Source: Bispira polyomma
Lineage: Eukaryota
Reading direction: 5' to 3'
DNA length: 64,000 nt
Assembly (NCBI GenBank): GCA_965649765.1
Contig: OZ287758.1
Coordinates: forward strand, 16,678,001-16,742,000
Of the stretch, positions 1 to 64,000 are shown piece by piece; positions within the stretch are counted from its first letter, which is position 1; the number at the start of each line of letters is the position of its first letter. The position numbers and the translations under genes are program-made. The notes beneath the pieces were generated by a model. It saw nothing but the letters and a program-made list of their open reading frames with translations. It searched no databases and had not been told where the DNA came from.

Positions 1-1819
1 AGAAATAATATGTAAAGCCTTCATGGATTGGTTGAAAGCAACTGACCTGAAGACTGATTCGATTAAATAGTGCAGCTTTTATTCGAACCTGCACTAAATG
101 TAATGGTTATTTCCTTAGCTCATGCCCTAGCCCTCCACAAAATATCACCTCATGTTATTGACAGACGAAATGTAAAGATTGGAACCTTCCAATGGGCAAA
201 GGTAATTTGAAGAAAGATGTAAACAGTTAAATGGCTAGGGTAGTCATCATAACTTGACTATAGTAAATAACCCCCTTCCCCTCCACTTGAGGTCTCTGGA
301 AACAGAGTGTCCCAAATCCATATATAAAATTGTTGAAAACACTGCATTAAAAACAAGAGTAGACCCTTTGTTAGGTAAGATAATGGTGTTATTGGGCACA
401 AATGGCATTTGGCTCTTGAGACATCAACTCAAATATATAGTCATATGGCCAGGGTTGCATGGGACCCCCTATTAAGAATGTTTTACATTCACTCAGCAAA
501 TGGATCCTCCTCCTTAACCCAGGAATTCACCCAGACCCCATTGTTGTTCGAGGACAATAGCACAGCAATATCAATATATTTGAACAGGTAATGGTTAAAT
601 ATTCCTATTATTTTGTTATTTGACAGTTTAATAAAGTAAATCGATAGCTTAAGAACCCATTTGTTTTTTCCCATTGTTACAAGCAACAGAGCCTCGTTGT
701 CATATGGCGCCAATGAAGAGACAATGGCATTGCCAGAAGACATTAAACTAACGCTGATAGGAGTTATGTCTATATTTGAGCTATTTTATGTTCTACAATC
801 ATTACATATACAATAGGGTCAGTATTTTGTACAATTATAATGCCCTAAAACTTAATTCAGAGCTAATAAAACACTGCTTTGTACATCAGATGATATATAT
901 ATATCTAAAATCCTTACATGAAGTAATCGTCTAAACTAAAATAAGTGTGCCTGTAAGGAATAATTAACAGACTGCTAATGTAATAACCACAGTAGTATGT
1001 TAGAATATCACTGGAACAGAACGAGAATGAATGGCATACAGTAAGTTGTGAAAGTATGATATAAAAGTCAAATAAATATGCTTTAAATACCAGCAAGGTT
1101 GGCTGTCATGCAATTGAGCTTTGTGACGTTGTAGAAAGAGTACCACATCCTTATTGAATCAGTTTGTAAGCAATTTTTGATATAACTTTAGTACAGAGTA
1201 AGCAATCAGAGTGAGGTATATACTCAACATATCAAAGATCAGTTAACATTTATATTTAACCGAATAACATGAACCCAATCAACAACTGTGCACTATTTTA
1301 ATACCATTGTTGAATATGATCTACCCAAAACTGCAAATGTTCCAAATTCTACTGTCAATAAGTCACCCAGTATGGAGTATTGTAGTGCTATACAATCTTC
1401 ATGTAAATATAGCACATAAATTTCACAACATAAAATTTGTTGGGTTATTTCTTCCAAGCCCTGTTTTAATTTGGCATTTAAAAGGGGCGAAAAGTATTGT
1501 CCCCTCGTCTTGGTCAACTCATCCCCAGGGATTAAGGTGGTTCTATATTTATTTGGAATTGCGGAGAACTAAAGTACCAGACCTCTTTGTGGTCGGGATT
1601 GCTAAACTTAACTTTCATCTTCTCATCAAATTTTCAGCACTAAAAGCCAGGCAGCAGATGCAGAGCCCAATCTGACCTCTATCTGATGTCTCATAAAGAA
1701 GTACTAGAGATCATGTATTAGGTGAGACCTGTTGTGGTTAGGGTCCTATTTCAGATCTTATTTTATGAGAGACAGTCATCAGGATTAGATGTAAAAAGGT
1801 ATACACACGGAGATGTGTG

Positions 1820-2120
1820 GATGGTTAACATATAAGATAGAATGTGAACACCCAATATACAGAATGGAATGGATGCATAGTTAATGCATAAGATAGAATG
1901 TGAACACCTAAATATACATGATAGAATTATAGAATGTAAACATCATCAACACATAAAATGACATGCATACTCGTCAATATAAATAGTACACTGTATATAT
2001 CACCATGTAAGATCAAAAGTGAACATCCAAATAAACAGAATAAAATTATATACATTGTCACCAGATAAGATATGCATGGTCAATACATAAAATATATTAC
2101 GAACTCCCAATTACACATAA
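1820..2120. repeat. Degenerate ~56-bp tandem repeat
   Basis: taagatagaatgtgaacacc recurs near 1832 and 1888, with decayed copies to about 2110. Confidence 0.55.
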
Positions 2121-5100
2121 TTTAATGAGGTTTAAAAACTCTTTGCTTTAATTAATAAAACCACAAATGAGAACTCAATTGATCATCTAGAGAAATGTTT
2201 CCTGAAAAGCTTTGTTTTTCATTTTACTGCAAAACATTTGTAAATGAAGAATTGATTGATTACTCCACCTCATAGCTCCTTGGTATTTAGTTCTTAATCC
2301 ATGTTTTAAGTTTGTGGATTTGCAGTTCTTATTCTAAAAGAGTTATCATTTCATCCTCTGTATTTTTTTTATGTGACATTATGTGATATGTGCCGTCACC
2401 TATAAACCCTACTTGCATTGATTGTAGTTGGGAGAGGCCCTGACAAGGCTTTGACATAGTCATATCACTGTCATAGCAGTCTTCATGGATTCTGGTTTAT
2501 CAGGTGTAGTCTTGGTCGGTCCTGTCCAAAACTCTCATGCAGAGACAATTATTTTGTTCTCCAAGTCTTGTAAATCCTGGTTAGTCGTAGATCATTCATA
2601 GGTAATCTTTGTCAATCTGGTCGCTGCCTGTATTTAGTTTATCTAGTCAATCTAGGTGTGTATCAGAATAACTTCTAGGTAGGTTGTAGGTAATTGTAAA
2701 ATATTGAGATGTTGTCAAGACAAGTCTAATAAATCATGAACTGTCTTGATATAGTCCTAGCAGTGTCTTGTTTAAATCCTGATAAATCTTAAACAGTGGA
2801 GTTCTGGTGATATTGTGCAAAATCGTGACCCATTGGATGCCTAATTTGAAGTGGTCTTAGAAATTTAGTTGGAAAGTCTTTATGTTGTTTTGACTCTGAA
2901 TGATCATGAAAATATGAGAAATTTTGTCCATGATAGACCAGGATCTGGGATCCTAGGACAATTAGCATGGGCATGGATAGTCAGTGGGATAGGTCATGAA
3001 TGTGGAAATTATGTATTAATGTTTCAAGTCATTTGAGAGTACATAAACCCCTGATTACAGAATGCTGGTGCTCGATGTATCATTGCATCAGAGAGTATGA
3101 CATTACATGTACAAGTCTATAGAACTAGGTCAGTGAGGGAGGGGTGGGGGTTAAATGACAACTTCTGTCTATGGCGTGGGGAGAGGATTGTAATGGAAAT
3201 CATTGTGTCACAAGACAACAACCTGGTGGTTTTGTAACCTGGACAAATCATGTAGAGAACTTAATCCACTGGCACCAAGTGCTAGGGATTTCTACCTACA
3301 TATTCTTCTCCATTGTGATTGTGTTAGTGATAATCTAGTTACAATAACCCAAATTAGAGGTTGTAGTTTAAAGTGACATTATAGTGATATCTGATATATC
3401 AATATTAAGTTGACTTTTAGGACTGGCTGTAACATCTTAATATTCCACTAGATTTTTCCACTGAGGGAGTCTCATTAAAAGCAAGCCAAGACTCTGTCAA
3501 TGTCAGCCATTTAGCCTTGTAATGTGCATTATGTTACAACATGTAAGGAATAGTGATGTCTTACTCATTTCAGTGAGCTTTAAAAATCATGTTCTAGTCT
3601 TTTTTTCTCTTGGTCGACAGTCCTAAGTGTGCTGAAATTGCTCTGTAGGTGATGTTTTTGTGTTGTTCAGTTTGCTGAGCCAAGTATTAGATTGAGATAA
3701 CCTTCACAAACGATGGAGAGAGTGTAGAAAAAATGGGTTATCTATTGTCAGAATGCTAGTAATTTAAGGCACAAAAACCACAGTTGTTAGAAAGAAGGCC
3801 ATTGAATGTCTGCAAACTTCAATGTGAATACGTGTACTGATTAAATGAGGTTTAGTTTATCTGTAACCCACCAATTTAGACAGGAAATTGACAAACTACA
3901 TTTTGTGGGTTTTTGTTAAACTTATATCTATGAGAAATTATGTTTAGTCCGTTAACTCACATAACATGGCGAGGTACAGGAAGGGCTTGTTTCTTTGTTC
4001 ACTGAAGTAATTAGCCTTATCATCGCCATGCGCACTCATTTTCCTTTTGTCTTGGCCCCAGCATTACGCATAAAACAACGGAAGTGCTTGACATAAAGTT
4101 TGGTGGAGGTAAGGGCATGGGCCACTACATGGTTTTCCTTTGCCTGGGGTCTGTGTGTGTTTGTGTGTGTGTGAGGATGGTATACATACATAGGGAATAT
4201 ATTTCCAGTATTTATCATTCGAACACTATTTTCAATATGGTGCCCAAAAGTGGGGATACACTAGCTAATTAAAAGGGGTGTTAATTAGTGATTGGCTAGA
4301 TGAAAGAGAGGGGAAAAGAGGAGATTAGGAACAAGAGTGGCTTTATAAAAAAGGTTATTTCTGTGGGATTGTAAACTGACTCAGCAAATCCATAAATTGT
4401 TCTTTCACGACACATATGAAGTTTGTAAAATAAATGTATGAGATGTTGCATGTAAAATAGAACTTTATGTAATTTATCTGAGGTAGCCTACAGCTATGGC
4501 TTAATAATGAGAGAGTATTACTTCTGTGTTTTACAAAATGTACAAAAAACCACTTTCTAACTCAATGTCCTCAGACCATTAACAGACAACTCTTTCATAA
4601 CATTTCAGATTTCAGTGTTAGAGATAATGTGTATATAGGCCATGTTTTTTCTGGTAACAGCCACCTCAATCATAAGTGTACCTCACTCGCCCTAGGACAT
4701 ATTGTCCATGCACCCACTAGAGGACAGAAGGGGTGTAAAACACGTGGTCATGGGTCTCTGAGGTGTCACTTCAAAGAGGAAGTGCAGTAATAACTTGTAT
4801 GTCTTGATTTTGAGTCATCATGTGTAAAATTAGTGTATATAAGGATAATATATGAGGCTTGTGTGGCAGAAGATTTAATAGCATGGTTTGTACAACTATT
4901 TGGATTTTAGTTGTAAAGTAGCATGTATAATCACACCTTTGACAAATAAACCTGAGATAAGGAATAGTTCTAACTTTGTATTCTTTATGTAAAGTTTACA
5001 TTTTAAAAATGAGAGATAAGGACTAGCTTATTCTTCATAATCAGTAATCATTGACAAAATGGTTTTTTACTCAATGTATTTACGGAATGCTTTAAAAATA

Positions 5101-5336
5101 TTTGTATATAAAATAGACCAGGGAAATTATTAAATTTCATGTTTTTGCATAATATTTATCACTTTATTTTAAGCAGACCTCAGTCACCAGGAAGACTACA
5201 AATAGTCCACCCGCTGGGTATGTAATAAAGTGTGTCATTTAATGTGTTCTTGTTGTATTTCTGACATTAATTAGACTCAACTTTACCCAGTGAGTATCAG
5301 TTATGCCTGCTTCTCACGAATACCCTGAGGTATAAA

Positions 5337-5466
5337 GACACACACAGCTACACACAGACACACAGTTACACACAGACACACACAGCTACACACAGACACA
5401 CACAGTTACACACAGACACACACAGCTACACACACACACACACACACAGACACACACACACACACA
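5337..5466. repeat. Compound (CA)n / ACACACAG(C/T)T microsatellite
   Basis: Directly visible repeat. Confidence 0.95.
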
Positions 5467-6289
5467 TTGCCTACTCTGTGGTCCCGTGCAATCATCACCA
5501 ATTTCCCACAAAACATATACAACACAGTGCATAATGTCATACCTTGTAATTGACTTCAAGTCTATCTTGGAGTTTTGACACTTTACTTGACTTAAAGTGA
5601 ACTAAAAATTCAACTTAAACATTTAAGTTTGCCAACCTTAAAGAAATTTGTAATTGAGACCACCTTAAACTCATATTTAGTCAATCGTAAACTCATTTCT
5701 ATGGTGAGCTTAAACTTACTTTAAGGTGACCTTGTGCCTCCAAATTTAAGGTTACCCTATACTCAAAACATAATCTAAATCTAAGGTAGGCTTAACATCC
5801 AGAGTTAAGGCTAGCCATATGGTCACCTTAAACTGAAAACTCAATTTACGGGGACCATAATTTATCAATCTAAAACTCATGATGCCCATGAACTTAGTAT
5901 GTAATAAAATTCTACAGATTAATATAATCAATAAAACTACTCCGTCTAACAACGAAAGTTAAACATTTATTTTCATTAAATTTTCTGTGATTCATGCACG
6001 AGTGCTATCTGGGTTTGGAGGAGTTCCAACTTGGCATGGTATACACATTAGGAGTAGAAATTAAACCATTTTTAACTATAGAATTTACAATACCCATATA
6101 AATTAAATGTCATAATCTACCCAGAACCAACATGGACTAGTTCTACCAACTCGATTGTAATAAATATTCAGTGTATTCTGTAATATAAATCCCCACATCT
6201 AAACATACACACACAGCAGTTATACTAATAATCAAATTAGTAGTGATAGCTATCTAATATGTAGCATTTGCCAATAGATAGATTAGTAC

Positions 6290-6520
6290 CCCTGGTCGAG
6301 TTCTCCAAAATATTTTAAGTCTAATTCATACTCACACTTAATACTAAGGTTCCCAATCTCCAGGAGGATACATAAAATCTGACTGCATATTTGAATTCAG
6401 CACCAACAGCTCTATCAAAATGAATGGTCCCAAGTCTAGGTCATTTCAGTATGGAGGAGTTAAGCACAGCCTTTACTTGGGTTCCAAGTGCTAGAGATTC
6501 TTTCGAGAATCTGGGCCCAG
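6290..6520. mobile_element. Harbinger-like MITE (related copies near 21895-22148, 22640-22840, 23186-23305, 44550-44720, 57010-57235)
   Basis: Ends resemble ...TTTCGAGAATCTGGGCCCAG and its inverse. The internal block tcagtgctgaattcaaatat..agtcagattttatgtatc is shared, in either orientation, with other copies. GGGCCC termini with CWG flanks suggest PIF/Harbinger (inference). Confidence 0.55.
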
Positions 6521-6870
6521 GCTGATTAATTATTGATTGTTTGGGATGTCATCTTTGACACACTAAAATCCTTATGTCTTTTTGATTGGCAGGAACATTC
6601 TGACCTCTCTTGGAATACTAAGACTGTATGCAGTGAGTTGGAAATACTTTCAATTATAAATTTATTTGGCTTCTTATGTAATTTTCAACATCTTTGGTAT
6701 TAATATTGTGATGGGCAGTTTTAATGGTGTAGGACACCAGTACTATTTTGTAGTGGCAACCGATCCTCCGGTAACTACTTGGCAAACTTCCCCACATGAA
6801 GGAAGTAGTGAGATGCTAGATGTAAGATAGTGGTAACCAGGTACTGCCATACAGTTTGACTAGCAAGTTG
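6395..6870 (+). repeat. Local duplication, copy 1 (copy 2 at ~9866-10410); block 5740-5895 is also repeated at ~9005-9170
   Basis: Long colinear matches, e.g. tctttcgagaatctggg...gctgattaattattgattgttt, tgggcagttttaatggtgtagga.accagtactattt, tagatgtaagatagtggtaaccaggtact. Confidence 0.9.
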
Positions 6871-7093
6871 ATGTTTTCGACACAATAATAAAGGATACCA
6901 ATTTTCGTGAATATCAGGAAGGCATCAGTATTTTAAACTACCACTTTGGGAATAGTTTGCTCTTGACCCTTGTTTCAGCATGAACACACGGGTTGTGTAC
7001 AAGCCGGCTAAAACCACTTGATGTCAGTCCGAGGTGGCTGACTCTTAAACACAGTGCCAACCCATTTTTCTTACCCTTGTTCTCCCTCCTTAA

Positions 7094-7628
7094 TGTTGTT
7101 CGCTACCATTTTTTCCCTAAAAACTAAATTTTAAAATATTTCATACAAATGGCAGAAAACGTGCTTTGTTAAATTGTCTATTGGGAATGATGTGTCACTT
7201 TGCCCTTTTATAAGACACTCTGCCATAAATCTAATGTTTATCTTCAGAAAAATTTTAGATGTTGGCCTAAAAATTCTAAACAATCTGAGATTTTAAATTA
7301 TTTTGCGTGGTGACCCCTTGTTTTTTTTTCTCATATTTAGTTTCAGTTTGTAATTTACCACAACTGAAGAGAAAAAAATTTAATTCTGTGGGTTGAAATT
7401 ATTTTTAAAGTACCTTTTTATGAAATTTTTTCTTTCCAAAACAGGCTTTCCATTAAAAACAACAAGCAAATAAATGGAAATACATACCATATTCAAAGCT
7501 CTGTAGGTTTCGAATGAGCCTGGTGTGACATAGTTTTTTTTATATTTTTGTTAAACACATTAATCAAGCTTGTCATAAACAATTTTTTTTGAATGTCTGT
7601 GGCTTAAACAAAATGGTGGCGAACAACC
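7094..7628. mobile_element. Kolobok-like non-autonomous DNA transposon (MITE)
   Basis: TTAA at 7090-7093 and 7629-7632 flank ~20-bp terminal inverted repeats: tgttgttcgctaccatttt versus aaaatggtggcgaacaacc. A TTAA target with GG end fits Kolobok. Confidence 0.75.
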
Positions 7629-7879
7629 TTAAGTAGTTGTTCTATGTGACATATCTCTAGTGTCACCCTCTGGTGTTATCCTCTTTTAACATCCATGTTT
7701 TTGGGTATTTTAACATAAAAATTTTTATATCAGCCCAAATTCAGGAATATTTGATAAAGATAAAAACACAAGATGTGGATTGAAACGGTCAGTTTATTCA
7801 ACTGACAAAAATGCATATATTAAACCAAGCATACAACATCTTTACAATTTGATTACATCACACAAGTGACTTATATATA

Positions 7880-7958
7880 CATTATTTATTTACATAAATG
7901 TGGTGAGGGACACCAACCCATTATTTATTTACATAAATGTGGTGAGGGACACAAACCC
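7880..7958. repeat. 39-bp tandem duplication
   Basis: cattatttatttacataaatgtggtgagggacac occurs at 7880 and 7919. Confidence 0.9.
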
Positions 7959-8687
7959 ACCAATATTGAAAAGTATGATTTACAAAACAAACATACAGAA
8001 ATGGTAATACAGAAAAGTACCATGTATAAAAACAGATTTGAGAGTGGAGACTGGGGTGGAGGTGGGTTACCTTTTTCCACTAGTATTAATTCATAAAAGG
8101 TAAGAACAATATAATAATATATATCTGTGTCAGTGAAGAGCAAAGCTTCAACTGATTACACACACACACAGGTTTTTCAACAGTTCAACTACATCTGGTA
8201 AATATCAGTGAAAGACTAAGCCTCACAATCATTTTATCTACTGCGAGATGTGCTGTTGCAATTGGGATTTGCATTTTATGCTTGTTTCGGCTTTTTAGCC
8301 AACTACTTTGGGGACGTACTCTTTTTCTTTTCCACACTTTAGTGTGAGGATTTCACAGATTTCTTTCTGTTTTATCTATTTTAATTTTCATGTTTTAAAG
8401 TTTTTAAATCTCACTCGTTCCCAACAATAACAAGTGTGGACAGCAGATCCCTCTTTTGAGACTCTTTGTAGATTTGTACTTGGATAAATAACAGACACAT
8501 AACAATGGCGACTACGACTGTTTTCTGCAAGAGATGTAATATAGTGCATCATCACCCAGTTGGGTGGTATTGTCTAACTTGGACTTAACCATGCTCGACG
8601 ATCCACACACTTAGGGCAGAAAGTGAACCCAGTCGCAGAAGGACTGTGGATCCAGAAAGACCAGCAGTGCAGAGGGACAAGCAGTGA

Positions 8688-8865
8688 CCAATGTTTAACG
8701 GGGAGGACCTGTGTTTTAGCTACCAATACTTTTAGCACCAATGTTTAACAAGAGCACTTAGTAGAGGAAAACCTCCACCAGGGGAGGGCCTGTGTTTTAG
8801 CTATCAATACTTTTAGCACCAATGCTTAATAATAGCACTCGAGAGGACAAACCTCCACCAAGGGG
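8688..8865. repeat. ~82-bp tandem duplication
   Basis: ggggagg.cctgtgttttagcta.caatacttttagcaccaatg...aacctccacca occurs twice. Confidence 0.85.
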
Positions 8866-10619
8866 TACAAAATCGAAAGGGTCTGGGTTTAACATACAGA
8901 CCTGGACCTCTCAGAGGACCTGCATATGAAAAAGGAGATAAATACCTAAATGACTACATTAAGTTAATAAATACATCTTTATAAACTATCCAAGGTAACC
9001 TCACTCAAATTTAAGGTTACCCTAAACTCAAAACTTAATCTAAATCTAAGGTAGACTTAACATCCAGAGTTAACGCTAGCCATATTGTTAAATTCCATTT
9101 TATGGTCACCTTAAATTTAAAACTTAATTTAAGGTGACCTTAACTTATCAACTTTAAATTCATGGTGCTAAGGTGGCCCTGATCAAGATAGGTTCAGTAG
9201 TGGTTGTGTAGCCCCACTAATACAAACAAACAGACAGGGGCGATAATACAGCATCCCTTTTATGAAGATTTTTTATAAAGATTTATATATAGTCAAAGAA
9301 ATGCTACTGTTATGGTTTGTATATTCTCTCATTTACAATAAAAAGACTGTTGTATATGAGTACCTCAATCAGAGATGAAGTGCAGAGTTTGTATATTTAC
9401 AGATACCTTGACATTTTTGCTAAATAACAACTCTTGTTTGCTATCGCCATAGTAATGTGACACTGTACACTTAAAGTTCAGAATCATCCAGCTAAAGACC
9501 TGGAACAAGGTTGATTACATCATTACACTGTCACATTTAGATTCAGAAGAAGAGGGCATACGGAAAGTATACCATTAGTTGGTGCTACTGATCTATTACA
9601 TAGCGGTGGTCATACTTATAATAAGGGTATTCAGACTTCACCTGTAGGATTATAACTACATGGATATAAAGAAATGCTATTTTTGGCTTTCACCCAAAAC
9701 TCCACAGTGTGTGATGTTTACTAAGTGTTGGCTAAAATTCAAATACATCCCTTTGCTGTTTCTCCCTCTGGATAATAAAGTGTACCAGTTTCTTCAGGTG
9801 TCTGTTAACTGTGAAGCAGGTACATTGCATTTTGATAAGTAACATGATATATTATTACAGTTGCAATTTAGCACCGAAAAGCTCTATTAAAATGAATGGT
9901 CACAAGTCTAGGTTAGTTCTGTATAAAGGAGTTAAGCATAGCTTTTACTTGAGTTCGATATGATCTAGTTTCTTTCGAGAATCTGGGCTCAAGCTGATTA
10001 ATTATTGATTGTTTGTGGTGTCATTTTTGACACTTTAAAATTTTTATGTCTTCTTGTTTGCCAGGAACATTCTGGCCTTTCTTGGAATACTAAGAATGTA
10101 CGCAGTGAGTTGGACAGACGATTATAAATTTATTTGGATTTTTTATGACATTTTCAACATCTTTGATAATAATATTGTCATGGGCAGTTTTAATGGTGTA
10201 GGAAACCAGTACTATTTGGTAGTGGCAACCGACCCTACGGTCACTACTTGGAAAACTTCCCCACATGAAGGAAATAGTAAGACTCAATCCCACCATCCTT
10301 AAAGGTAAGAGGCTAGTGATAAATTTGTTAGATGTAAGATAGTGGTAACCAGGTACTACCGTAATTAACAGTTTTAGTCAATAACGCAACTCCAAACAGT
10401 TTGACCAGCCAGTTAAAGTGCTACGCCATGATACACTCACATAGATATATGATTGCTATCTACTATGCAGCATTTGCCAATAGATAGATTCGTACTGACA
10501 GTCGTTTTCTCCAATTTATTTATATATACATATAACTGTTCAGCCGTAACACTCCAACAATGTGAATGGTAAAAGTTTAAAAAAGCAATGTAAAATCTGT
10601 TTATTTTTTATATGATTTG

Positions 10620-10832
10620 GGTCGCGTTAAACACGTTATAAAGGTTATATCACAACGGACAGTTTCAGTGCTGGAGGAAACCAGTGTAAGCTAGTTGGTC
10701 AAGATTCTACACAGAAAACCAGCGACCAAGAGTAAGTAACTGCCAACTTTCCCACTTAAAGCCCGGCCGATATTCAAACTGGGACCATAGAGGTGGGAGT
10801 CCAGTGTCTTAGTACTGAGCCATCGAGGCCCC
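10620..10832 (-). mobile_element. tRNA-derived SINE, family B (V-domain-like ggtttcctcca core); further copies at ~12335-12605(-), 15915-16130(-), 25828-25995(+), 46497-46730(+)
   Basis: Minus strand reads ggggcctcgatggctcagt (A-box-like)...gtttgaatatc...gggaaagttggcagttact...ctggtttcctccagc, a structure shared among the copies. Confidence 0.7.
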
Positions 10833-13800
10833 TAAATCTGGTGATGTAAAATCTGTTACATGTAAGAACAATAGGCCAATGTATAATTCTAAATGTACTG
10901 GTTACTCTCCTGCACATTTGTTTGGAAGTGGATTTAGGAGGGAAAAGATGAAAATGGCGCGAAAGGTTGGCAAATAAATGAAGTATACTTTGGAAGAGGC
11001 CATTGCTGGGGAAGGCTAGAATGAGACAGCCAGTACCTAAGTGCCGGACCGCACATTTGAGTTTTACATCTTAAAGGACCCTCAATCAATCAGAACTATG
11101 ATGGCCATCTCCTCAGACCGGGCCATACACATTGTTACTGTGAGAATAGAAGGGGCTTTACACATAAAATAGTTATAGATCTATATGTTGTGCATACAGT
11201 GAGCTGAGAGAGGTTTTTACAGTTTGGCCTAAGGAAGTAATATTTCTATAGAGATTATACATAAATATAGATAGAATATGACTATAAGAATTGATAATTT
11301 ATCTAGCTTTACACAAAAGGTCAAGGTTTGCTGTTAAAATTGGACCTCAGAAACTGTTTATATTTGTTTTGGAGGTTGTCTGGATGGCTTGGTGTTCAAG
11401 GAAATCCAAATACACAGTCAAAATACCTACGATATATTCAGTAAAGAGGTACTTGATTTAAGTTAGTAGTTTTATACTTACTTTAAATTATGTTGTTAAT
11501 ATCTAGAAAAGTATGGATTTTGTAAAATATGAAATACAAGTTGAACATTTCTTTTACAGTTAACCATTTTTAACAACGAACCTCTTCAACTATAGTCCTA
11601 TTTTGTCGACCTGACTTTTAAGTGGAGGAAACACTATTGTCCCCAAAGGGAATTTTTATTTAAAATATACTGTGTTAAGTCGAAATACTGTTTAAGCAGA
11701 AATGTTTTATTTGCTCCATTTCTTAAGCTTCAACTTTTAATGGGTTCAATTGTAATAGGATATAAATACAACCCGAAACACTGATACGTATTGCAGATAC
11801 AAATGTGACATCTTTTAAAAAGTTGGTTTATACTTAGACCCATAGTTGCCCCTTCTGTATATACAAGTCCATTTCTTTGCACCCTCCTGACTGGATTTAG
11901 CTGTAATTGTGCAGAGTTTGCTGGGACCCACACAATCATAGAGTGGACTCATTGAAATACTAAGTAGATTGTTCACAGCACCACAGACTGTGATCAACTC
12001 TTTGAGTGGCTGGGCCGATCGTCTGAAGGTTGTAGAAAGAAGGAAAGGCCTATATTAAATTCCGCCCCCTAATCACAACTGATATTTTTGCAGCAGGGGA
12101 AAGTTTTCCACTTTATTAGGTCACAGAATTAAACTCGCTTATGAAGGAGCTCTGTGTAAATTTCTGACCAATCAAATTGGCCGTGTAATCAATGTCTACA
12201 CTGTGTCCGTGTTTATTAGGCAGGAACCTTCTGCGAGTCAGTAATTCTAGAGTTAGAGTTATAAAAAAAAACAGCGAAATCGTGTCAGTTTATTTACTTT
12301 TTCTATTTTCAGTTTAACACCACTTTCCACAAGTGAGAACTAGATTGAAATTGGTGGTTATATGTTGATAGAATAGAAGTCCAGGTGGTAAATGTTTTCT
12401 GTATTGCAAACCATCGGCCTGCAGTAAGCCCACTGACTACTATATTGTGATGGGCAGATTATTGTTTTAGGAAAGCAGTATGGGATAGTTGATCAAGGTT
12501 TTTTGCAAACCACCGACCTTTACCATGTGTACTGCCAACTTTCGTTGAGGACCACACCCTGACTGTAGAGGTGAATGTGAGTGTGTTACATCAACGATGT
12601 GCCCTACATAAACTCAAGCTGTTTTTGTTCTTCAGATAAAGATTACAATATTCAAATGTCTCTAACCAAGGTTTAGATATATGGCTTTTCGTGATATGTG
12701 ACATGTTTAATTATTGTTTATAATGGGTAGAAATTATGTTAGGCTAAGAACTAAGAATAATCAGCTGTCTCTAACCAATTCCTATGTATGGATTAATGTG
12801 GCTTTTCCACCCTCCATATAAAATTTGCGAAAGCAGCAATAACCCTATAGACTTTTACAAATAAAAATAATAACACAAACAGTTGATACATACTGCATCA
12901 TACTCCAGAAGTATGACACCAATAATCACTAAATGTCAATTTCTAGCAACAACAACATGTATATATGATCGTCATGTTGCAATACATGTATACCACCCAA
13001 AATAAGCACATGTACTTAGAAAAATTCACCAGTGAGGCCATGGACTTAAGTGACCAGTGAAGTAATTTAATTTCAATGATGATACAGTTTGCAGTGGAAA
13101 GACAGATGAAAGTGTACTTTTTTACAATCTATTGTAGATCTTGAAAATTGATGGATTTAGTTATCAAGAACAATATTTACATTACTGTCATAAAGTACCT
13201 ATAATAAATCGTTTTACTTAAAAGGCCATAGTTTTAGAAGAATTTTCTCTGGATGCACAGACACCTACACAATATGTCGGGAATATTTTGTAATGAAAAA
13301 TATACATGTAGTTACCTAAAAGAAAACATATCCTTACATATCTAAGCTACAGCTAGGGGAAAGGTATAAGTGTATAAGTGTAAAATGTCAGGTGGTTCAA
13401 CTTAAGTTGCTTTTTTTTAATATTTTAATAGATGACTATTGGCCATACAACGTAACTTTAGAATGGTGTCAATACGGCTGTATTTTCAAACAGATAACAT
13501 ATGTATGGGTGAAAGCTGAGGAGGAACATCAGGCTATCAGTGGTTGAAGGTAGGATTCTAAATAGTCAGATGACTAGATGCTGTGACCATGAGACTTGCT
13601 GAATAAAACAGTTGGGGCAACGACTGGCTGATGTACTATTAATAAAACAATAAGAAGCTTCAAATTACAGCCGATATAGCATTTGTATGTATTTTAATGC
13701 TTGCTACTTTTGCATCGATTTGTTTCAAATTAAACTCAGCTGTTATGATTTATCACTTTTAGATGAGTCATCAATAGTCTCTAAATCATATGGAAAATAT

Positions 13801-16800
13801 TTATCATGATATGATAACCACGCTATCTGACATGGAACATTTTTTTAAGTAATGCTATACTAGTATTGCGAAATATGTAAATCAGATTTAATCAAATTAA
13901 AAAGGAATTACTGATGTTTAAATAACTTTTTTTTGAAGCTTATGCATACTCTCTGTGCAGGCTCCAATAGAGGGTCAAACAACTCTAACTCTTGTAAAAT
14001 CGACTCGTTCACATTTTCCCCGTATTTCCGACTGAATCAATGTTGGGCGTTGCCTGCTTTTCGAAGAAGCCCCAAAACCAGTTTGGTATTGTGTCATTCA
14101 TTCTGTCTATCTTTGCAGCCCTCCTTGCTCGTGTGTTTGTTTGGCTGTGGGTTTTTACAGATAGTGTGCTGTGCTGGGTAATTGGGGGCTTGCTAAAACT
14201 GTTTAAAAGGCGACTGCTGCTCCCAACCCTCTTTTGTGTCTGGGTGCTTTCTAAAACTTGGGGAAACTAATCCGGACAAAAGTAACTCAATCTGCAGGGT
14301 TTTTTTGCCGAGAAAGGTTCCGGCGTGGTTTGTGTTAGGGGAGCAAAGGGAGAGGCAGTCACGGCACCTCGAGTTATGTGACACACTATATCAAAGTGGC
14401 TTAGTTGGGACTTGGACTGTAGCCTGTTGTTTAGCAAAGGGAGAACTCCTTTATTGGATATCTTCTATATTAAGATTTAGTGTGACATATATGTAGTGAT
14501 GGAGGTGATTTGTGACAACTGTTTGCTGCAAGAGGGGAAATTTTGTATTTATTTGAGTATGTTTGGAAGGAGAGCAAGGTTTTTGTAACTACGGGAATAA
14601 CATGCAAAGCTGTAATTAAACTTCTGAACTAAATTATTCTCAGTGAATTCAGATTTTGTTTTTGTATGGGAAATAAAACTAGACAAGGTTTAATCTAAAC
14701 TGAACTACTAGGTATTGGATACAATCTTAGATATATGTCAAGACACTCTGCAGCTTTAAAAGGCATTATTAGATATTTAACACAATATCAATGGATAACT
14801 TATGTCAATACTATTCTTCCATAAAAAGCATAAACTGAAAGGTGCTTTCAGAACCAGCTGACAAATGTGTGTGTAATTGTTTGCTACAGAAGTCTATATA
14901 TAAACACTGTTCTGTATATAAAGTTTGTGTTTAACAACACCAAACCTTTCTCCACCAGCGTCTTACCACTACAAAAAGAACAGGAAGTGGAGTTTTCACT
15001 GAAGAAGTCAGTTTGACAGGAATTGATAGCTGTCCATTTCTAAAAGCTGTTTGAAGGGGGGGTGTAGCAGTGAGTGTCTAAACATTTACACAGCACAGTT
15101 CTAACTGTTAGTCTCCAAGGCTTTCATACCAGGGGAACTCTTTTATCTCAATTACTGCCTACGGATACAAATGTGACTTCTTAAAGGTGATCACTTCTTT
15201 GCTTTAGTTATTTTTGGCCTTTATTTTGTGTGTAGCTCTTTCTGTGATCTAAGGCTGGAGTTCTTAGAGAAATAGGATGATTTATTTTACAATCCAAGGT
15301 CAAATATAATTGAACTAAAACAGTTCATTTAGTTTGGGTTTTTTGACGTGATCAAACTGAACACGTTTGTGTTTACATTCGCTTCGTTTTGAACGTAAGC
15401 AAATGGAAATAAACAAAGTAAAAATTCGGGAAAACGTAACAAAAATCAATGTATGGGCCATTTTGTACACATTTTGTACACATTTGTATATGATTGTACA
15501 TGCATTTAACACGTTTTAATGGCTGTTTCAAATTATGTTTGTATAGTTAGCCACGTTTTAAAATACATTAGCCATGTTTCTAAACACGTTTCGATCTCGT
15601 TCTTCTCATTTTGAATATTATGTGGATGTATAGTACATCTTACTTCTGTCCTTTAAGTTATATATGCAGTGTCATAGGTTACCCGCGGACGCACCAAACC
15701 TTTTAGTGGAAATCAGTGAAAACGCCCCTGACAGGCTTAAATTTAATGCAGCTCGAAATTTTTACATTTATATTAAGGGACCATCTTACTCATGCTTACG
15801 TTTACTTAAGTACACTATGTTCACTATGCAAATGCTTACGTTTTACTTATGTCTGCTATTTTTAGACATTTTTTTGGTGAGTAATTGAAACGTACGGCCA
15901 GTTTGTCCATGGCATAACATCGCTTACAAAACATCTTGTGTCAAATCATGACAGGCAGTTCACTGATGGAGGAAATCAGAACAGGGTGGTTGGTTAAGGT
16001 TTTCTGCTTTACAAGCCATCGGCCTTCACCAAATCTACTGCTAACTTTCCCACATGACAATGTCAAGATTCGAACCCACCCACTGCAGAGGTAGGAGACG
16101 AGTGTCTCACCATTCACCACACCCCCGGAGTGGCCAGCCTGCAACACATGGTTCATTGTCTAATCTGTACTGGTAACGTCATCCTTTAAGTTAGTACAAA
16201 TGTAAAAGGATTTATATGGGTGCAACGTGAAGGGGAAGCAGATGTTTTCCTGTATATCTGAAGTGGTAAGAGAAATAAGGCCGACAGCTCTCATTATAGT
16301 CTTGTATAAAGATGATACGATAACATGGATTGAATTAACAATATGTTTGTAAATTGAAATATTCAATGTAATAATGTTTACCGTGATTTATCCAATAATT
16401 TAATCCTCGTTATTTGAGAGGTTACTAGCTGTTTGTATGTACTCGTGTTAAACACATTTAGTTAGCCTGGAAACAGTGGGTATCTCTTTGTTGTGATAGA
16501 TATATCAAACATTGCTATTGTACTGATATAGTAACTGATTTAACATGATAACTACTTATGGTTGCTTCATTGTTAAATCTATATATGCAGTCCTTTACAA
16601 GGCAGACTATGTTTGGTACATGGACATTAATTTGTCCGCCACCACTAGACATTAGAGATTAAAGATAGGGATGATTTTACCAATTTACTCTTGTTATAAA
16701 CAACTAGTTAATGCAGCACACTCTGGTATGGTTGGCCAGGTGCGAGTCTATTTTGTATCTAGTGGCGTCAGAACTCATGGACAATCTAAACCTATGCTTT

Positions 16801-18594
16801 CATGTATCAGATATCTATCAGTCTGACGCCAGCTGACATTAACCTATATTGTTAATCCTAATACTTACAGTGTAACTACTATAATGTGTCATATGAGATC
16901 ACTGATCAGATGTGGGCAGAAGCTTCACATCTAAAATCGCAAAATCTGGCCGATTTGGTGTTTTTTTTTGTGCAGTATGTGTTTTTAAAACGAGATTCCA
17001 ATGAACCTTAACACACAAAAACATATTTTTATCGGCTGATTGGAAGCATAAATTGGCCGGCATCTGACAAAAAAACACCTTTATTTATAAAATCTTGCGA
17101 CATCAGGATTGGCGAAATGGAAGCCTAGACTTTGATGATCATTGTCATTACCAGACGCATGGACAATTTGATGATAGTGTGGCATCCAGAGCAGGTATAT
17201 ATTAACATTAGTATTGAGAAGAAGCACTGGAACCTCTCCCATCAAGTGAGCATCGATAGTATAAACCATAATATAACATTTGTTTCTTATTTTATCTAGC
17301 TTGTTGGTGACACGAGACCACTTTTCTGAAGGTGGTAAATACTCTAACTATAGTCATACAGATAAAACATACAGTATTGTGTACAAATGTTGTATCACTA
17401 ATTTACTGAACACAGAAAGACAGTGGTAACTATGATTTGAGGAGAATGTCTACCTAAAATTTGCATACAACACCAGTAAAAAAATGAAACTGTATGTCTG
17501 GAGCCACATCCTGTAAAAATCAGCCCCTTATGTGATATATGTCCAATATGGAAATATGAGTAAAAGACCCATAGACAGGGTTGCGACAGAACTACATATT
17601 CTTGTTCTATATGCAGTATTACAATACATTTTTCATTGCCACCACTTAGGTGATTGACACTTCCCAAAAACGTTGTTGTATCATAACTTTGGCTAATATG
17701 ATTAGCTATTAGAATATAAATATACAGCAGTCAAGCATAAGACACTAGATACTACTATGTGTGACATTTGGCCATTGTATATGTTCCGGGCAGCCACTGC
17801 TGCGATGGTAAATGAGTTAATTGAGCGGGGGGCCTCTCTGTAGTTGGTACCATTGGGGCACTGGGACAAAAACCTGTGTTATTGTACAAAAGAGCCATTG
17901 TAGTGAAAACACCAGAGAGTTTAAATCTGCCAAGTTAGCCTTCTGTTTTATCAGAGCTACAGACTCTGCAAACCACATGGGTTTAGGAGTAAAACTGCCA
18001 AATCTATCAGTGTTTAAGCAAGGTCCTGTTTGCAAGGAACTAGAGGATTTAGGGTTACCACTGGGGGTGATTTGTGATGGCATTGATTCACATGTAACAA
18101 CTAGTGGTAGTTGTTCCATCCAATAAATGCTTATTGGCAGATGTTAATACAGTTTAACGCCTTAATGATAGTTACCATACTATGATAAAAAACAGTGATA
18201 GTAAAGTTAAAGATATTAGGTTTAAGATTAACCTGAAGTAAGGGTTGTGGTTGTGATTGCAACAATTAGCAAGTAAGATTTGTGTAGGAGTGGCATCTCC
18301 CAATGGACACTTGATGTGCCTTTCTGTGTTTCAACAAGTCATGTCTATGCCTTTATGTTACAGATAGGAAGATATAGTAGGGTTTTTACTATAAACCATA
18401 GAACAAGAATAACATACATACTTGTTTTTAACAACTATGCTATAAATACTGTTTCTGAGGTCAAAATTGTTAGTGGTGGTGCTGATATATAAAATTATGC
18501 TGATTTAAATAACAAGTTTTTGTGTAGACTTTTTAAAATGGAATGGTAGTTACAATATACAATAAGTATTCTTTTGTCATTTACATATAGGCTT

Positions 18595-18785
18595 GAGGAT
18601 GACCCTTTATCAATATGCCCAATTTTCTTTAGCCTGTCTATCACGGATAAACTTCAGTAACAGAGGGTCACTGCTTTTAAGTGGGCGTCCAAGCCACTAT
18701 GCATCTGCCTGTATCTGGTAGTCCCTGCCTGGGATCGGGTCCGGGTCCTATGTGCTTTTAAGTGGCTTACCCACAAGGCCATAGT
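18595..18785 (-). mobile_element. tRNA-derived SINE, family C (Nin/Deu-like core); copies at ~28295-28450, 32811-33010, 34130-34292, 41340-41460, 49990-50185 (+) and 29410-29545, 30410-30648 (-)
   Basis: Shared block ggcagatacatagtggcttggatgaccacttaaaatgg..gtcctctgtca...ggcaggctaaagaacctt.aggacgttgataaatggtcatcctgaag, usually after a tRNA-like head. The domain name is from recollection. Confidence 0.7.
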
Positions 18786-20696
18786 TGCACTTTTTACTGT
18801 TGACAAAGATGTGCTTCAAATGGTATTATTTTAATTGGCCATAAATTTTTAACTAATTCCATTTGGTTATCTATTAGGTCTTAACACTTAGATACGTTTA
18901 TATATTGGTGGCCTTTCTCTAGGTTCATTGCCCGATAAATATTACATCCCTGCACTGTATATCATACTAGAGTTATAACACCATGCCTTGTTCCAGCCTT
19001 TGTAATCAGAGAATACTGTCATTGAATTGAGACCTCCAGGAACCAGCAGAGAAAACAACCTCATTCTAGATGGAGAAATTGTTAGAAGTCTGGATTGCTT
19101 TTTTTCTTCTTAATAGTCTGAATCGAGTCATCAGCCTTGCGCATGCGCACTACCTCTCTAGGCGGGCCTGCCTTTTATGTGAGGCAGTAATAATCTTTGG
19201 GTATATATAGTCAATTGGGTTAGGCAATCAGCCTCACTAGAGCAGTCTTTTGTATAGTTGTCTGTGGGAAAACTCATTACTCTAACATTACAGCAGGATT
19301 GATAAGTAAGCCTTGTCTGTCAACTAAATTATGGTACTTAATATACATGGATTTTATATCTGTTTTAGATGATCTCCTTGCATTTTATGTCTAGAATGTA
19401 TTTAATATTTATTAAAATGCACACAATGTATCTAAAAAAATCCTTAAAAAAAATTAAGGTCCAAGAGATATAGGTTCTAAAATGTAATATGTTACCCAGT
19501 AATATTGTAGAATGTATTTATTAAAAAATCCTATTAGTAGTTATGTACTCAAATCAGCTTCAAAAATACACTCAGCAATAGTTTCTCATGTTGTAGATTT
19601 TGAGTAAATATTGTGTAATATTTCAATTATTAATCTCTTTCTTACATTTTCCATATCAGGATCCTTCTGTTATTTTCAGATTTCAGTTACTATAATTCTA
19701 ATACCCAGCCAGTAATACAATTATACCTAAGGATGTATGTCAATATAGGCCGTGTAAATGTCCCTTGTAAATGTACAGCAGAAGAATCTAGGGTTTTTAT
19801 CAGAGAGATAAATGTTTCAGTATCTTGTTAACAGTTGTCATTTTTCCATACCCTCTGGGTGTTTCGGGGTTTGCAGAGTGGAAACCCATTTCTCAAAACC
19901 ATTTAGATAATTAGATTAGTACAGTCCCTAAAAAATTATCTATAATATTTGATAGAATTTTCTGCTCACCAAGGCTGTTGTAGGGTTAGGGGCGACTTGT
20001 TGAATAAATGGTCCCCCCCCCCCTCTGGTAATACTGTGTGTCCAGTGTAAAGGTCTTTCCAGACTAGAGCAAGGTGAGTACCAACACGGCTGGTAACTAT
20101 GTTATAAAACCAATATCTGGGTACACTACTTCATACATTCTATGTACCCACATCTATCCTTGCAACTTGGCTATGTTATTTTTTGACTTCTTCATTGGTT
20201 AATTGATTCTGTTGTTTCACTTTGGAAGATGCCTTGCGTGTTAAAAATGCATGGCAGGTACCAGTAAGGTACGGCAACTTGTTCAAATACTAATTTTTAC
20301 TCGCCTTGTGGGTTGTCCTCAATATCATAACAGGGAAAACCAGCATTTAGTCAATATACATATTGCCGTTCTCGATTGTGTATGAAAGCAATGAAAGCAT
20401 TTGCATCACTGGTGCACCACCACTTGTTAACTACTTAAAGAAGACAACCAGTAAAGTGATAAAGTGGTTATTAACACAACGGCTGTGTACGCAAGAGGAA
20501 ATTTCTGTCTTGGGTGCACAATGGATATCCACTGAGTGCAATTATGTTATATAAATCAGGTAGACAACCTTGTGAGTGAAATTAATGCCCATTTGAACAT
20601 TTAACGAGAAAATGGGTACTTTAAATGTAAAATTAGAATGTACATACTACTGATCTCCTCAAAACTAAGAAAGTTGTTTGTACTTTAAAATAGATA

Positions 20697-21070
20697 ACAA
20701 CCGTTGGGTACGTAAGACTACATATCTTTCTTGGGGACACAACCTTTGGGTACACAATATGTTTCTTTCTTGGGTACATAAGAATACACATCTTTTTGGG
20801 GGACACAACAGTTAGGTATATAAGACTATGTATCTGTCTTGAGGACACAACCGTTGGGTACATAAGACTACATATCTTTCTTGAGGACAGAACCGTTTGG
20901 TACATAAGAATACCTTTCTTGGGTACACAGCCTTTGGGTACATAATAATACATTTCTTTTTTGGGGACACAACTGTTGGGTACACAGGAATACGTCTTTG
21001 TCTTGGGGCGACAACAACTGGATATATAAGCGAGCTGTCCTGGGTAAACAGCCGTTGGGTATACAAGCAA
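20697..21070. repeat. ~42-bp minisatellite, about 9 units
   Basis: Unit approximates acaaccgttgggtacataagactacatatctttcttggggac. It explains the repetitive ORFs at 20633-21115. Confidence 0.9.
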
Positions 21071-21188
21071 AGATTTCTGTATAGGATACACTACCGTGGT
21101 GTAAATATCCTCTAAGAAATGTCTATTTATTTTCGGCCAGTTGGAATCATTGTGAGTGTAAAATAAGTAACCATACCCTTTCCAAACT

Positions 21189-21448
21189 ACTAGGACACAT
21201 TAGAGTGCTTTCCTTTGTCAATGTGTCACAGTGTTTAAAAGTGATAACAGAACCTGTATCCACCTTTCTACGCTTCTATTTAATGTATTATCTATATTTA
21301 ATGTATCCTTCCTTGGCCTTACTATACCCCATCCCTCCACTAAATTTCGTGTAAAGTGGTTCAGTAGTTTTTGGTGTAATCTTAGTGACAAACAAAGAAA
21401 AGAACAAATGGAACAAGAATAAATCATTACCTCCTTGACAGATGTTAG
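21189..21448 (-). mobile_element. Helentron/DINE-1-like non-autonomous element (related pieces at ~25185-25420, 33146-33290, 55672-55815, 58670-58750)
   Basis: Family motifs attacctc.gccaaggagg and cttggcggaggtatg.gctctactgagtgcc (subterminal inverted repeat plus 3' palindrome), with internal accaaatttcgtg..aa...gttcagtagttttt. Confidence 0.55.
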
Positions 21449-21484
21449 GACTCTTTGCATCAGATTAAAACAAGATAAGGAGTG

Positions 21485-21828
21485 TGGTCTCTCTGGCCTA
21501 GTGGTTAGAGTGTTAGACTTTGGATCTCAGGGATCTTGAGAGCCCAGATTCGATTTTCCCTGCTGGCCTGGAGATTATACCCTTGGACAAGGTACCTTAC
21601 ACAAAGTTGTCCCTCTCTACCCAGGTATATAAATGGGTACCTGGCCGCTAATGGGTATTAGTCTTTGTGCGCAGTATGTGGCAGTACGGCTAGTATGCTT
21701 ACTGAGAGAGCTAAGACTGAACAAAGTTGAAGAACCCATGATGGGGTGTACACTGTAAAGTCGACTGAGAGCTCACCAGAGGTGATATCCGACTAGAAAC
21801 CAACACACACACATTACATACATTACAG
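21485..21828 (+). mobile_element. Near full-length tRNA-derived SINE, family A (CORE-like centre, L2-like tail); copies at 26571-26822(+), 37228-37470(-), 24612-24790(-)
   Basis: A-box tggcctagtggttagag, B-box-like gattcgat, core cccttggacaaggtaccttac...ctctctacccaggtatataaatgggtacc, tail tgtaaagtcgactgag...acattacatacattaca. Confidence 0.85.
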
Positions 21829-24800
21829 AAAATTCAAGCAGAATATTAAATGCAGAATATTAAAGTGTGGTGTGTGGGTGTGTGGCTTGTGTTTCAGGCC
21901 TTGCATTCACCAAAGAAACTCATGCTCAAATTTAGAGTCAATATTAAGGTGAAAGGTATGTTTAACTCTATAATACAGGAATATCATACAATTGTAACCA
22001 TTCATTTTAATTGAGCTTTCAGTGCTGAATTCAAATATACAGTCAGATTTTATGTATCTTGCCTATAGCCTGAGATATGAGGAGACCTTCAGTAGTTGAG
22101 CCTGAGTCTGAATTAAGCTTGAGATCTTTGCAGAAGAGGGCCCCAGATATATATGTTTTTTCCATTGATCACATAAGTTCATGTAAGTTATTAGTTCCTA
22201 TTTCTGGTTGACATTTAAAGAACACACACTGCAATAATACATCAGATTAAGCAACCAATGTAAATGTCAAAAATAACAAGGAAATTTGCTTCATATTTCT
22301 GCTACACTGAACCACAAGAAACCCTTTGTCTTTTTTCCCCTGGATATTTTACATATCCCTTATTTTTAAACCAGTATGGCAAAAGAACAGAACCCACCCC
22401 TATGTTTTTAAATCAGAATGACAACGATAAAAGAACAGAATCCAATAACATTAAGACATGCTGAAGAAAAATGTTGTTAAAGAAATTACAAAAAGAACTT
22501 ATTGTTTGGTACTGAGTGTAATTTTTCTGTGAGGTACATTCAGCTAACCAGTAAAAATAACCCAATGGATTCCAATAAGAGCATGCTGAACAGCAAGCAG
22601 TGGCTACAATCTTCAAACATTTCAAGCTCAACACAGACTTAAACCCACCCCTAATGTATCCTTATTATTGGGTAGAATATATTAAAGTGACATCTGGTAT
22701 CATATTTGAATTCTGCATTGAAATTCCTGCTACAATGAATGGTCACAAGTATAGGTTGTTTTCACATAGAGTGACCACTTATGCCTTCATTTGGGTCTGA
22801 ATGGGAACTTGGACTTGGTTTGGAGCACACAGGCCCAGAGAGATATATATACATACAAAATCTGCCATTTTTATAGCCAGCTATGTAAGCCCTTGTTTTA
22901 GTAGCTGTCTCATTTAATGCTTTTCAATCTTGGCTGTCAAAGTGCAGGCTTCCCCCTACACAACTGCTAACTTACGTGGGTGACCTATGGAAATGTGTCT
23001 GTGTAGGTGGATGGCTAATTGACCAGTTGGTTGACTGGGTCCTCTCTTAAAAACCCAGTATTACATTTCTTGGGACAAGGCCTATCAATGGCCAGAGGAA
23101 GCTACCATGTAAGCATTAGTAGTTCAGCCTTTGCTGCTTTTTGCAGTGGGCAGTTTACGGTTGGCAGGATTCAGTTCGTGGTCACCTCTGGGCCTGTATT
23201 CACAAATATTTTTATAAAATTCACTAAAATTCATTCTGCTAATCTTCAAATGCTAATCAAACTGTACCAGACAAAATCTTAAAAGATAAAAATCTCTGTG
23301 AATACTATATAACCAGTTTGCAACATAATTTGCAGGCCTTTAACCTTACCCTCACTAAACCTACTCATATACATGGACTAATGGTAAATAGTTTGGGCCT
23401 TCTAGAGCAGTTAACTCTGATGTAATCTATTGCCTTAATCTATAATTGTAACATCACATTATTGTGTAAAGAATGTAAAGTTCTTGGGACATTATTTTAA
23501 TGATGGGACTCTTTTTGTTCCACGATAGCACATTGGTTAATATTGTCCTGACAGGTACAACTAATTATCGAATATGGCACAGAACAGGGATGCAAACATT
23601 AGAAACTTAAGCACTTTAAGTATTTATTATTAATGCGATACTTTATAAATTTATCTTTTATATATAAACTAATCTTGTAGTACCTGGAAACTGACATATA
23701 AAGTGTAGATCATATTGTATATATTGATATCATTAATATATCAAAATACCGCACAAGCAAGTAGATTCATTGCGCATAATATATTAAGTTACACAATACC
23801 CTTTAAAAGAAAGACATCCATTAATTTCAAATTTAATTTGTCCACTTTTTTGTTATTTTTCCTTACTTATCTTTGGCAAGGTTGTATTATATCAGCCAAG
23901 ATTTGGCTGAATTTTCTCTATGTAAATTAAGGATTGAACTGTCTCTTACTGCTTTTGTTTAATATTTTGTTTGGATGTGGCTATTTATACACCACACATA
24001 AAACTCACAAATTACAGTACCCTTATTGTACCATGGATACTAAATAGAGACCCCTTAAAGAATTTAAATCAGAGAGATACCTATCCCATGTTATATAATT
24101 TGTAGAACAGTGTGTACTATTTGTATTAACTTTTTGAACAAAATTATTTTTTGATGGGTTCTCTTTGAAAACGATTCTTCCTGCCTCCAATTTAGTATTT
24201 TTCCAGTGTATGGGTCTCTGTATGAGTGTATGTATGTGTGTCTGTGTGGTCCGACAGACAACCATGGATGTAATAGAGTGTCACAAAAACACAAACGTGT
24301 GATTTCAGATTAGGTTTCAGCAAATTTCATTGCCTTTTGAAGTGGATTCTGAAAACCCCGGTTTTAAGTGGTTTTTGTATCAGAAACATTAATTATGTTT
24401 GATTAAAATTGATGAAAAATCCAGTGGTGTTTGTTTACACACCAGGAGAACACCTTAATAAGCATGTGGGTAAGGGACCTTATAGTCTACAGCAAACTCT
24501 CCAAATGTGACCTTGAAGGGTCATAGTTAAACAGAAGTATCAAGTTGTGTGACATTTACAATAGTTATTTGATACAGCGCAGCTTTAAACATCAATATTC
24601 CGCCAGTCAGAGTTCTTCCACTTGTCAACCAATTGTGTAGTCTCAGCTCCCTTAGGATGCATACTAGCAGTGTATGCCACATGACTAACACCCAATGGGT
24701 ACCCATTTATAAACCTGGGTCAAGAGGGACGACTTTGTGTAAATCATCTTGTCCAAGGTATCAATCTCCAAGCCTGAAGCAAGGAACCTGGAATGCTTTA

Positions 24801-25456
24801 ATTATCATTCATTAGAATATATATTGGAGACGCTTTTCAGAAAGGACCTAATAACAGCTTTCTATGGATACTAAAACCAACAAGTATTCTTCTAGATACA
24901 GCCATTCAATCAATTAAAATTTTCGGGGAAGCCGTCAAAACACGTGGAACACGATTAAAACATTTATCCAGCGTAACCCCTAACTTTAACACCAAAATAA
25001 CTATACAGCGAATCGTAAAAACAGCGAAACCTCTAGACACCCTGAAAAGAATAGTTTTTAAAATGACAACACATTCCAGTTTCAGGGTTGTTCTAATGAA
25101 TGAAATGATTAATATCTCCTGGAATTGTGAGTGCTAATTAATCCTTGCATATTTTAAGTTCTACAAAAGTTGTCGGGTATGATTTATTACTTCTGCCAAG
25201 GGAGGTTATATATCTGCTAATGTATGAGCTCTACTGAGTTATGAATTGTTTGCTCCAATGTTGTGGGTTTGGCTATCTGCCCCGGGAAAGTTGGCCAAAC
25301 ACTTGCTGAAAGCCTCTGATTTATAGAGCAGACAAGTTTGACTTACCACCCTGCTCTTATTTCTACCAGTGAACTGCCTAAATCTTGGCGGAGGTATGTG
25401 CTCTACTGAGTGCCCTTTTAATTACAAATTATGTGACCAATTCATAATTCTTTTCC

Positions 25457-25632
25457 GTGAGTTCGAATCCAGTCGATACCTATGTGGGAAAGGTGGTAGT
25501 TCCTTACTGTGGGCCGCTGGTTTCAGTGCAGAACCTTGATCAACTGTATGCAGTGTTTCCTCCAGCGTTTCCAACTACCTGTCCCAATATAACCTAAACA
25601 GGTACTAGAGTGGACGTTAATATCCCAATTCA
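25457..25632 (+). mobile_element. 5'-truncated family-B SINE with target-site duplication
   Basis: Starts at the B-box (gagttcgaatcc) and closely matches the 49493-49741 copy. Flanked by aattcataattcttt at 25439-25453 and 25633-25647. Confidence 0.8.
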
Positions 25633-28600
25633 AATTCATAATTCTTTCCTTTTACTATAATTATATCTGACAGTGTGATGATAAACTAACCATCAATATG
25701 TCGTCAGACAAAGTTCAATGGTTGTTAGTGGTCCCTCTATATTTACATGCAATCCTTACCTAGAATGTCAGAACACCATAATCGATTTAATTTCTAAAAT
25801 CATCTGGATACAAGAGCGGATCGGGCACTGTGGCACCGTGGTGTAGTGAAAACATACTCGCCTCCAAGCTCTGCATTAGTGATGGTTTACAGAGCAGAAA
25901 CACTTGATCAAGTACCCTGCTCTGATTTTCTCCACCGGTGAACTGCCTGCCGTGATATGCCACAAGACATTTTGAAAGCGACATTAACCCCAAACTAGAC
26001 GAAATTTTGGTGGAGGTATGCACTCTACTAGTCACAAATCATGTGACCTTATTTTGGACACTTCGTTGTGACTGACAGTTGAGTACAATGTTGTAATATT
26101 ACCCCTGATGATAAACTGCTATATTAATTATTTCCTTAGACAAAGATGAATGGCTGTCAATGTTCTGCATAGATATATACACAAGGTTGCCTCTGTCATA
26201 AGACAACAAGACAGCACTATGTGTGAAAACATTCAAGTAAATATCTACAGTAAACATGTAAATAGCTTAATGCATTCTCACCTATTTAACAAATTGCTGT
26301 CATAAATACCCATTTGTGAAGGAAGCCAAACCCAATAGGTATTTAGTTTTAAAGTAAACAGTTTAATGCACCCAATGTGTGCGCCTTCTTTTAACAGTTG
26401 TATTAGAGATATGTACTCAAGGAAAGGTGGTATTTATGTGATGTTTGTACGGAAATGAAATATCTGACCTTCAACATACAAAAGCTAAATGATTGGGGAT
26501 TTCTCCAAATTCAAGTAATAAAAGTAATGCAATCATTTGGTTAAAATGTGTTAATGTGGTCTGTTGTTTGTGGTCTCCGTGGCCTAGCGGTTAGAGTGTT
26601 CGACTTTGAATCAGAGGGTCCCAGGTTCGATTCTCGCGGCAAGCCTGGAGATTTGTACCCTTGGACAAGGTGCTTCACACAAGTTGTCCCTCTCCATCCA
26701 GCTGTATAAATGTGTTTCTAGCTGCTTATGGGTAGTCATATGTGACAGCACGGCTATTATGCCATTGCGAGTGAACAATTAGCTAACAAGTACAAGAACC
26801 CAGGCTGGGGGTGTAAACTGTGACCTCCACAGGCTAAACATGACCTAATTAGCATATTATATTGACTCCATGACATGAATTAAACATGAAGGCATCTTTA
26901 ATGTCATAGACAAGTAGAGTTATTTTAATTAAATACATTTTTTATGAGTATAAAATTAATAGAAGGACTACTGATGAATCTGTGTCTCACTCACACACTA
27001 TGCACTAGTAAAATCATAAGACATAGGTATTAAACTGAACCAGATGTAGATGAAAGAGAATAAAATGCTTGTTTTCATAATGTAAATATTCACACCTTAT
27101 AACCATACACATTTTAGTAACAATGCCCCAGTGTGTCTAATAACGCTTGTCTAATGAATCTAATGAATATCTATTGCAGGGGGACAATAGTCCTACCTAT
27201 AGACCTCGTTATGTAGCCCACACTCACCTAACGCAGAAACCCTAGACATTAGATTGAATACTTATACCTTACACAAACACGGGGAAAAATAAGGGCTCAC
27301 AAACAAGACACTTGAAGAACTAATGCATATTTTATAAACCGTGACTATCCATCTGTATGAAGGATAAACACCTCATGTTTACATGATAGAGCCACTGATA
27401 TATGTATTTATTTAATCATGAGGAGAATTACCATATTAAATGGTCACTCCTCTTTTTTAAGCTGGTTTCCATAGGAAGCCAAATGCCAAGTAAATGTGTT
27501 TTCAAGGAGTTGCTGTCTTAATATTTCAAAGGTGCAGCATCTGGTTGTAAAGTGGCTGCTAGAAGACTTACCCCCTTATGGGGAGGTAGTATATCAACAG
27601 ATATAATTTCATTCTACTCACCACACATTTGCAAGTGTCTCTTATTTCCATTAACAACCTTCTGTATCAGATTTTACCCAAGCTTTTATGTCACAAACCA
27701 GAATGTAAAAATAATAATTCCCAAATTATGTTCTAAACAATACCTAAATACAAAAAGTCTTTTTTTCCAAATTCTGTTCTTATAAATCCTTTCTTTCAAT
27801 TGTTTGGTGTAGATATCAGGTAGAGATATTTTTATTTGCCATGGACATGATCTTTTTGTAGAACATTGGAGAGAACATAATATTATCCAGTGACCAACCT
27901 TATAATTTCCCCAATTATTAGCTTACACATGGTAATTACAGTGTTACACCAGTATTTAGTAGTGTAATCTGAAGTGATTTAGCAGCCTACAACTCAGCTA
28001 TGGTGCAGTGTGTAATTAACTGAGTTGATGTCAATTAGACTCTAATCTAGACATAGAACACTCTAATTACTTTCAGCTCCCTAAAATTAACATGTGAGGT
28101 CCAACAAATCTAAACCTTGTAACAGTTATGTTGCAAATCATTTTGAGTGTTTGTAGATAATATAGGGCATCTAACTAGATCTTTTGATGAAATAGTTCTC
28201 CGAGAACAACCATATATTTTACAAATCTTCTTTCAAAGTGTAGATGTGCAATGTCTGTCACAGTGAGTAACACCTATTTTAGGTTATGCATATGATCTGG
28301 GTTTGACTTTAGGGACTGGAACGCCAACTTACAGGCAGATACATAGTAGGTTTGGATGGCCACTTAAAATGGTAGTCCTCTGTCATTGTATTCTATCCTC
28401 AAATGGCAAACTAAAGACCTTTAGATATTTAGATAAATTGTCATCTTGACACCTCTGTATTCTGTTGGTAGCATGTTCCACTTGGGGTTATGACTTTTGA
28501 CTCTTACAGGAGTTTTGCTGGGTTGTACCTCAAGAACCGGTTGGTACACAGTGTTCGAATGTGATATAAATAAACCCTCCAATATTCTTGCTTTGACCAT

Positions 28601-30807
28601 ATAATTACTAACTTTATAATATGCCCTCAGCACATATTTTTGGTGGATTTCAATAAATTTAACCTCAGTTAAACCTTTGACCTGAAATTATGTGAAAATA
28701 CACGACAATTGGGAGTAGCACTTCTGATAGACACATTTACAAAGCAACCGCATTGCAACTTTTGTCACATTATTTAACAACAGCTACAATATCTTATTTA
28801 GCTATATCGAAAATACCAATAGTAAATGCAAAATCAGATTGTCTTTTATGTATAGGATAGTTATTTTAGGAGAGTAATTGACATTTCAGTTGTCATTAAG
28901 CAGTTGTCGATTTTATTGAGAAAGCAATATAGCTATCCCAATGACTTTTACAGCTAGAACAGACAACATGCAAGACAATCAGATTGTTTTACTTATGTAC
29001 TTGTCTCACAATGAAAAAAGTCAACCTAATCTCCATTTCTCCTGACAAATAAGAACATTCAATATTTACACTGTACTGCATAGCTTCCTAGAGCTAGGTG
29101 GTGTAGTGTGTGTGCATCTAAACCAATGTCTGGCATAGAGTCTCTTACATTTGTGGCAGGGGAAATAAGAGAACAGCTAAATAGCAGCAGGGTAACTCAG
29201 TAAATGAATATGTACATTACATGTATCCAGATGTAAAGGAGAAGTAGTCATTGGTAGAACTCCGAGATCATTTATTCTCTGACCAACTCAGACTTTACTT
29301 CTGCTGATAATAGACATCTCTTGGATTAATCACATTGAAATACATTCAAATTTAACCACCTGTATTTAGTATTTAAAGTGCTAATGAGCCTATTTGACTT
29401 CCCAAGTACAGCCAACCAGCACCACTAACTGTCATTGCCCTAACTAAATACAGAGGCTAGTGGGGATGATACCAGTTATCAAAGTCCCCAGGGTTCTTTA
29501 ACCTGTCTATAGTGATAGGACTGACATTTTAAGAGGTCGCCTGTCGATAGCTGGGGGCCCCCTAATGAATATTTGTACCAAATGGGAGCTTCCTCTGGAC
29601 GGTTTCTTAGATCTAGCTTGGTAGATGCCACCTAGGCGCCCATTCAGACAATCCGGGTGAAAACAGTAGCCCACAACCTATATTTAGACTATGGGGTAAA
29701 AAAACAACAGCACATATTTGTGAAACCCAGTCCAAGATACTAGAGTGAAGGGTTATGGACAATAATTACACAACCCAAAAATACATATAAAAAGGCTCGA
29801 ATGTGGTAAGTGGCGTGTGGTTACAGCCGTAACCAGACAGGCCTGTGAAGTCAATTAGTGAGTGATGCATCACCCCTCAACCAGCTACCACGATTATAAT
29901 GGAGCAAATCCCCAAAGTCCTTAATGTCATTAAACACACATTCACATCCATAATTAAACACGCTAAATGGCCAGTTGGGGTCCAATCCTCTTTAATACGG
30001 AATACAAAATATATATATATATGGAGAGACCATATGTGCCGAGTGACAGGATGAGTGAAAGCTGCTTCAGAAGAGCTTATTATTGTCCTAAGTGGCTGAC
30101 ACCAGCTGTAAGAGGGCCCTACACTGAGTTATGGTACATGTCCAGCAGTATGAATTAGTTATACTAAGCCAGACAGCTGTGTACAAAGGAAGGTCAGAAG
30201 TACAGCCACATATATGAAGGAAGAACACCCGAAAAATTATTAAAAAAAAATATGGTATGCATAAAACTATTCTTGAATACTTAAGTTTTAAATGTTTGCA
30301 TCATTGCTTGTGCAATACGCTTTTTGCTATATTAAGATATAAAAATTGTCCCTTCGTTATAATAATCTCCCAATAACAGTATTTATAAAGTACTGACTAA
30401 CCTTTTCTTGTCTGCCAACAGCCAACCAGCATCAGTTAACTAGCATTCCTCTTAATTAAGATAGAAACGTAAGGATGACCCTTTGCCAACGTCCCCAATG
30501 GTATTTAACCTTTCACTAGGACAAAACCTCATGACAGAGGACCACTAATTTAGAGCCTGTACTCGATTGTCCCAGCCTAGCCCCAGACTGGGATCAAAGC
30601 CAGATCATCGGCGCTCCAAAACAAGAGTGCTATCTAATAGGCCACAGTATAGCATCAGAAGTATACATTAAGTAGACAAAAACACCTGTACTCGTTACCC
30701 TTTGATTAGTCTGGTCTCAACCTCGCTTTCAGCACGTTGTGTGTCATGGTAGCAGAGATGGGGGCGAGTGTGTTACGGCACCACAGAGGCCCCTCTCTAC
30801 TATTTGT

Positions 30808-31163
30808 GTAAAGGGTTCATTCTTTTGGAAGAATATAAAGTTATTAGGACATTCTTTCAAAAAGTGGACTATCTTTGGTGTTTGATATGTTGAAAAGTAT
30901 ATTGAGTTAATATTTTACTGAAATACATATACAACTTATGATAAAAATTAGGCACAGAACAATGATCTCAAAATTGCATATTTGTATTATTACCCTGCTT
31001 TGTCTTGTACATTTTATATATATATAAACTAATCATATAGTGATAGGAAACTAAATTATAAAGTGTATATATATATGAAATACAATATGATTAATATTTC
31101 AAAAACATCAAGGTTAGCAGATTCAAATGTGTATTTATGAAGTTACAGAATGTACTTCTTTAA
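30808..31163. mobile_element. Kolobok-like dispersed MITE (related copy ~23465-23806)
   Basis: taaaggg...ctttaa ends. The right part (taaactaatc...ggaaact...ataaagtgta...attaatat.tcaaaa...agattca...aagttaca) is shared with 23665-23806. Confidence 0.45.
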
Positions 31164-32588
31164 ATTTTAATGTTTCCCTTTTTCGTGCAGAATTTCTTCT
31201 CCCTGACAAACTGGCTACTTTCTACATACACTATATAGTGTGGGAAAAATCGGCTTCAAGTGACAGTTGACATGGCCACTTACTGAATGTGTAATGACTA
31301 TTAATAAAGGAAGACACGGCTAGCTCCTCTCAGCTATATATCAAGTCTAGCTGTGTGCTGAAGGGAAGGAGAGTTATGTGTGTCTGTGTGTTTAAAGGTT
31401 CCCAGTGGAACACTCAATATACAGGCAACACATTGTGTTCAGAGCTCCCAGCATTATAGGCTGTGGGATGAAATGGTGTTGTGTGGTGATAATTAGTTTA
31501 GACTGACTAATTGATAAAAAATAGTTATTGTTTATTGTGAAATATACTTACATAGACAGTCTAGGGGTTTATTTTTATATCAACATTTTTTTAAACATCT
31601 AATCAACAATAAATTAGACATACAATGTCTACATCAAATAAATGAATGTCTTTGGAAGTTAGTAAATATTTAATGAAATACATGGCTGAGAGATTAATAA
31701 AGCATCCTTAGCTCATATCCTACAGTGGGGGAATTTATTACATTCGGATTTGTCAACACTAACTGCTTTGTGAGGGATTATAGTCAGCTGGAGTAACCGT
31801 GGACATTTTGTTATGATCTTTAAACATTTTGTTCCAGGAATTGGATATCTTGTGGATATATAAATATAGATACAACGTCTTGTCTCATGGGGAATCAACA
31901 TAACTATGACCATACATGTATTAGTGATTTTGTTCATGTGAAGAAGGGTTTTCAACATGTGACTGTGACATGTTAAAAATGTTGACTTATAGCAGAGAAT
32001 ACTAATAGTATTGTATACAGTTTAAAATCCATGGAATAGATGTTAATTATAAAGAGTTGAGATACACAAGTGACAGATGTTTCTTTATAATGGTAGTTAC
32101 TGGACTAAAGACTAATAGTGACTCACCCAATGTGTGTTCTTGTCTTATACTGATTCTATTTGGCACAGGTATATATTACATTAGGTCACATGGTTATTTT
32201 AGATTATTTATACAAAGTAATACTTCTGCTCTGTTTTGTTTTTGAATACATCAAATGAACTTTCAGATACAAAGTAGTAAATGCAACATAACATGTCAAA
32301 GATAAAATAAAGTTAATTGTGCAATGGGATGTAATGACTGGAACAGGATGCATTATGGTGACATATCTCCATCACAAAGTCTGTTTGTGTTAGGATAGAA
32401 TTATATATATATATGTATATAGCACATTAATCCTAGGTGTTTATGGTACAAACCAATATAAAAAAGGTAATGACAAAATATATAACAGTGACTCTCCTTT
32501 GTGTTTCAGAATTAAAAATTGGAAACCAAAAGTAAAAAGTGAGACATTGTCTTTTATACTATGGTGTAATGACCAGTCCTGTGTAACC

Positions 32589-32682
32589 ATGGTGATTAGA
32601 GACAGGTCAGAGGGCCTCAAGGTCGGGGTGGGTGGGACCAGGACCTACCAGTTATACCTATTGATTACACTCGTCTTTGTAG
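32589..32682 (+). CDS. Coding exon 1 of channel-less iGluR ligand-binding-domain protein (start codon and first part of signal sequence)
   Basis: Acceptor ctttgtgtttcag ends at 32509. ATG at 32589 is in strong context (accATGg). Translates MVIRDRSEGLKVGVGGTRTYQLYLLITLVFV-G. Consensus donor G|gtaagt at 32683 is phase 1 and joins the 43801 exon in frame, giving one continuous hydrophobic segment. Confidence 0.75.
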
Positions 32683-34869
32683 GTAAGTAACTCTTTGTAA
32701 TCATGTTTTCTTATATGACATTTACTACAAAATATGACTTTGCTGACCTTTTCAGGAACAGAAAACTTTTCAAAGCAATTAATTGCCAAGTTGATTTCTA
32801 TATTCTATTGTGGCGTAGTGGGTAATATACTTGCTTAGGAATGACCAGAGGACCTGGGTTCTCTCAGCCTTGGGTATATAGACACAGTCAGATACATAAT
32901 GGCCTGGATGACAACTTAATATGGCGATCCTCTGTCAAAGGGTCCTGTCACCAATGACAGGCAACTTTAGAACCTTTGAGGATGTTGATAAATGGTCATC
33001 CTGAAGACTCTCTGAACTCTCTCAGAATTTATATCCCAGTATCTATCAATTAAAAAGGAGTGATTAAATAGCTGACATGTAAATATTTAACCAAATCTCA
33101 CAGAAGCGAGGGTATCACCTTTGATGGGTTGCCTATTTAGATAGTAATTACCTCCACCCAGAGTATTGTGTTTTGGACGGTCATTTCTTGCTCTCAGACA
33201 AAGACTACTGAATCAATTTACATGATATTTGGAGGAAATGGACTAAATAAATAATACATAAGATTTTGTAGCAGATCTGGCTAGAAGGGGGGTCGGGGCT
33301 TGAGGAGACTTCTTCCTCTGTTACATATTACCAGACAAGTCAGTAGCTATAACATCAACACATAGATCCAATGACACAGTTCTGTTACCAGCCATGTTAA
33401 ATTGCTGTCTTTATGGCTGTTTTTCTCCACTTGAGGAGTAGTTTATAGTAATCTTAGCTTTGATTACCAGATTCACCTTTCTCGTAGCTATTGTGAATGC
33501 TTATCAACAACAGTCACTATTGTACAGTCTTTATTGTCGGTTTGTTACTCAAAACCAGCAATACATTAGCAATATAGTGTAATACTGAGCTAGAATTTCG
33601 CTTTCTATCATAACATTATTCCGAGGTTTTAATTACACACACTTTGCATTCCTCCCACAATCTGCACCACACTAGAGCATTGATTTCCTGCCAATTCGAG
33701 GCAACACCTGACGACATTTTTTGTTAAGTCTGAAATACATGAAATAACTCGAATTTTAAAATTCTAATCCTGTTTTAACCCATTCATCAATAGGTCAGTC
33801 GATAAAGCTATCTGCACATGAAAGGCTTGCATTACTATTGACATATTTACAGTTTTTGTAATGGCTTTTTGTTGATGTATTTATTTTATCCTGTGTAGTA
33901 AATGAGTTTGTTTTACATAAACATGTAGCTTGTCATGAACGCGAGACAGGAATTCTAGAAGTTGAGGGTGTGTGCACTTGATTTCCAGTGCAGTAAATAA
34001 AAATAACACTTTATGTCTCACTTGGAACTAAAAGGTTTCCATTGACATGTGCTATTTTGTAACTACCAGCATGCCATGAACATGTTAGGCGCAGTTTTCG
34101 TTTAGTTTCCGGTTCACTTCACTTTTCAGTGTGGCCAAGCAGAGGACCCAGGTTTCGTCCCATTCTGGGGTTTCTCCCTACAGGCAGATACATGATGGTC
34201 TGATCACCACTTAGTCCTCTTGTCATTAGGTCATATCCCTATCGGCAAACTAAAGAATATTGTGGAACTGTTGATAAATGGTGTCATCTTCAAGCCTTGT
34301 CGTTAGGGGAATGTCACTTGTGGTATTGAATGGTTGTACTTGTACAGTCATGAAAAAGTACATTATTGAATACCTTGAAAGCAGGGACATACTGCACTGA
34401 AGATTAATATGGAAACAAATATGAATACAAAATTGTACAACTTAAACACATGTCTTCACATATAAGTACATAATGTTTTGGTGCCAGTACCAAACCAAAA
34501 TGATTGTTGCTCTTTTCTTGTGTTGGATCCAAGCCTATTTTGTTTGGTGTGTTAATGGGTAAAAGTTAATATTTCTATTGTTCTTTTAACCACCTCTTAA
34601 ACTTATAAACAAACGTATTCTATTCTCAGCTGTATTTATCCATTATTGAAAGCTAGTTGCCAGTATTTACAGTAAAGAGCTAGCTTTAAACATGATCCAA
34701 GCTGAAATAAATTAGCAAAGGTGTAGTTTTTCATGTTCCTTTCATGCCTCATCGCCATTTGATTACCTTTAAATATAGAACAAACTGTTCTGAGTCATCA
34801 AAGAACATTTTTTTTAAATTTTCAGTTTTAGATTGTAGGTTCTTTTTGTTAAGGTTGTGTATCTACACG

Positions 34870-35623
34870 CAATTGTGTTATAAAAGTGGTCTTTATAAAG
34901 AAGTGATCTAGTACAAGGTGGTACCTCTCACACAATTGTGTTATAAAAGTGGTCTTTATAAAGAGGTGATCTAGTACAAGGTGGTATCTCCCACACAATT
35001 GTGTTATAAAAGTGATCTTTGTAAAGAGGTGATCTAGTACAAGGTGGTATCTCTCACACAATTGTTATAAAAGTGGTCTTTATAAAGAGGTGATCTAGTA
35101 CAAGGTGGTATCTCCCACACAATTTTGTTATAAAAGTGGTCTTTATAAAGAGGTGATCTAGTACAAGATGGTATCTCTCACACAATTGTGTTATAAAAGT
35201 GGTCTTTATAAAGAAGTGATCTCGTACAAGGTGGTATCTCTCACACAATTTTGTTATAAAAGTGGTCTTTATGAAGAGGTGATCTAGTACAAGGTGGTAT
35301 CTCCCACACAATTGTGTTATAAAAGTGGTCTTTATGAAGAGGTGATCTAGTACAAGGTGGTATCTCCCACACAATTGTGTTATAAAAGTGGTCTTTATGA
35401 AGAGGTGATCTAGTACAAGGTGGTATCTCCCACACAATTGTGTTATAAAAGTGATCTTTGTAAAGAGGTGATCTCGTACAAGGTGGTATCTCCCACACAA
35501 TTGTGTTATAAAAGTGATCTTTGTAAAGAGGTGATCTAGTACAAGGTGGTATCTCTCACGCAATTGTTATAAAAGTGGTCTTTTTAAAGAGGTGATCTAG
35601 TACAAGCTGATATCTCTCACACA
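34870..35623. repeat. 63-bp minisatellite, ~12 near-identical units (intron 1)
   Basis: Unit caattgtgttataaaagtggtctttataaagaggtgatctagtacaaggtggtatctc(t/c)caca. It explains the repetitive ORFs at 34849-35563. Confidence 0.97.
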
Positions 35624-38600
35624 CTTTTGAATGTATAGAAGAACCTCCATTATCCAAACCTGTTGACAAATGTATTTGGATAATAGATAAAAGTTTTGAA
35701 TATAGAGATTCACAGTATAAAAAGTAGCAAATGTAATTTTTGGAGATTTAAAGTAAACTGGATTATCTATTTTTTAGATAACAGAAGTCCGAGTGTTAGA
35801 CGTTATATTATATGTTAATTTAATCAACTTTAATTAGAACAGTAAAACCTTTTTGATTCTGGAAGATGACTGTTCTGACTTGTCCCAGACAGCGCTTGAA
35901 GTGATATATTTCCTCAAGGATTAGCCTCAAGCCTCAGTTGATCAAAGGGGTTAATTAATATTTCACTTTGCTTTTGCAGCTTGTTACAAAAATCAGGGCC
36001 TTAGAGCGACAGTGTGGTTGTTTATGAGTTTTATGAAACCCCTAAAACAGTCTATAATTCTTACTTTTATTGTCTTATAAGGAGCCTGTCTAATTCTGAG
36101 GGATCTTCTACATTAAATAGCCCACTGGATATTTCATCTGCAAGAGAAGTGATTCTTAAGGCCTCCAGGAAGAAAAATGTGTGCATGTGCCAATATTTAA
36201 CATCCAACAAATTTATGATTTTACAGTTCCTTGATATGTTAATAGCTTTTACACGGTAACACATATTTTTAAATCTAATTTACTCAGCAATTACAACCAT
36301 GCAATTCTATGTTTGTAACTTAAGGGTAGTACAATAGGTCCCCCAGCCATACACATACAGCCAGTATTAACCCATTCAACCACAATCAGAACTCGGTAAG
36401 ATGGGGGATTTCCTGTTATTGTCCAATCTATATAAATGTGTCAGAGGCCTTGACGTGGAGACGTTTCAGTAATGAATAAAAAGCTCAAGTGGTATGAGTT
36501 AAATTATTTGGTCAGATTAAAGTTTTAACCATATGGTCGTAAACATGGCCATAGATTTTTTATGGGTTAACACACTTATTGCATAGATTATGGCAATACA
36601 AACTATCAAATAGAATGTAATCACAATTTAAAAAAGGAAATCTTCACTAGAGAATGAAAATCGAATGTGATATTTGGGTGGGACATTTTGGCATCACTGG
36701 AACTTGTTGGTTTGTTTATACATCAATGAAGCATTGTGTTTTATCAATGGTTTACTGTCTCATCTGTGTCTAAAACATATTTAGTCAATAGAACCCCACT
36801 GAATGATGAAAACATACAATACACAGATTATAATCCATAACAATACCCATTCAATTAGCATGAACAAAATTAATTAGAAAATATGCACTGTGTTGTAAAT
36901 GTAAACACATTTGGTTCCAATTTTCAATATCCCCTGATAAAAACTTTCATGTCACATTGTAAACACAAAAACTAAAGGTTACAAGAACCAAAAAGACATA
37001 AATAAAACGTACAAAATACATTTTAAAATGATCGAAGTATTTGATAAAATATGCCCTAATGGTAATACTATATATTTTACAGGTGTAACATTTTGTGGGG
37101 AATGGAGAAATCGGAAGAGGGAAGGGGTGTTCTTCACAGGTTTTAATAATAATAATAACTATTATTATTCACTTGATATAGTGCAGTTATGAACATTACT
37201 GTTATCTAATGAGCTATGACATTATTACCTCAACCAGTTTTTCGTCCCTCAGAAAGCATACTAGCCGTGCTGTCACATATGGCACACAAAGACTAACACC
37301 CAAAAGCGGCCAGGTACCTATGTATACACCTGTGCAGAGAGGGACAACTTTGTGTGAAGTACCTTGTACAAGGGTACAATCACCAGGCCGGTAGCGAGGA
37401 TAGAAGTGGGACCCTCAGATCTTTCAGATTCAATGTCTAACACTCTAACTGCTAGACCACTGAGACCACACATAATAACTCTTGGGAAGTAATTGGGGTG
37501 GTTTCTGGTTAAAAGTATTGGGTGGTTGGTCTTCACAGGTTCAAAATACTGTGAATTGTGGTTTTAAAACTGGTTGCTCTAGACAGGTGGTTGCTCTTTG
37601 CAGGTGGTTGCATGAGCAGTTTAGACTATATTAACACACATATAATGTATTAACCTCTTCTTTATATGTTAATACACATCCATTTGGACTATTTTAGAGA
37701 TGCTTAAACCTCTTCTGGGTTGTTGACTAGTACTGAGTACTTTCCATATCTGTTTGTGGTGTTGTTCTCTGGTAAAACTGTGCCACAGGATGCTGCCAGA
37801 ATCCATATATTTTAACATACTGGGCTGGTGTTAAAAGAAACTTATTCTTTACCTTTTGCTTTAAGAAATTTGATTGGCTGGTCAAATTGTTTAAAGCAAC
37901 CTGATTGGCTGAAACTTAGAACATTCTAAAAATGGCAGTGTTAGAATGTTTCTGAATATCGCCCTAGAAATACATTGTCACAATACGTTAAGCAACGCTA
38001 CCAGAATCCATACAAAATTTAATTCTTTCTCTGTATTCAAGGCATTGCCTATAGTACATAACTACAGTAACTTCAACCAGTCTAAGTCTGTCACAGGATA
38101 GGAGTCTGTGTCTAAAATCAAAGTAAACCTGTCATACTCCTCTCATAAGACATCATTAATGGCTCCAGGGTGACTGCTCAGCATCATGTGAGCATTGATA
38201 CAGATTGGGACATGAATCAAACTTACATAGCAGGACTCTATTGAGAGTGAAGAAATCTCAGTCTGAGATGTAATATATCAAGTGGGCTATTGTTAGGACT
38301 CTCAGCATGACTGGCATGACATGCCTCACCAAAGATTAATTACTTTCCAGAGTGATATTTAAATTGAAGAATGCACATATAAATAGATAGAAGTCAGCTG
38401 AATAAAGCAGCCTTAAAGTTCAGTGACTAGTTTCTTAAAGCAACTTACTTTATTGGATAGGTCAAACAAGTTGGAAATAAACTTCTACAACCAACAATTG
38501 TTTTACAACATTTTTTATTTAAATCAATACCATTTCTATTGATATCTTTAAGTACAAACCATATTTGCTATTACTACAATATAACTTCTAGTAATCAAAC

Positions 38601-41600
38601 ATCAATTCTCCAAAAATAAAGTGCATGAACTCATTTGCAATCTTTTATACTGAAAACTTTTCGGTGTACTGCAAAAGTGGATCTTTTTGGGTCCTCATTA
38701 TATGTGCCCCTATTGTGAGAGCATAGGATGTGTGAAGATATGAAGATAAACTTCTGTGAATGTTAAGGGAGAGAGACATTTGTTTTTATAGTGACACCAG
38801 CATTCTAATATTCTATGTAAACTTTAACAAAGCATAAACATGGCAGCCAGCTCAGCATACATGGGCTTATGAGGCACCTTTTTTTACTAAGTACATGAGA
38901 TACAAATAATATATCTATAGCATCAACAACAGTATATATAAACGTGATATATATGGCTATATACAAATAATACATATAGCATAAAACAACAAAGTGTACA
39001 GACATGTGATACATATGGTGCAAGGGCTATTTAAATATTGGATGTTTATGTTCATCATATATATATAGTTCCCAAATAATCACAAAAATGAGTTCTATTT
39101 TCTTTCTGCATCTGAAATTTTTACTTTTCTGGATGGCTTTAAGACTTTAAAGTCAGATTTTTACTACTAATATATTTTATTAATTTACTCAGTTCATCCC
39201 AAAAAGCTACACAGTTGAAAGTTAAATTAATTTATTAATGTATTATACATCTCTGCAGCATTTTATTTGAACTATTAGCTCCGGCATGTGATATTTAAGA
39301 TTTTTTATGAAATAAAGAAGATCTATTTTGGGATATGATAGTTTTTTAAAATTTCTTTTTAACAAATACCTAGTGTTAGAATTGGGATAATAAAGACGAA
39401 GTTCTGAGTCAGATAAAGTTCTGTTGAAAGCCATTTGTTTGGCATGAGAAAATGGTGACCTGTCATCACAACGTCAAAATCTTACATGTTTGAAATACTT
39501 GGAGTCTGTAATAAACCAAATAAATCCCCTTTTGTACTGGGTAAATAAAAATTTCAGCTTAACAATTTAATTGAATTATTTTTCACTTTTGATTATTTTT
39601 TTGTTAAAATATCAGCGCAAGTTTCAGTTTCATTTAAAATTATTTTTCACTATCCACCACTAGCTAAAATACAATAGTCAAGTACCCCGATATTTTAAAG
39701 TAATATCCAAATTATAATCTGGATAATAAATAAAATGGACCTAATTCTAATATATGTTGCAGATAATAATACAATTCTTTGTATAAAATAAGGGCAAGAC
39801 CCAAACAGATATTGTCAGATAAAGTTCTGTTGAATGCTATTAGTTTGAGTCCAGAGAGATGACATAACTTTCTCTTGTCCCTCTTGGGCCTCCTTAATGA
39901 CTGCACTGATCCCCCTCTTACAACATTCTAAGGTTTGATAAGTCAGTAATTACAGTAAGAAGGATGTCCCCGGGGTTGGGTAAACTAACACAAAGATAAT
40001 GATGTCAAATAAAGACCTCACTCATTGTACGGAGAGCCTTATGATGTGGGGGTTCTGGTTTTATCATTATTATTTCAAAAACAGTAAAACAAATGATACA
40101 CACTTTGTGAAGTGCTGTTTGGAATTGGTATAGAGGAATAACACTTTATTACAATAAATGTAATAAAAATGTTTTAATTATTCTGGAAATACTGTTGAGT
40201 ATTACATGTTTCACTTCAAAAAATTGTAATGTGCTATATATATTGTTTAAAAAAACAATAAAAAAAACAACTTTACAAATACATTGTACATGACTCTAGA
40301 ATTTTAGATTTGGATAAATTGTGAAACACAGAACACCCGAAAGATTTATTTGGCCAAAGGCCATACAAACAGCTGGATGTAGTTCATTTGTAAAACGCCA
40401 CCATTTACAGCTTTATCCAATTACAAAGGCGTTTTATTGCAAAAACAAAACAGCCCTGCAAAAGTATCCAAGTGAAGTCTGATGTTCTCCTTGGGCCAGA
40501 AAACCGACAGATATTTCTGCAATGGCCGCCTGAGAACAGCCCCATTTGCAAGTGCTAAGTGAATTCTCTGATTATCTTCATCAATGTTTTATCACGTTAT
40601 AAAAGGTGTAAGCAGTTCATTAAGTTCATTTCTCCAATAATTATATCAACTTAGGAGAAATTGTATTTTGATCAAAATTAAACAGAAGGCGTGTTTATAC
40701 TGATGTGGGACTGTTTGAATAAACAAGTGACCCACCGGTCAGCCACTTTTGTCAGATTTAACCCACAATACCCTGCAGCCACCTGATGCTTTGATATGAG
40801 TGATTCGTCCCTAAAGAAATCTTTTTGATTTAGTTTAGAGTTTTACTTACTATATAAAGAATAAGACGGGAAGTATAGTGATAAATAAATTGTTCATTTC
40901 CAGTTATATATTTTTCGCAAAAATCACATGAAAGAACATTTTAATATATTAGATTAGTTTGATTTAACATTATTTTCATCAACTAGTACCAGTATATAAG
41001 GGTCCCGTGCTTTTACTGTGACAGCCACTTCAGTATGGAATAGAGTTTGTACTAAAATTCAGGCAGCTGCAACTCTGTCATCCCTCAGAAGTAGGTCATT
41101 TGTTTCAATTAGCCTTCTATGTGGTTTTATACTCAAATAATCACTAAGAAAGGGACTAGACAATGCTGTGTCTCTAGGTGTACACCTTGCAGGTGTTTAA
41201 CAGGGTGGATGAAGTGGTTTGGTAAACTACCATTCTAGGCGCGGATGTTTTTAAAACCATGGCCAAATGCCTCTTTTCTTTAGTGGCTCTTATCCAGCTT
41301 AATTAAATATAAACAATGACTTCCGGTTATATTCTTCCAGATCGGCGTGTGCATAGTGGCTTGGATGACCACTTATAATGGTGGTCCTCTGGCACTAGGT
41401 TCTATCACCAGTGGCAGGCTAAAGATACTTGAGGACGTTGATAAATGGTCATCCTCAAGGCAGATATATGCACTAAGTATAGATTTGAATACAGAATCCA
41501 GGTATCTTAATTGACTTCAGGCAGTCTTAAACACCATAAAAGCTCTTACATTACATGATCTCCAAACTGTATCTAAACCTTGCAGTGGCCTTTATAAATC

Positions 41601-43800
41601 ACAGACCACAATAACCCTTGTTCCCTCACACAAACCAAACATTTATAGAAATAAGCCCCCAGATTGGAGTTCCCTGGAACTGGTAAATCATTTCTCTGTG
41701 TGAGAAAATGAGGAAGTCCCTGTGTGTCCAAACAGACAGTAATGTGATTGTGTTTACACAGATTACTACTCATACTCCTACTGTGACTAACTCTCTGAGG
41801 ACTTTACTCATCACATACAAACATCCTTTTTGAAAGCTCACTCACATTTATTCTGTCAAATCAAATCTAGATATAAATGGTTTGACTATACTTTGTACTG
41901 TTGTGGTTGCACATTCTTTGTATTACTTGCCCATCTGTTGTATTTAAGAAAGTTAATATGACTAGAGTAAGATTAGCCCCTATCTGGCCTGCCAGTGTAA
42001 AGTCTGACAAATGGCCAGTGGCCCTAATGTTAGTGAGGGTCATTCATCAAGGCTCTGATGTGATCAGCCTTGGTCATTTCTTCTACCAATCATGTGTCTG
42101 CACACACAGACACCCAAACACTGACGCATACACCCACACACCACCACCCACATCTACAGCACATCGAATGGCCTGTCTCCATCTTTACAAACCACGCATA
42201 CATGTCAAAATGTTTGCTCCTTATACAATCTAACCTGCGTAGAGCAACCACCTACCAGAAATTCCCAACTGTTTTTTTCTTCAGAAGCAGTTGCTTTTTT
42301 ACAAGTTCACCAATGAAATAGTCAAAGTCTGCACCATATCATGTTGGAAAACATTATAAAGGCTTCATCTGAAAAGAAAAAAGTCATTCTATTTACATGA
42401 TTAAATTTATTAACATTACATATTTCACAAGTTCACATTTAACTGATTTCTCTTTAATAAATGTTGGTTTACAAAATTGCTGCAAATTTGAAAATAGAAT
42501 CAAGAGCAGGTCTCAAAAGTTTACTAATGCATAAATCATAATCCTCAATAATCAATAAGAGGGATAAATCTTATACTAGGCAAACAAATATATTCCATAA
42601 AACCCACTGAATGATAAAATCATACAATACAATCCTATTTGTTGACAAACAAATTTAGTCACCATGGAATGGTAAAAAAATACAATACACATATATTACC
42701 TCAAGGCCCTATTGTGGTTGATGACACTGATATAATGTCTATAGCATTACCAATGCCAATTGGATTGAACACAGTTGATAAGAAAAGATTCACTTTGCTT
42801 TAAAAGCAACATGGAAACGGGTGTATGGAAACGGTACTTAACCTACACAATGTTTGTGTGGAGGCAGCAGATGGGCTATTGATCCTCTAACTTATTTATC
42901 TTTGTATCATGGTAACACATACCTTACACTACACATAATGAAATGATTAACGGTTTATCAACAAGCCATTACAGAGATTAAGCAGAAGAAACTCATTTCC
43001 CCAAAAAATCATCACATCAGAGAATTATCTATAGGCTGTTCATGAAATCACGGATTCTCGGTAACTTAGTAAGGTCTCTATGATTACTTTTGTTGGTGGT
43101 ATGCCTGTGGTCTAGTGATCAGGTGGCCAGAAGCTCATCGGTTTGACTCTTAGTTGAGGGGGTTGGTTTAGTAATCTGAAGGTCCCTGGTTTAACTCCTG
43201 CTAATACTGCTAGGTTCATTGGTAGGATAACGTGGTTAGGCAAGAGGTGAACATTGCCCACCCACTAATGATGATCAGGCACTACTGCTTTGCAGAGGAT
43301 GATATATCAATAGAGTGCTACATAAATGCTTCAATAATCAAAAACTGTTCTTGCAGGAATTATTACTTCAAACATATACAGATGATTTAAAAAAAATTAT
43401 TAGTCATTTTAGATTCATCACAGAACAGCCTCCATAAGCTAAACGTTGTAAATTTAACCTGACGTAACATGGCCGACAGTGTTATTCCAATGATTTTGGT
43501 TTAGTTTTTATTTTATATTAATTGATATGTACCATGTTAGCATGAAGTAACAGAAAATCGGCTACTTTATCATATATAAGGAATGAGGGGATGTATTTAT
43601 TTTTACCAGATTCTATCTCTATGTGTGCTAATTTTGATTTACAACGTTTTCCTTATGCAAGCCGTTCTGTCCCTTTTTGTGAGTCCGTCGTCAAAATAAC
43701 AGCAAGGAATCTCGCTAAATAGGGACAGATTATTCGGTCTACATTGCCAGATATGATCTCTGTGGCTTTAAAATAAAATGTATTTGTTTATTATTTCAAG

Positions 43801-43883
43801 GACTCTATTCTGTACTTACAGCAGTAGTGACTCTGCCGTCTGTTACAGAAGCCAGGAACCATTATAGAGTGACATCAGTGTTG
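43801..43883 (+). CDS. Coding exon 2: end of signal peptide and first beta-strand of iGluR S1
   Basis: Acceptor ttatttcaag| and donor ttg|gtgagt; 83 nt, phase 1 to phase 0. Reads (G)LYSVLTAVVTLPSVTEA-RNHYRVTSVL. YRVTSVL|IEPY aligns with the VVVTTIL-ESPY motif that opens S1 in AMPA/kainate receptors. Confidence 0.85.
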
Positions 43884-45477
43884 GTGAGTATAGACATGGA
43901 ACATGTAGTAATGTCAGCACCATAGAGTAGTGTGGCTTATATCAGAAGTAATCAGGGGAACTGAGCAACTAATAAATAAGTAAAATGTATAGCTTTCTCT
44001 CGGGACATGTTTTCTAAGTGTGGTACTGTTTGTCCAGGTACATTTTGTCTTGATATGTTTTCTACATCCCACTTTTTTTAATTTACATTTAGCCAGTTAC
44101 GATAAAAAGATTGTATTCACTATATTTATGAATAAGGATATTCTCCTCTATAATACCACTGGTACTAAATTAATTAGTTCCTGCAGTTACACATATAATT
44201 TTCATTTTATTTAAAACACTACTAAGTCTATCACACGGTATTCACTGCATTACACTGTATACATTACCTAGAATTATTATTAAGTTGGCATCTAGTTGTT
44301 ATTTTTCTATGCTTAAATTCTACCTTGTCATGCTGATCATGTTTAATACATTTCTATCACACTGCAATTAAGTGAATGCAATAGCTGATACATTGAAGTT
44401 TGAAGGTATTGGCCATTTCCTTAGTGCTAAGAAGGGGTTAGAAACACTACTATCTAGTGATATTCTGCTGGAGAAGTCAAACCTTCTCTGCTTACAACTA
44501 ATTAACCTGGCTATTTTGATTCAGATTGATATTTAATACACCAAACAACGTGGGCCCATATCTTCTAAGAAACTCAAGCTTAAACTCCACTCAAATGAAG
44601 GCTAACCTGTACATAAAACCGTTCATTTCAGCTTTCAGCACTCAATTTTAATATGCACTGAAATCTAACTTTATCCAGATATTATAGAGACTTCAGTTTT
44701 GATCTTAGAAAATAAGGCAATGCCATGGGAAATTACTAAGTAACGTCGATATTTCTTCAGAGCAAACATAAAATAATTACTGAATCATGTAATTGTCAGA
44801 CATAGAGACTGCCACTGATGTATATACCCTGTTTCAAAACACAAGTTAGACTCTAACTGATTCAATAATTATAATTTAATCACGTCTAATATATCATTTG
44901 TGACATTTTAACAACTTTTGCTTCTGAGGAAAACGTGTTGGGGTAAATAGCCATTAGTGTTGGCTTACTTCACGTTTTGTGCACTATGAATATAGAAAAA
45001 CAACAAACGAAGTGCCAACATGGAAAATTAATTGAAATGTATTTTACTTACTGTTGTCAAAATATTTTTATCAAATAAAAGTTAATACGATTTTTTTTTT
45101 TAATAAAAAATGAACAAATCTTAATTTCCAGTAGGGGTGAGTCTATTCTAGTTCACTGGTCCAAATACACTAATGATATTTTTTCCTCAAATCTTAGACT
45201 GGCTCAGATTTGTCAATTTTTGCTACCAAACAATTTCCTAAACAAAAGGTCACAAGAGTAAATTATTGTCAATATGTGGCAACAGAAAGATTTGCTTAAG
45301 TATTGACAGTATTTTCAAAGATATGGCTTCTTAATATAATGTATGACATGGTTTTATCTCCAGTCCTTCTCTTAATAGTACACAGGTTTTAAATTAAATG
45401 TTAGCTACGATAAAATATAATCAAAATACAGATTTACTTAAAATTACCAAGGATTTAATTATTTTGCTTGCCATCCC

Positions 45478-46132
45478 AGATCATGGGATACCTTCTGTTC
45501 ACCAGACCAACTCCCTAACAACTAGACCATGGGATACCTTCTGTTCACCAGACCAACTCCCTAACAACTAGACCATGGAATACCTTCTGATCACCATCCC
45601 AACTCCCTAACAACTAGGCGATGAGATACCTTCTGATCACCAGACCAACTCCCTAACCACTAGACCATAGGATACATTCTGATCACCAGACCAACTCCCT
45701 AACAACTAGACCATAGGATACCTTCTGTTCACCAGACCAACTCCCTAACCACTAGACCATAGAATACCTTCTGATCACCAGTCCAGCCCTTAAAAACTAG
45801 GCTATGAGATACCTTCTGATCACCAGACCAACTCCCTAACAACTAGGCGATGGAATACCTTCTGATCACCAGACCAACTCCCTAACAACTAGGCGATGGA
45901 ATACCTTCTGTTCACCAGACCAACTCCCTAACAACTGGACCATAGGATACATTCTGATCACCAGACCAACTCCCTAACAACTAGGCGATGGAATACCTTC
46001 TGATCACCAGACCAACTCCCTAACAACTAGGCGATGGAATACCTTCTGATCACCAGACCAACTCCCTAACCACTAGACCATAGGATACCTTCTGATCACC
46101 AGTCTTGCCCTTAAAAACTATGCTATGGGATA
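45478..46132. repeat. 46-bp minisatellite, ~14 units, ending ~45 nt before exon 3
   Basis: Unit ccatgggataccttctg(a/t)tcaccagaccaactccctaacaactaga. Confidence 0.97.
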
Positions 46133-46177
46133 CTACTTGGCCTATATTATATCTAACAAATTGTTTTCTTATTTCAG

Positions 46178-46381
46178 ATAGAGCCGTATTTAATGGTCAA
46201 CCCTAAGTATGCTAACCACACAGGCAATGACCAGTACATGGGTTACATTGCTGACCTAATGCATGAACTGTCCCAACGTGTGGGATTTCACTACAGGATC
46301 CACGTGGTCAGGGATGGCGCATACGGGATCCGGAGATCCGACGGATCCTGGGATGGTATGATAGGAGAGCTCCAGAGAGAG
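46178..46381 (+). CDS. Coding exon 3: iGluR S1 lobe
   Basis: Acceptor tttcttatttcag| and donor gag|gtgagt; 204 nt, phase 0-0. Reads IEPYLMVNPKYANHTGNDQYMGYIADLMHELSQRVGFHYRIHVVRDGAYGIRRSDGSWDGMIGELQRE, matching S1 motifs GNxxYxGYxxDL, DGxYG and WxGMxGEL. Confidence 0.95.
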
Positions 46382-46741
46382 GTGAGTAGGTCAGAATGGT
46401 GTTTTAAAATGGCAGTGAATACAACATGAAAATAATTGTCTTGTGTGGATTTTAAACAACTGGTCAATATGTCAGAAATCAAGAGGCTGTATACAGGCCT
46501 TGACCGAGTATTGGTAACACCACTTATCTCCCACATCTGCAGTCCTGGGTTTAAATCATGACCCTTGTGTGTATGTGAGAAAGTTGGTAGCATACCTAAT
46601 GAAGGCCAGTGGTTTGCAGATCGAAAAGCCTTGACCAGCTACCCCTACTGTGATTTCCTCAAACAGTGAAATGCATATTGTAAAATGGCACAAAACATGT
46701 TAAAAGCGTTGTGAAACCTAACTAAATTCAACGTAAGCCCA

Positions 46742-47130
46742 CACTAAACTAAACATAAGGGATGCAGTAATGATGCCTCGGAACATAGAAACCAGTTCAT
46801 CATAATCTGTCTAATTATCTGTATTAGATCCTTTGCTATGTTCTCATTTTCACTATTTCTACTTATTAATTCAAATTAAACCCAAACAAAACATAAAGGC
46901 TCTAGTAATTATGCCCCAGAACATACAAACCAGTTACTAATAATCTGTCCGATCTATATTAGATCCTTTGCTTTTTTCTCACTTTTACTATTTCTACTTA
47001 TAAATTCAAATTAAACCCAAACTGAACATAAAGGCTGCAGTAATTATACCCCGGAACATACAAACCAGTTCATCATAATCTGTCTAATCTACTATTATAT
47101 CCTTTGCTAATTTCTCACCTATTTCTACTG
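46742..47130. repeat. ~136-bp tandem repeat, 3 units, filling the 3' half of intron 3
   Basis: gaacata.aaaccagtt occurs at 46781, 46919 and 47054, and the downstream sequence is colinear. Confidence 0.9.
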
Positions 47131-47140
47131 CTCTGTACAG

Positions 47141-47833
47141 GAAGCAGACATTGCTGCTGCTCCTCTCTACATCACCAATCAGAGAAAGCGAGCTGTCAGC
47201 TTCTCAAAGCCTTTCTTGAATGTCCAGGCCACCATCCTCTTGTCTAAGTACGAGAAGTATCCCGGGATTAAGTCAGCCAGGGATCTGCTGGGACAAGGCC
47301 GGATCCAGTACGGCACTCTTAATACGGGGGTTATAGTGCATGCCTTTAAGAACAGCAATGACTCCACCTACAAGGCTATGTGGAATACGATGAAAGAGAA
47401 CGGGCCGGAGGTGTTTACAGCCAGTAATGTAGAGGGCATAGACCGTGTGAGGAGAGGGCATTACGCCTTTATACTGCCTTCTACCATAGGCCAATACATA
47501 TCAATGCAAACCCACTGTGATCTCAAGACACTGGACAGCTTTCTCATGAACAGGGAGTTTGCCTTAGCCGTGTCCAGGCACTCCAAGAACATGCCCTACA
47601 TGTTACCGGACATCAACATAGGGCTGGACATTATGAGAACCTCGGGAAAGCTGGACGAGATCTATAAGAAGTGGTGGCTAGATAAGAACCACTGTGGGAC
47701 AGTGAAAAGTAGTTCAGTAGTTAGCCAGGGACACTACACCTCTACTGGCCCCGGTATAGCCAATCAAATCACACGACACATTTTAACTATTGGCTGTCTG
47801 CTCTTTACATGGTTTGTTATTGGCTTTTGGTAA
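47141..47833 (+). CDS. Coding exon 4 (last): end of S1 fused directly to the whole of S2, plus C-terminal hydrophobic/GPI-like tail
   Basis: Acceptor ctctgtacag|. Reads EADIAAAPLYITNQRKRAVSFSKPFLNVQATILLSK (S1 end), YEKYP, then GIKSARDLLGQGRIQYGTL...MW...EGIDRVRRGHYAFIL...HCDL...GKLDEIYKKWWLDKNHC (S2), then a spacer and ILTIGCLLFTWFVIGFW*. 231 codons with no internal stop; TAA at 47831-47833. Confidence 0.95.
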   Translation, partial: EADIAAAPLYITNQRKRAVSFSKPFLNVQATILLSKYEKYPGIKSARDLLGQGRIQYGTLNTGVIVHAFKNSNDSTYKAMWNTMKENGPEVFTASNVEGIDRVRRGHYAFILPSTIGQYISMQTHCDLKTLDSFLMNREFALAVSRHSKNMPYMLPDINIGLDIMRTSGKLDEIYKKWWLDKNHCGTVKSSSVVSQGHYTSTGPGIANQITRHILTIGCLLFTWFVIGFW

Positions 47834-49258
47834 TAGTTTGTTGGGGTAGTATAAACTGTGTGTATATGTATATATGGCTTAAGGTGATTAGTAATGACCA
47901 CAGCTGTCGCTGAATGCCCATTTTTTCATCAAATAATCCTAATATTGACTTCCCTTTACGGTGAATGAACCTTGACACAGACTCCTTTGAATTATGGAAT
48001 TGAACGATACAGTTCCAATATTATTTGTCATAATGGTAAAAAGTAAACACTATATTTCAAATAAATCATATAATAACATAACCCTTCATTTGCTTTGAAT
48101 GGTGTAGATGTTTGTGCACAATGTGTATGGATTTTTTTAGAGATAGCTTCATAAAGTATCTTTACACGAGATTTAATCAAATATAAACTGCAAATTCCAG
48201 TTATATTCAACAAGAGGGGGCAGTACTAATCGCCTTGGTCCGGTGTGTGAGTCTATGTGTATATGGTTCTATATATGTGTGTATGTATGGTTGCAAATAA
48301 GTCTGTATGAGAACGAGTGTGTAGGTGAGTATGTAAATGTCAGTAATGTGCCATATGTTCATTGTAGATACACATTATGGATGTATAACCACATTTATAT
48401 GTAGAGTTTTCTAGCCGGTTATTCACCAGTCAGTATTTTAATAATGTCTTTGTTGTATGCAATTTATACCTTGTAATTTACTGTATTTGTGAAGTTAGTA
48501 CATTATATATTTAACAATACCTTCTGTCTGCTCTTTTATACTATCTCAGTACATTGTTCAATGTTGATGGTAAACCGATGTAACTCTAGGCTTGATTGTG
48601 ATATATTTGTGGTGTAAATAGTTCATGTAGTGTTTAAACTAGACATACTGCTATGGGGTTGTAACTTCTACGCCCGAGTTTGTGTCACAGAAATTAAAAC
48701 ACTGACATTCTTCCTATGAGGTTTAATGTAATTTGTTTTTAACTTTTAGTGCTGTTATAATTATATCACATCTTAGTAATTATTATGTCTGCTAGGTCAT
48801 TGTACCATTGTTACAGCTTGGTAGAACGAATCTAGAATTCATTGAACAAGATGTTGCCATGTGGCATTTTTACTGTATAAATCTATTAATTAAATATAAT
48901 TATGATTGCTAATGCTGTAATGTTAGATATGGGAAGCCGACTCTAATTGTATGGCATTTGACATGTTCTATATTAAGAAATACTATTGCTGTGTCTCATA
49001 AATGATAGAATTTAGCCGCCTTATCATATGTACAAACTAGTGTTAATGTTATTTAAATGCGATGTTATTATGCTATCAGACTGACTAAGTCACAAGTCAC
49101 CAGAATGCCTCCTATCAGTTAAACACTTTGGGATTGCCATTTGGTCACTTTATCAAATGTGTGGATGAACCATAGAAATCCCCCGTATGACCACAATATC
49201 ACATCATCATTGGAACAACTGCACTTGTGACTCATTATACCTAGCATATGAAGAAATA

Positions 49259-49470
49259 GGGGCCCCGGCGGCCTTGTGGTTTTAAAGTGTCTGTTTCAAA
49301 ATCAATGGTCTCTCACCACTGGGTAGGTTTGAATCTGGTTTGTTACTTAATGTGGAAAAGTTTGCAGCATACTTGCTGTAGTTCGGTGACTTACAGTGCT
49401 TCAGCGCTGGTTTCTTCCACCGTTGACCTAGCTGTTGAAAACCATGTATAACCCATCTAAATTCCAATTT
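49259..49470 (+). mobile_element. Older family-B SINE
   Basis: ggggccccggcggccttgtggtt...ggtctctcaccactggg..ggtttgaatc...gctggtttcttccacc. Confidence 0.7.
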
Positions 49471-49492
49471 AAAAATGAATAAATACAAAAGT

Positions 49493-49741
49493 TGAATTTG
49501 GATATTTAATGTCCACTCTAGTACCTTTTAGTAGGTTATATTGGGACGGGTAGTTGAAAATGCTGGAGGAAACACTGCATACAGTCGGTCAAGGTTGTGC
49601 AGAGAAACCAGCGGCCCACAGTAAGGAACTACCACCTTTCCCAAATAGGCTTTGACAGGATTTGAACTCACGCCGCCCAGAGGTGAGAGACCAGTGATTG
49701 TGAAGCGCAATGCTTACTAACCACTAGGCCACCGCGGTCCC
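49493..49741 (-). mobile_element. Full-length young family-B SINE with perfect 15-bp TSD
   Basis: Minus strand starts gggaccgcggtggcctagtggttag (A-box), then gagttcaaatcc (B-box). TSD aataaatacaaaagt at 49478-49492 and 49742-49756. Confidence 0.9.
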
Positions 49742-51214
49742 AATAAATACAAAAGTAAGGCTCTTATTAATTATTAATACTTTGTGACTAACTACCTAGT
49801 TATAGCTTTTGCTGAGTCTATTAAATCTGTTACATTTTTTTAGAATACCATACATATATCAAAGATATGTGATAGACAATAGTGTGCTATTGCTGAATAT
49901 AAGAACAACATGGTGTATGATGCTTATGGAAGTAGCGTAGTGTAGGGGATCTTTTATCTGTAAAAGTTCTTGTACTTACATGTTAGCTCTGTAGCACAGG
50001 TCCGCAACACACCGCCTTAGAAATGCAAATGACCTGGGTTTGATGCTAAACTGGGGCTCTCAAGTACAGGCAGCAGATACATAGTGGCTTGGATGACCAC
50101 TTAAAATAGCGATATCATGGGATCCTATTTCCAGTGGCAGGCAAAAGAACCTTAGGAACGTTGATAGATGGTCATCCTGAAGCCCTGAACTCAGACAAGT
50201 CAACAACTGGTTCATATGTGCTTTGAATGCCAGATAGAGAAATTGTATATAAATCTCAATACAAATACGAATACCTATTCTTTTTGTTTAAATTAAAAGA
50301 GAAGTAAAATGTAAAGCTTATTGGGTGTTTTCATATAGATACTATTAACAACCATTTTTGCATGTATTTTTTAAACACAATGTTTAAACAGTACCTTAAC
50401 TACTTACATGTGTAGAGAGTGCTATTCTAGTATTGGGGTGTCAGATTTCAGTCAGCAAATTGTTTGTTTTACCAAATGAAGATTTGTTTTCACATTACTC
50501 TACAGAAAGTTCTTGACTTGATTTACAGTGACATTTAAATCATATTTCTACAATCGTTTGCCAGACACTATATGTATGTCAATTCATTTAGATTATGTGC
50601 ACATTCTAATTCATTCAATCAGAATAGAAAACAAAACATATGACTGAAGTAATTGTCAATTAAAAAGTTGTTACCATGTTAATGTAGGTTTGTCATGTTA
50701 CTGTCATTGATTGATAATGTTGTAAAATAAAGTGACTTCAATCAATAAGTGGTTACCATTTTATTGTTTACAATCATTCTGTCATGAATACTTTTAATTT
50801 ATGGTTAAAAATACGTCACTTATAATACCCTTTCCAAAGCCATTTTATACATGTCATGTTAAACAGTTATTTATCATCCTTGAGCAGAAACGTTTAAAGA
50901 CATTTTGTACAATAATAAAGTACTGCAAGTAAGTAGTTTTCTTCTATTTGCTCTTAGACCTTTCACTCCACGCATAATGACGTCACATTGACGTCTACTG
51001 ACTACAACCACCCGCAGACTCAATATAGTGTCAATCTAACTAGACGTCTCTTGTAGAATACAAAGCATTTTTTTTGCGTTCAAAGATGTTCATTCACTTT
51101 TTTACAATGATTTACTGTATACTGAAATCAATGAAAACATACTTGTTGAATGTTTTCATTAACATCAGCTGTTTTATCCATATTTGAGAGTAGAAACAAC
51201 TCTCAAAACTCAAA

Positions 51215-51325
51215 ATCATTTAATGTCACAGCACCTGCTGAATGGAATAGTCTCTCTGCTGGTCTTTGCACTGAGGCAAAGATGACAGGCTTCAGGGAAA
51301 ATGTTAAAACACATCTGTATGAACT
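51215..51325 (+). mobile_element. L2-type LINE ORF2 C-terminal remnant
   Basis: Translates SFNVTAPAEWNSLSAGLCTEAKMTGFRENVKTHLY, matching the L2 terminal pattern FSxxAPxLWNSLP...FKxxLKTHLF. Confidence 0.7.
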
Positions 51326-51689
51326 CGCTGTTCCGCTCTTTAACATCCATTTGCTGGTTATGTTGCATACTTATTGGGATGTACGCCACAGAGGATGCCT
51401 GGTCATCGATTGTGGCATTATAAAGCTGAACATTTACATCTTCCTGAGATTCTGGAGGATAACAAACAAAAAACCTGGTCACGCATAACATATTTCTATA
51501 CAATACCCATTATCAATAATTGCTTTTGTATGTAAAAATACAGTCTATGGTCAGAAGTGTCTCAGTAGTGTTCAGTGTCATAATGTTTACAGCAACAGTG
51601 CTCAGTGGAGTGCACACCTCCGCCATGGGAACCAAATCTAAACGATCTGTATTTTAACTACAGATCTAGACCTTTCAAAGTTAACAAAA

Positions 51690-51848
51690 AGTCAAAGTTA
51701 AAGTTTGGGCTTTTACGTCTTGTTCAACAGCCAGGGTCATATTGGGACAGGCCCACAGCATTTGTCACTTATGGGAGGCGAACCCACACAGAGGTGACAG
51801 CCTGTAATTAGATACCAAACTTGCTAACCACTCAGCCACTGAGGACCT
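51690..51848 (-). mobile_element. Short tRNA-derived SINE, family D
   Basis: Minus strand reads ggtcctcagtggctgagtggttagc (A-box)...gggttcgcctccc (B-box-like)...ccctggctgttgaacaagacgtaaaagcccaaactttaacttt. Confidence 0.7.
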
Positions 51849-53604
51849 AATTTTAAGGTAATCAGTACTAATTGAGCTGTATCCCAGTCTGCACCCAAAC
51901 TGAATGGTTTCTACATTGGTCTATGTCATAGCCACAAACAACATACAAACAGTGATAAAAGATAACCTCCATGCCAGAGGTAGTAACCATTTATTTAAAC
52001 ACAACACAAATCAGACTAATTATCACTAACAAAAGGTCACCATGAACTGACAACCAATCCATAAAGCCTCACTGGCTCGGAGAAATAGGAGGTATTTGGT
52101 AACGCCAACGTCCTTCATATACTGATGACATAGTATTGATGTTAATGGGACTCGGGTGCTTGATGACTTATGCTTCATAGGGTAAAATCTGTTTGAGAGA
52201 AACTTTGGACCAAAAATTTATCTCATCAAGTATTTATCTTTAAATTCAACAATCCAATCTTTGTGAAGCAAGCTTTAGTAAAATTACATCAAAATATCAA
52301 TATTTCACATAAATAGTTACAAAACATAGTTAATGCAACAGACATTTTTCATCAACGGAGCATTTTACACAAATAAATTGTAAAATTTTAGTTAAATTCA
52401 TCACTATACTTCAGTGTCAGAATGATTTTAGGAAAATTCTTTATTTTGCTATCCCTAAAACACTAACAACTCCAGTTCATCCACATGACTAGGCCATTTT
52501 ATGTCTACCATAATAGAATATATCACATATTTGATGTAGTATTTTTAAGTATACTAAGATGAATATTGCTAAAAATTGACAATATAGCTTTAAAGTGTAT
52601 TGGAGTTTTGGTGTTTAAAGGGTGAAACTTAAAATGTAAACACTGTGCGATAAATCAGTGCCAGCACCAAGTCTCAAAAACCTGTGAATGATCTGTTGAG
52701 TAGAATTTAAAAGAATGTCAGAAAATTAGATTGAAGATCAAAACAAGAAGATAGCCAGTCAAGTAGCAAAGAACCATCAATCACACCAACAAATGCAGTT
52801 AATCCCTGAAAAAATGAAAATATTTTCTCTGGGTAATGTTTTTCTGGAGTCAATGTAGTTCTGCAGTGGAACGAAAAGATCTGTAGTGTTGCCCTGAAAC
52901 ACAAATGCAAGTAGGGAGTGCAAATGATATTTGAAAAATATTAAATAAAAATATTTTGCTTTTTAGAAATCCACACTTACAGTATCAGAGCCATCTGATG
53001 AGTTTAATCCGCCTGCATGAGGTACACTTTCGAAAGGGTACGTGTGTTTTATCTATAAAGAGTCAGACCTCTCAAAGTCGGCCATCTACTAGATATAAAA
53101 ATATAGATGAATAACTTAGTTTTTATACAAGATAAATGATACAGGGTAAATAGTCATTAAAGAACACAGTATCAACTAAGTACCCATTGAACTTCATTGA
53201 AATCTGCACACAAATGTTATAGTTTTTCCTTGGCCTGTGACCTAGCCATGCACAATATTTGGTCAAAATTCAACAGCATGGGCATGTTTACCCCTTTCCT
53301 AAGTATTTTATCCCTGACCAAAATTTTGGCATTAGTGATGGGTGAACCGTCAACCTTCCGATCACCAGACCAACTACCTCAATGGCCATCTATGTAAATC
53401 ACTGAAGCTTACAACTATATCTATCACATAGTGTATACAATCGACCTGTACGGTGTCACGTTGGTAAAGCGCTTAAATCAACATATATTGGTCTGCAACT
53501 GAACATGTATTGGCATATTTTTTAGTTTTTGTGTCATATATCTGGTACATTTCTGGCATCTTTAGATATGTATCATTTAAATTTCAGAAACAAACTCTTT
53601 GGCT

Positions 53605-53925
53605 AAAATATTATTATAACATAACACGGCTGTATCCGTGATTCTGATTGGCTAAAATCTATGTTAAAAATAACTGTATATGCATGAACCGAAATAGTCT
53701 AATTTCGTCTGCAGTGCCCAAATGGATAAAGTTCCTTTAATAACAGAATTTTAAAGTAAAAACAACTTGAATCAGCTAATAATTTAAATTTGTCATGTTA
53801 GAATAGGGTTAACACATTCTAAAGCTTGGTATACGGTAATTTTTAGCACTCTTGGAGCTTCGCCTTTGTGTTACTACACTTACAATCGTGCTAAAAATTA
53901 CCGTATAGCATGCTTTGTCATGCGT
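53605..53925. mobile_element. Non-autonomous element with a long subterminal hairpin (Crypton-like; family assignment tentative)
   Basis: gattctgattggc near the left end. Perfect 20-bp inverted repeat at 53830-53849 / 53888-53907 around a loop containing gcttcgcc. Confidence 0.45.
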
Positions 53926-53939
53926 TATCCCTTAAACAA

Positions 53940-54900
53940 AATACCAAAAAACCAAATAAACAAAAACCCACAAGGTAATATTGTGGCACAATCTGATATT
54001 ATTTGACAGGAGGCTATGTTTTTACCACCATCTGCTTCAAGTATACTACCAAGTGTCCTTGTAAGTACAACTAAAGCCTTATTAAAACAATTACTACTGG
54101 CTATCATGCTGTCACAGGTTTCAGTTATGTTTCCCTCATCACTTTCCGGATTTAGGAGAAATCTTAAAAACTATCCAATCAAACTTGCTTAGCGACCAAA
54201 GTTTCCTAATGTACACCACCATATCGTTTCTTATGACCTGGCAATGTTTTTTGGACTTTTGGATTGGTTAATTGATTCTCAGTCATGCATTTAAAAAACA
54301 ACAACAATACAAGTTCTTGTTAAAACTTAAAATAGCCAAACTTGCTGCAATGTCATACAGTGATTGTTATCACTAAAAAAAACCACTACAGATCTTTATC
54401 ATAGTGTTTTAAAATCGAAGTGGGAGGCAGAGAAAACAGTTAAAATAGAAGATGTTCCCAGATGACTGTCGTGGTAGATGCGGGGGTTATGTAGGGAAGA
54501 CAACTGTATACGTGGAAAATTTCCCTAGGAAATAATTTTTAGCCATTTTAGACAATTAGTGAAAACTAGGACCCAGGAAAAGTTTGAATTTGTCTTGTTA
54601 ATTTAACCCCAAAAATAAGCAACAGTGTATAGTAATTCCAATGAATTTCTTCAAAATTGTGGATTAGTGAAAAAAAGTTCCAGCTAACATTTCTACTTCT
54701 ACAGTATTCATAAAGTTATAGAGGCAGAAAGAAAACAAACATCAAAGAATGGGCTGTTAGATCTCCGACTCAAAAACCTCACCTAAAATCAATGGCCTTC
54801 TGACCTAATGGCAGACATAAGATCATGTGCAGCCTGGCCTGGGATTAGGAGAGGGTGGGGGGTGGGTCAACCATATAAAAATAGAAACAAGATTGGGCCC
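53940..54900 (+). repeat. Local segmental duplication, copy 1 (copy 2 at ~58625-60270 carries an extra ~1 kb)
   Basis: Both copies share, in the same order, tggcacaatctgatattatttgaca, a MITE-like actgta...gtggaaaatt...tacagta block, and a 110-bp core. Confidence 0.85.
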
Positions 54901-57900
54901 ACGTTACATATTGTACCATATGTTAAGGAAGGAATATAAACTAAATGACTTTAAAAACATTACAACTTATTTGTGTTCACTGTAAATTAATATCAATTTC
55001 TAGCTAATTTATACACTATCACCAACCACAATATTACTAGTATCTCCATCTGTGTACACCTATATATTCACGGTGGACCTTAATTGTTGTTGGTCTAAAC
55101 TATACAGCACGGGTAAAATATAAAATTAATATTTCCTAAAAAAGTAACAAGCCACTGTGCCATTTATCAGTAGTTTTATTGTGGTAACTCCTTTGAATGC
55201 TTTTTATTCACATAACTTAAGATGTTTATATATCATTTTGGTCTGTATAAGTAAATGTCTTGCATTCAAGGATAAAATGATTGTTCTCTTCCTATGGTGA
55301 TTCAGTAAAGTATATGACTGGTTAATAGTTGCATTACACTTTGACCTATTGCTCCTTGACTATTCAAGATGGTTGGGTGTAATTACTTAACTTACCTCTA
55401 ATCTAACCAATATAATGTCTATTTTTATTTATTTCCTGGGAGCGCATATGGGTAGCAAGGTGAAACATTAAACTAAACATCAAAAGGTATTGGTTTCAGT
55501 AAGAGATCAAAATAAAAATGTTAGCCAAGTTGAAAAAATTAAAAACAACAGATGTATCCAAGTGGCGTAACAATACCTTTGTTTAATATTAATGTTGTCA
55601 AGTGTTCAAGTCAAGTGTTTTTACTTACAATAGAATGGTCAGTTGTTATTGAAGTTTAACCTTTGATATTGATATTAATACCTCAGACAAGGAGTTGTTG
55701 TTGGTTTGTTTTTTATTAGAATTATGCATCAACTACTGCACAAATTTTGACCAAACTTTGTGGATGAATAGGCCATGTACCAAGGAATAAACCTTTATAT
55801 TGTGGTGGAGATCGGTATAAAGTTTAGTGAATACTTATTGTGTAATTTAATGAGTGTTTACTCTTTTCCTCCAAAACCACCAGGAAATAGGTGTTTTGGT
55901 CAATTAAATTAATCACCTACTTTTTAATATGGTATTGGATGCCTGACTTTTAGGAGTGAGGTCCGTAGAAAAAGTAAAGACGCTATCAATGTTGTACCCC
56001 ATAGCAGAATACTTTTGTTAAAGTTCTGATGATAAATTTGAGCTGTGTGTAGCCATGATTAACTTCATTTTACAACCAACAGCAACTTGTTACTGAAAAA
56101 ACTTACATAAAAATAGAACTGTGCTACTCTCTACAGTGATTTGTATCCTGCATGTCACACCCTATGAAAAAAACAAACAAAACGTAAACAAATGAGCCAG
56201 CATTCATTCTAGGATTAAAGTAAAGTAAGCTGTCATTGCAAAGGGGTGCTATCCATTACAGCTGTGTAGTTGATATGCAATTAATTCTGCCTTTAAAGAT
56301 ACAGTAGTCGTTAGAAGTTTTATATGTCTACAACAAAAGATAGAGAATGGTGGGGTTAACTAATCATGAAATTCACAAAAAAAGTTCAGAGTTTTAGAAA
56401 ACAAAGAAAAACCCAACCCTGGATGGATTTCTTTTAGTTGTCAAACTACAAGGGAATCTATACTGAGTGGAATGTCACTGGCGTCAGCAGCCCTTTCATC
56501 CCAGTCCTTTCGTCACCATTTTGCAAGGTACATTCGGTCTGGTAAATTGCACGTGTTAATAAACATTCAGTTCAATAGCAAAAAATAGTAAAATGCTCAG
56601 ATGTACCTTGGATGACAAAAATTATTAAATTATAATGATGTCTACAGTTACATTTGTGTATAAGTAGTAAATGTGTTTGGTGAGACTGACATTTTAACCT
56701 TCTCAATACTGATTTCCAAACCAGTAAATTGTTTATTGTCTAATTAATACTTAGTAAAGAGGTTACTGAATACCAATTTTGAATAAAATGTCGAATTATA
56801 AAGAACACTTACTCAACAGAAAACCCTTTCCCAAAATGAATGTAAGGTGTACTTAAACTAGGATTATTTTCGTGATTTTCGCCTTAGAGACAACGAGGAC
56901 AGAGATGTGATTGTAGATAGGATGACAGGGGAGTTACATAGAATCAATGCCACCCTGACTCTATCTACCATATGTCACTGATCTAAGTCAGGAGCACACA
57001 TCTATGTGACCTGTGGCTGTGATTTCTCTCAAATATTTCAAGCTCAACTCAGACTCTACTCTAAGTTGTAGTTAGGTAAAGTAAACTATGACAGCATATT
57101 TGAAGTCAGTGCTGAGTCATTATTACAATGAATAATAGCAAACATAGGTTCTTTCAATATTCATAGACTTACAGAATAGCCTTCATCTGAGTAGAATCTG
57201 AGTTTGACCTTAAGTTGTTGGGAGAATATGGGATCAGGATATCAAAGGCAAAGGCAAATTACACAGTGACTTTTGTACATGTATAAATAAAACACTGGCA
57301 AGGTTCTCATATGGACGAAACTGCAATTAATATATCAAATCTCTGGAACCTTTTCTATGTTGGCTTATGCAGTACAGAGAAAAAATATAATTGCGTTGTA
57401 TATTAAATAAAAGCTTTAATTTCTCCGATGAAAATTTAAAAATAAATTTTTAACTTATTTCATTTTGACCATGGACAAAATATTTTTTATGACAAATTAG
57501 TGTTTGTTTGTTGAAATATAAGGACAAGTTTTCTGTCAAGTTCTTAATAGACTTCTATACTTCTATACTAACAGAGGAGCATGTGACCTGAGGCATTGTA
57601 TATCACACGTCTAAACCTGAAACTCACAATGACATCAAAATATGACCTGTCGAATCTTTGTGTACAACAAGGATTTGTCAAATAGGATTTCGTACATTTG
57701 TGTTCCATACGAAAAGCTCTATTAAAATGATTAGGAACATGTCTTGCTTTAGTTGAGTTTGGGTTTAAAATCCCTTTAAACACTTAAAATGCACGGCATG
57801 GCAGTTGGTCACGGTTTTCTGCTCCGCAAACCTCTGGCATGACAACTTTCTTTTGTATCCCAGACTGCAGACGTAAAGCCACAGTCCCCATCACACCAAG

Positions 57901-58784
57901 TCAATAATAAATTCAATGATGATATATAATTTTATTATATGAAATGTATAAGATATATGTATTAAATTTGTAGACTACAGTCTATTTACATTTCTTAATA
58001 GGCTATAAAATATAACTTAGATGATTACAAGGTATACATTAAAAAGTAAAAGTCATTTTGAACAAACATTTAAGTTTCTGCTTAGTAAAGTTTAGACAAT
58101 TTTTAAGTTTTTACTTATGGTAATCTTAAACTGAGTTTTCAAGATACGTATAATAAAAGCCTCAAACTCCACAGTTATCAATAACTAAATTACATATTAG
58201 TAAAGAGTAAATTGCAGTTAGATTTATTATTATTTTTACTATTGAGCATTTAAATACAACGCCATTTCATTATCTCTAAGACATTGGTTCTGATTGGTTG
58301 TCATCAGTAGGCAGTTGGCATGTTCACTTTTTACCTAAGTATGCTATTTCCAATAAATATAGTGGCATTAGCGATATTTGAACAAGGGACCTTATGATCA
58401 CGAGACTAACTCCTTCAACCGAGAATCAAACCATGGACTCCATGTAAATCACAAAAACTTAGTATTTGTCAGAAAATGTTAAATCGACATAAATTGTGTC
58501 ATTTTAGGAAAGCACCTAAAACCCATTTATTGGATATGTTTCATTCAAATTTTAGAAAAAACAACAACAAAAATCTACCTATATTGCATCACGCCGTATA
58601 CCATCGAGATATTGTTATTTAAAAAGAACACCAAAAACCATAAGGTAATAATTTGGCACAATCTGATATTATTTGACATTAAAGGAGGCTATCTTTTACT
58701 ACCATCTGTTTGAGATATATATGCACTCTACTGAGTGCCTTGTTAGTTACAAAATACAACTGAAGCTTTACTGAAACAATGTAC

Positions 58785-59700
58785 ATTATTATTATTATCA
58801 TTATAAATTTTTAACGCGCTTTATTGATGCTAGGCATCTTCTAAAGCGCAACAGCAGAATCATTGGTATAATCATTAAGTTCATGGACATAGCAAAGTCG
58901 CAAGGAAGGAAGTGGGAGCGCATAAGACTAGATGTAGTAATTTGTAGTTATACCAATTTATAACCCCTGTACCAAATTAACAGACCGGGTACTACAGTAT
59001 ACAGCTTTAATATTATCTTGTTATTATAATACAATTGGTTATATTTATTTAGCAGGGGCACAATAGAGATTCATTGTATACAATTCAATATAAAAAGACA
59101 CCACTAATACAAGTACAGCATTGAGGCCATTTGTGAAAGAAATAAGAAATCATTAAAATGGAATGGAAAATAAAAAGGAAAAACAATAACCTGACAAGCA
59201 GAAAAGGTTCATCAATCTTACCGGCAAATGATGCAAAATTCAGAAGAAAGATGCAAACATTTTATTTTGTAACGAGGTACTACCACTAGATTAAATTGTC
59301 AACAGAATTAAAAATCAGGTGACGAAAAAGACGCAGACAAGCGGGAAAGGATAACAAAATTTAAGCCAATTATACACTTCCAAGATTTTGTAATGCGAGT
59401 TTCTTACTGTTGTTTGTTTTAGTTGGGTGTTTCGTTGTTTGTCACATATTTATATGGAATCTGAAGGAGGGATGGTACATGGGCGCAGAATACATGAACT
59501 ACATTGGAGTCAACAAAACATCTGACACAAAAACGGAGTTCCTAAAATGTACATTAAATGTCCTGTGTGGGGATAAATGTCATGTCATATTTCCAAAAAC
59601 ACAAATATTAAGTGTACCAATGAATTCTTGTAAAGAACTTGAAATAACCAACCTTGATGCAAGGTCGTACACTGAGAACTTGGATTGCTGTCACCACCAA
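58785..59700 (-). mobile_element. Possible highly decayed L2/CR1-like LINE 3' portion
   Basis: (ATT)n followed by aacgcgc...aaagcgc looks like an antisense L2 tail. Minus-strand SHYKILEVYNWLKI weakly resembles the L2 HITPxLxxLHWLP motif. Confidence 0.3.
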
Positions 59701-60444
59701 AAGAAACACTAAAGTTCTTTATCAGAGTATTTTAAAATCTAAGTAGGATGCAGGCAACACAGTTATAATGTAAGATGTGTTGTTTGCACTTTAAAAATTC
59801 AAAGCACTAGGGTCCCTAGGTGACTGGAGTGGCAGATTAAGGCATTGTGTAGGAGAAACAACACACTGTATCAGTGGAAAATTGCATTAAAAATTATATT
59901 AAGCTATAATAGCTAGTAAGTTAGTTAGGATAGTAGAAATTTGTTCCCAGTAAAAAGTTTAACTTGTGTTGATAGTTTAACCAAAAAAATAGCCAGTAGT
60001 GAAAATTGATTCCTCTTAACTTCTTCAAAGTTATATTAGTGAAATGTTCTTTCAGCTAACATCTCTAGTTATACAGTATTGAGAAAGTCACAGAGGCAGA
60101 AAGAAAACAAACATCAAAGAATGGGCTGTTAGATCTCTGACACAAAAAACTCATCTAAAATCAATGGCCTTCTGACCTAATGGCAGACATAAGACCATGT
60201 GTGGTGTGTTACGTGGGATTTGGGAGAAAGGGGGATGCAACTATATAAAATAAAAACCAAGGTAGGCACATTTCAGTTATTTATTAAGGCCCAAATGTTA
60301 AGAAATTGTAAGAAGTTGTAGCTACATTTGATATTCTTTATAAACATATATTTTGAACTAAGGATTGATTTAGTGATGCACATCTAACCATTTCAAATGT
60401 TTAATTAATGTTAGCACCGGAACGCTATTGTAAGGTAAGCACTT

Positions 60445-60960
60445 CTCTAGACATAGATCCAGACGCTTTAAAGCTACTGACATATGTACCGCTGAACCTC
60501 AGTATCTCTGGCCAAATGAGGGGTGTGTAGGCAGAACCGGGAGAAAACGTCCACCAGTTGATGAACTTTCTCTACCGCAATGGGCAGCTGGTCAGCTGTT
60601 CAATATCTCACAAGTGTCTGATATTACTTTTATTAGGCAGATGATCCTTCAGGTCACCTACTCACTTCGGGCTGCGACATCTCTCCCGTGGCCCGCAGTT
60701 TGTTCAGCATGGGCCCACAACATACAGGAGATTAAGGACACCCAGATGGAATGGTCGGATTCAACACAGTGGGCTATTAATAGGCTTGATATGTCTTAGA
60801 TGGCCTTGGCCAACTCGCATGTAACACAGGGTACCCAAAAAACCAAATGTCACCTGCAAATATTTCAGAGCTAAATCCAGTTGCCACGATAGTGACCACT
60901 GTTTCAAGCATTTAAACAAAGAGATTAATTACCCTGAATTTAAATGCTTGAATGCGAACA
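60445..60960 (+). pseudogene. Gag-like ORF remnant of DIRS/Ngaro-type retrotransposon
   Basis: Reads RSRRFKATD...YLWPNEG...RKRPPVDELSLPQWAAGQLFNI...LPWPAVCSAWAHNIQEIKDTQMEWSD. After a stop and frameshift comes a Cys/His segment CKYF....SCHDSDHCFKH. It lies upstream of, and on the same strand as, the RT. Confidence 0.55.
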
Positions 60961-62039
60961 GCTCTAAAACCACTAGTTAGGGATTTGGTCGACTTCCTGG
61001 ACCACTACCACACATAGATAACTTGGTAAAGACAGTAGTACAGACAGTACAACCAAAATTTATAACAATTCAGAACTTAATATGATTAAGGTTTAAAATA
61101 ATAAGATTATCAGAACAAATATAGACAATGAATATGGAGATGTACACTACTAATGTTAGTGGAGTACATAACACAGGATAGGGAAAAGTGCCCAAGGGGT
61201 TAATGATTACCAAATCAAATATAATGGTCACAACGTGCCCATGCAGGGTTCCAGTCTTGCCTTTATCTGTGGAATGTCGGTATTAGAACCTCCTAGTTAC
61301 TTTTATAATATTTTATGTATCCTATAGTACACTTGCACATTGACTCGTCTGAGGATATGTCAGGTTTTTATTATGAAATCTATGACAATGTGAATAATAC
61401 TATCACTTATTTAATTGTGGGGCAAATGACTACCTTTCAAATTAATATTGTGAATATGTATTGGGTTGCAATAAACCTGAACACTTGGGTTGTTATAAAC
61501 CTAAACACAAACCAAATTGGTAGATACACCACTGAACAATATATTTGTCGTATACTTGGGTTGCAATAAACCTGAACACAAACAAAATTGGTAGATACAC
61601 CACAGAACAATTGGAAGAAAGCAACTTGGTGTGGTCGAATTAAAAAACAGACATGACTTGCTTCAGAAATAATGGCTGATATTATAGTCAACCTATTTTT
61701 AACACAATTAAGGAGTTAATCTTAGATAATAATTCAAATAATGTTTATAGAAAGCATAATAGTGTTACTAGAATTATTAATACAAAAATAACAAAAGCTA
61801 ATCTCACACGACGCTCCGTTTGTGACGGTTTGTCCATTAATTCTTAATTTTCTTCTGAAACTAACCAGGTAATAGATTTTTATGATCACAATAAAACAAC
61901 AGGTTTTTTTAAAATGTCTGAAGCCAAATTTGAATTTGTCAGTCCTCACGGGGAGTCAGCCCATATCAAATCTCTGCAAAAGATGTGTTAAATTGCGAAA
62001 ATCATTGAAAACACAGATACTTAAAATTACCGACAGGCT

Positions 62040-63484
62040 CGTTCGTTGTTGTTCAATCCCTCAAATTTGGCTCGTATAGCAATCAAGTCGGGTCTCAATA
62101 TTCCAGCTTGGGAATTACCCAAAATCATCCAGACAAAATTATTGTTCAATACCTCAAATTTGGTTTCCCACTATCACTTAAAAACCTTCACATTTTACTT
62201 AATACAAACATTACTAACCATGCATCAGCTATACAACATGTAAAGGCGGTACTAGCTTACCTAACTAAAGAGAAACATAAGGGGGCGATATTAGGGCCAG
62301 TTATAAATGTTACTGACAAAGAATTCCACTGTTCACTGTTCCTTACTAGACCCAAGGACATGGAGAAATGGCGAGTTATTTTGAATCTTTCTTACCCCCC
62401 AGGGGTCTCGGTTATTGACCATGTGGACAATTTCTTTGATGGCACGGCCTTTTGTTTAAAATTTCCTAATATTGACCATGTTGCACAAGCTATTCGCAAC
62501 ACAATGAATCCAGCTATGTTCAAGGTCGACGTTGCCCGCGCATTCTGGAACTTGAGCAATAACCCTATTGACGCAATGAAATTTGGCATTAAATGAAAAA
62601 ATGAATACTTTCTAGATGCTGCCGTGGTGTTTGGCTGGGTGCATGGTAGTGCTGCATTTCAGCAATGATCTGACATAGTGGTGGATTATATGAATAGCCA
62701 GGAATACCAATTACATTGTTATATCGATGATTATATTTGTATTACCACAGAGAATAAGGCAGAAAACGGTTTCTGTATATAAAGTAAATTGTTAAATGGC
62801 ATTGGGCTTCCAATGAATCCAGACGGAGTCTGCTCCCCAGCAAATCACATGACATGCTTAGGCATTGAATCGATATCACAACAAACACAATTAGTATTAC
62901 CAAGGAAAAAATACACTTAGTATGTAAGTATGTCATGGCTTTCTTGTTCCAAATTTCAATCCCTACTAGGCAGGTTTCTTTACATACACAAAGGTGTCAA
63001 GCCTGCTAGGTGCTTCATAAACAGATTACTAGAAGTATTTAGGTCATCTCCAGGTGCAAAAAGATTTCAAATTACAGACATTGTCAAACATGGCCTGGAC
63101 AAGTTCATCAATTGTTTGGCATAACATTTTGGGACAGGGGTTTCACAAAGACATCAATTGGTTCTGCCACTTCCTCGAATAATTCAATAGGGTCACAGAA
63201 ATGCACACAATCGATGGGGTAATACACCGAGTATATGTAGATGCTTCACTTAATAGTTTGGGAGCGTTTTGGGATAAACAAGTTTATTCAGTCGACATTC
63301 CACAGCAGTATACAGACTTATTTACAATAGTTCACTTTGAAATGGTTAATGTTATTGTGGCATTCAAAGTATGGGGCCCAAACGGGCCAACCAAAAAGTG
63401 TGTATACATTGTGGCAATTTAGCTGTGGTACATGTCCTCAATAGATTTAAGTGCAGGGATACTTTTCTTAACAGCTGCGCACGT
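62040..63484 (+). mobile_element. Decayed RT + RNase H of tyrosine-recombinase retrotransposon (DIRS order, Ngaro-like)
   Basis: FGFPL, NHASA, KE...GAILGP, FLTRPK, RVILNLSYP.G.SV, KVDVARAF, FGWVHGSAAFQ, HCYIDDY (catalytic YIDD at ~62720), then RNase H VYVDAS...FEMVNVIVA. Several in-frame stops and frameshifts. Confidence 0.85.
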
Positions 63485-64000
63485 TGTTACATATAAGGAC
63501 ATTGTGGTATGTTAAAGCACTCTGCTAGAGTGATCTATTTATAGATTTGGGGAAACCCCTAAGCTTCTAGAAGCTGTTTCTATTTTGTTTCTGTTGTGTG
63601 TTCAAATGTATATCTCATCTCTGGAATGTTCTAGCGATTGCTTACATATTCTAGAGCCTTCTCTAGTAGTTGTATATATAAGGGTTGACAGCCTGGCCAC
63701 AGACCAGAGTTTATTGACTTGATGTGCTACATGGACTGCTATACTGTACTGCTATACTGTGAAACATTTTATTTCTTTTCCTGTGGATATAAACTGATTA
63801 CTATATATGTTTTTATGGTGAACTCATTGGAGTGAACTAGATAAAAGTTGTGGATCTACCAGAGATTGGATTTACTGCATATTGGATATTTTTGCATCCT
63901 GGACTGGATAGCTTAGTTGTGCAGACTCTCTGGATATATACATTTTGTGTTCGTGGACACCAAACGGATAACAGGATACAAGCATTGTGTGGACACTGAG
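63485..64000 (+). mobile_element. Probable LTR inserted into the DIRS RNase H region, truncated by the window edge
   Basis: RNase H similarity stops abruptly at TGTTAC (63485). Repeated tctag(a) motifs follow, then a TATA-like tatatataaggg near 63673 and a GGA/T-rich tract. The 3' CA end and TSD are not visible. Confidence 0.5.

What the first reader, a model, noticed from the sequence alone, without database searches (positions are those of the whole stretch)
32589..47833. Natural channel-less iGluR 'S1S2' protein: a candidate glutamate-receptor analogue of AChBP
Seen: four exons splice in frame into a 357-aa protein made of a signal sequence, S1, a YEKYP linker (47249-47263), S2 and a short tail. 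The S1-S2 join lies inside one uninterrupted exon (…TILLSK-YEKYP-GIKSARDL…), so the missing pore cannot be a skipped or missed exon. Known: canonical iGluRs have an ATD and about 125 aa of M1-M2-M3 between S1 and S2. The engineered crystallography construct joins SIMIKK-GT-PIESAEDL at essentially the same point. Kainate-binding proteins and GluR0 lack the ATD but keep the pore. The intact ORF, consensus splice sites, retained S2 disulfide Cys pair (HCDL…NHCG) and N-glycosylation sequons (NHT, NDS) argue for a functional extracellular protein. Inference: a stand-alone clamshell that could act as ligand buffer/decoy, chemosensory carrier or co-receptor, paralleling molluscan acetylcholine-binding protein. 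I know of no characterised animal family with this architecture but could not search databases.
Basis: partly seen in the sequence, partly recalled or inferred. Interest (0 to 1): 0.93.

Follow-up and report, generated by a model that had tools for sequence, protein, structure and literature searches.

The report
Pore-less glutamate-receptor binding proteins of worms
This gene keeps only the ligand-gripping clamshell of a glutamate receptor, with no ion channel and probably a lipid anchor instead, and it belongs to a large, conserved, apparently undescribed family in segmented worms whose binding pocket seems rebuilt for something other than glutamate.

Summary
Confirmed and extended. Four exons encode signal peptide, S1, a 5-residue linker, S2 and a tail (357 aa; more likely 348-350). 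The S1-S2 join lies inside one exon, three sequencing runs span it without differences, and dN/dS to an orthologue is about 0.15. It is not a one-off. This genome has at least seven pore-less genes, and about 70 clusters at 50% identity share the join, including Capitella, Helobdella, Owenia and vent tubeworms, plus intron-free transcript-like contigs. Two corrections. The tail looks like a GPI-anchor signal (69/82 relatives end in a terminal hydrophobic stretch, 0/38 channels), so the protein is probably surface-tethered, not soluble like AChBP. The pocket keeps the carboxylate arginine (46/46 in its clade) but replaces T480, S654, T655 and E705 with Y/F, V/I, I/L and P, so glutamate binding is unlikely; a small organic acid or betaine-type ligand fits better. 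A second group keeps a canonical pocket, and tail-less secreted versions occur in a fly and in plankton. Ten literature searches found no description. Sister notes on this window had flagged the pocket and tail; the scan had not reported the family on other DNA. No ligand, partner, tissue or own-species RNA data.

The parts
32510..32588 (+). probable 5' untranslated part of the first coding exon, after a strong acceptor AG at 32508-32509 (frame open, so coding use not excluded)
   Evidence: inference
32589..32682 (+). exon 1 CDS: n- and h-region of the signal peptide, phase-1 donor
   Evidence: no RNA or homologue support
   Evidence: conserved in orthologue L015 (80% over 20 aa) and C7 paralogue
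46178..46381 (+). exon 3: S1 lobe (Lig_chan-Glu_bd), Y450 equivalent, NHT sequon; both flanking intron positions match those of channel iGluRs in this genome
   Evidence: (E 2.5e-18)
47141..47833 (+). exon 4: end of S1, linker, all of S2, tail, stop
47168..47185 (+). pocket: Tyr at the T480 position (47168-47170) and the invariant Arg485 equivalent (47183-47185)
47249..47263 (+). YEKYP linker in place of the roughly 120-residue M1-M2-M3 pore module
47327..47335 (+). G-V-I at GluA2 positions 653-655 (channels: G-S-T)
47477..47479 (+). Pro at the E705 position (43 of 46 in the clade)
47516..47695 (+). S2 disulfide pair C718 (47516-47518) and C773 (47693-47695) equivalents, invariant in all pore-less rows
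47696..47830 (+). Ser/Thr/Gly-rich spacer and terminal hydrophobic stretch (47780-47830), no cytoplasmic tail: GPI-signal-like; no detectable similarity to M4

Best explanation
The gene encodes a cell-surface, probably GPI-anchored, stand-alone iGluR ligand-binding clamshell. It arose from a genomic copy of a non-NMDA-type iGluR gene that lost the ATD and, by an internal deletion, the M1-M3 pore; the family then expanded in annelids. Shown: gene structure, fold, purifying selection, family, shared intron positions, pocket substitutions, terminal hydrophobic tail. Inferred: secretion-pathway entry, GPI attachment, and cleft closure on a ligand. In this clade the ligand is probably gripped by its carboxylate (Arg485) and by a hydrophobic/aromatic wall, without a free alpha-amino group: a small organic acid, or an N-methylated carboxylate such as a betaine. 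Lacking a pore or cytoplasmic tail, it cannot signal alone. It most likely captures and presents or buffers its ligand at the cell surface, as a binding subunit for a separate receptor or transporter or as a local sink.
For: Fold: AlphaFold model of full-length relative P0013 core, pLDDT 94.8, TM 0.89-0.91 to GluA LBD structures. Selection: dN/dS 0.146 (bootstrap 0.08-0.23) against orthologue L015; synonymous sites saturated against the C7 paralogue with pN 0.24. Family: 4 further single-exon paralogues on C7, C2, C4, C11 and 2 multi-exon ones on C11; about 70 clusters at 50% identity; named members in Capitella, Helobdella, Owenia, Paralvinella, Ridgeia, Lamellibrachia. Capitella and Owenia genes have the same S1-end/S2/tail single exon and S1 intron positions. 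Intron-free contig L025 has an in-frame stop upstream of its ATG, so no ATD. Tail: 69/82 have a hydrophobic 15-mer within 10 residues of the C-terminus, 62 also a small-residue omega-like site; 0/38 channels do; tails score no better than shuffles on an M4 profile. Pocket in the 46-row clade (SH-aLRT 97): R485 46/46, T480 to Y/F 36, S654 to V/I 35, T655 to I/L/V 43, E705 to P 43; channels keep T/S480 38/38 and E/D705 38/38. Roles of these positions: PMC12226733; Arg kept in acid-sensing Drosophila IRs: PMC8575457.
Against: No RNA run holds this gene. GPI was judged by a home-made hydropathy and small-residue rule, not a trained predictor, and the omega criterion is permissive. No ligand docking or binding data. 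Pro705 could alter the hinge region enough that the cleft binds no small ligand. No partner is identified. The structure predicted was a 46%-identical relative, not the window protein.
Confidence: 0.6

Rival explanations
1. Ligand-independent surface protein: the clamshell serves as a protein-interaction or adhesion module, or as an auxiliary subunit that packs against the LBD layer of iGluR/IR channels; the pocket changes stabilise one conformation.
For: Two of the three main amino-acid contacts are lost and the pocket is filled with bulky residues; a clade-specific N-glycosylation sequon is kept in 39/46 against 6/38 channels; no intracellular part.
Against: Arg485 is invariant (46/46) and the replacements are themselves conserved (P705 43/46, I708 44/46, N686 43/46), as expected of a pocket under selection; position 483 of the LBD dimer interface is variable.
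Confidence: 0.2
2. One reading: a secreted glutamate (or amino-acid) buffer or decoy, the iGluR counterpart of AChBP.
For: Architecture is exactly an S1S2 core. Group B relatives keep T480, T655 and E/D705, and tail-less signal-peptide forms exist in Bradysia and plankton transcriptomes. GPI proteins can be shed (own knowledge).
Against: For this gene: terminal hydrophobic tail; Y480, V654, I655, P705.
Confidence: 0.1
3. The tail is a plain single-pass membrane anchor (a remnant or replacement of M4) that lets the protein co-assemble with channels as a dominant-negative or modulatory subunit.
For: The hydrophobic stretch sits where M4 follows S2 and is 17 residues long.
Against: No M4 similarity (median -1.4 bits, same as shuffles); usually 0-5 residues follow it and spacer length varies from about 5 to 70.
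Confidence: 0.08
4. Artefact, pseudogene, or a horizontally acquired bacterial solute-binding protein.
For: No RNA for this species; weak matches to GlnH-type proteins (E 9e-8).
Against: Independent contigs span the join; dN/dS 0.15; dozens of intact relatives; iGluR match E 1e-31, iGluR disulfide, and iGluR intron positions.
Confidence: 0.02

Closest known systems
AMPA/kainate-type (AKDF) ionotropic glutamate receptors and their engineered S1S2 constructs
   Same: LBD fold (TM about 0.9), C718-C773 disulfide, Y450/P478/R485, two S1 intron positions, S1-S2 join at the same point as S1S2J
   Different: No ATD, no M1-M3, no recognisable M4 or cytoplasmic tail; pocket positions 480, 654, 655, 705 replaced
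Acetylcholine-binding protein (AChBP) of molluscs and annelids (from own knowledge)
   Same: A ligand-gated channel's binding domain living on without its pore
   Different: Different superfamily and fold; AChBP is soluble, pentameric and keeps the parent ligand; this one is probably anchored and re-specified
Kainate-binding proteins (GluR U1-like), ATD-less invertebrate iGluRs (P0208/P0209), GluR0
   Same: Signal peptide directly followed by S1, no ATD
   Different: They keep the pore module
Acid-sensing variant ionotropic receptors (Drosophila Ir75a, Ir75b, Ir84a)
   Same: Conserved Arg thought to grip a carboxylate of a non-amino-acid ligand (PMC8575457)
   Different: IRs have a pore and work with co-receptors; Ir75a keeps all three main binding residues; no relationship beyond the superfamily was tested
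Bacterial family-3 solute-binding proteins (GlnH), often lipid-anchored
   Same: Stand-alone clamshell of the same fold; conceptually a return to the ancestral architecture
   Different: Only distant sequence similarity (E 9e-8); this gene has spliceosomal introns and iGluR-specific features

Membership tests
iGluR superfamily (by descent) | S1/S2 ligand-binding domain homologous to GluA2 | tested here: met
iGluR superfamily (by descent) | S2 disulfide and shared intron positions | tested here: met
iGluR ion-channel subunit | M1-M2-M3 pore with SYTANLAAF motif | tested here: not met
iGluR ion-channel subunit | M4 helix and cytoplasmic tail | tested here: not met
iGluR ion-channel subunit | amino-terminal domain | tested here: not met
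   transcript-like relative with upstream in-frame stop
glutamate-binding LBD | R485 + T480 + E/D705 + T655 | tested here: not met
   only R485 kept
kainate-binding protein / ATD-less iGluR | no ATD but pore retained | tested here: not met
   pore absent
AChBP-like soluble decoy | secreted, no membrane anchor | tested here: inconclusive
   terminal hydrophobic tail argues for anchoring; shedding not testable
AChBP-like soluble decoy | binds the parent receptor's transmitter; glial/synaptic expression | not testable with these tools
   no binding or expression data
GPI-anchored protein | signal peptide, omega site, spacer, terminal hydrophobic stretch, no cytoplasmic tail | tested here: met
   sequence pattern only, simple rule
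GPI-anchored protein | actual glypiation (PI-PLC release) | not testable with these tools
   needs experiment
bacterial SBP family 3 (horizontal transfer) | closer to bacterial SBPs than to iGluRs, no ancestral introns | tested here: not met

The most novel reading that the evidence does not exclude
Annelids carry an undescribed, expanded family of GPI-anchored iGluR-derived binding proteins that act as ligand-capturing co-receptors or buffers. One branch is re-specified for organic acids or betaines and another still binds amino-acid transmitters. Arthropods have secreted counterparts, which would make pore-less iGluR clamshells a recurring or ancient protostome class of extracellular signalling proteins.
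Probability: 0.4. Interest if true: 0.9.

Novelty: new variant of a known kind. Interest (0 to 1): 0.76.

Why it matters
iGluR surveys treat the family as channels, and at least one reference phylogeny discarded sequences without the SYTANLAAF pore motif (PMC6307864), which would hide this group. A natural, selected S1S2 family shows that the clamshell has a job without a pore. It offers small, easily expressed proteins for structure and ligand screens, as AChBP did for nicotinic receptors, and a natural series of pocket variants for testing rules of ligand specificity. Members exist in tractable annelids (Capitella, Helobdella, Owenia), so expression and knock-out tests are feasible.

Tried and rejected
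Assembly collapse: rejected. Skipped or missed pore exons: join is inside one exon; no PF00060 match at any of the seven loci. Retrocopy: ancestral S1 introns are kept. Bacterial transfer: rejected. Tail as M4: no profile signal. RNA for this species: none on record. Exon-1 homologue in the orthologous contig and paralogues: not found. Single-sequence AlphaFold of exon 4 alone: useless, pLDDT 33. Careful bootstrap trees did not finish; only quick SH-aLRT trees were used, the deep nodes are unresolved, and the parent iGluR class and number of origins were not settled (AU test of one pore-less clade p = 0.41); no NMDA, epsilon or IR outgroup was included. ESM Atlas: no natural named cluster with this architecture; the top hit is a 261-aa chordate cluster, probably engineered constructs. 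Ten paper searches found no description; the library lacks most subscription journals, and the Abuin 2011 paper was not held.

Full report
OBSERVATION. Exon 3 is the S1 lobe (Lig_chan-Glu_bd, E 2.5e-18) and exon 4 holds the end of S1 and all of S2. Exon 4 aligns in one stretch to the engineered S1S2 constructs of GluA2, GluA3 and GluA4 (E about 2e-31) with a three-residue insertion at the linker. The distance across the join is 33 residues, against 30 in the GluA3 construct and 145-252 in channels. Genome-wide searches with PF00060 and PF01094 find 47 and 37 places, none at this locus. Contigs from three public runs span 46059-48400 in one piece without a difference. One detail changes: exon 2 more likely starts at 43822-43828, because the orthologue and the nearest paralogue have 59- and 62-nt exons. 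This shortens the signal peptide and gives 348-350 aa. Exon 1 is the only strong signal-peptide exon upstream but lacks RNA or homologue support.

A FAMILY, NOT AN ACCIDENT. The genome holds four more genes with the same uninterrupted S1-end/S2/tail exon, on C7, C2, C4 and C11 (35-60% identity), each with an S1 exon upstream, and two multi-exon pore-less genes on C11. In the 50%-identity library about 70 of the best 150 hits cross the join without a pore. Those with names come from Capitella teleta, Helobdella robusta, Owenia fusiformis, Paralvinella, Ridgeia and Lamellibrachia, all as hypothetical or domain-only proteins; the window is therefore most likely an annelid (inference). The Capitella and Owenia genes have the same last-exon layout. 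Contig L025 carries a whole 346-aa member without the introns that genomic members have and with an in-frame stop before its ATG, so it is most simply a spliced transcript without an ATD. Against an orthologue from another species (65-78% identity) dN/dS is 0.146 over the LBD part of exon 4. An AlphaFold model of the P0013 core has pLDDT 94.8 and TM 0.89-0.91 to AMPA-receptor LBD structures.

ORIGIN. The introns before the EPY motif and before the ADxA motif sit at the same positions in this genome's channel iGluRs, so the family descends from a genomic copy of an iGluR gene, not a retrocopy or a bacterial gene (GlnH match only E 9e-8). In a quick maximum-likelihood tree the window falls in a 46-row pore-less clade (SH-aLRT 97). 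The other pore-less proteins form an unresolved group outside the AMPA and kainate clades, near ATD-less channels. One origin for all is neither rejected nor shown (AU p = 0.41). The trees had no NMDA, epsilon or IR outgroup.

THE TAIL. After the last cysteine come a Ser/Thr/Gly-rich spacer and 17 hydrophobic residues that end the protein. Of 82 relatives, 69 have a hydrophobic 15-mer within ten residues of the C-terminus and 62 also a small-residue omega-like site; none of 38 channels does. The tails are not conserved in sequence and score like shuffles on an M4 profile. With an N-terminal signal peptide this is the textbook pattern of a GPI signal (established knowledge; no trained predictor was available).

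THE POCKET. Positions 450, 478, 480, 485, 654 and 705 bind the amino-acid backbone and 653, 655, 704, 708, 732 the side chain (PMC12226733). The window keeps Y450, P478 and R485 but has Y480, V654, I655, P705, I708 and F732. The changes are clade-wide: R485 46/46, Y/F480 36, V/I654 35, I/L/V655 43, P705 43, I708 44. All 38 channels keep T/S480 and E/D705, and so do most of the 22 group-B pore-less proteins. The carboxylate clamp is kept, both alpha-amino contacts and the gamma-carboxylate contact are gone, and the wall is more aromatic and hydrophobic. Acid-sensing Drosophila IRs likewise keep this arginine (PMC8575457). I infer a non-amino-acid carboxylate: a small organic acid, or an N-methylated one such as a betaine held by the aromatic residues. 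This is a hypothesis; nothing was docked or measured.

HOW IT MOST LIKELY WORKS. A lipid-tethered extracellular clamshell closes on its ligand and, having no pore or tail, either hands it to or allosterically engages a separate receptor or transporter, or buffers it locally (0.6). Rivals: a ligand-free adhesion or auxiliary module (0.2), a secreted glutamate decoy (0.1), a single-pass modulatory subunit (0.08), artefact (0.02). The true AChBP-like candidates are elsewhere. A Bradysia gene encodes signal peptide plus S1S2 with a canonical pocket and no tail, its join crossing an intron of about 60 nt, and a plankton transcript family has the same design.

KNOWN OR NEW. By descent it is an iGluR; it fails the tests for a channel subunit, for a kainate-binding protein and for a glutamate pocket. 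Ten full-text searches found no description of the architecture, and a reference phylogeny excluded sequences lacking the pore motif (PMC6307864). The library omits most subscription journals, so a prior description cannot be excluded. Two notes on this same window (s1-616419, s1-616439) raised the pocket and the GPI tail; I reached and tested both before reading them. The principle of a pore-less binding domain is known from AChBP, so I class this as a new variant of a known kind, interest 0.76.

Noticed in passing
G000:C11:26.76-26.80 Mb (+) and C11:36.08 Mb (-); loci L033, L035, L036, L037: Two further pore-less iGluR-LBD genes with several introns in S2; the first has a canonical pocket and a hydrophobic C-terminal tail, and its S1-S2 join crosses a 1.5-kb intron without pore exons.
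   Followed up: partly
L046:4001-5250 (Bradysia odoriphaga HA402_015934, P0238): A 289-aa signal peptide + S1S2 protein with canonical pocket and no tail in a fly; the join crosses an intron of about 60 nt, too short to hide the pore. The best natural candidate seen for a soluble glutamate-binding AChBP analogue.
   Followed up: partly
P0085, P0225, P0228-P0235, P0240, P0244-P0256, P0271 (marine plankton transcript contigs, L026, L047): An abundant family of 270-315 aa signal peptide + S1S2 proteins with short amphipathic C-termini; source animals not identified (possibly copepods, a guess).
   Followed up: partly
P0208, P0209 (Logan transcript contigs): Complete ATD-less iGluR channels with a degenerate M3 motif that fall among the unresolved pore-less group B; possible intermediates.
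   Followed up: partly
L017/L021 (G000:C7:53.25 Mb): In the C7 paralogue the 3' end of exon 3 with its donor is repeated many times into the next intron as a minisatellite, and part of the exon-4 start is duplicated just upstream.
   Followed up: no
window 34859-35623, 45478-46102, 46746-47118: Intronic tandem arrays: 63 bp x 12, 46 bp x 13.6 (abuts the exon-3 acceptor), 135 bp x 2.7 (abuts the exon-4 acceptor).
   Followed up: no
window 62108-62596: ORF that looks like a decayed DIRS-type retroelement reverse-transcriptase fragment (own recognition; no Pfam hit).
   Followed up: no
window 17817-18126: Overlapping 100-aa open frames on both strands, Cys-rich on +, no Pfam hit.
   Followed up: no
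G000:C6:12.28-12.75 Mb: Cluster of about 13 long intronless Lig_chan ORFs, probably a tandem array of variant ionotropic receptors.
   Followed up: no

Follow-up and report, generated by a model that had tools for sequence, protein, structure and literature searches.

A conserved and apparently undescribed iGluR ligand-binding domain, without a channel and with an altered pocket, in the annelid Bispira polyomma

The ligand-binding domain of an ion channel can exist as a stand-alone extracellular protein, as in the molluscan acetylcholine-binding protein, a soluble pentamer of the unrelated Cys-loop fold that keeps the ligand of its parent. The closest described relatives of the locus analyzed here are the ligand-binding domains of AMPA/kainate (AKDF) receptors and the GluA2 and GluA3 S1S2 constructs engineered from them. 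In GluA2, as described in passages of PMC5766834, the alpha-carboxylate of the ligand goes to R485, its amine to T480 and E705, through their side chains, and to the P478 backbone, and its gamma-carboxylate is contacted by the backbone of S654 and T655. Published criteria, stated in part of PMC6307864, are R485 with an acid at 705 for amino-acid binding, and G653 with T655 for glutamate. The acid-sensing IRs of insects (Drosophila IR75a/b, IR84a, IR64a and IR31a) also combine an iGluR-type clamshell and a carboxylate arginine with otherwise variable contacts. According to sections of PMC8575457 and PMC7882480, these IRs keep the S1 arginine, which IR84a requires, and the site equivalent to Y732 tunes chain length in IR75a/b. 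Since no odor-bound IR structure was available as of 2021, as stated in a section of PMC8575457, changes of ligand class within the iGluR clamshell are poorly resolved.

Our locus is part of contig C11 in a genome of 1.03 Gb assembled in 75 contigs, and falls within the window, the whole stretch of 64,000 nucleotides that was analyzed. Its product shares the fold of AMPA/kainate ligand-binding domains and of the GluA2/GluA3 constructs at 36-38% identity, and retains R485, Y450, P478, G653, the S2 disulfide and two intron positions of the genome's channel genes. Unlike the receptors, it lacks pore segments and has a hydrophobic tail, and an ATD was not found in the vicinity; T480, T655 and E705 are replaced, and the dimer-surface residues are unconserved. 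Engineered constructs join S1 to S2 where this gene does, but here the fusion is natural. The coordinates of the features are given in Table 1, with residues numbered by reference to P0067, a laboratory-style GluA3 S1S2 construct found among the collected proteins.

Table 1. Position and support of the features of the focal gene (window coordinates)
Feature	Coordinates	Strand	Basis or remark
Candidate signal-peptide exon (inferred)	43801..43883	+	Ends in phase 0, at the residue preceding position 402
S1 N-terminal exon	46178..46381	+	PF10613, E 6e-19; AG/GT ends; both sides in phase 0
I402, Y405 and Y450	46178, 46187, 46322	+	In the S1 N-terminal exon
Last coding exon (remainder of S1, short linker, complete S2, hydrophobic tail and stop codon)	47141..47833	+	Single 230-aa open frame
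Lobe-1 pocket strand	47162..47185	+	P478 kept; Y at 480 (TAC, 47168); T482 kept; R485 kept (47183)
Six-residue S1-S2 linker, where channels have M1, pore loop and M3	47249..47266	+	DNA contigs span the linker
G653 (kept), V654 and I655; former gamma-carboxyl subsite	47327..47335	+	V654 and I655 at 47330-47335
N686	47426..47428	+	Group counts
P705 (47477, in place of the amine-binding acid) and I708	47477..47488	+	
Two Cys corresponding to the S2 disulfide C718-C773	47516..47695	+	Both invariant in a 74-row alignment
F732	47558..47560	+	Present, not diagnostic
C-terminal hydrophobic tail, no cytoplasmic part	47780..47830	+	Predicted from hydropathy to be a GPI-type signal or a single tail anchor

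The three exons together provide 325 stop-free codons. The introns preceding residues 402 and 471 are in phase 0 at positions common to the channel genes of the genome, which supports an origin from an iGluR gene. DNA contigs from all three runs searched cover ~46059-49419 with zero differing letters (two samples from one study, which may be the assembly's own source), and show no splice joints at the gene. An assembly artifact as the source of the sequence or of the S1-S2 fusion was ruled out by these contigs and by the paralogues. Two tandem arrays, at 45478-46102 (46-base unit) and 46746-47118 (135-base unit), sit in the introns and stop 75 and 22 bases short of the acceptors; a third (63-base unit) lies at 34859-35623. 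In the paralogue on contig C7, the end of the S1 exon and its donor site are tandemly repeated into the intron (42-base unit, many copies), and a degenerate form of this repeat is found in two other S1 exons (L016, L017, L027 set).

The candidate signal-peptide exon was the best-scoring upstream donor candidate and joins to the later exons without a stop. It contains no in-frame ATG, the closest one (43778) being out of frame; the matching exon of the C7 paralogue has its own. Eight phase-1 ATG-plus-donor candidates with a score of at least 4 lie 19-36 kb upstream, none of which was selected, and at a score of 2.5 none was found within 30000-43790. The assembly is confirmed over 43745-44000 by two runs of one sample; the contig of the third run begins at 43830 and gives nothing further upstream. 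Either an upstream micro-exon provides the start, or the allele is damaged there. That the focal copy is a decaying gene, its substitutions mere drift, appears very improbable: the missing ATG and a young high-copy repeat ending 60 bases upstream of the candidate exon speak for decay, but the open frame runs stop-free over three exons, the splice phases match those of the paralogues and of the channel genes, and comparison with the C7 paralogue over 187 codons gave a pN of 0.25 against a pS of 0.79 (saturated). Moreover, relatives at 44-66% identity share the focal pocket identically, so that the substitutions are older than any decay. The repeat itself is interspersed, has inverted ends and terminates within ~43480-43741; a first look yielded 4068 candidates, and the scored copies are 92-97% identical.

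The initial homologue search returned only four matches. When 1.84 billion representatives were searched with a profile, 420 matches reached an E of 1e-30 or better, and the best 150 of these were analyzed; the profile was built from nine sequences, eight of them with P705, and thus favors P705 matches. After P0027, P0045, P0071, P0078, P0086 and P0060 had been left out, the core alignment held 160 sequences: 68 of a group with proline at 705 (the P705 group), 46 other channel-less proteins, 45 channels and one GluA3 construct. Numerous entries are single-exon fragments, and the denominators therefore differ from site to site. Median pairwise identity within the P705 group, as drawn from the best 150 of the 420 matches, is 40%. 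Those of its members that are named belong to two annelids, Capitella teleta and Helobdella robusta, and database names of the relatives are limited to "hypothetical protein" or domain labels. In the Logan entries P0015 and P0010, S1 and S2 share one frame on 1.2-1.6 kb contigs, which suggests spliced transcripts of relatives or intron-less genes in them. An Atlas search with the Capitella homologue returned iGluR clusters only, the top one being a 261-aa cluster with no channel family, in which the commonest phylum was Chordata.

The two-lobed S1/S2 fold is supported by sequence, Pfam and model comparisons. The last exon matches PF00497 and PF10613, not PF00060, and aligns as one stretch with engineered S1S2 constructs but as two stretches with the full-length GluA4 chain, placing the linker; M1, pore loop and M3 are thus missing, S1 and S2 being contiguous in a single exon. 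Among the matches listed on contig C11, the sole PF00060 match lies ~35 Mb away. No PF01094 (ATD) match was found near the locus among the 37 listed, nor among the 63 window ORFs of at least 78 aa, a threshold that small ATD exons could escape; the full-length homologues P0015 and P0025 have nothing but a leader ahead of S1. In the core alignment, built on the best 150 of the 420 matches, an internal transmembrane-like stretch was present in 0/68 P705-group members and 0/46 other channel-less proteins, as against 44 of the 45 channels. Judged from sequence, the gene product is an iGluR ligand-binding clamshell with no ion channel. Its 17-residue tail was modeled as a helix, and the best 15-residue stretch, with a hydropathy of 2.27, ends two residues before the stop; in the same set (best 150 of 420), a comparable tail occurs in 45 of the 68 P705-group members and 34 of the 46 other channel-less proteins. 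Visual inspection showed hydrophobic leaders in P0015, P0025 and the paralogues on C7 and C4. The protein is likely to be exported and tethered to the outer cell surface.

A first-pass annotation, made from the letters of the window alone, had described a pocket in which R485 and Y450 are kept and the substitutions T480Y, S654V, T655I, E705P, E402I and Y732F have accumulated. Residues and coordinates are all present in the sequence. With phmmer, the last exon matched 241 distinct PDB sequences, with GluA2, GluA3 and GluA4 S1S2 crystal constructs on top (E ~1e-31) and alignments ungapped at all last-exon pocket sites. An AlphaFold model of this exon, computed from a 74-row alignment, has a mean pLDDT of 89; its residues 1..185 cover GluA2 471..773 with an rmsd of 1.3-1.6 Å over 176-181 residues. 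The superposition yields range ends only, so the residue register combines the ungapped sequence alignment with these anchors. A full-length Capitella homologue with a similar pocket (pLDDT 87) best matched GluA3 (Z 32.2, rmsd 1.7 Å over 255 residues). I402 is backed by alignment to the GluA3 construct and by a phase-0 intron placed as in the genome's own channel genes. In none of the superpositions did an equivalent of E705 or T655 reappear.

In view of the GluA2 contacts and the published criteria, T480Y, E705P and T655I are the informative changes: the gene has R485 but proline in place of the acid at 705, and G653 but isoleucine in place of T655. The annotation's view that the alpha-amino and gamma-carboxyl contacts are both lost is correct for the side chains of T480, E705 and T655, all replaced, but goes too far for the amine, whose backbone contact at P478 is kept; the amino contacts are gone in two of three parts, not completely. 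Y732F, S654V and E402I are real but had been given too much weight, each carrying little information singly. S654 binds glutamate through its backbone, and E402 is, we presume, an inter-lobe rather than a ligand contact. Y732F was discarded as evidence: F732 is present in 85 of 94 longer matches, nearly all annotated as glutamate receptor 1 channels, and the P705 group itself is mixed at this site (Y38/F23 of 68). The sites that had been named are in register, but the near-invariant N686 and I708 had been overlooked.

The pocket is strongly conserved in the P705 group. Among the best 150 of the 420 matches, its members have R485 in 53/53, T482 in 52/53, G653 in 64/67, a residue among I, L, V and M at 655 in 64/67, N686 in 65/68 and I708 in 64/68. 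In this same set, proline occupies 705 in 63 of the 68 (Q in four, S in one) and an acid in none, and position 480 is Y in 28, F in 15, L in four, H in two, M in one and V in one of 51, never Thr. At position 402, the three alignable full-length members, the focal gene and two paralogues have I, L or V. We defined a joint signature at four key sites as a fused S1-S2 with R485 kept, a non-acidic residue at 705, and neither Thr nor Ser at 480 and 655; the focal gene has all of these features. In the core alignment, built on the best 150 of the 420 matches, 50 of 51 P705-group members carry this signature, as opposed to 0/34 other channel-less proteins and 0/45 channels, a uniformity beyond what chance would give, and the combination of arginine with D or E at 705 shows the reverse (0/51, 30/34 and 44/45, respectively). 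A P705-type pocket was found in none of the 45 channels and in none of the 94 longer matches, in a search that is weak for long proteins. The substitutions are thus common to orthologues and paralogues, as the first-pass annotation had proposed to verify, and its suggestion that the ligand is probably not glutamate holds. As judged from the alignments, the pocket is a signature of the group, not decay.

As an internal control, we considered E486, K493, L751 and E755, which we take to form the back-to-back dimer surface of AMPA-type receptors. These residues are kept in 40, 36, 41 and 41 of the 45 channels and are scattered in the P705 group, whereas positions 686 and 708 fall in the most variable tenth to quarter of channel columns and in the most conserved tenth in the P705 group. 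A fixed pocket beside a drifted dimer face indicates selection on the cleft rather than on that face. These data weaken the alternative that no small molecule is bound, the substituted residues instead occupying the cleft and locking the clamshell, which would serve at the surface in adhesion or as a scaffold, or pair with another membrane protein. This alternative is unlikely, though it has points in its favor: the gained residues (Y480, I655, P705, I708) are all apolar or rigid, a Tyr-Pro contact across the lobes could substitute for a ligand, and co-receptor IRs retain pocket residues with no known ligand role, according to a section of PMC7882480. Against it, besides the unconserved AMPA-type dimer surface, stand the invariance of R485 (53/53) and the retention of G653, which permits closure on a ligand (64/67), both among the best 150 of 420 matches. 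Burying an arginine with no anion to pair with is costly.

We then considered descent. FastTree grouped the 68 P705 members with a support of 0.84, and with pocket columns removed all 68 fell within a 71-member clade (0.955) together with three extra sequences. In IQ-TREE, with 52 rows and no pocket columns, the 22 sampled P705 members formed one clade (SH-aLRT 96.7, UFBoot 72), the focal protein was placed with P0003 and L002 (96.7/98), and all sampled channel-less proteins grouped with one ATD-less channel (91/99). In a 57-row tree that included five long-branch IR-like outgroups, the P705 group was broken up (20/35), and the five IR-like genes, from the same genome, attached within the group through a very long branch (40/72); support was weak throughout this tree. 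The case for monophyly of the P705 group without pocket columns is thus moderate. Median identity of the focal protein is 38% to AMPA/kainate-type channels, as compared to 18-26% to the genome's eight IR-like genes. Two proteins, P0159 and P0138, are channels of 450-490 aa without an ATD; in the tree, the former sits amid the channel-less proteins, whose source it may resemble. Because other channel-less proteins keep the amino-acid pocket, channel loss likely preceded the ligand switch, an order that we do not consider firm.

With the amine-binding side chains replaced throughout the group, the focal protein very probably does not bind glutamate, and by the same sequence criteria neither glutamate nor any other free amino acid is likely to be the ligand. 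Weak binding of a free amino acid (glycine, alanine or a hydrophobic one), with R485, the P478 carbonyl and aromatics standing in for E705, would agree with the retained P478 backbone contact and Y450. The ancestor probably bound amino acids, as arginine with D or E at 705 is found in 30 of the 34 other channel-less proteins, and G653 with a non-polar residue at 655 is listed as a glycine-candidate pattern in a passage of PMC6307864. However, the same paper, in the part drawn on here, regards amino-acid binding as abolished once the acid at 705 is lost, and among the best 150 of 420 matches D/E705 (0/68) and T480 (0/51) are absent from the P705 group; we consider such binding improbable.

We lean, with slightly better than even confidence, toward a small carboxylate lacking a free alpha-amino group as the ligand of the rewired clamshell. 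Its carboxylate would be clamped by R485 together with the main-chain amides of residues 480 and 654, Y480 and P705 would fill the room once held by the amine-binding Thr and Glu, and I655, I708 and I402, with Y450 as a lid, would form an apolar, aromatic wall to which N686 would add one polar contact. The lobes would shut on the ligand; since there is no pore, closure would gate no current, and the protein may buffer, scavenge or present the ligand, or relay its closed shape to a partner. The class of ligand may be a neutral-tailed organic acid, such as a short or branched fatty acid, a hydroxy or oxo acid or an aromatic acid, or, somewhat less probably, an N-methylated or sulfonium zwitterion (e.g. 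a betaine), held by the aromatics at 450, 480 and 732. By our count, position 480 is aromatic in 45 of 51 P705-group members (best 150 of 420 matches). Bacterial betaine-binding proteins use a cation-pi cage, and the aromatic preference at 480 fits such a cage, or mere packing on P705.

Instead of a simple carboxylic acid, R485 could also hold a sulfonate or phosphate anion, or a peptide or N-acylated amino acid by its C-terminus. Arginine and backbone amides are able to hold any oxyanion, and loss of E705 would equally suit an amide-blocked amine. By its title, entry 4h8j is a GluA2 ligand-binding domain with the sulfonate buffer MES. The data give no preference for these anions over a carboxylate, however, and the ancestral site is a carboxylate site; we regard them as quite improbable. 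Two further points temper the small-carboxylate reading that we prefer. R485 is retained in 32 of the 38 other channel-less proteins and in all channels (best 150 of 420 matches), and IR8a has all three contacts but is reported, in part of PMC7882480, as unlikely to recognize glutamate, so that a retained arginine is no proof of binding. In addition, bulky Y480, I655 and I708 could fill the cavity, as Tyr at 653 was modeled to block the pocket of amphioxus proteins in a section of PMC6307864.

The first-pass annotation had likened the pocket to ligand switching in insect IRs, with no mention of the missing ion channel of the focal protein. The retained arginine is backed by the literature on acid-sensing IRs; those receptors are, however, ion channels with a transmembrane domain (PMC7882480, in part), whereas the focal protein has no channel domain, and the analogy extends to pocket logic only. 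The site that tunes chain length in IR75a/b varies between Y and F in the P705 group, and IR75a retains all three main contacts (PMC8575457, in part), unlike our protein. From the sequences compared, the likeness is best read as convergent pocket logic.

The genome has five channel-less genes of this kind, four with P705, which vary among themselves at positions 480, 654 and 706. The fifth, L005 (contig C11, ~43.26 Mb), retains T480, T655 and D705. Like the focal protein, L005 and other annelid channel-less S1S2 proteins (Owenia CAH1773235, Ridgeia KAK2177910, Capitella ELU10795) have no internal transmembrane segment, but they differ in retaining the amino-acid pocket (R with D/E705 in 30/34, best 150 of 420). 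A second channel-less orthogroup (L005, P0008, P0011, P0013 and P0098) has mostly T480, T655 and D705, with Ser at 653, and is by its residues a candidate binder of glycine or of a small amino acid.

In the open literature, covered by titles and the starts of abstracts, nothing turned up on channel-less iGluR domains of annelids, on secreted or GPI-type iGluR domains or on a P705 pocket; the parts of PMC12226733 and PMC2924276 consulted make no mention of channel-less iGluR proteins, and a search on betaine and polychaete chemoreception yielded nothing usable. The main iGluR phylogeny dropped sequences without the M3 motif, according to a passage of PMC6307864, and this requirement probably filtered out channel-less proteins. 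The locus thus apparently encodes a real, conserved and undescribed variant of the iGluR ligand-binding domain. We tentatively propose that annelids possess a multigene family, so far undescribed, of pore-less iGluR clamshells tethered to the cell surface; in one of its branches, organic acids or betaines would have taken the place of amino acids as ligands after channel loss, in convergence with the acid sensing of insect IRs. If true, these iGluR-derived proteins would play a part like that of acetylcholine-binding and odorant-binding proteins and would sense, buffer or present metabolites, differing from acetylcholine-binding protein in a changed pocket and a predicted tether, and the four paralogues would form a small tuned repertoire. 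A conserved pore-less branch would imply an extracellular signaling or buffering role for annelid iGluR domains, on which the searched literature is silent. As natural S1S2 constructs, they should be easy to express, screen and crystallize, making ligand switching testable and offering scaffolds for metabolite sensors.

Several other iGluR-related proteins were encountered. In P0121, P0135 and P0152, a channel-less S1S2 domain is followed by 300-480 extra residues; the extension of P0152 is of low complexity and rich in Thr, Pro and Ser, and this protein has Pro at 705 and falls outside the main group. P0027 is a 989-aa entry with two tandem ATD-less channel units, possibly a gene-model fusion. 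On contig C1, L007, L010, L011 and L013 are intron-poor iGluR channels in which the end of S1, M1-M3 and S2 share one exon and position 705 is Asp; three of them cluster near 99.5-99.6 Mb. Finally, L040-L045, L047 and L048 (contigs C6 and C1) are divergent, clustered IR-like channel genes with single frames of 520-710 aa, which keep R485 and D705 and, in the C6 copies, have Phe at 655.
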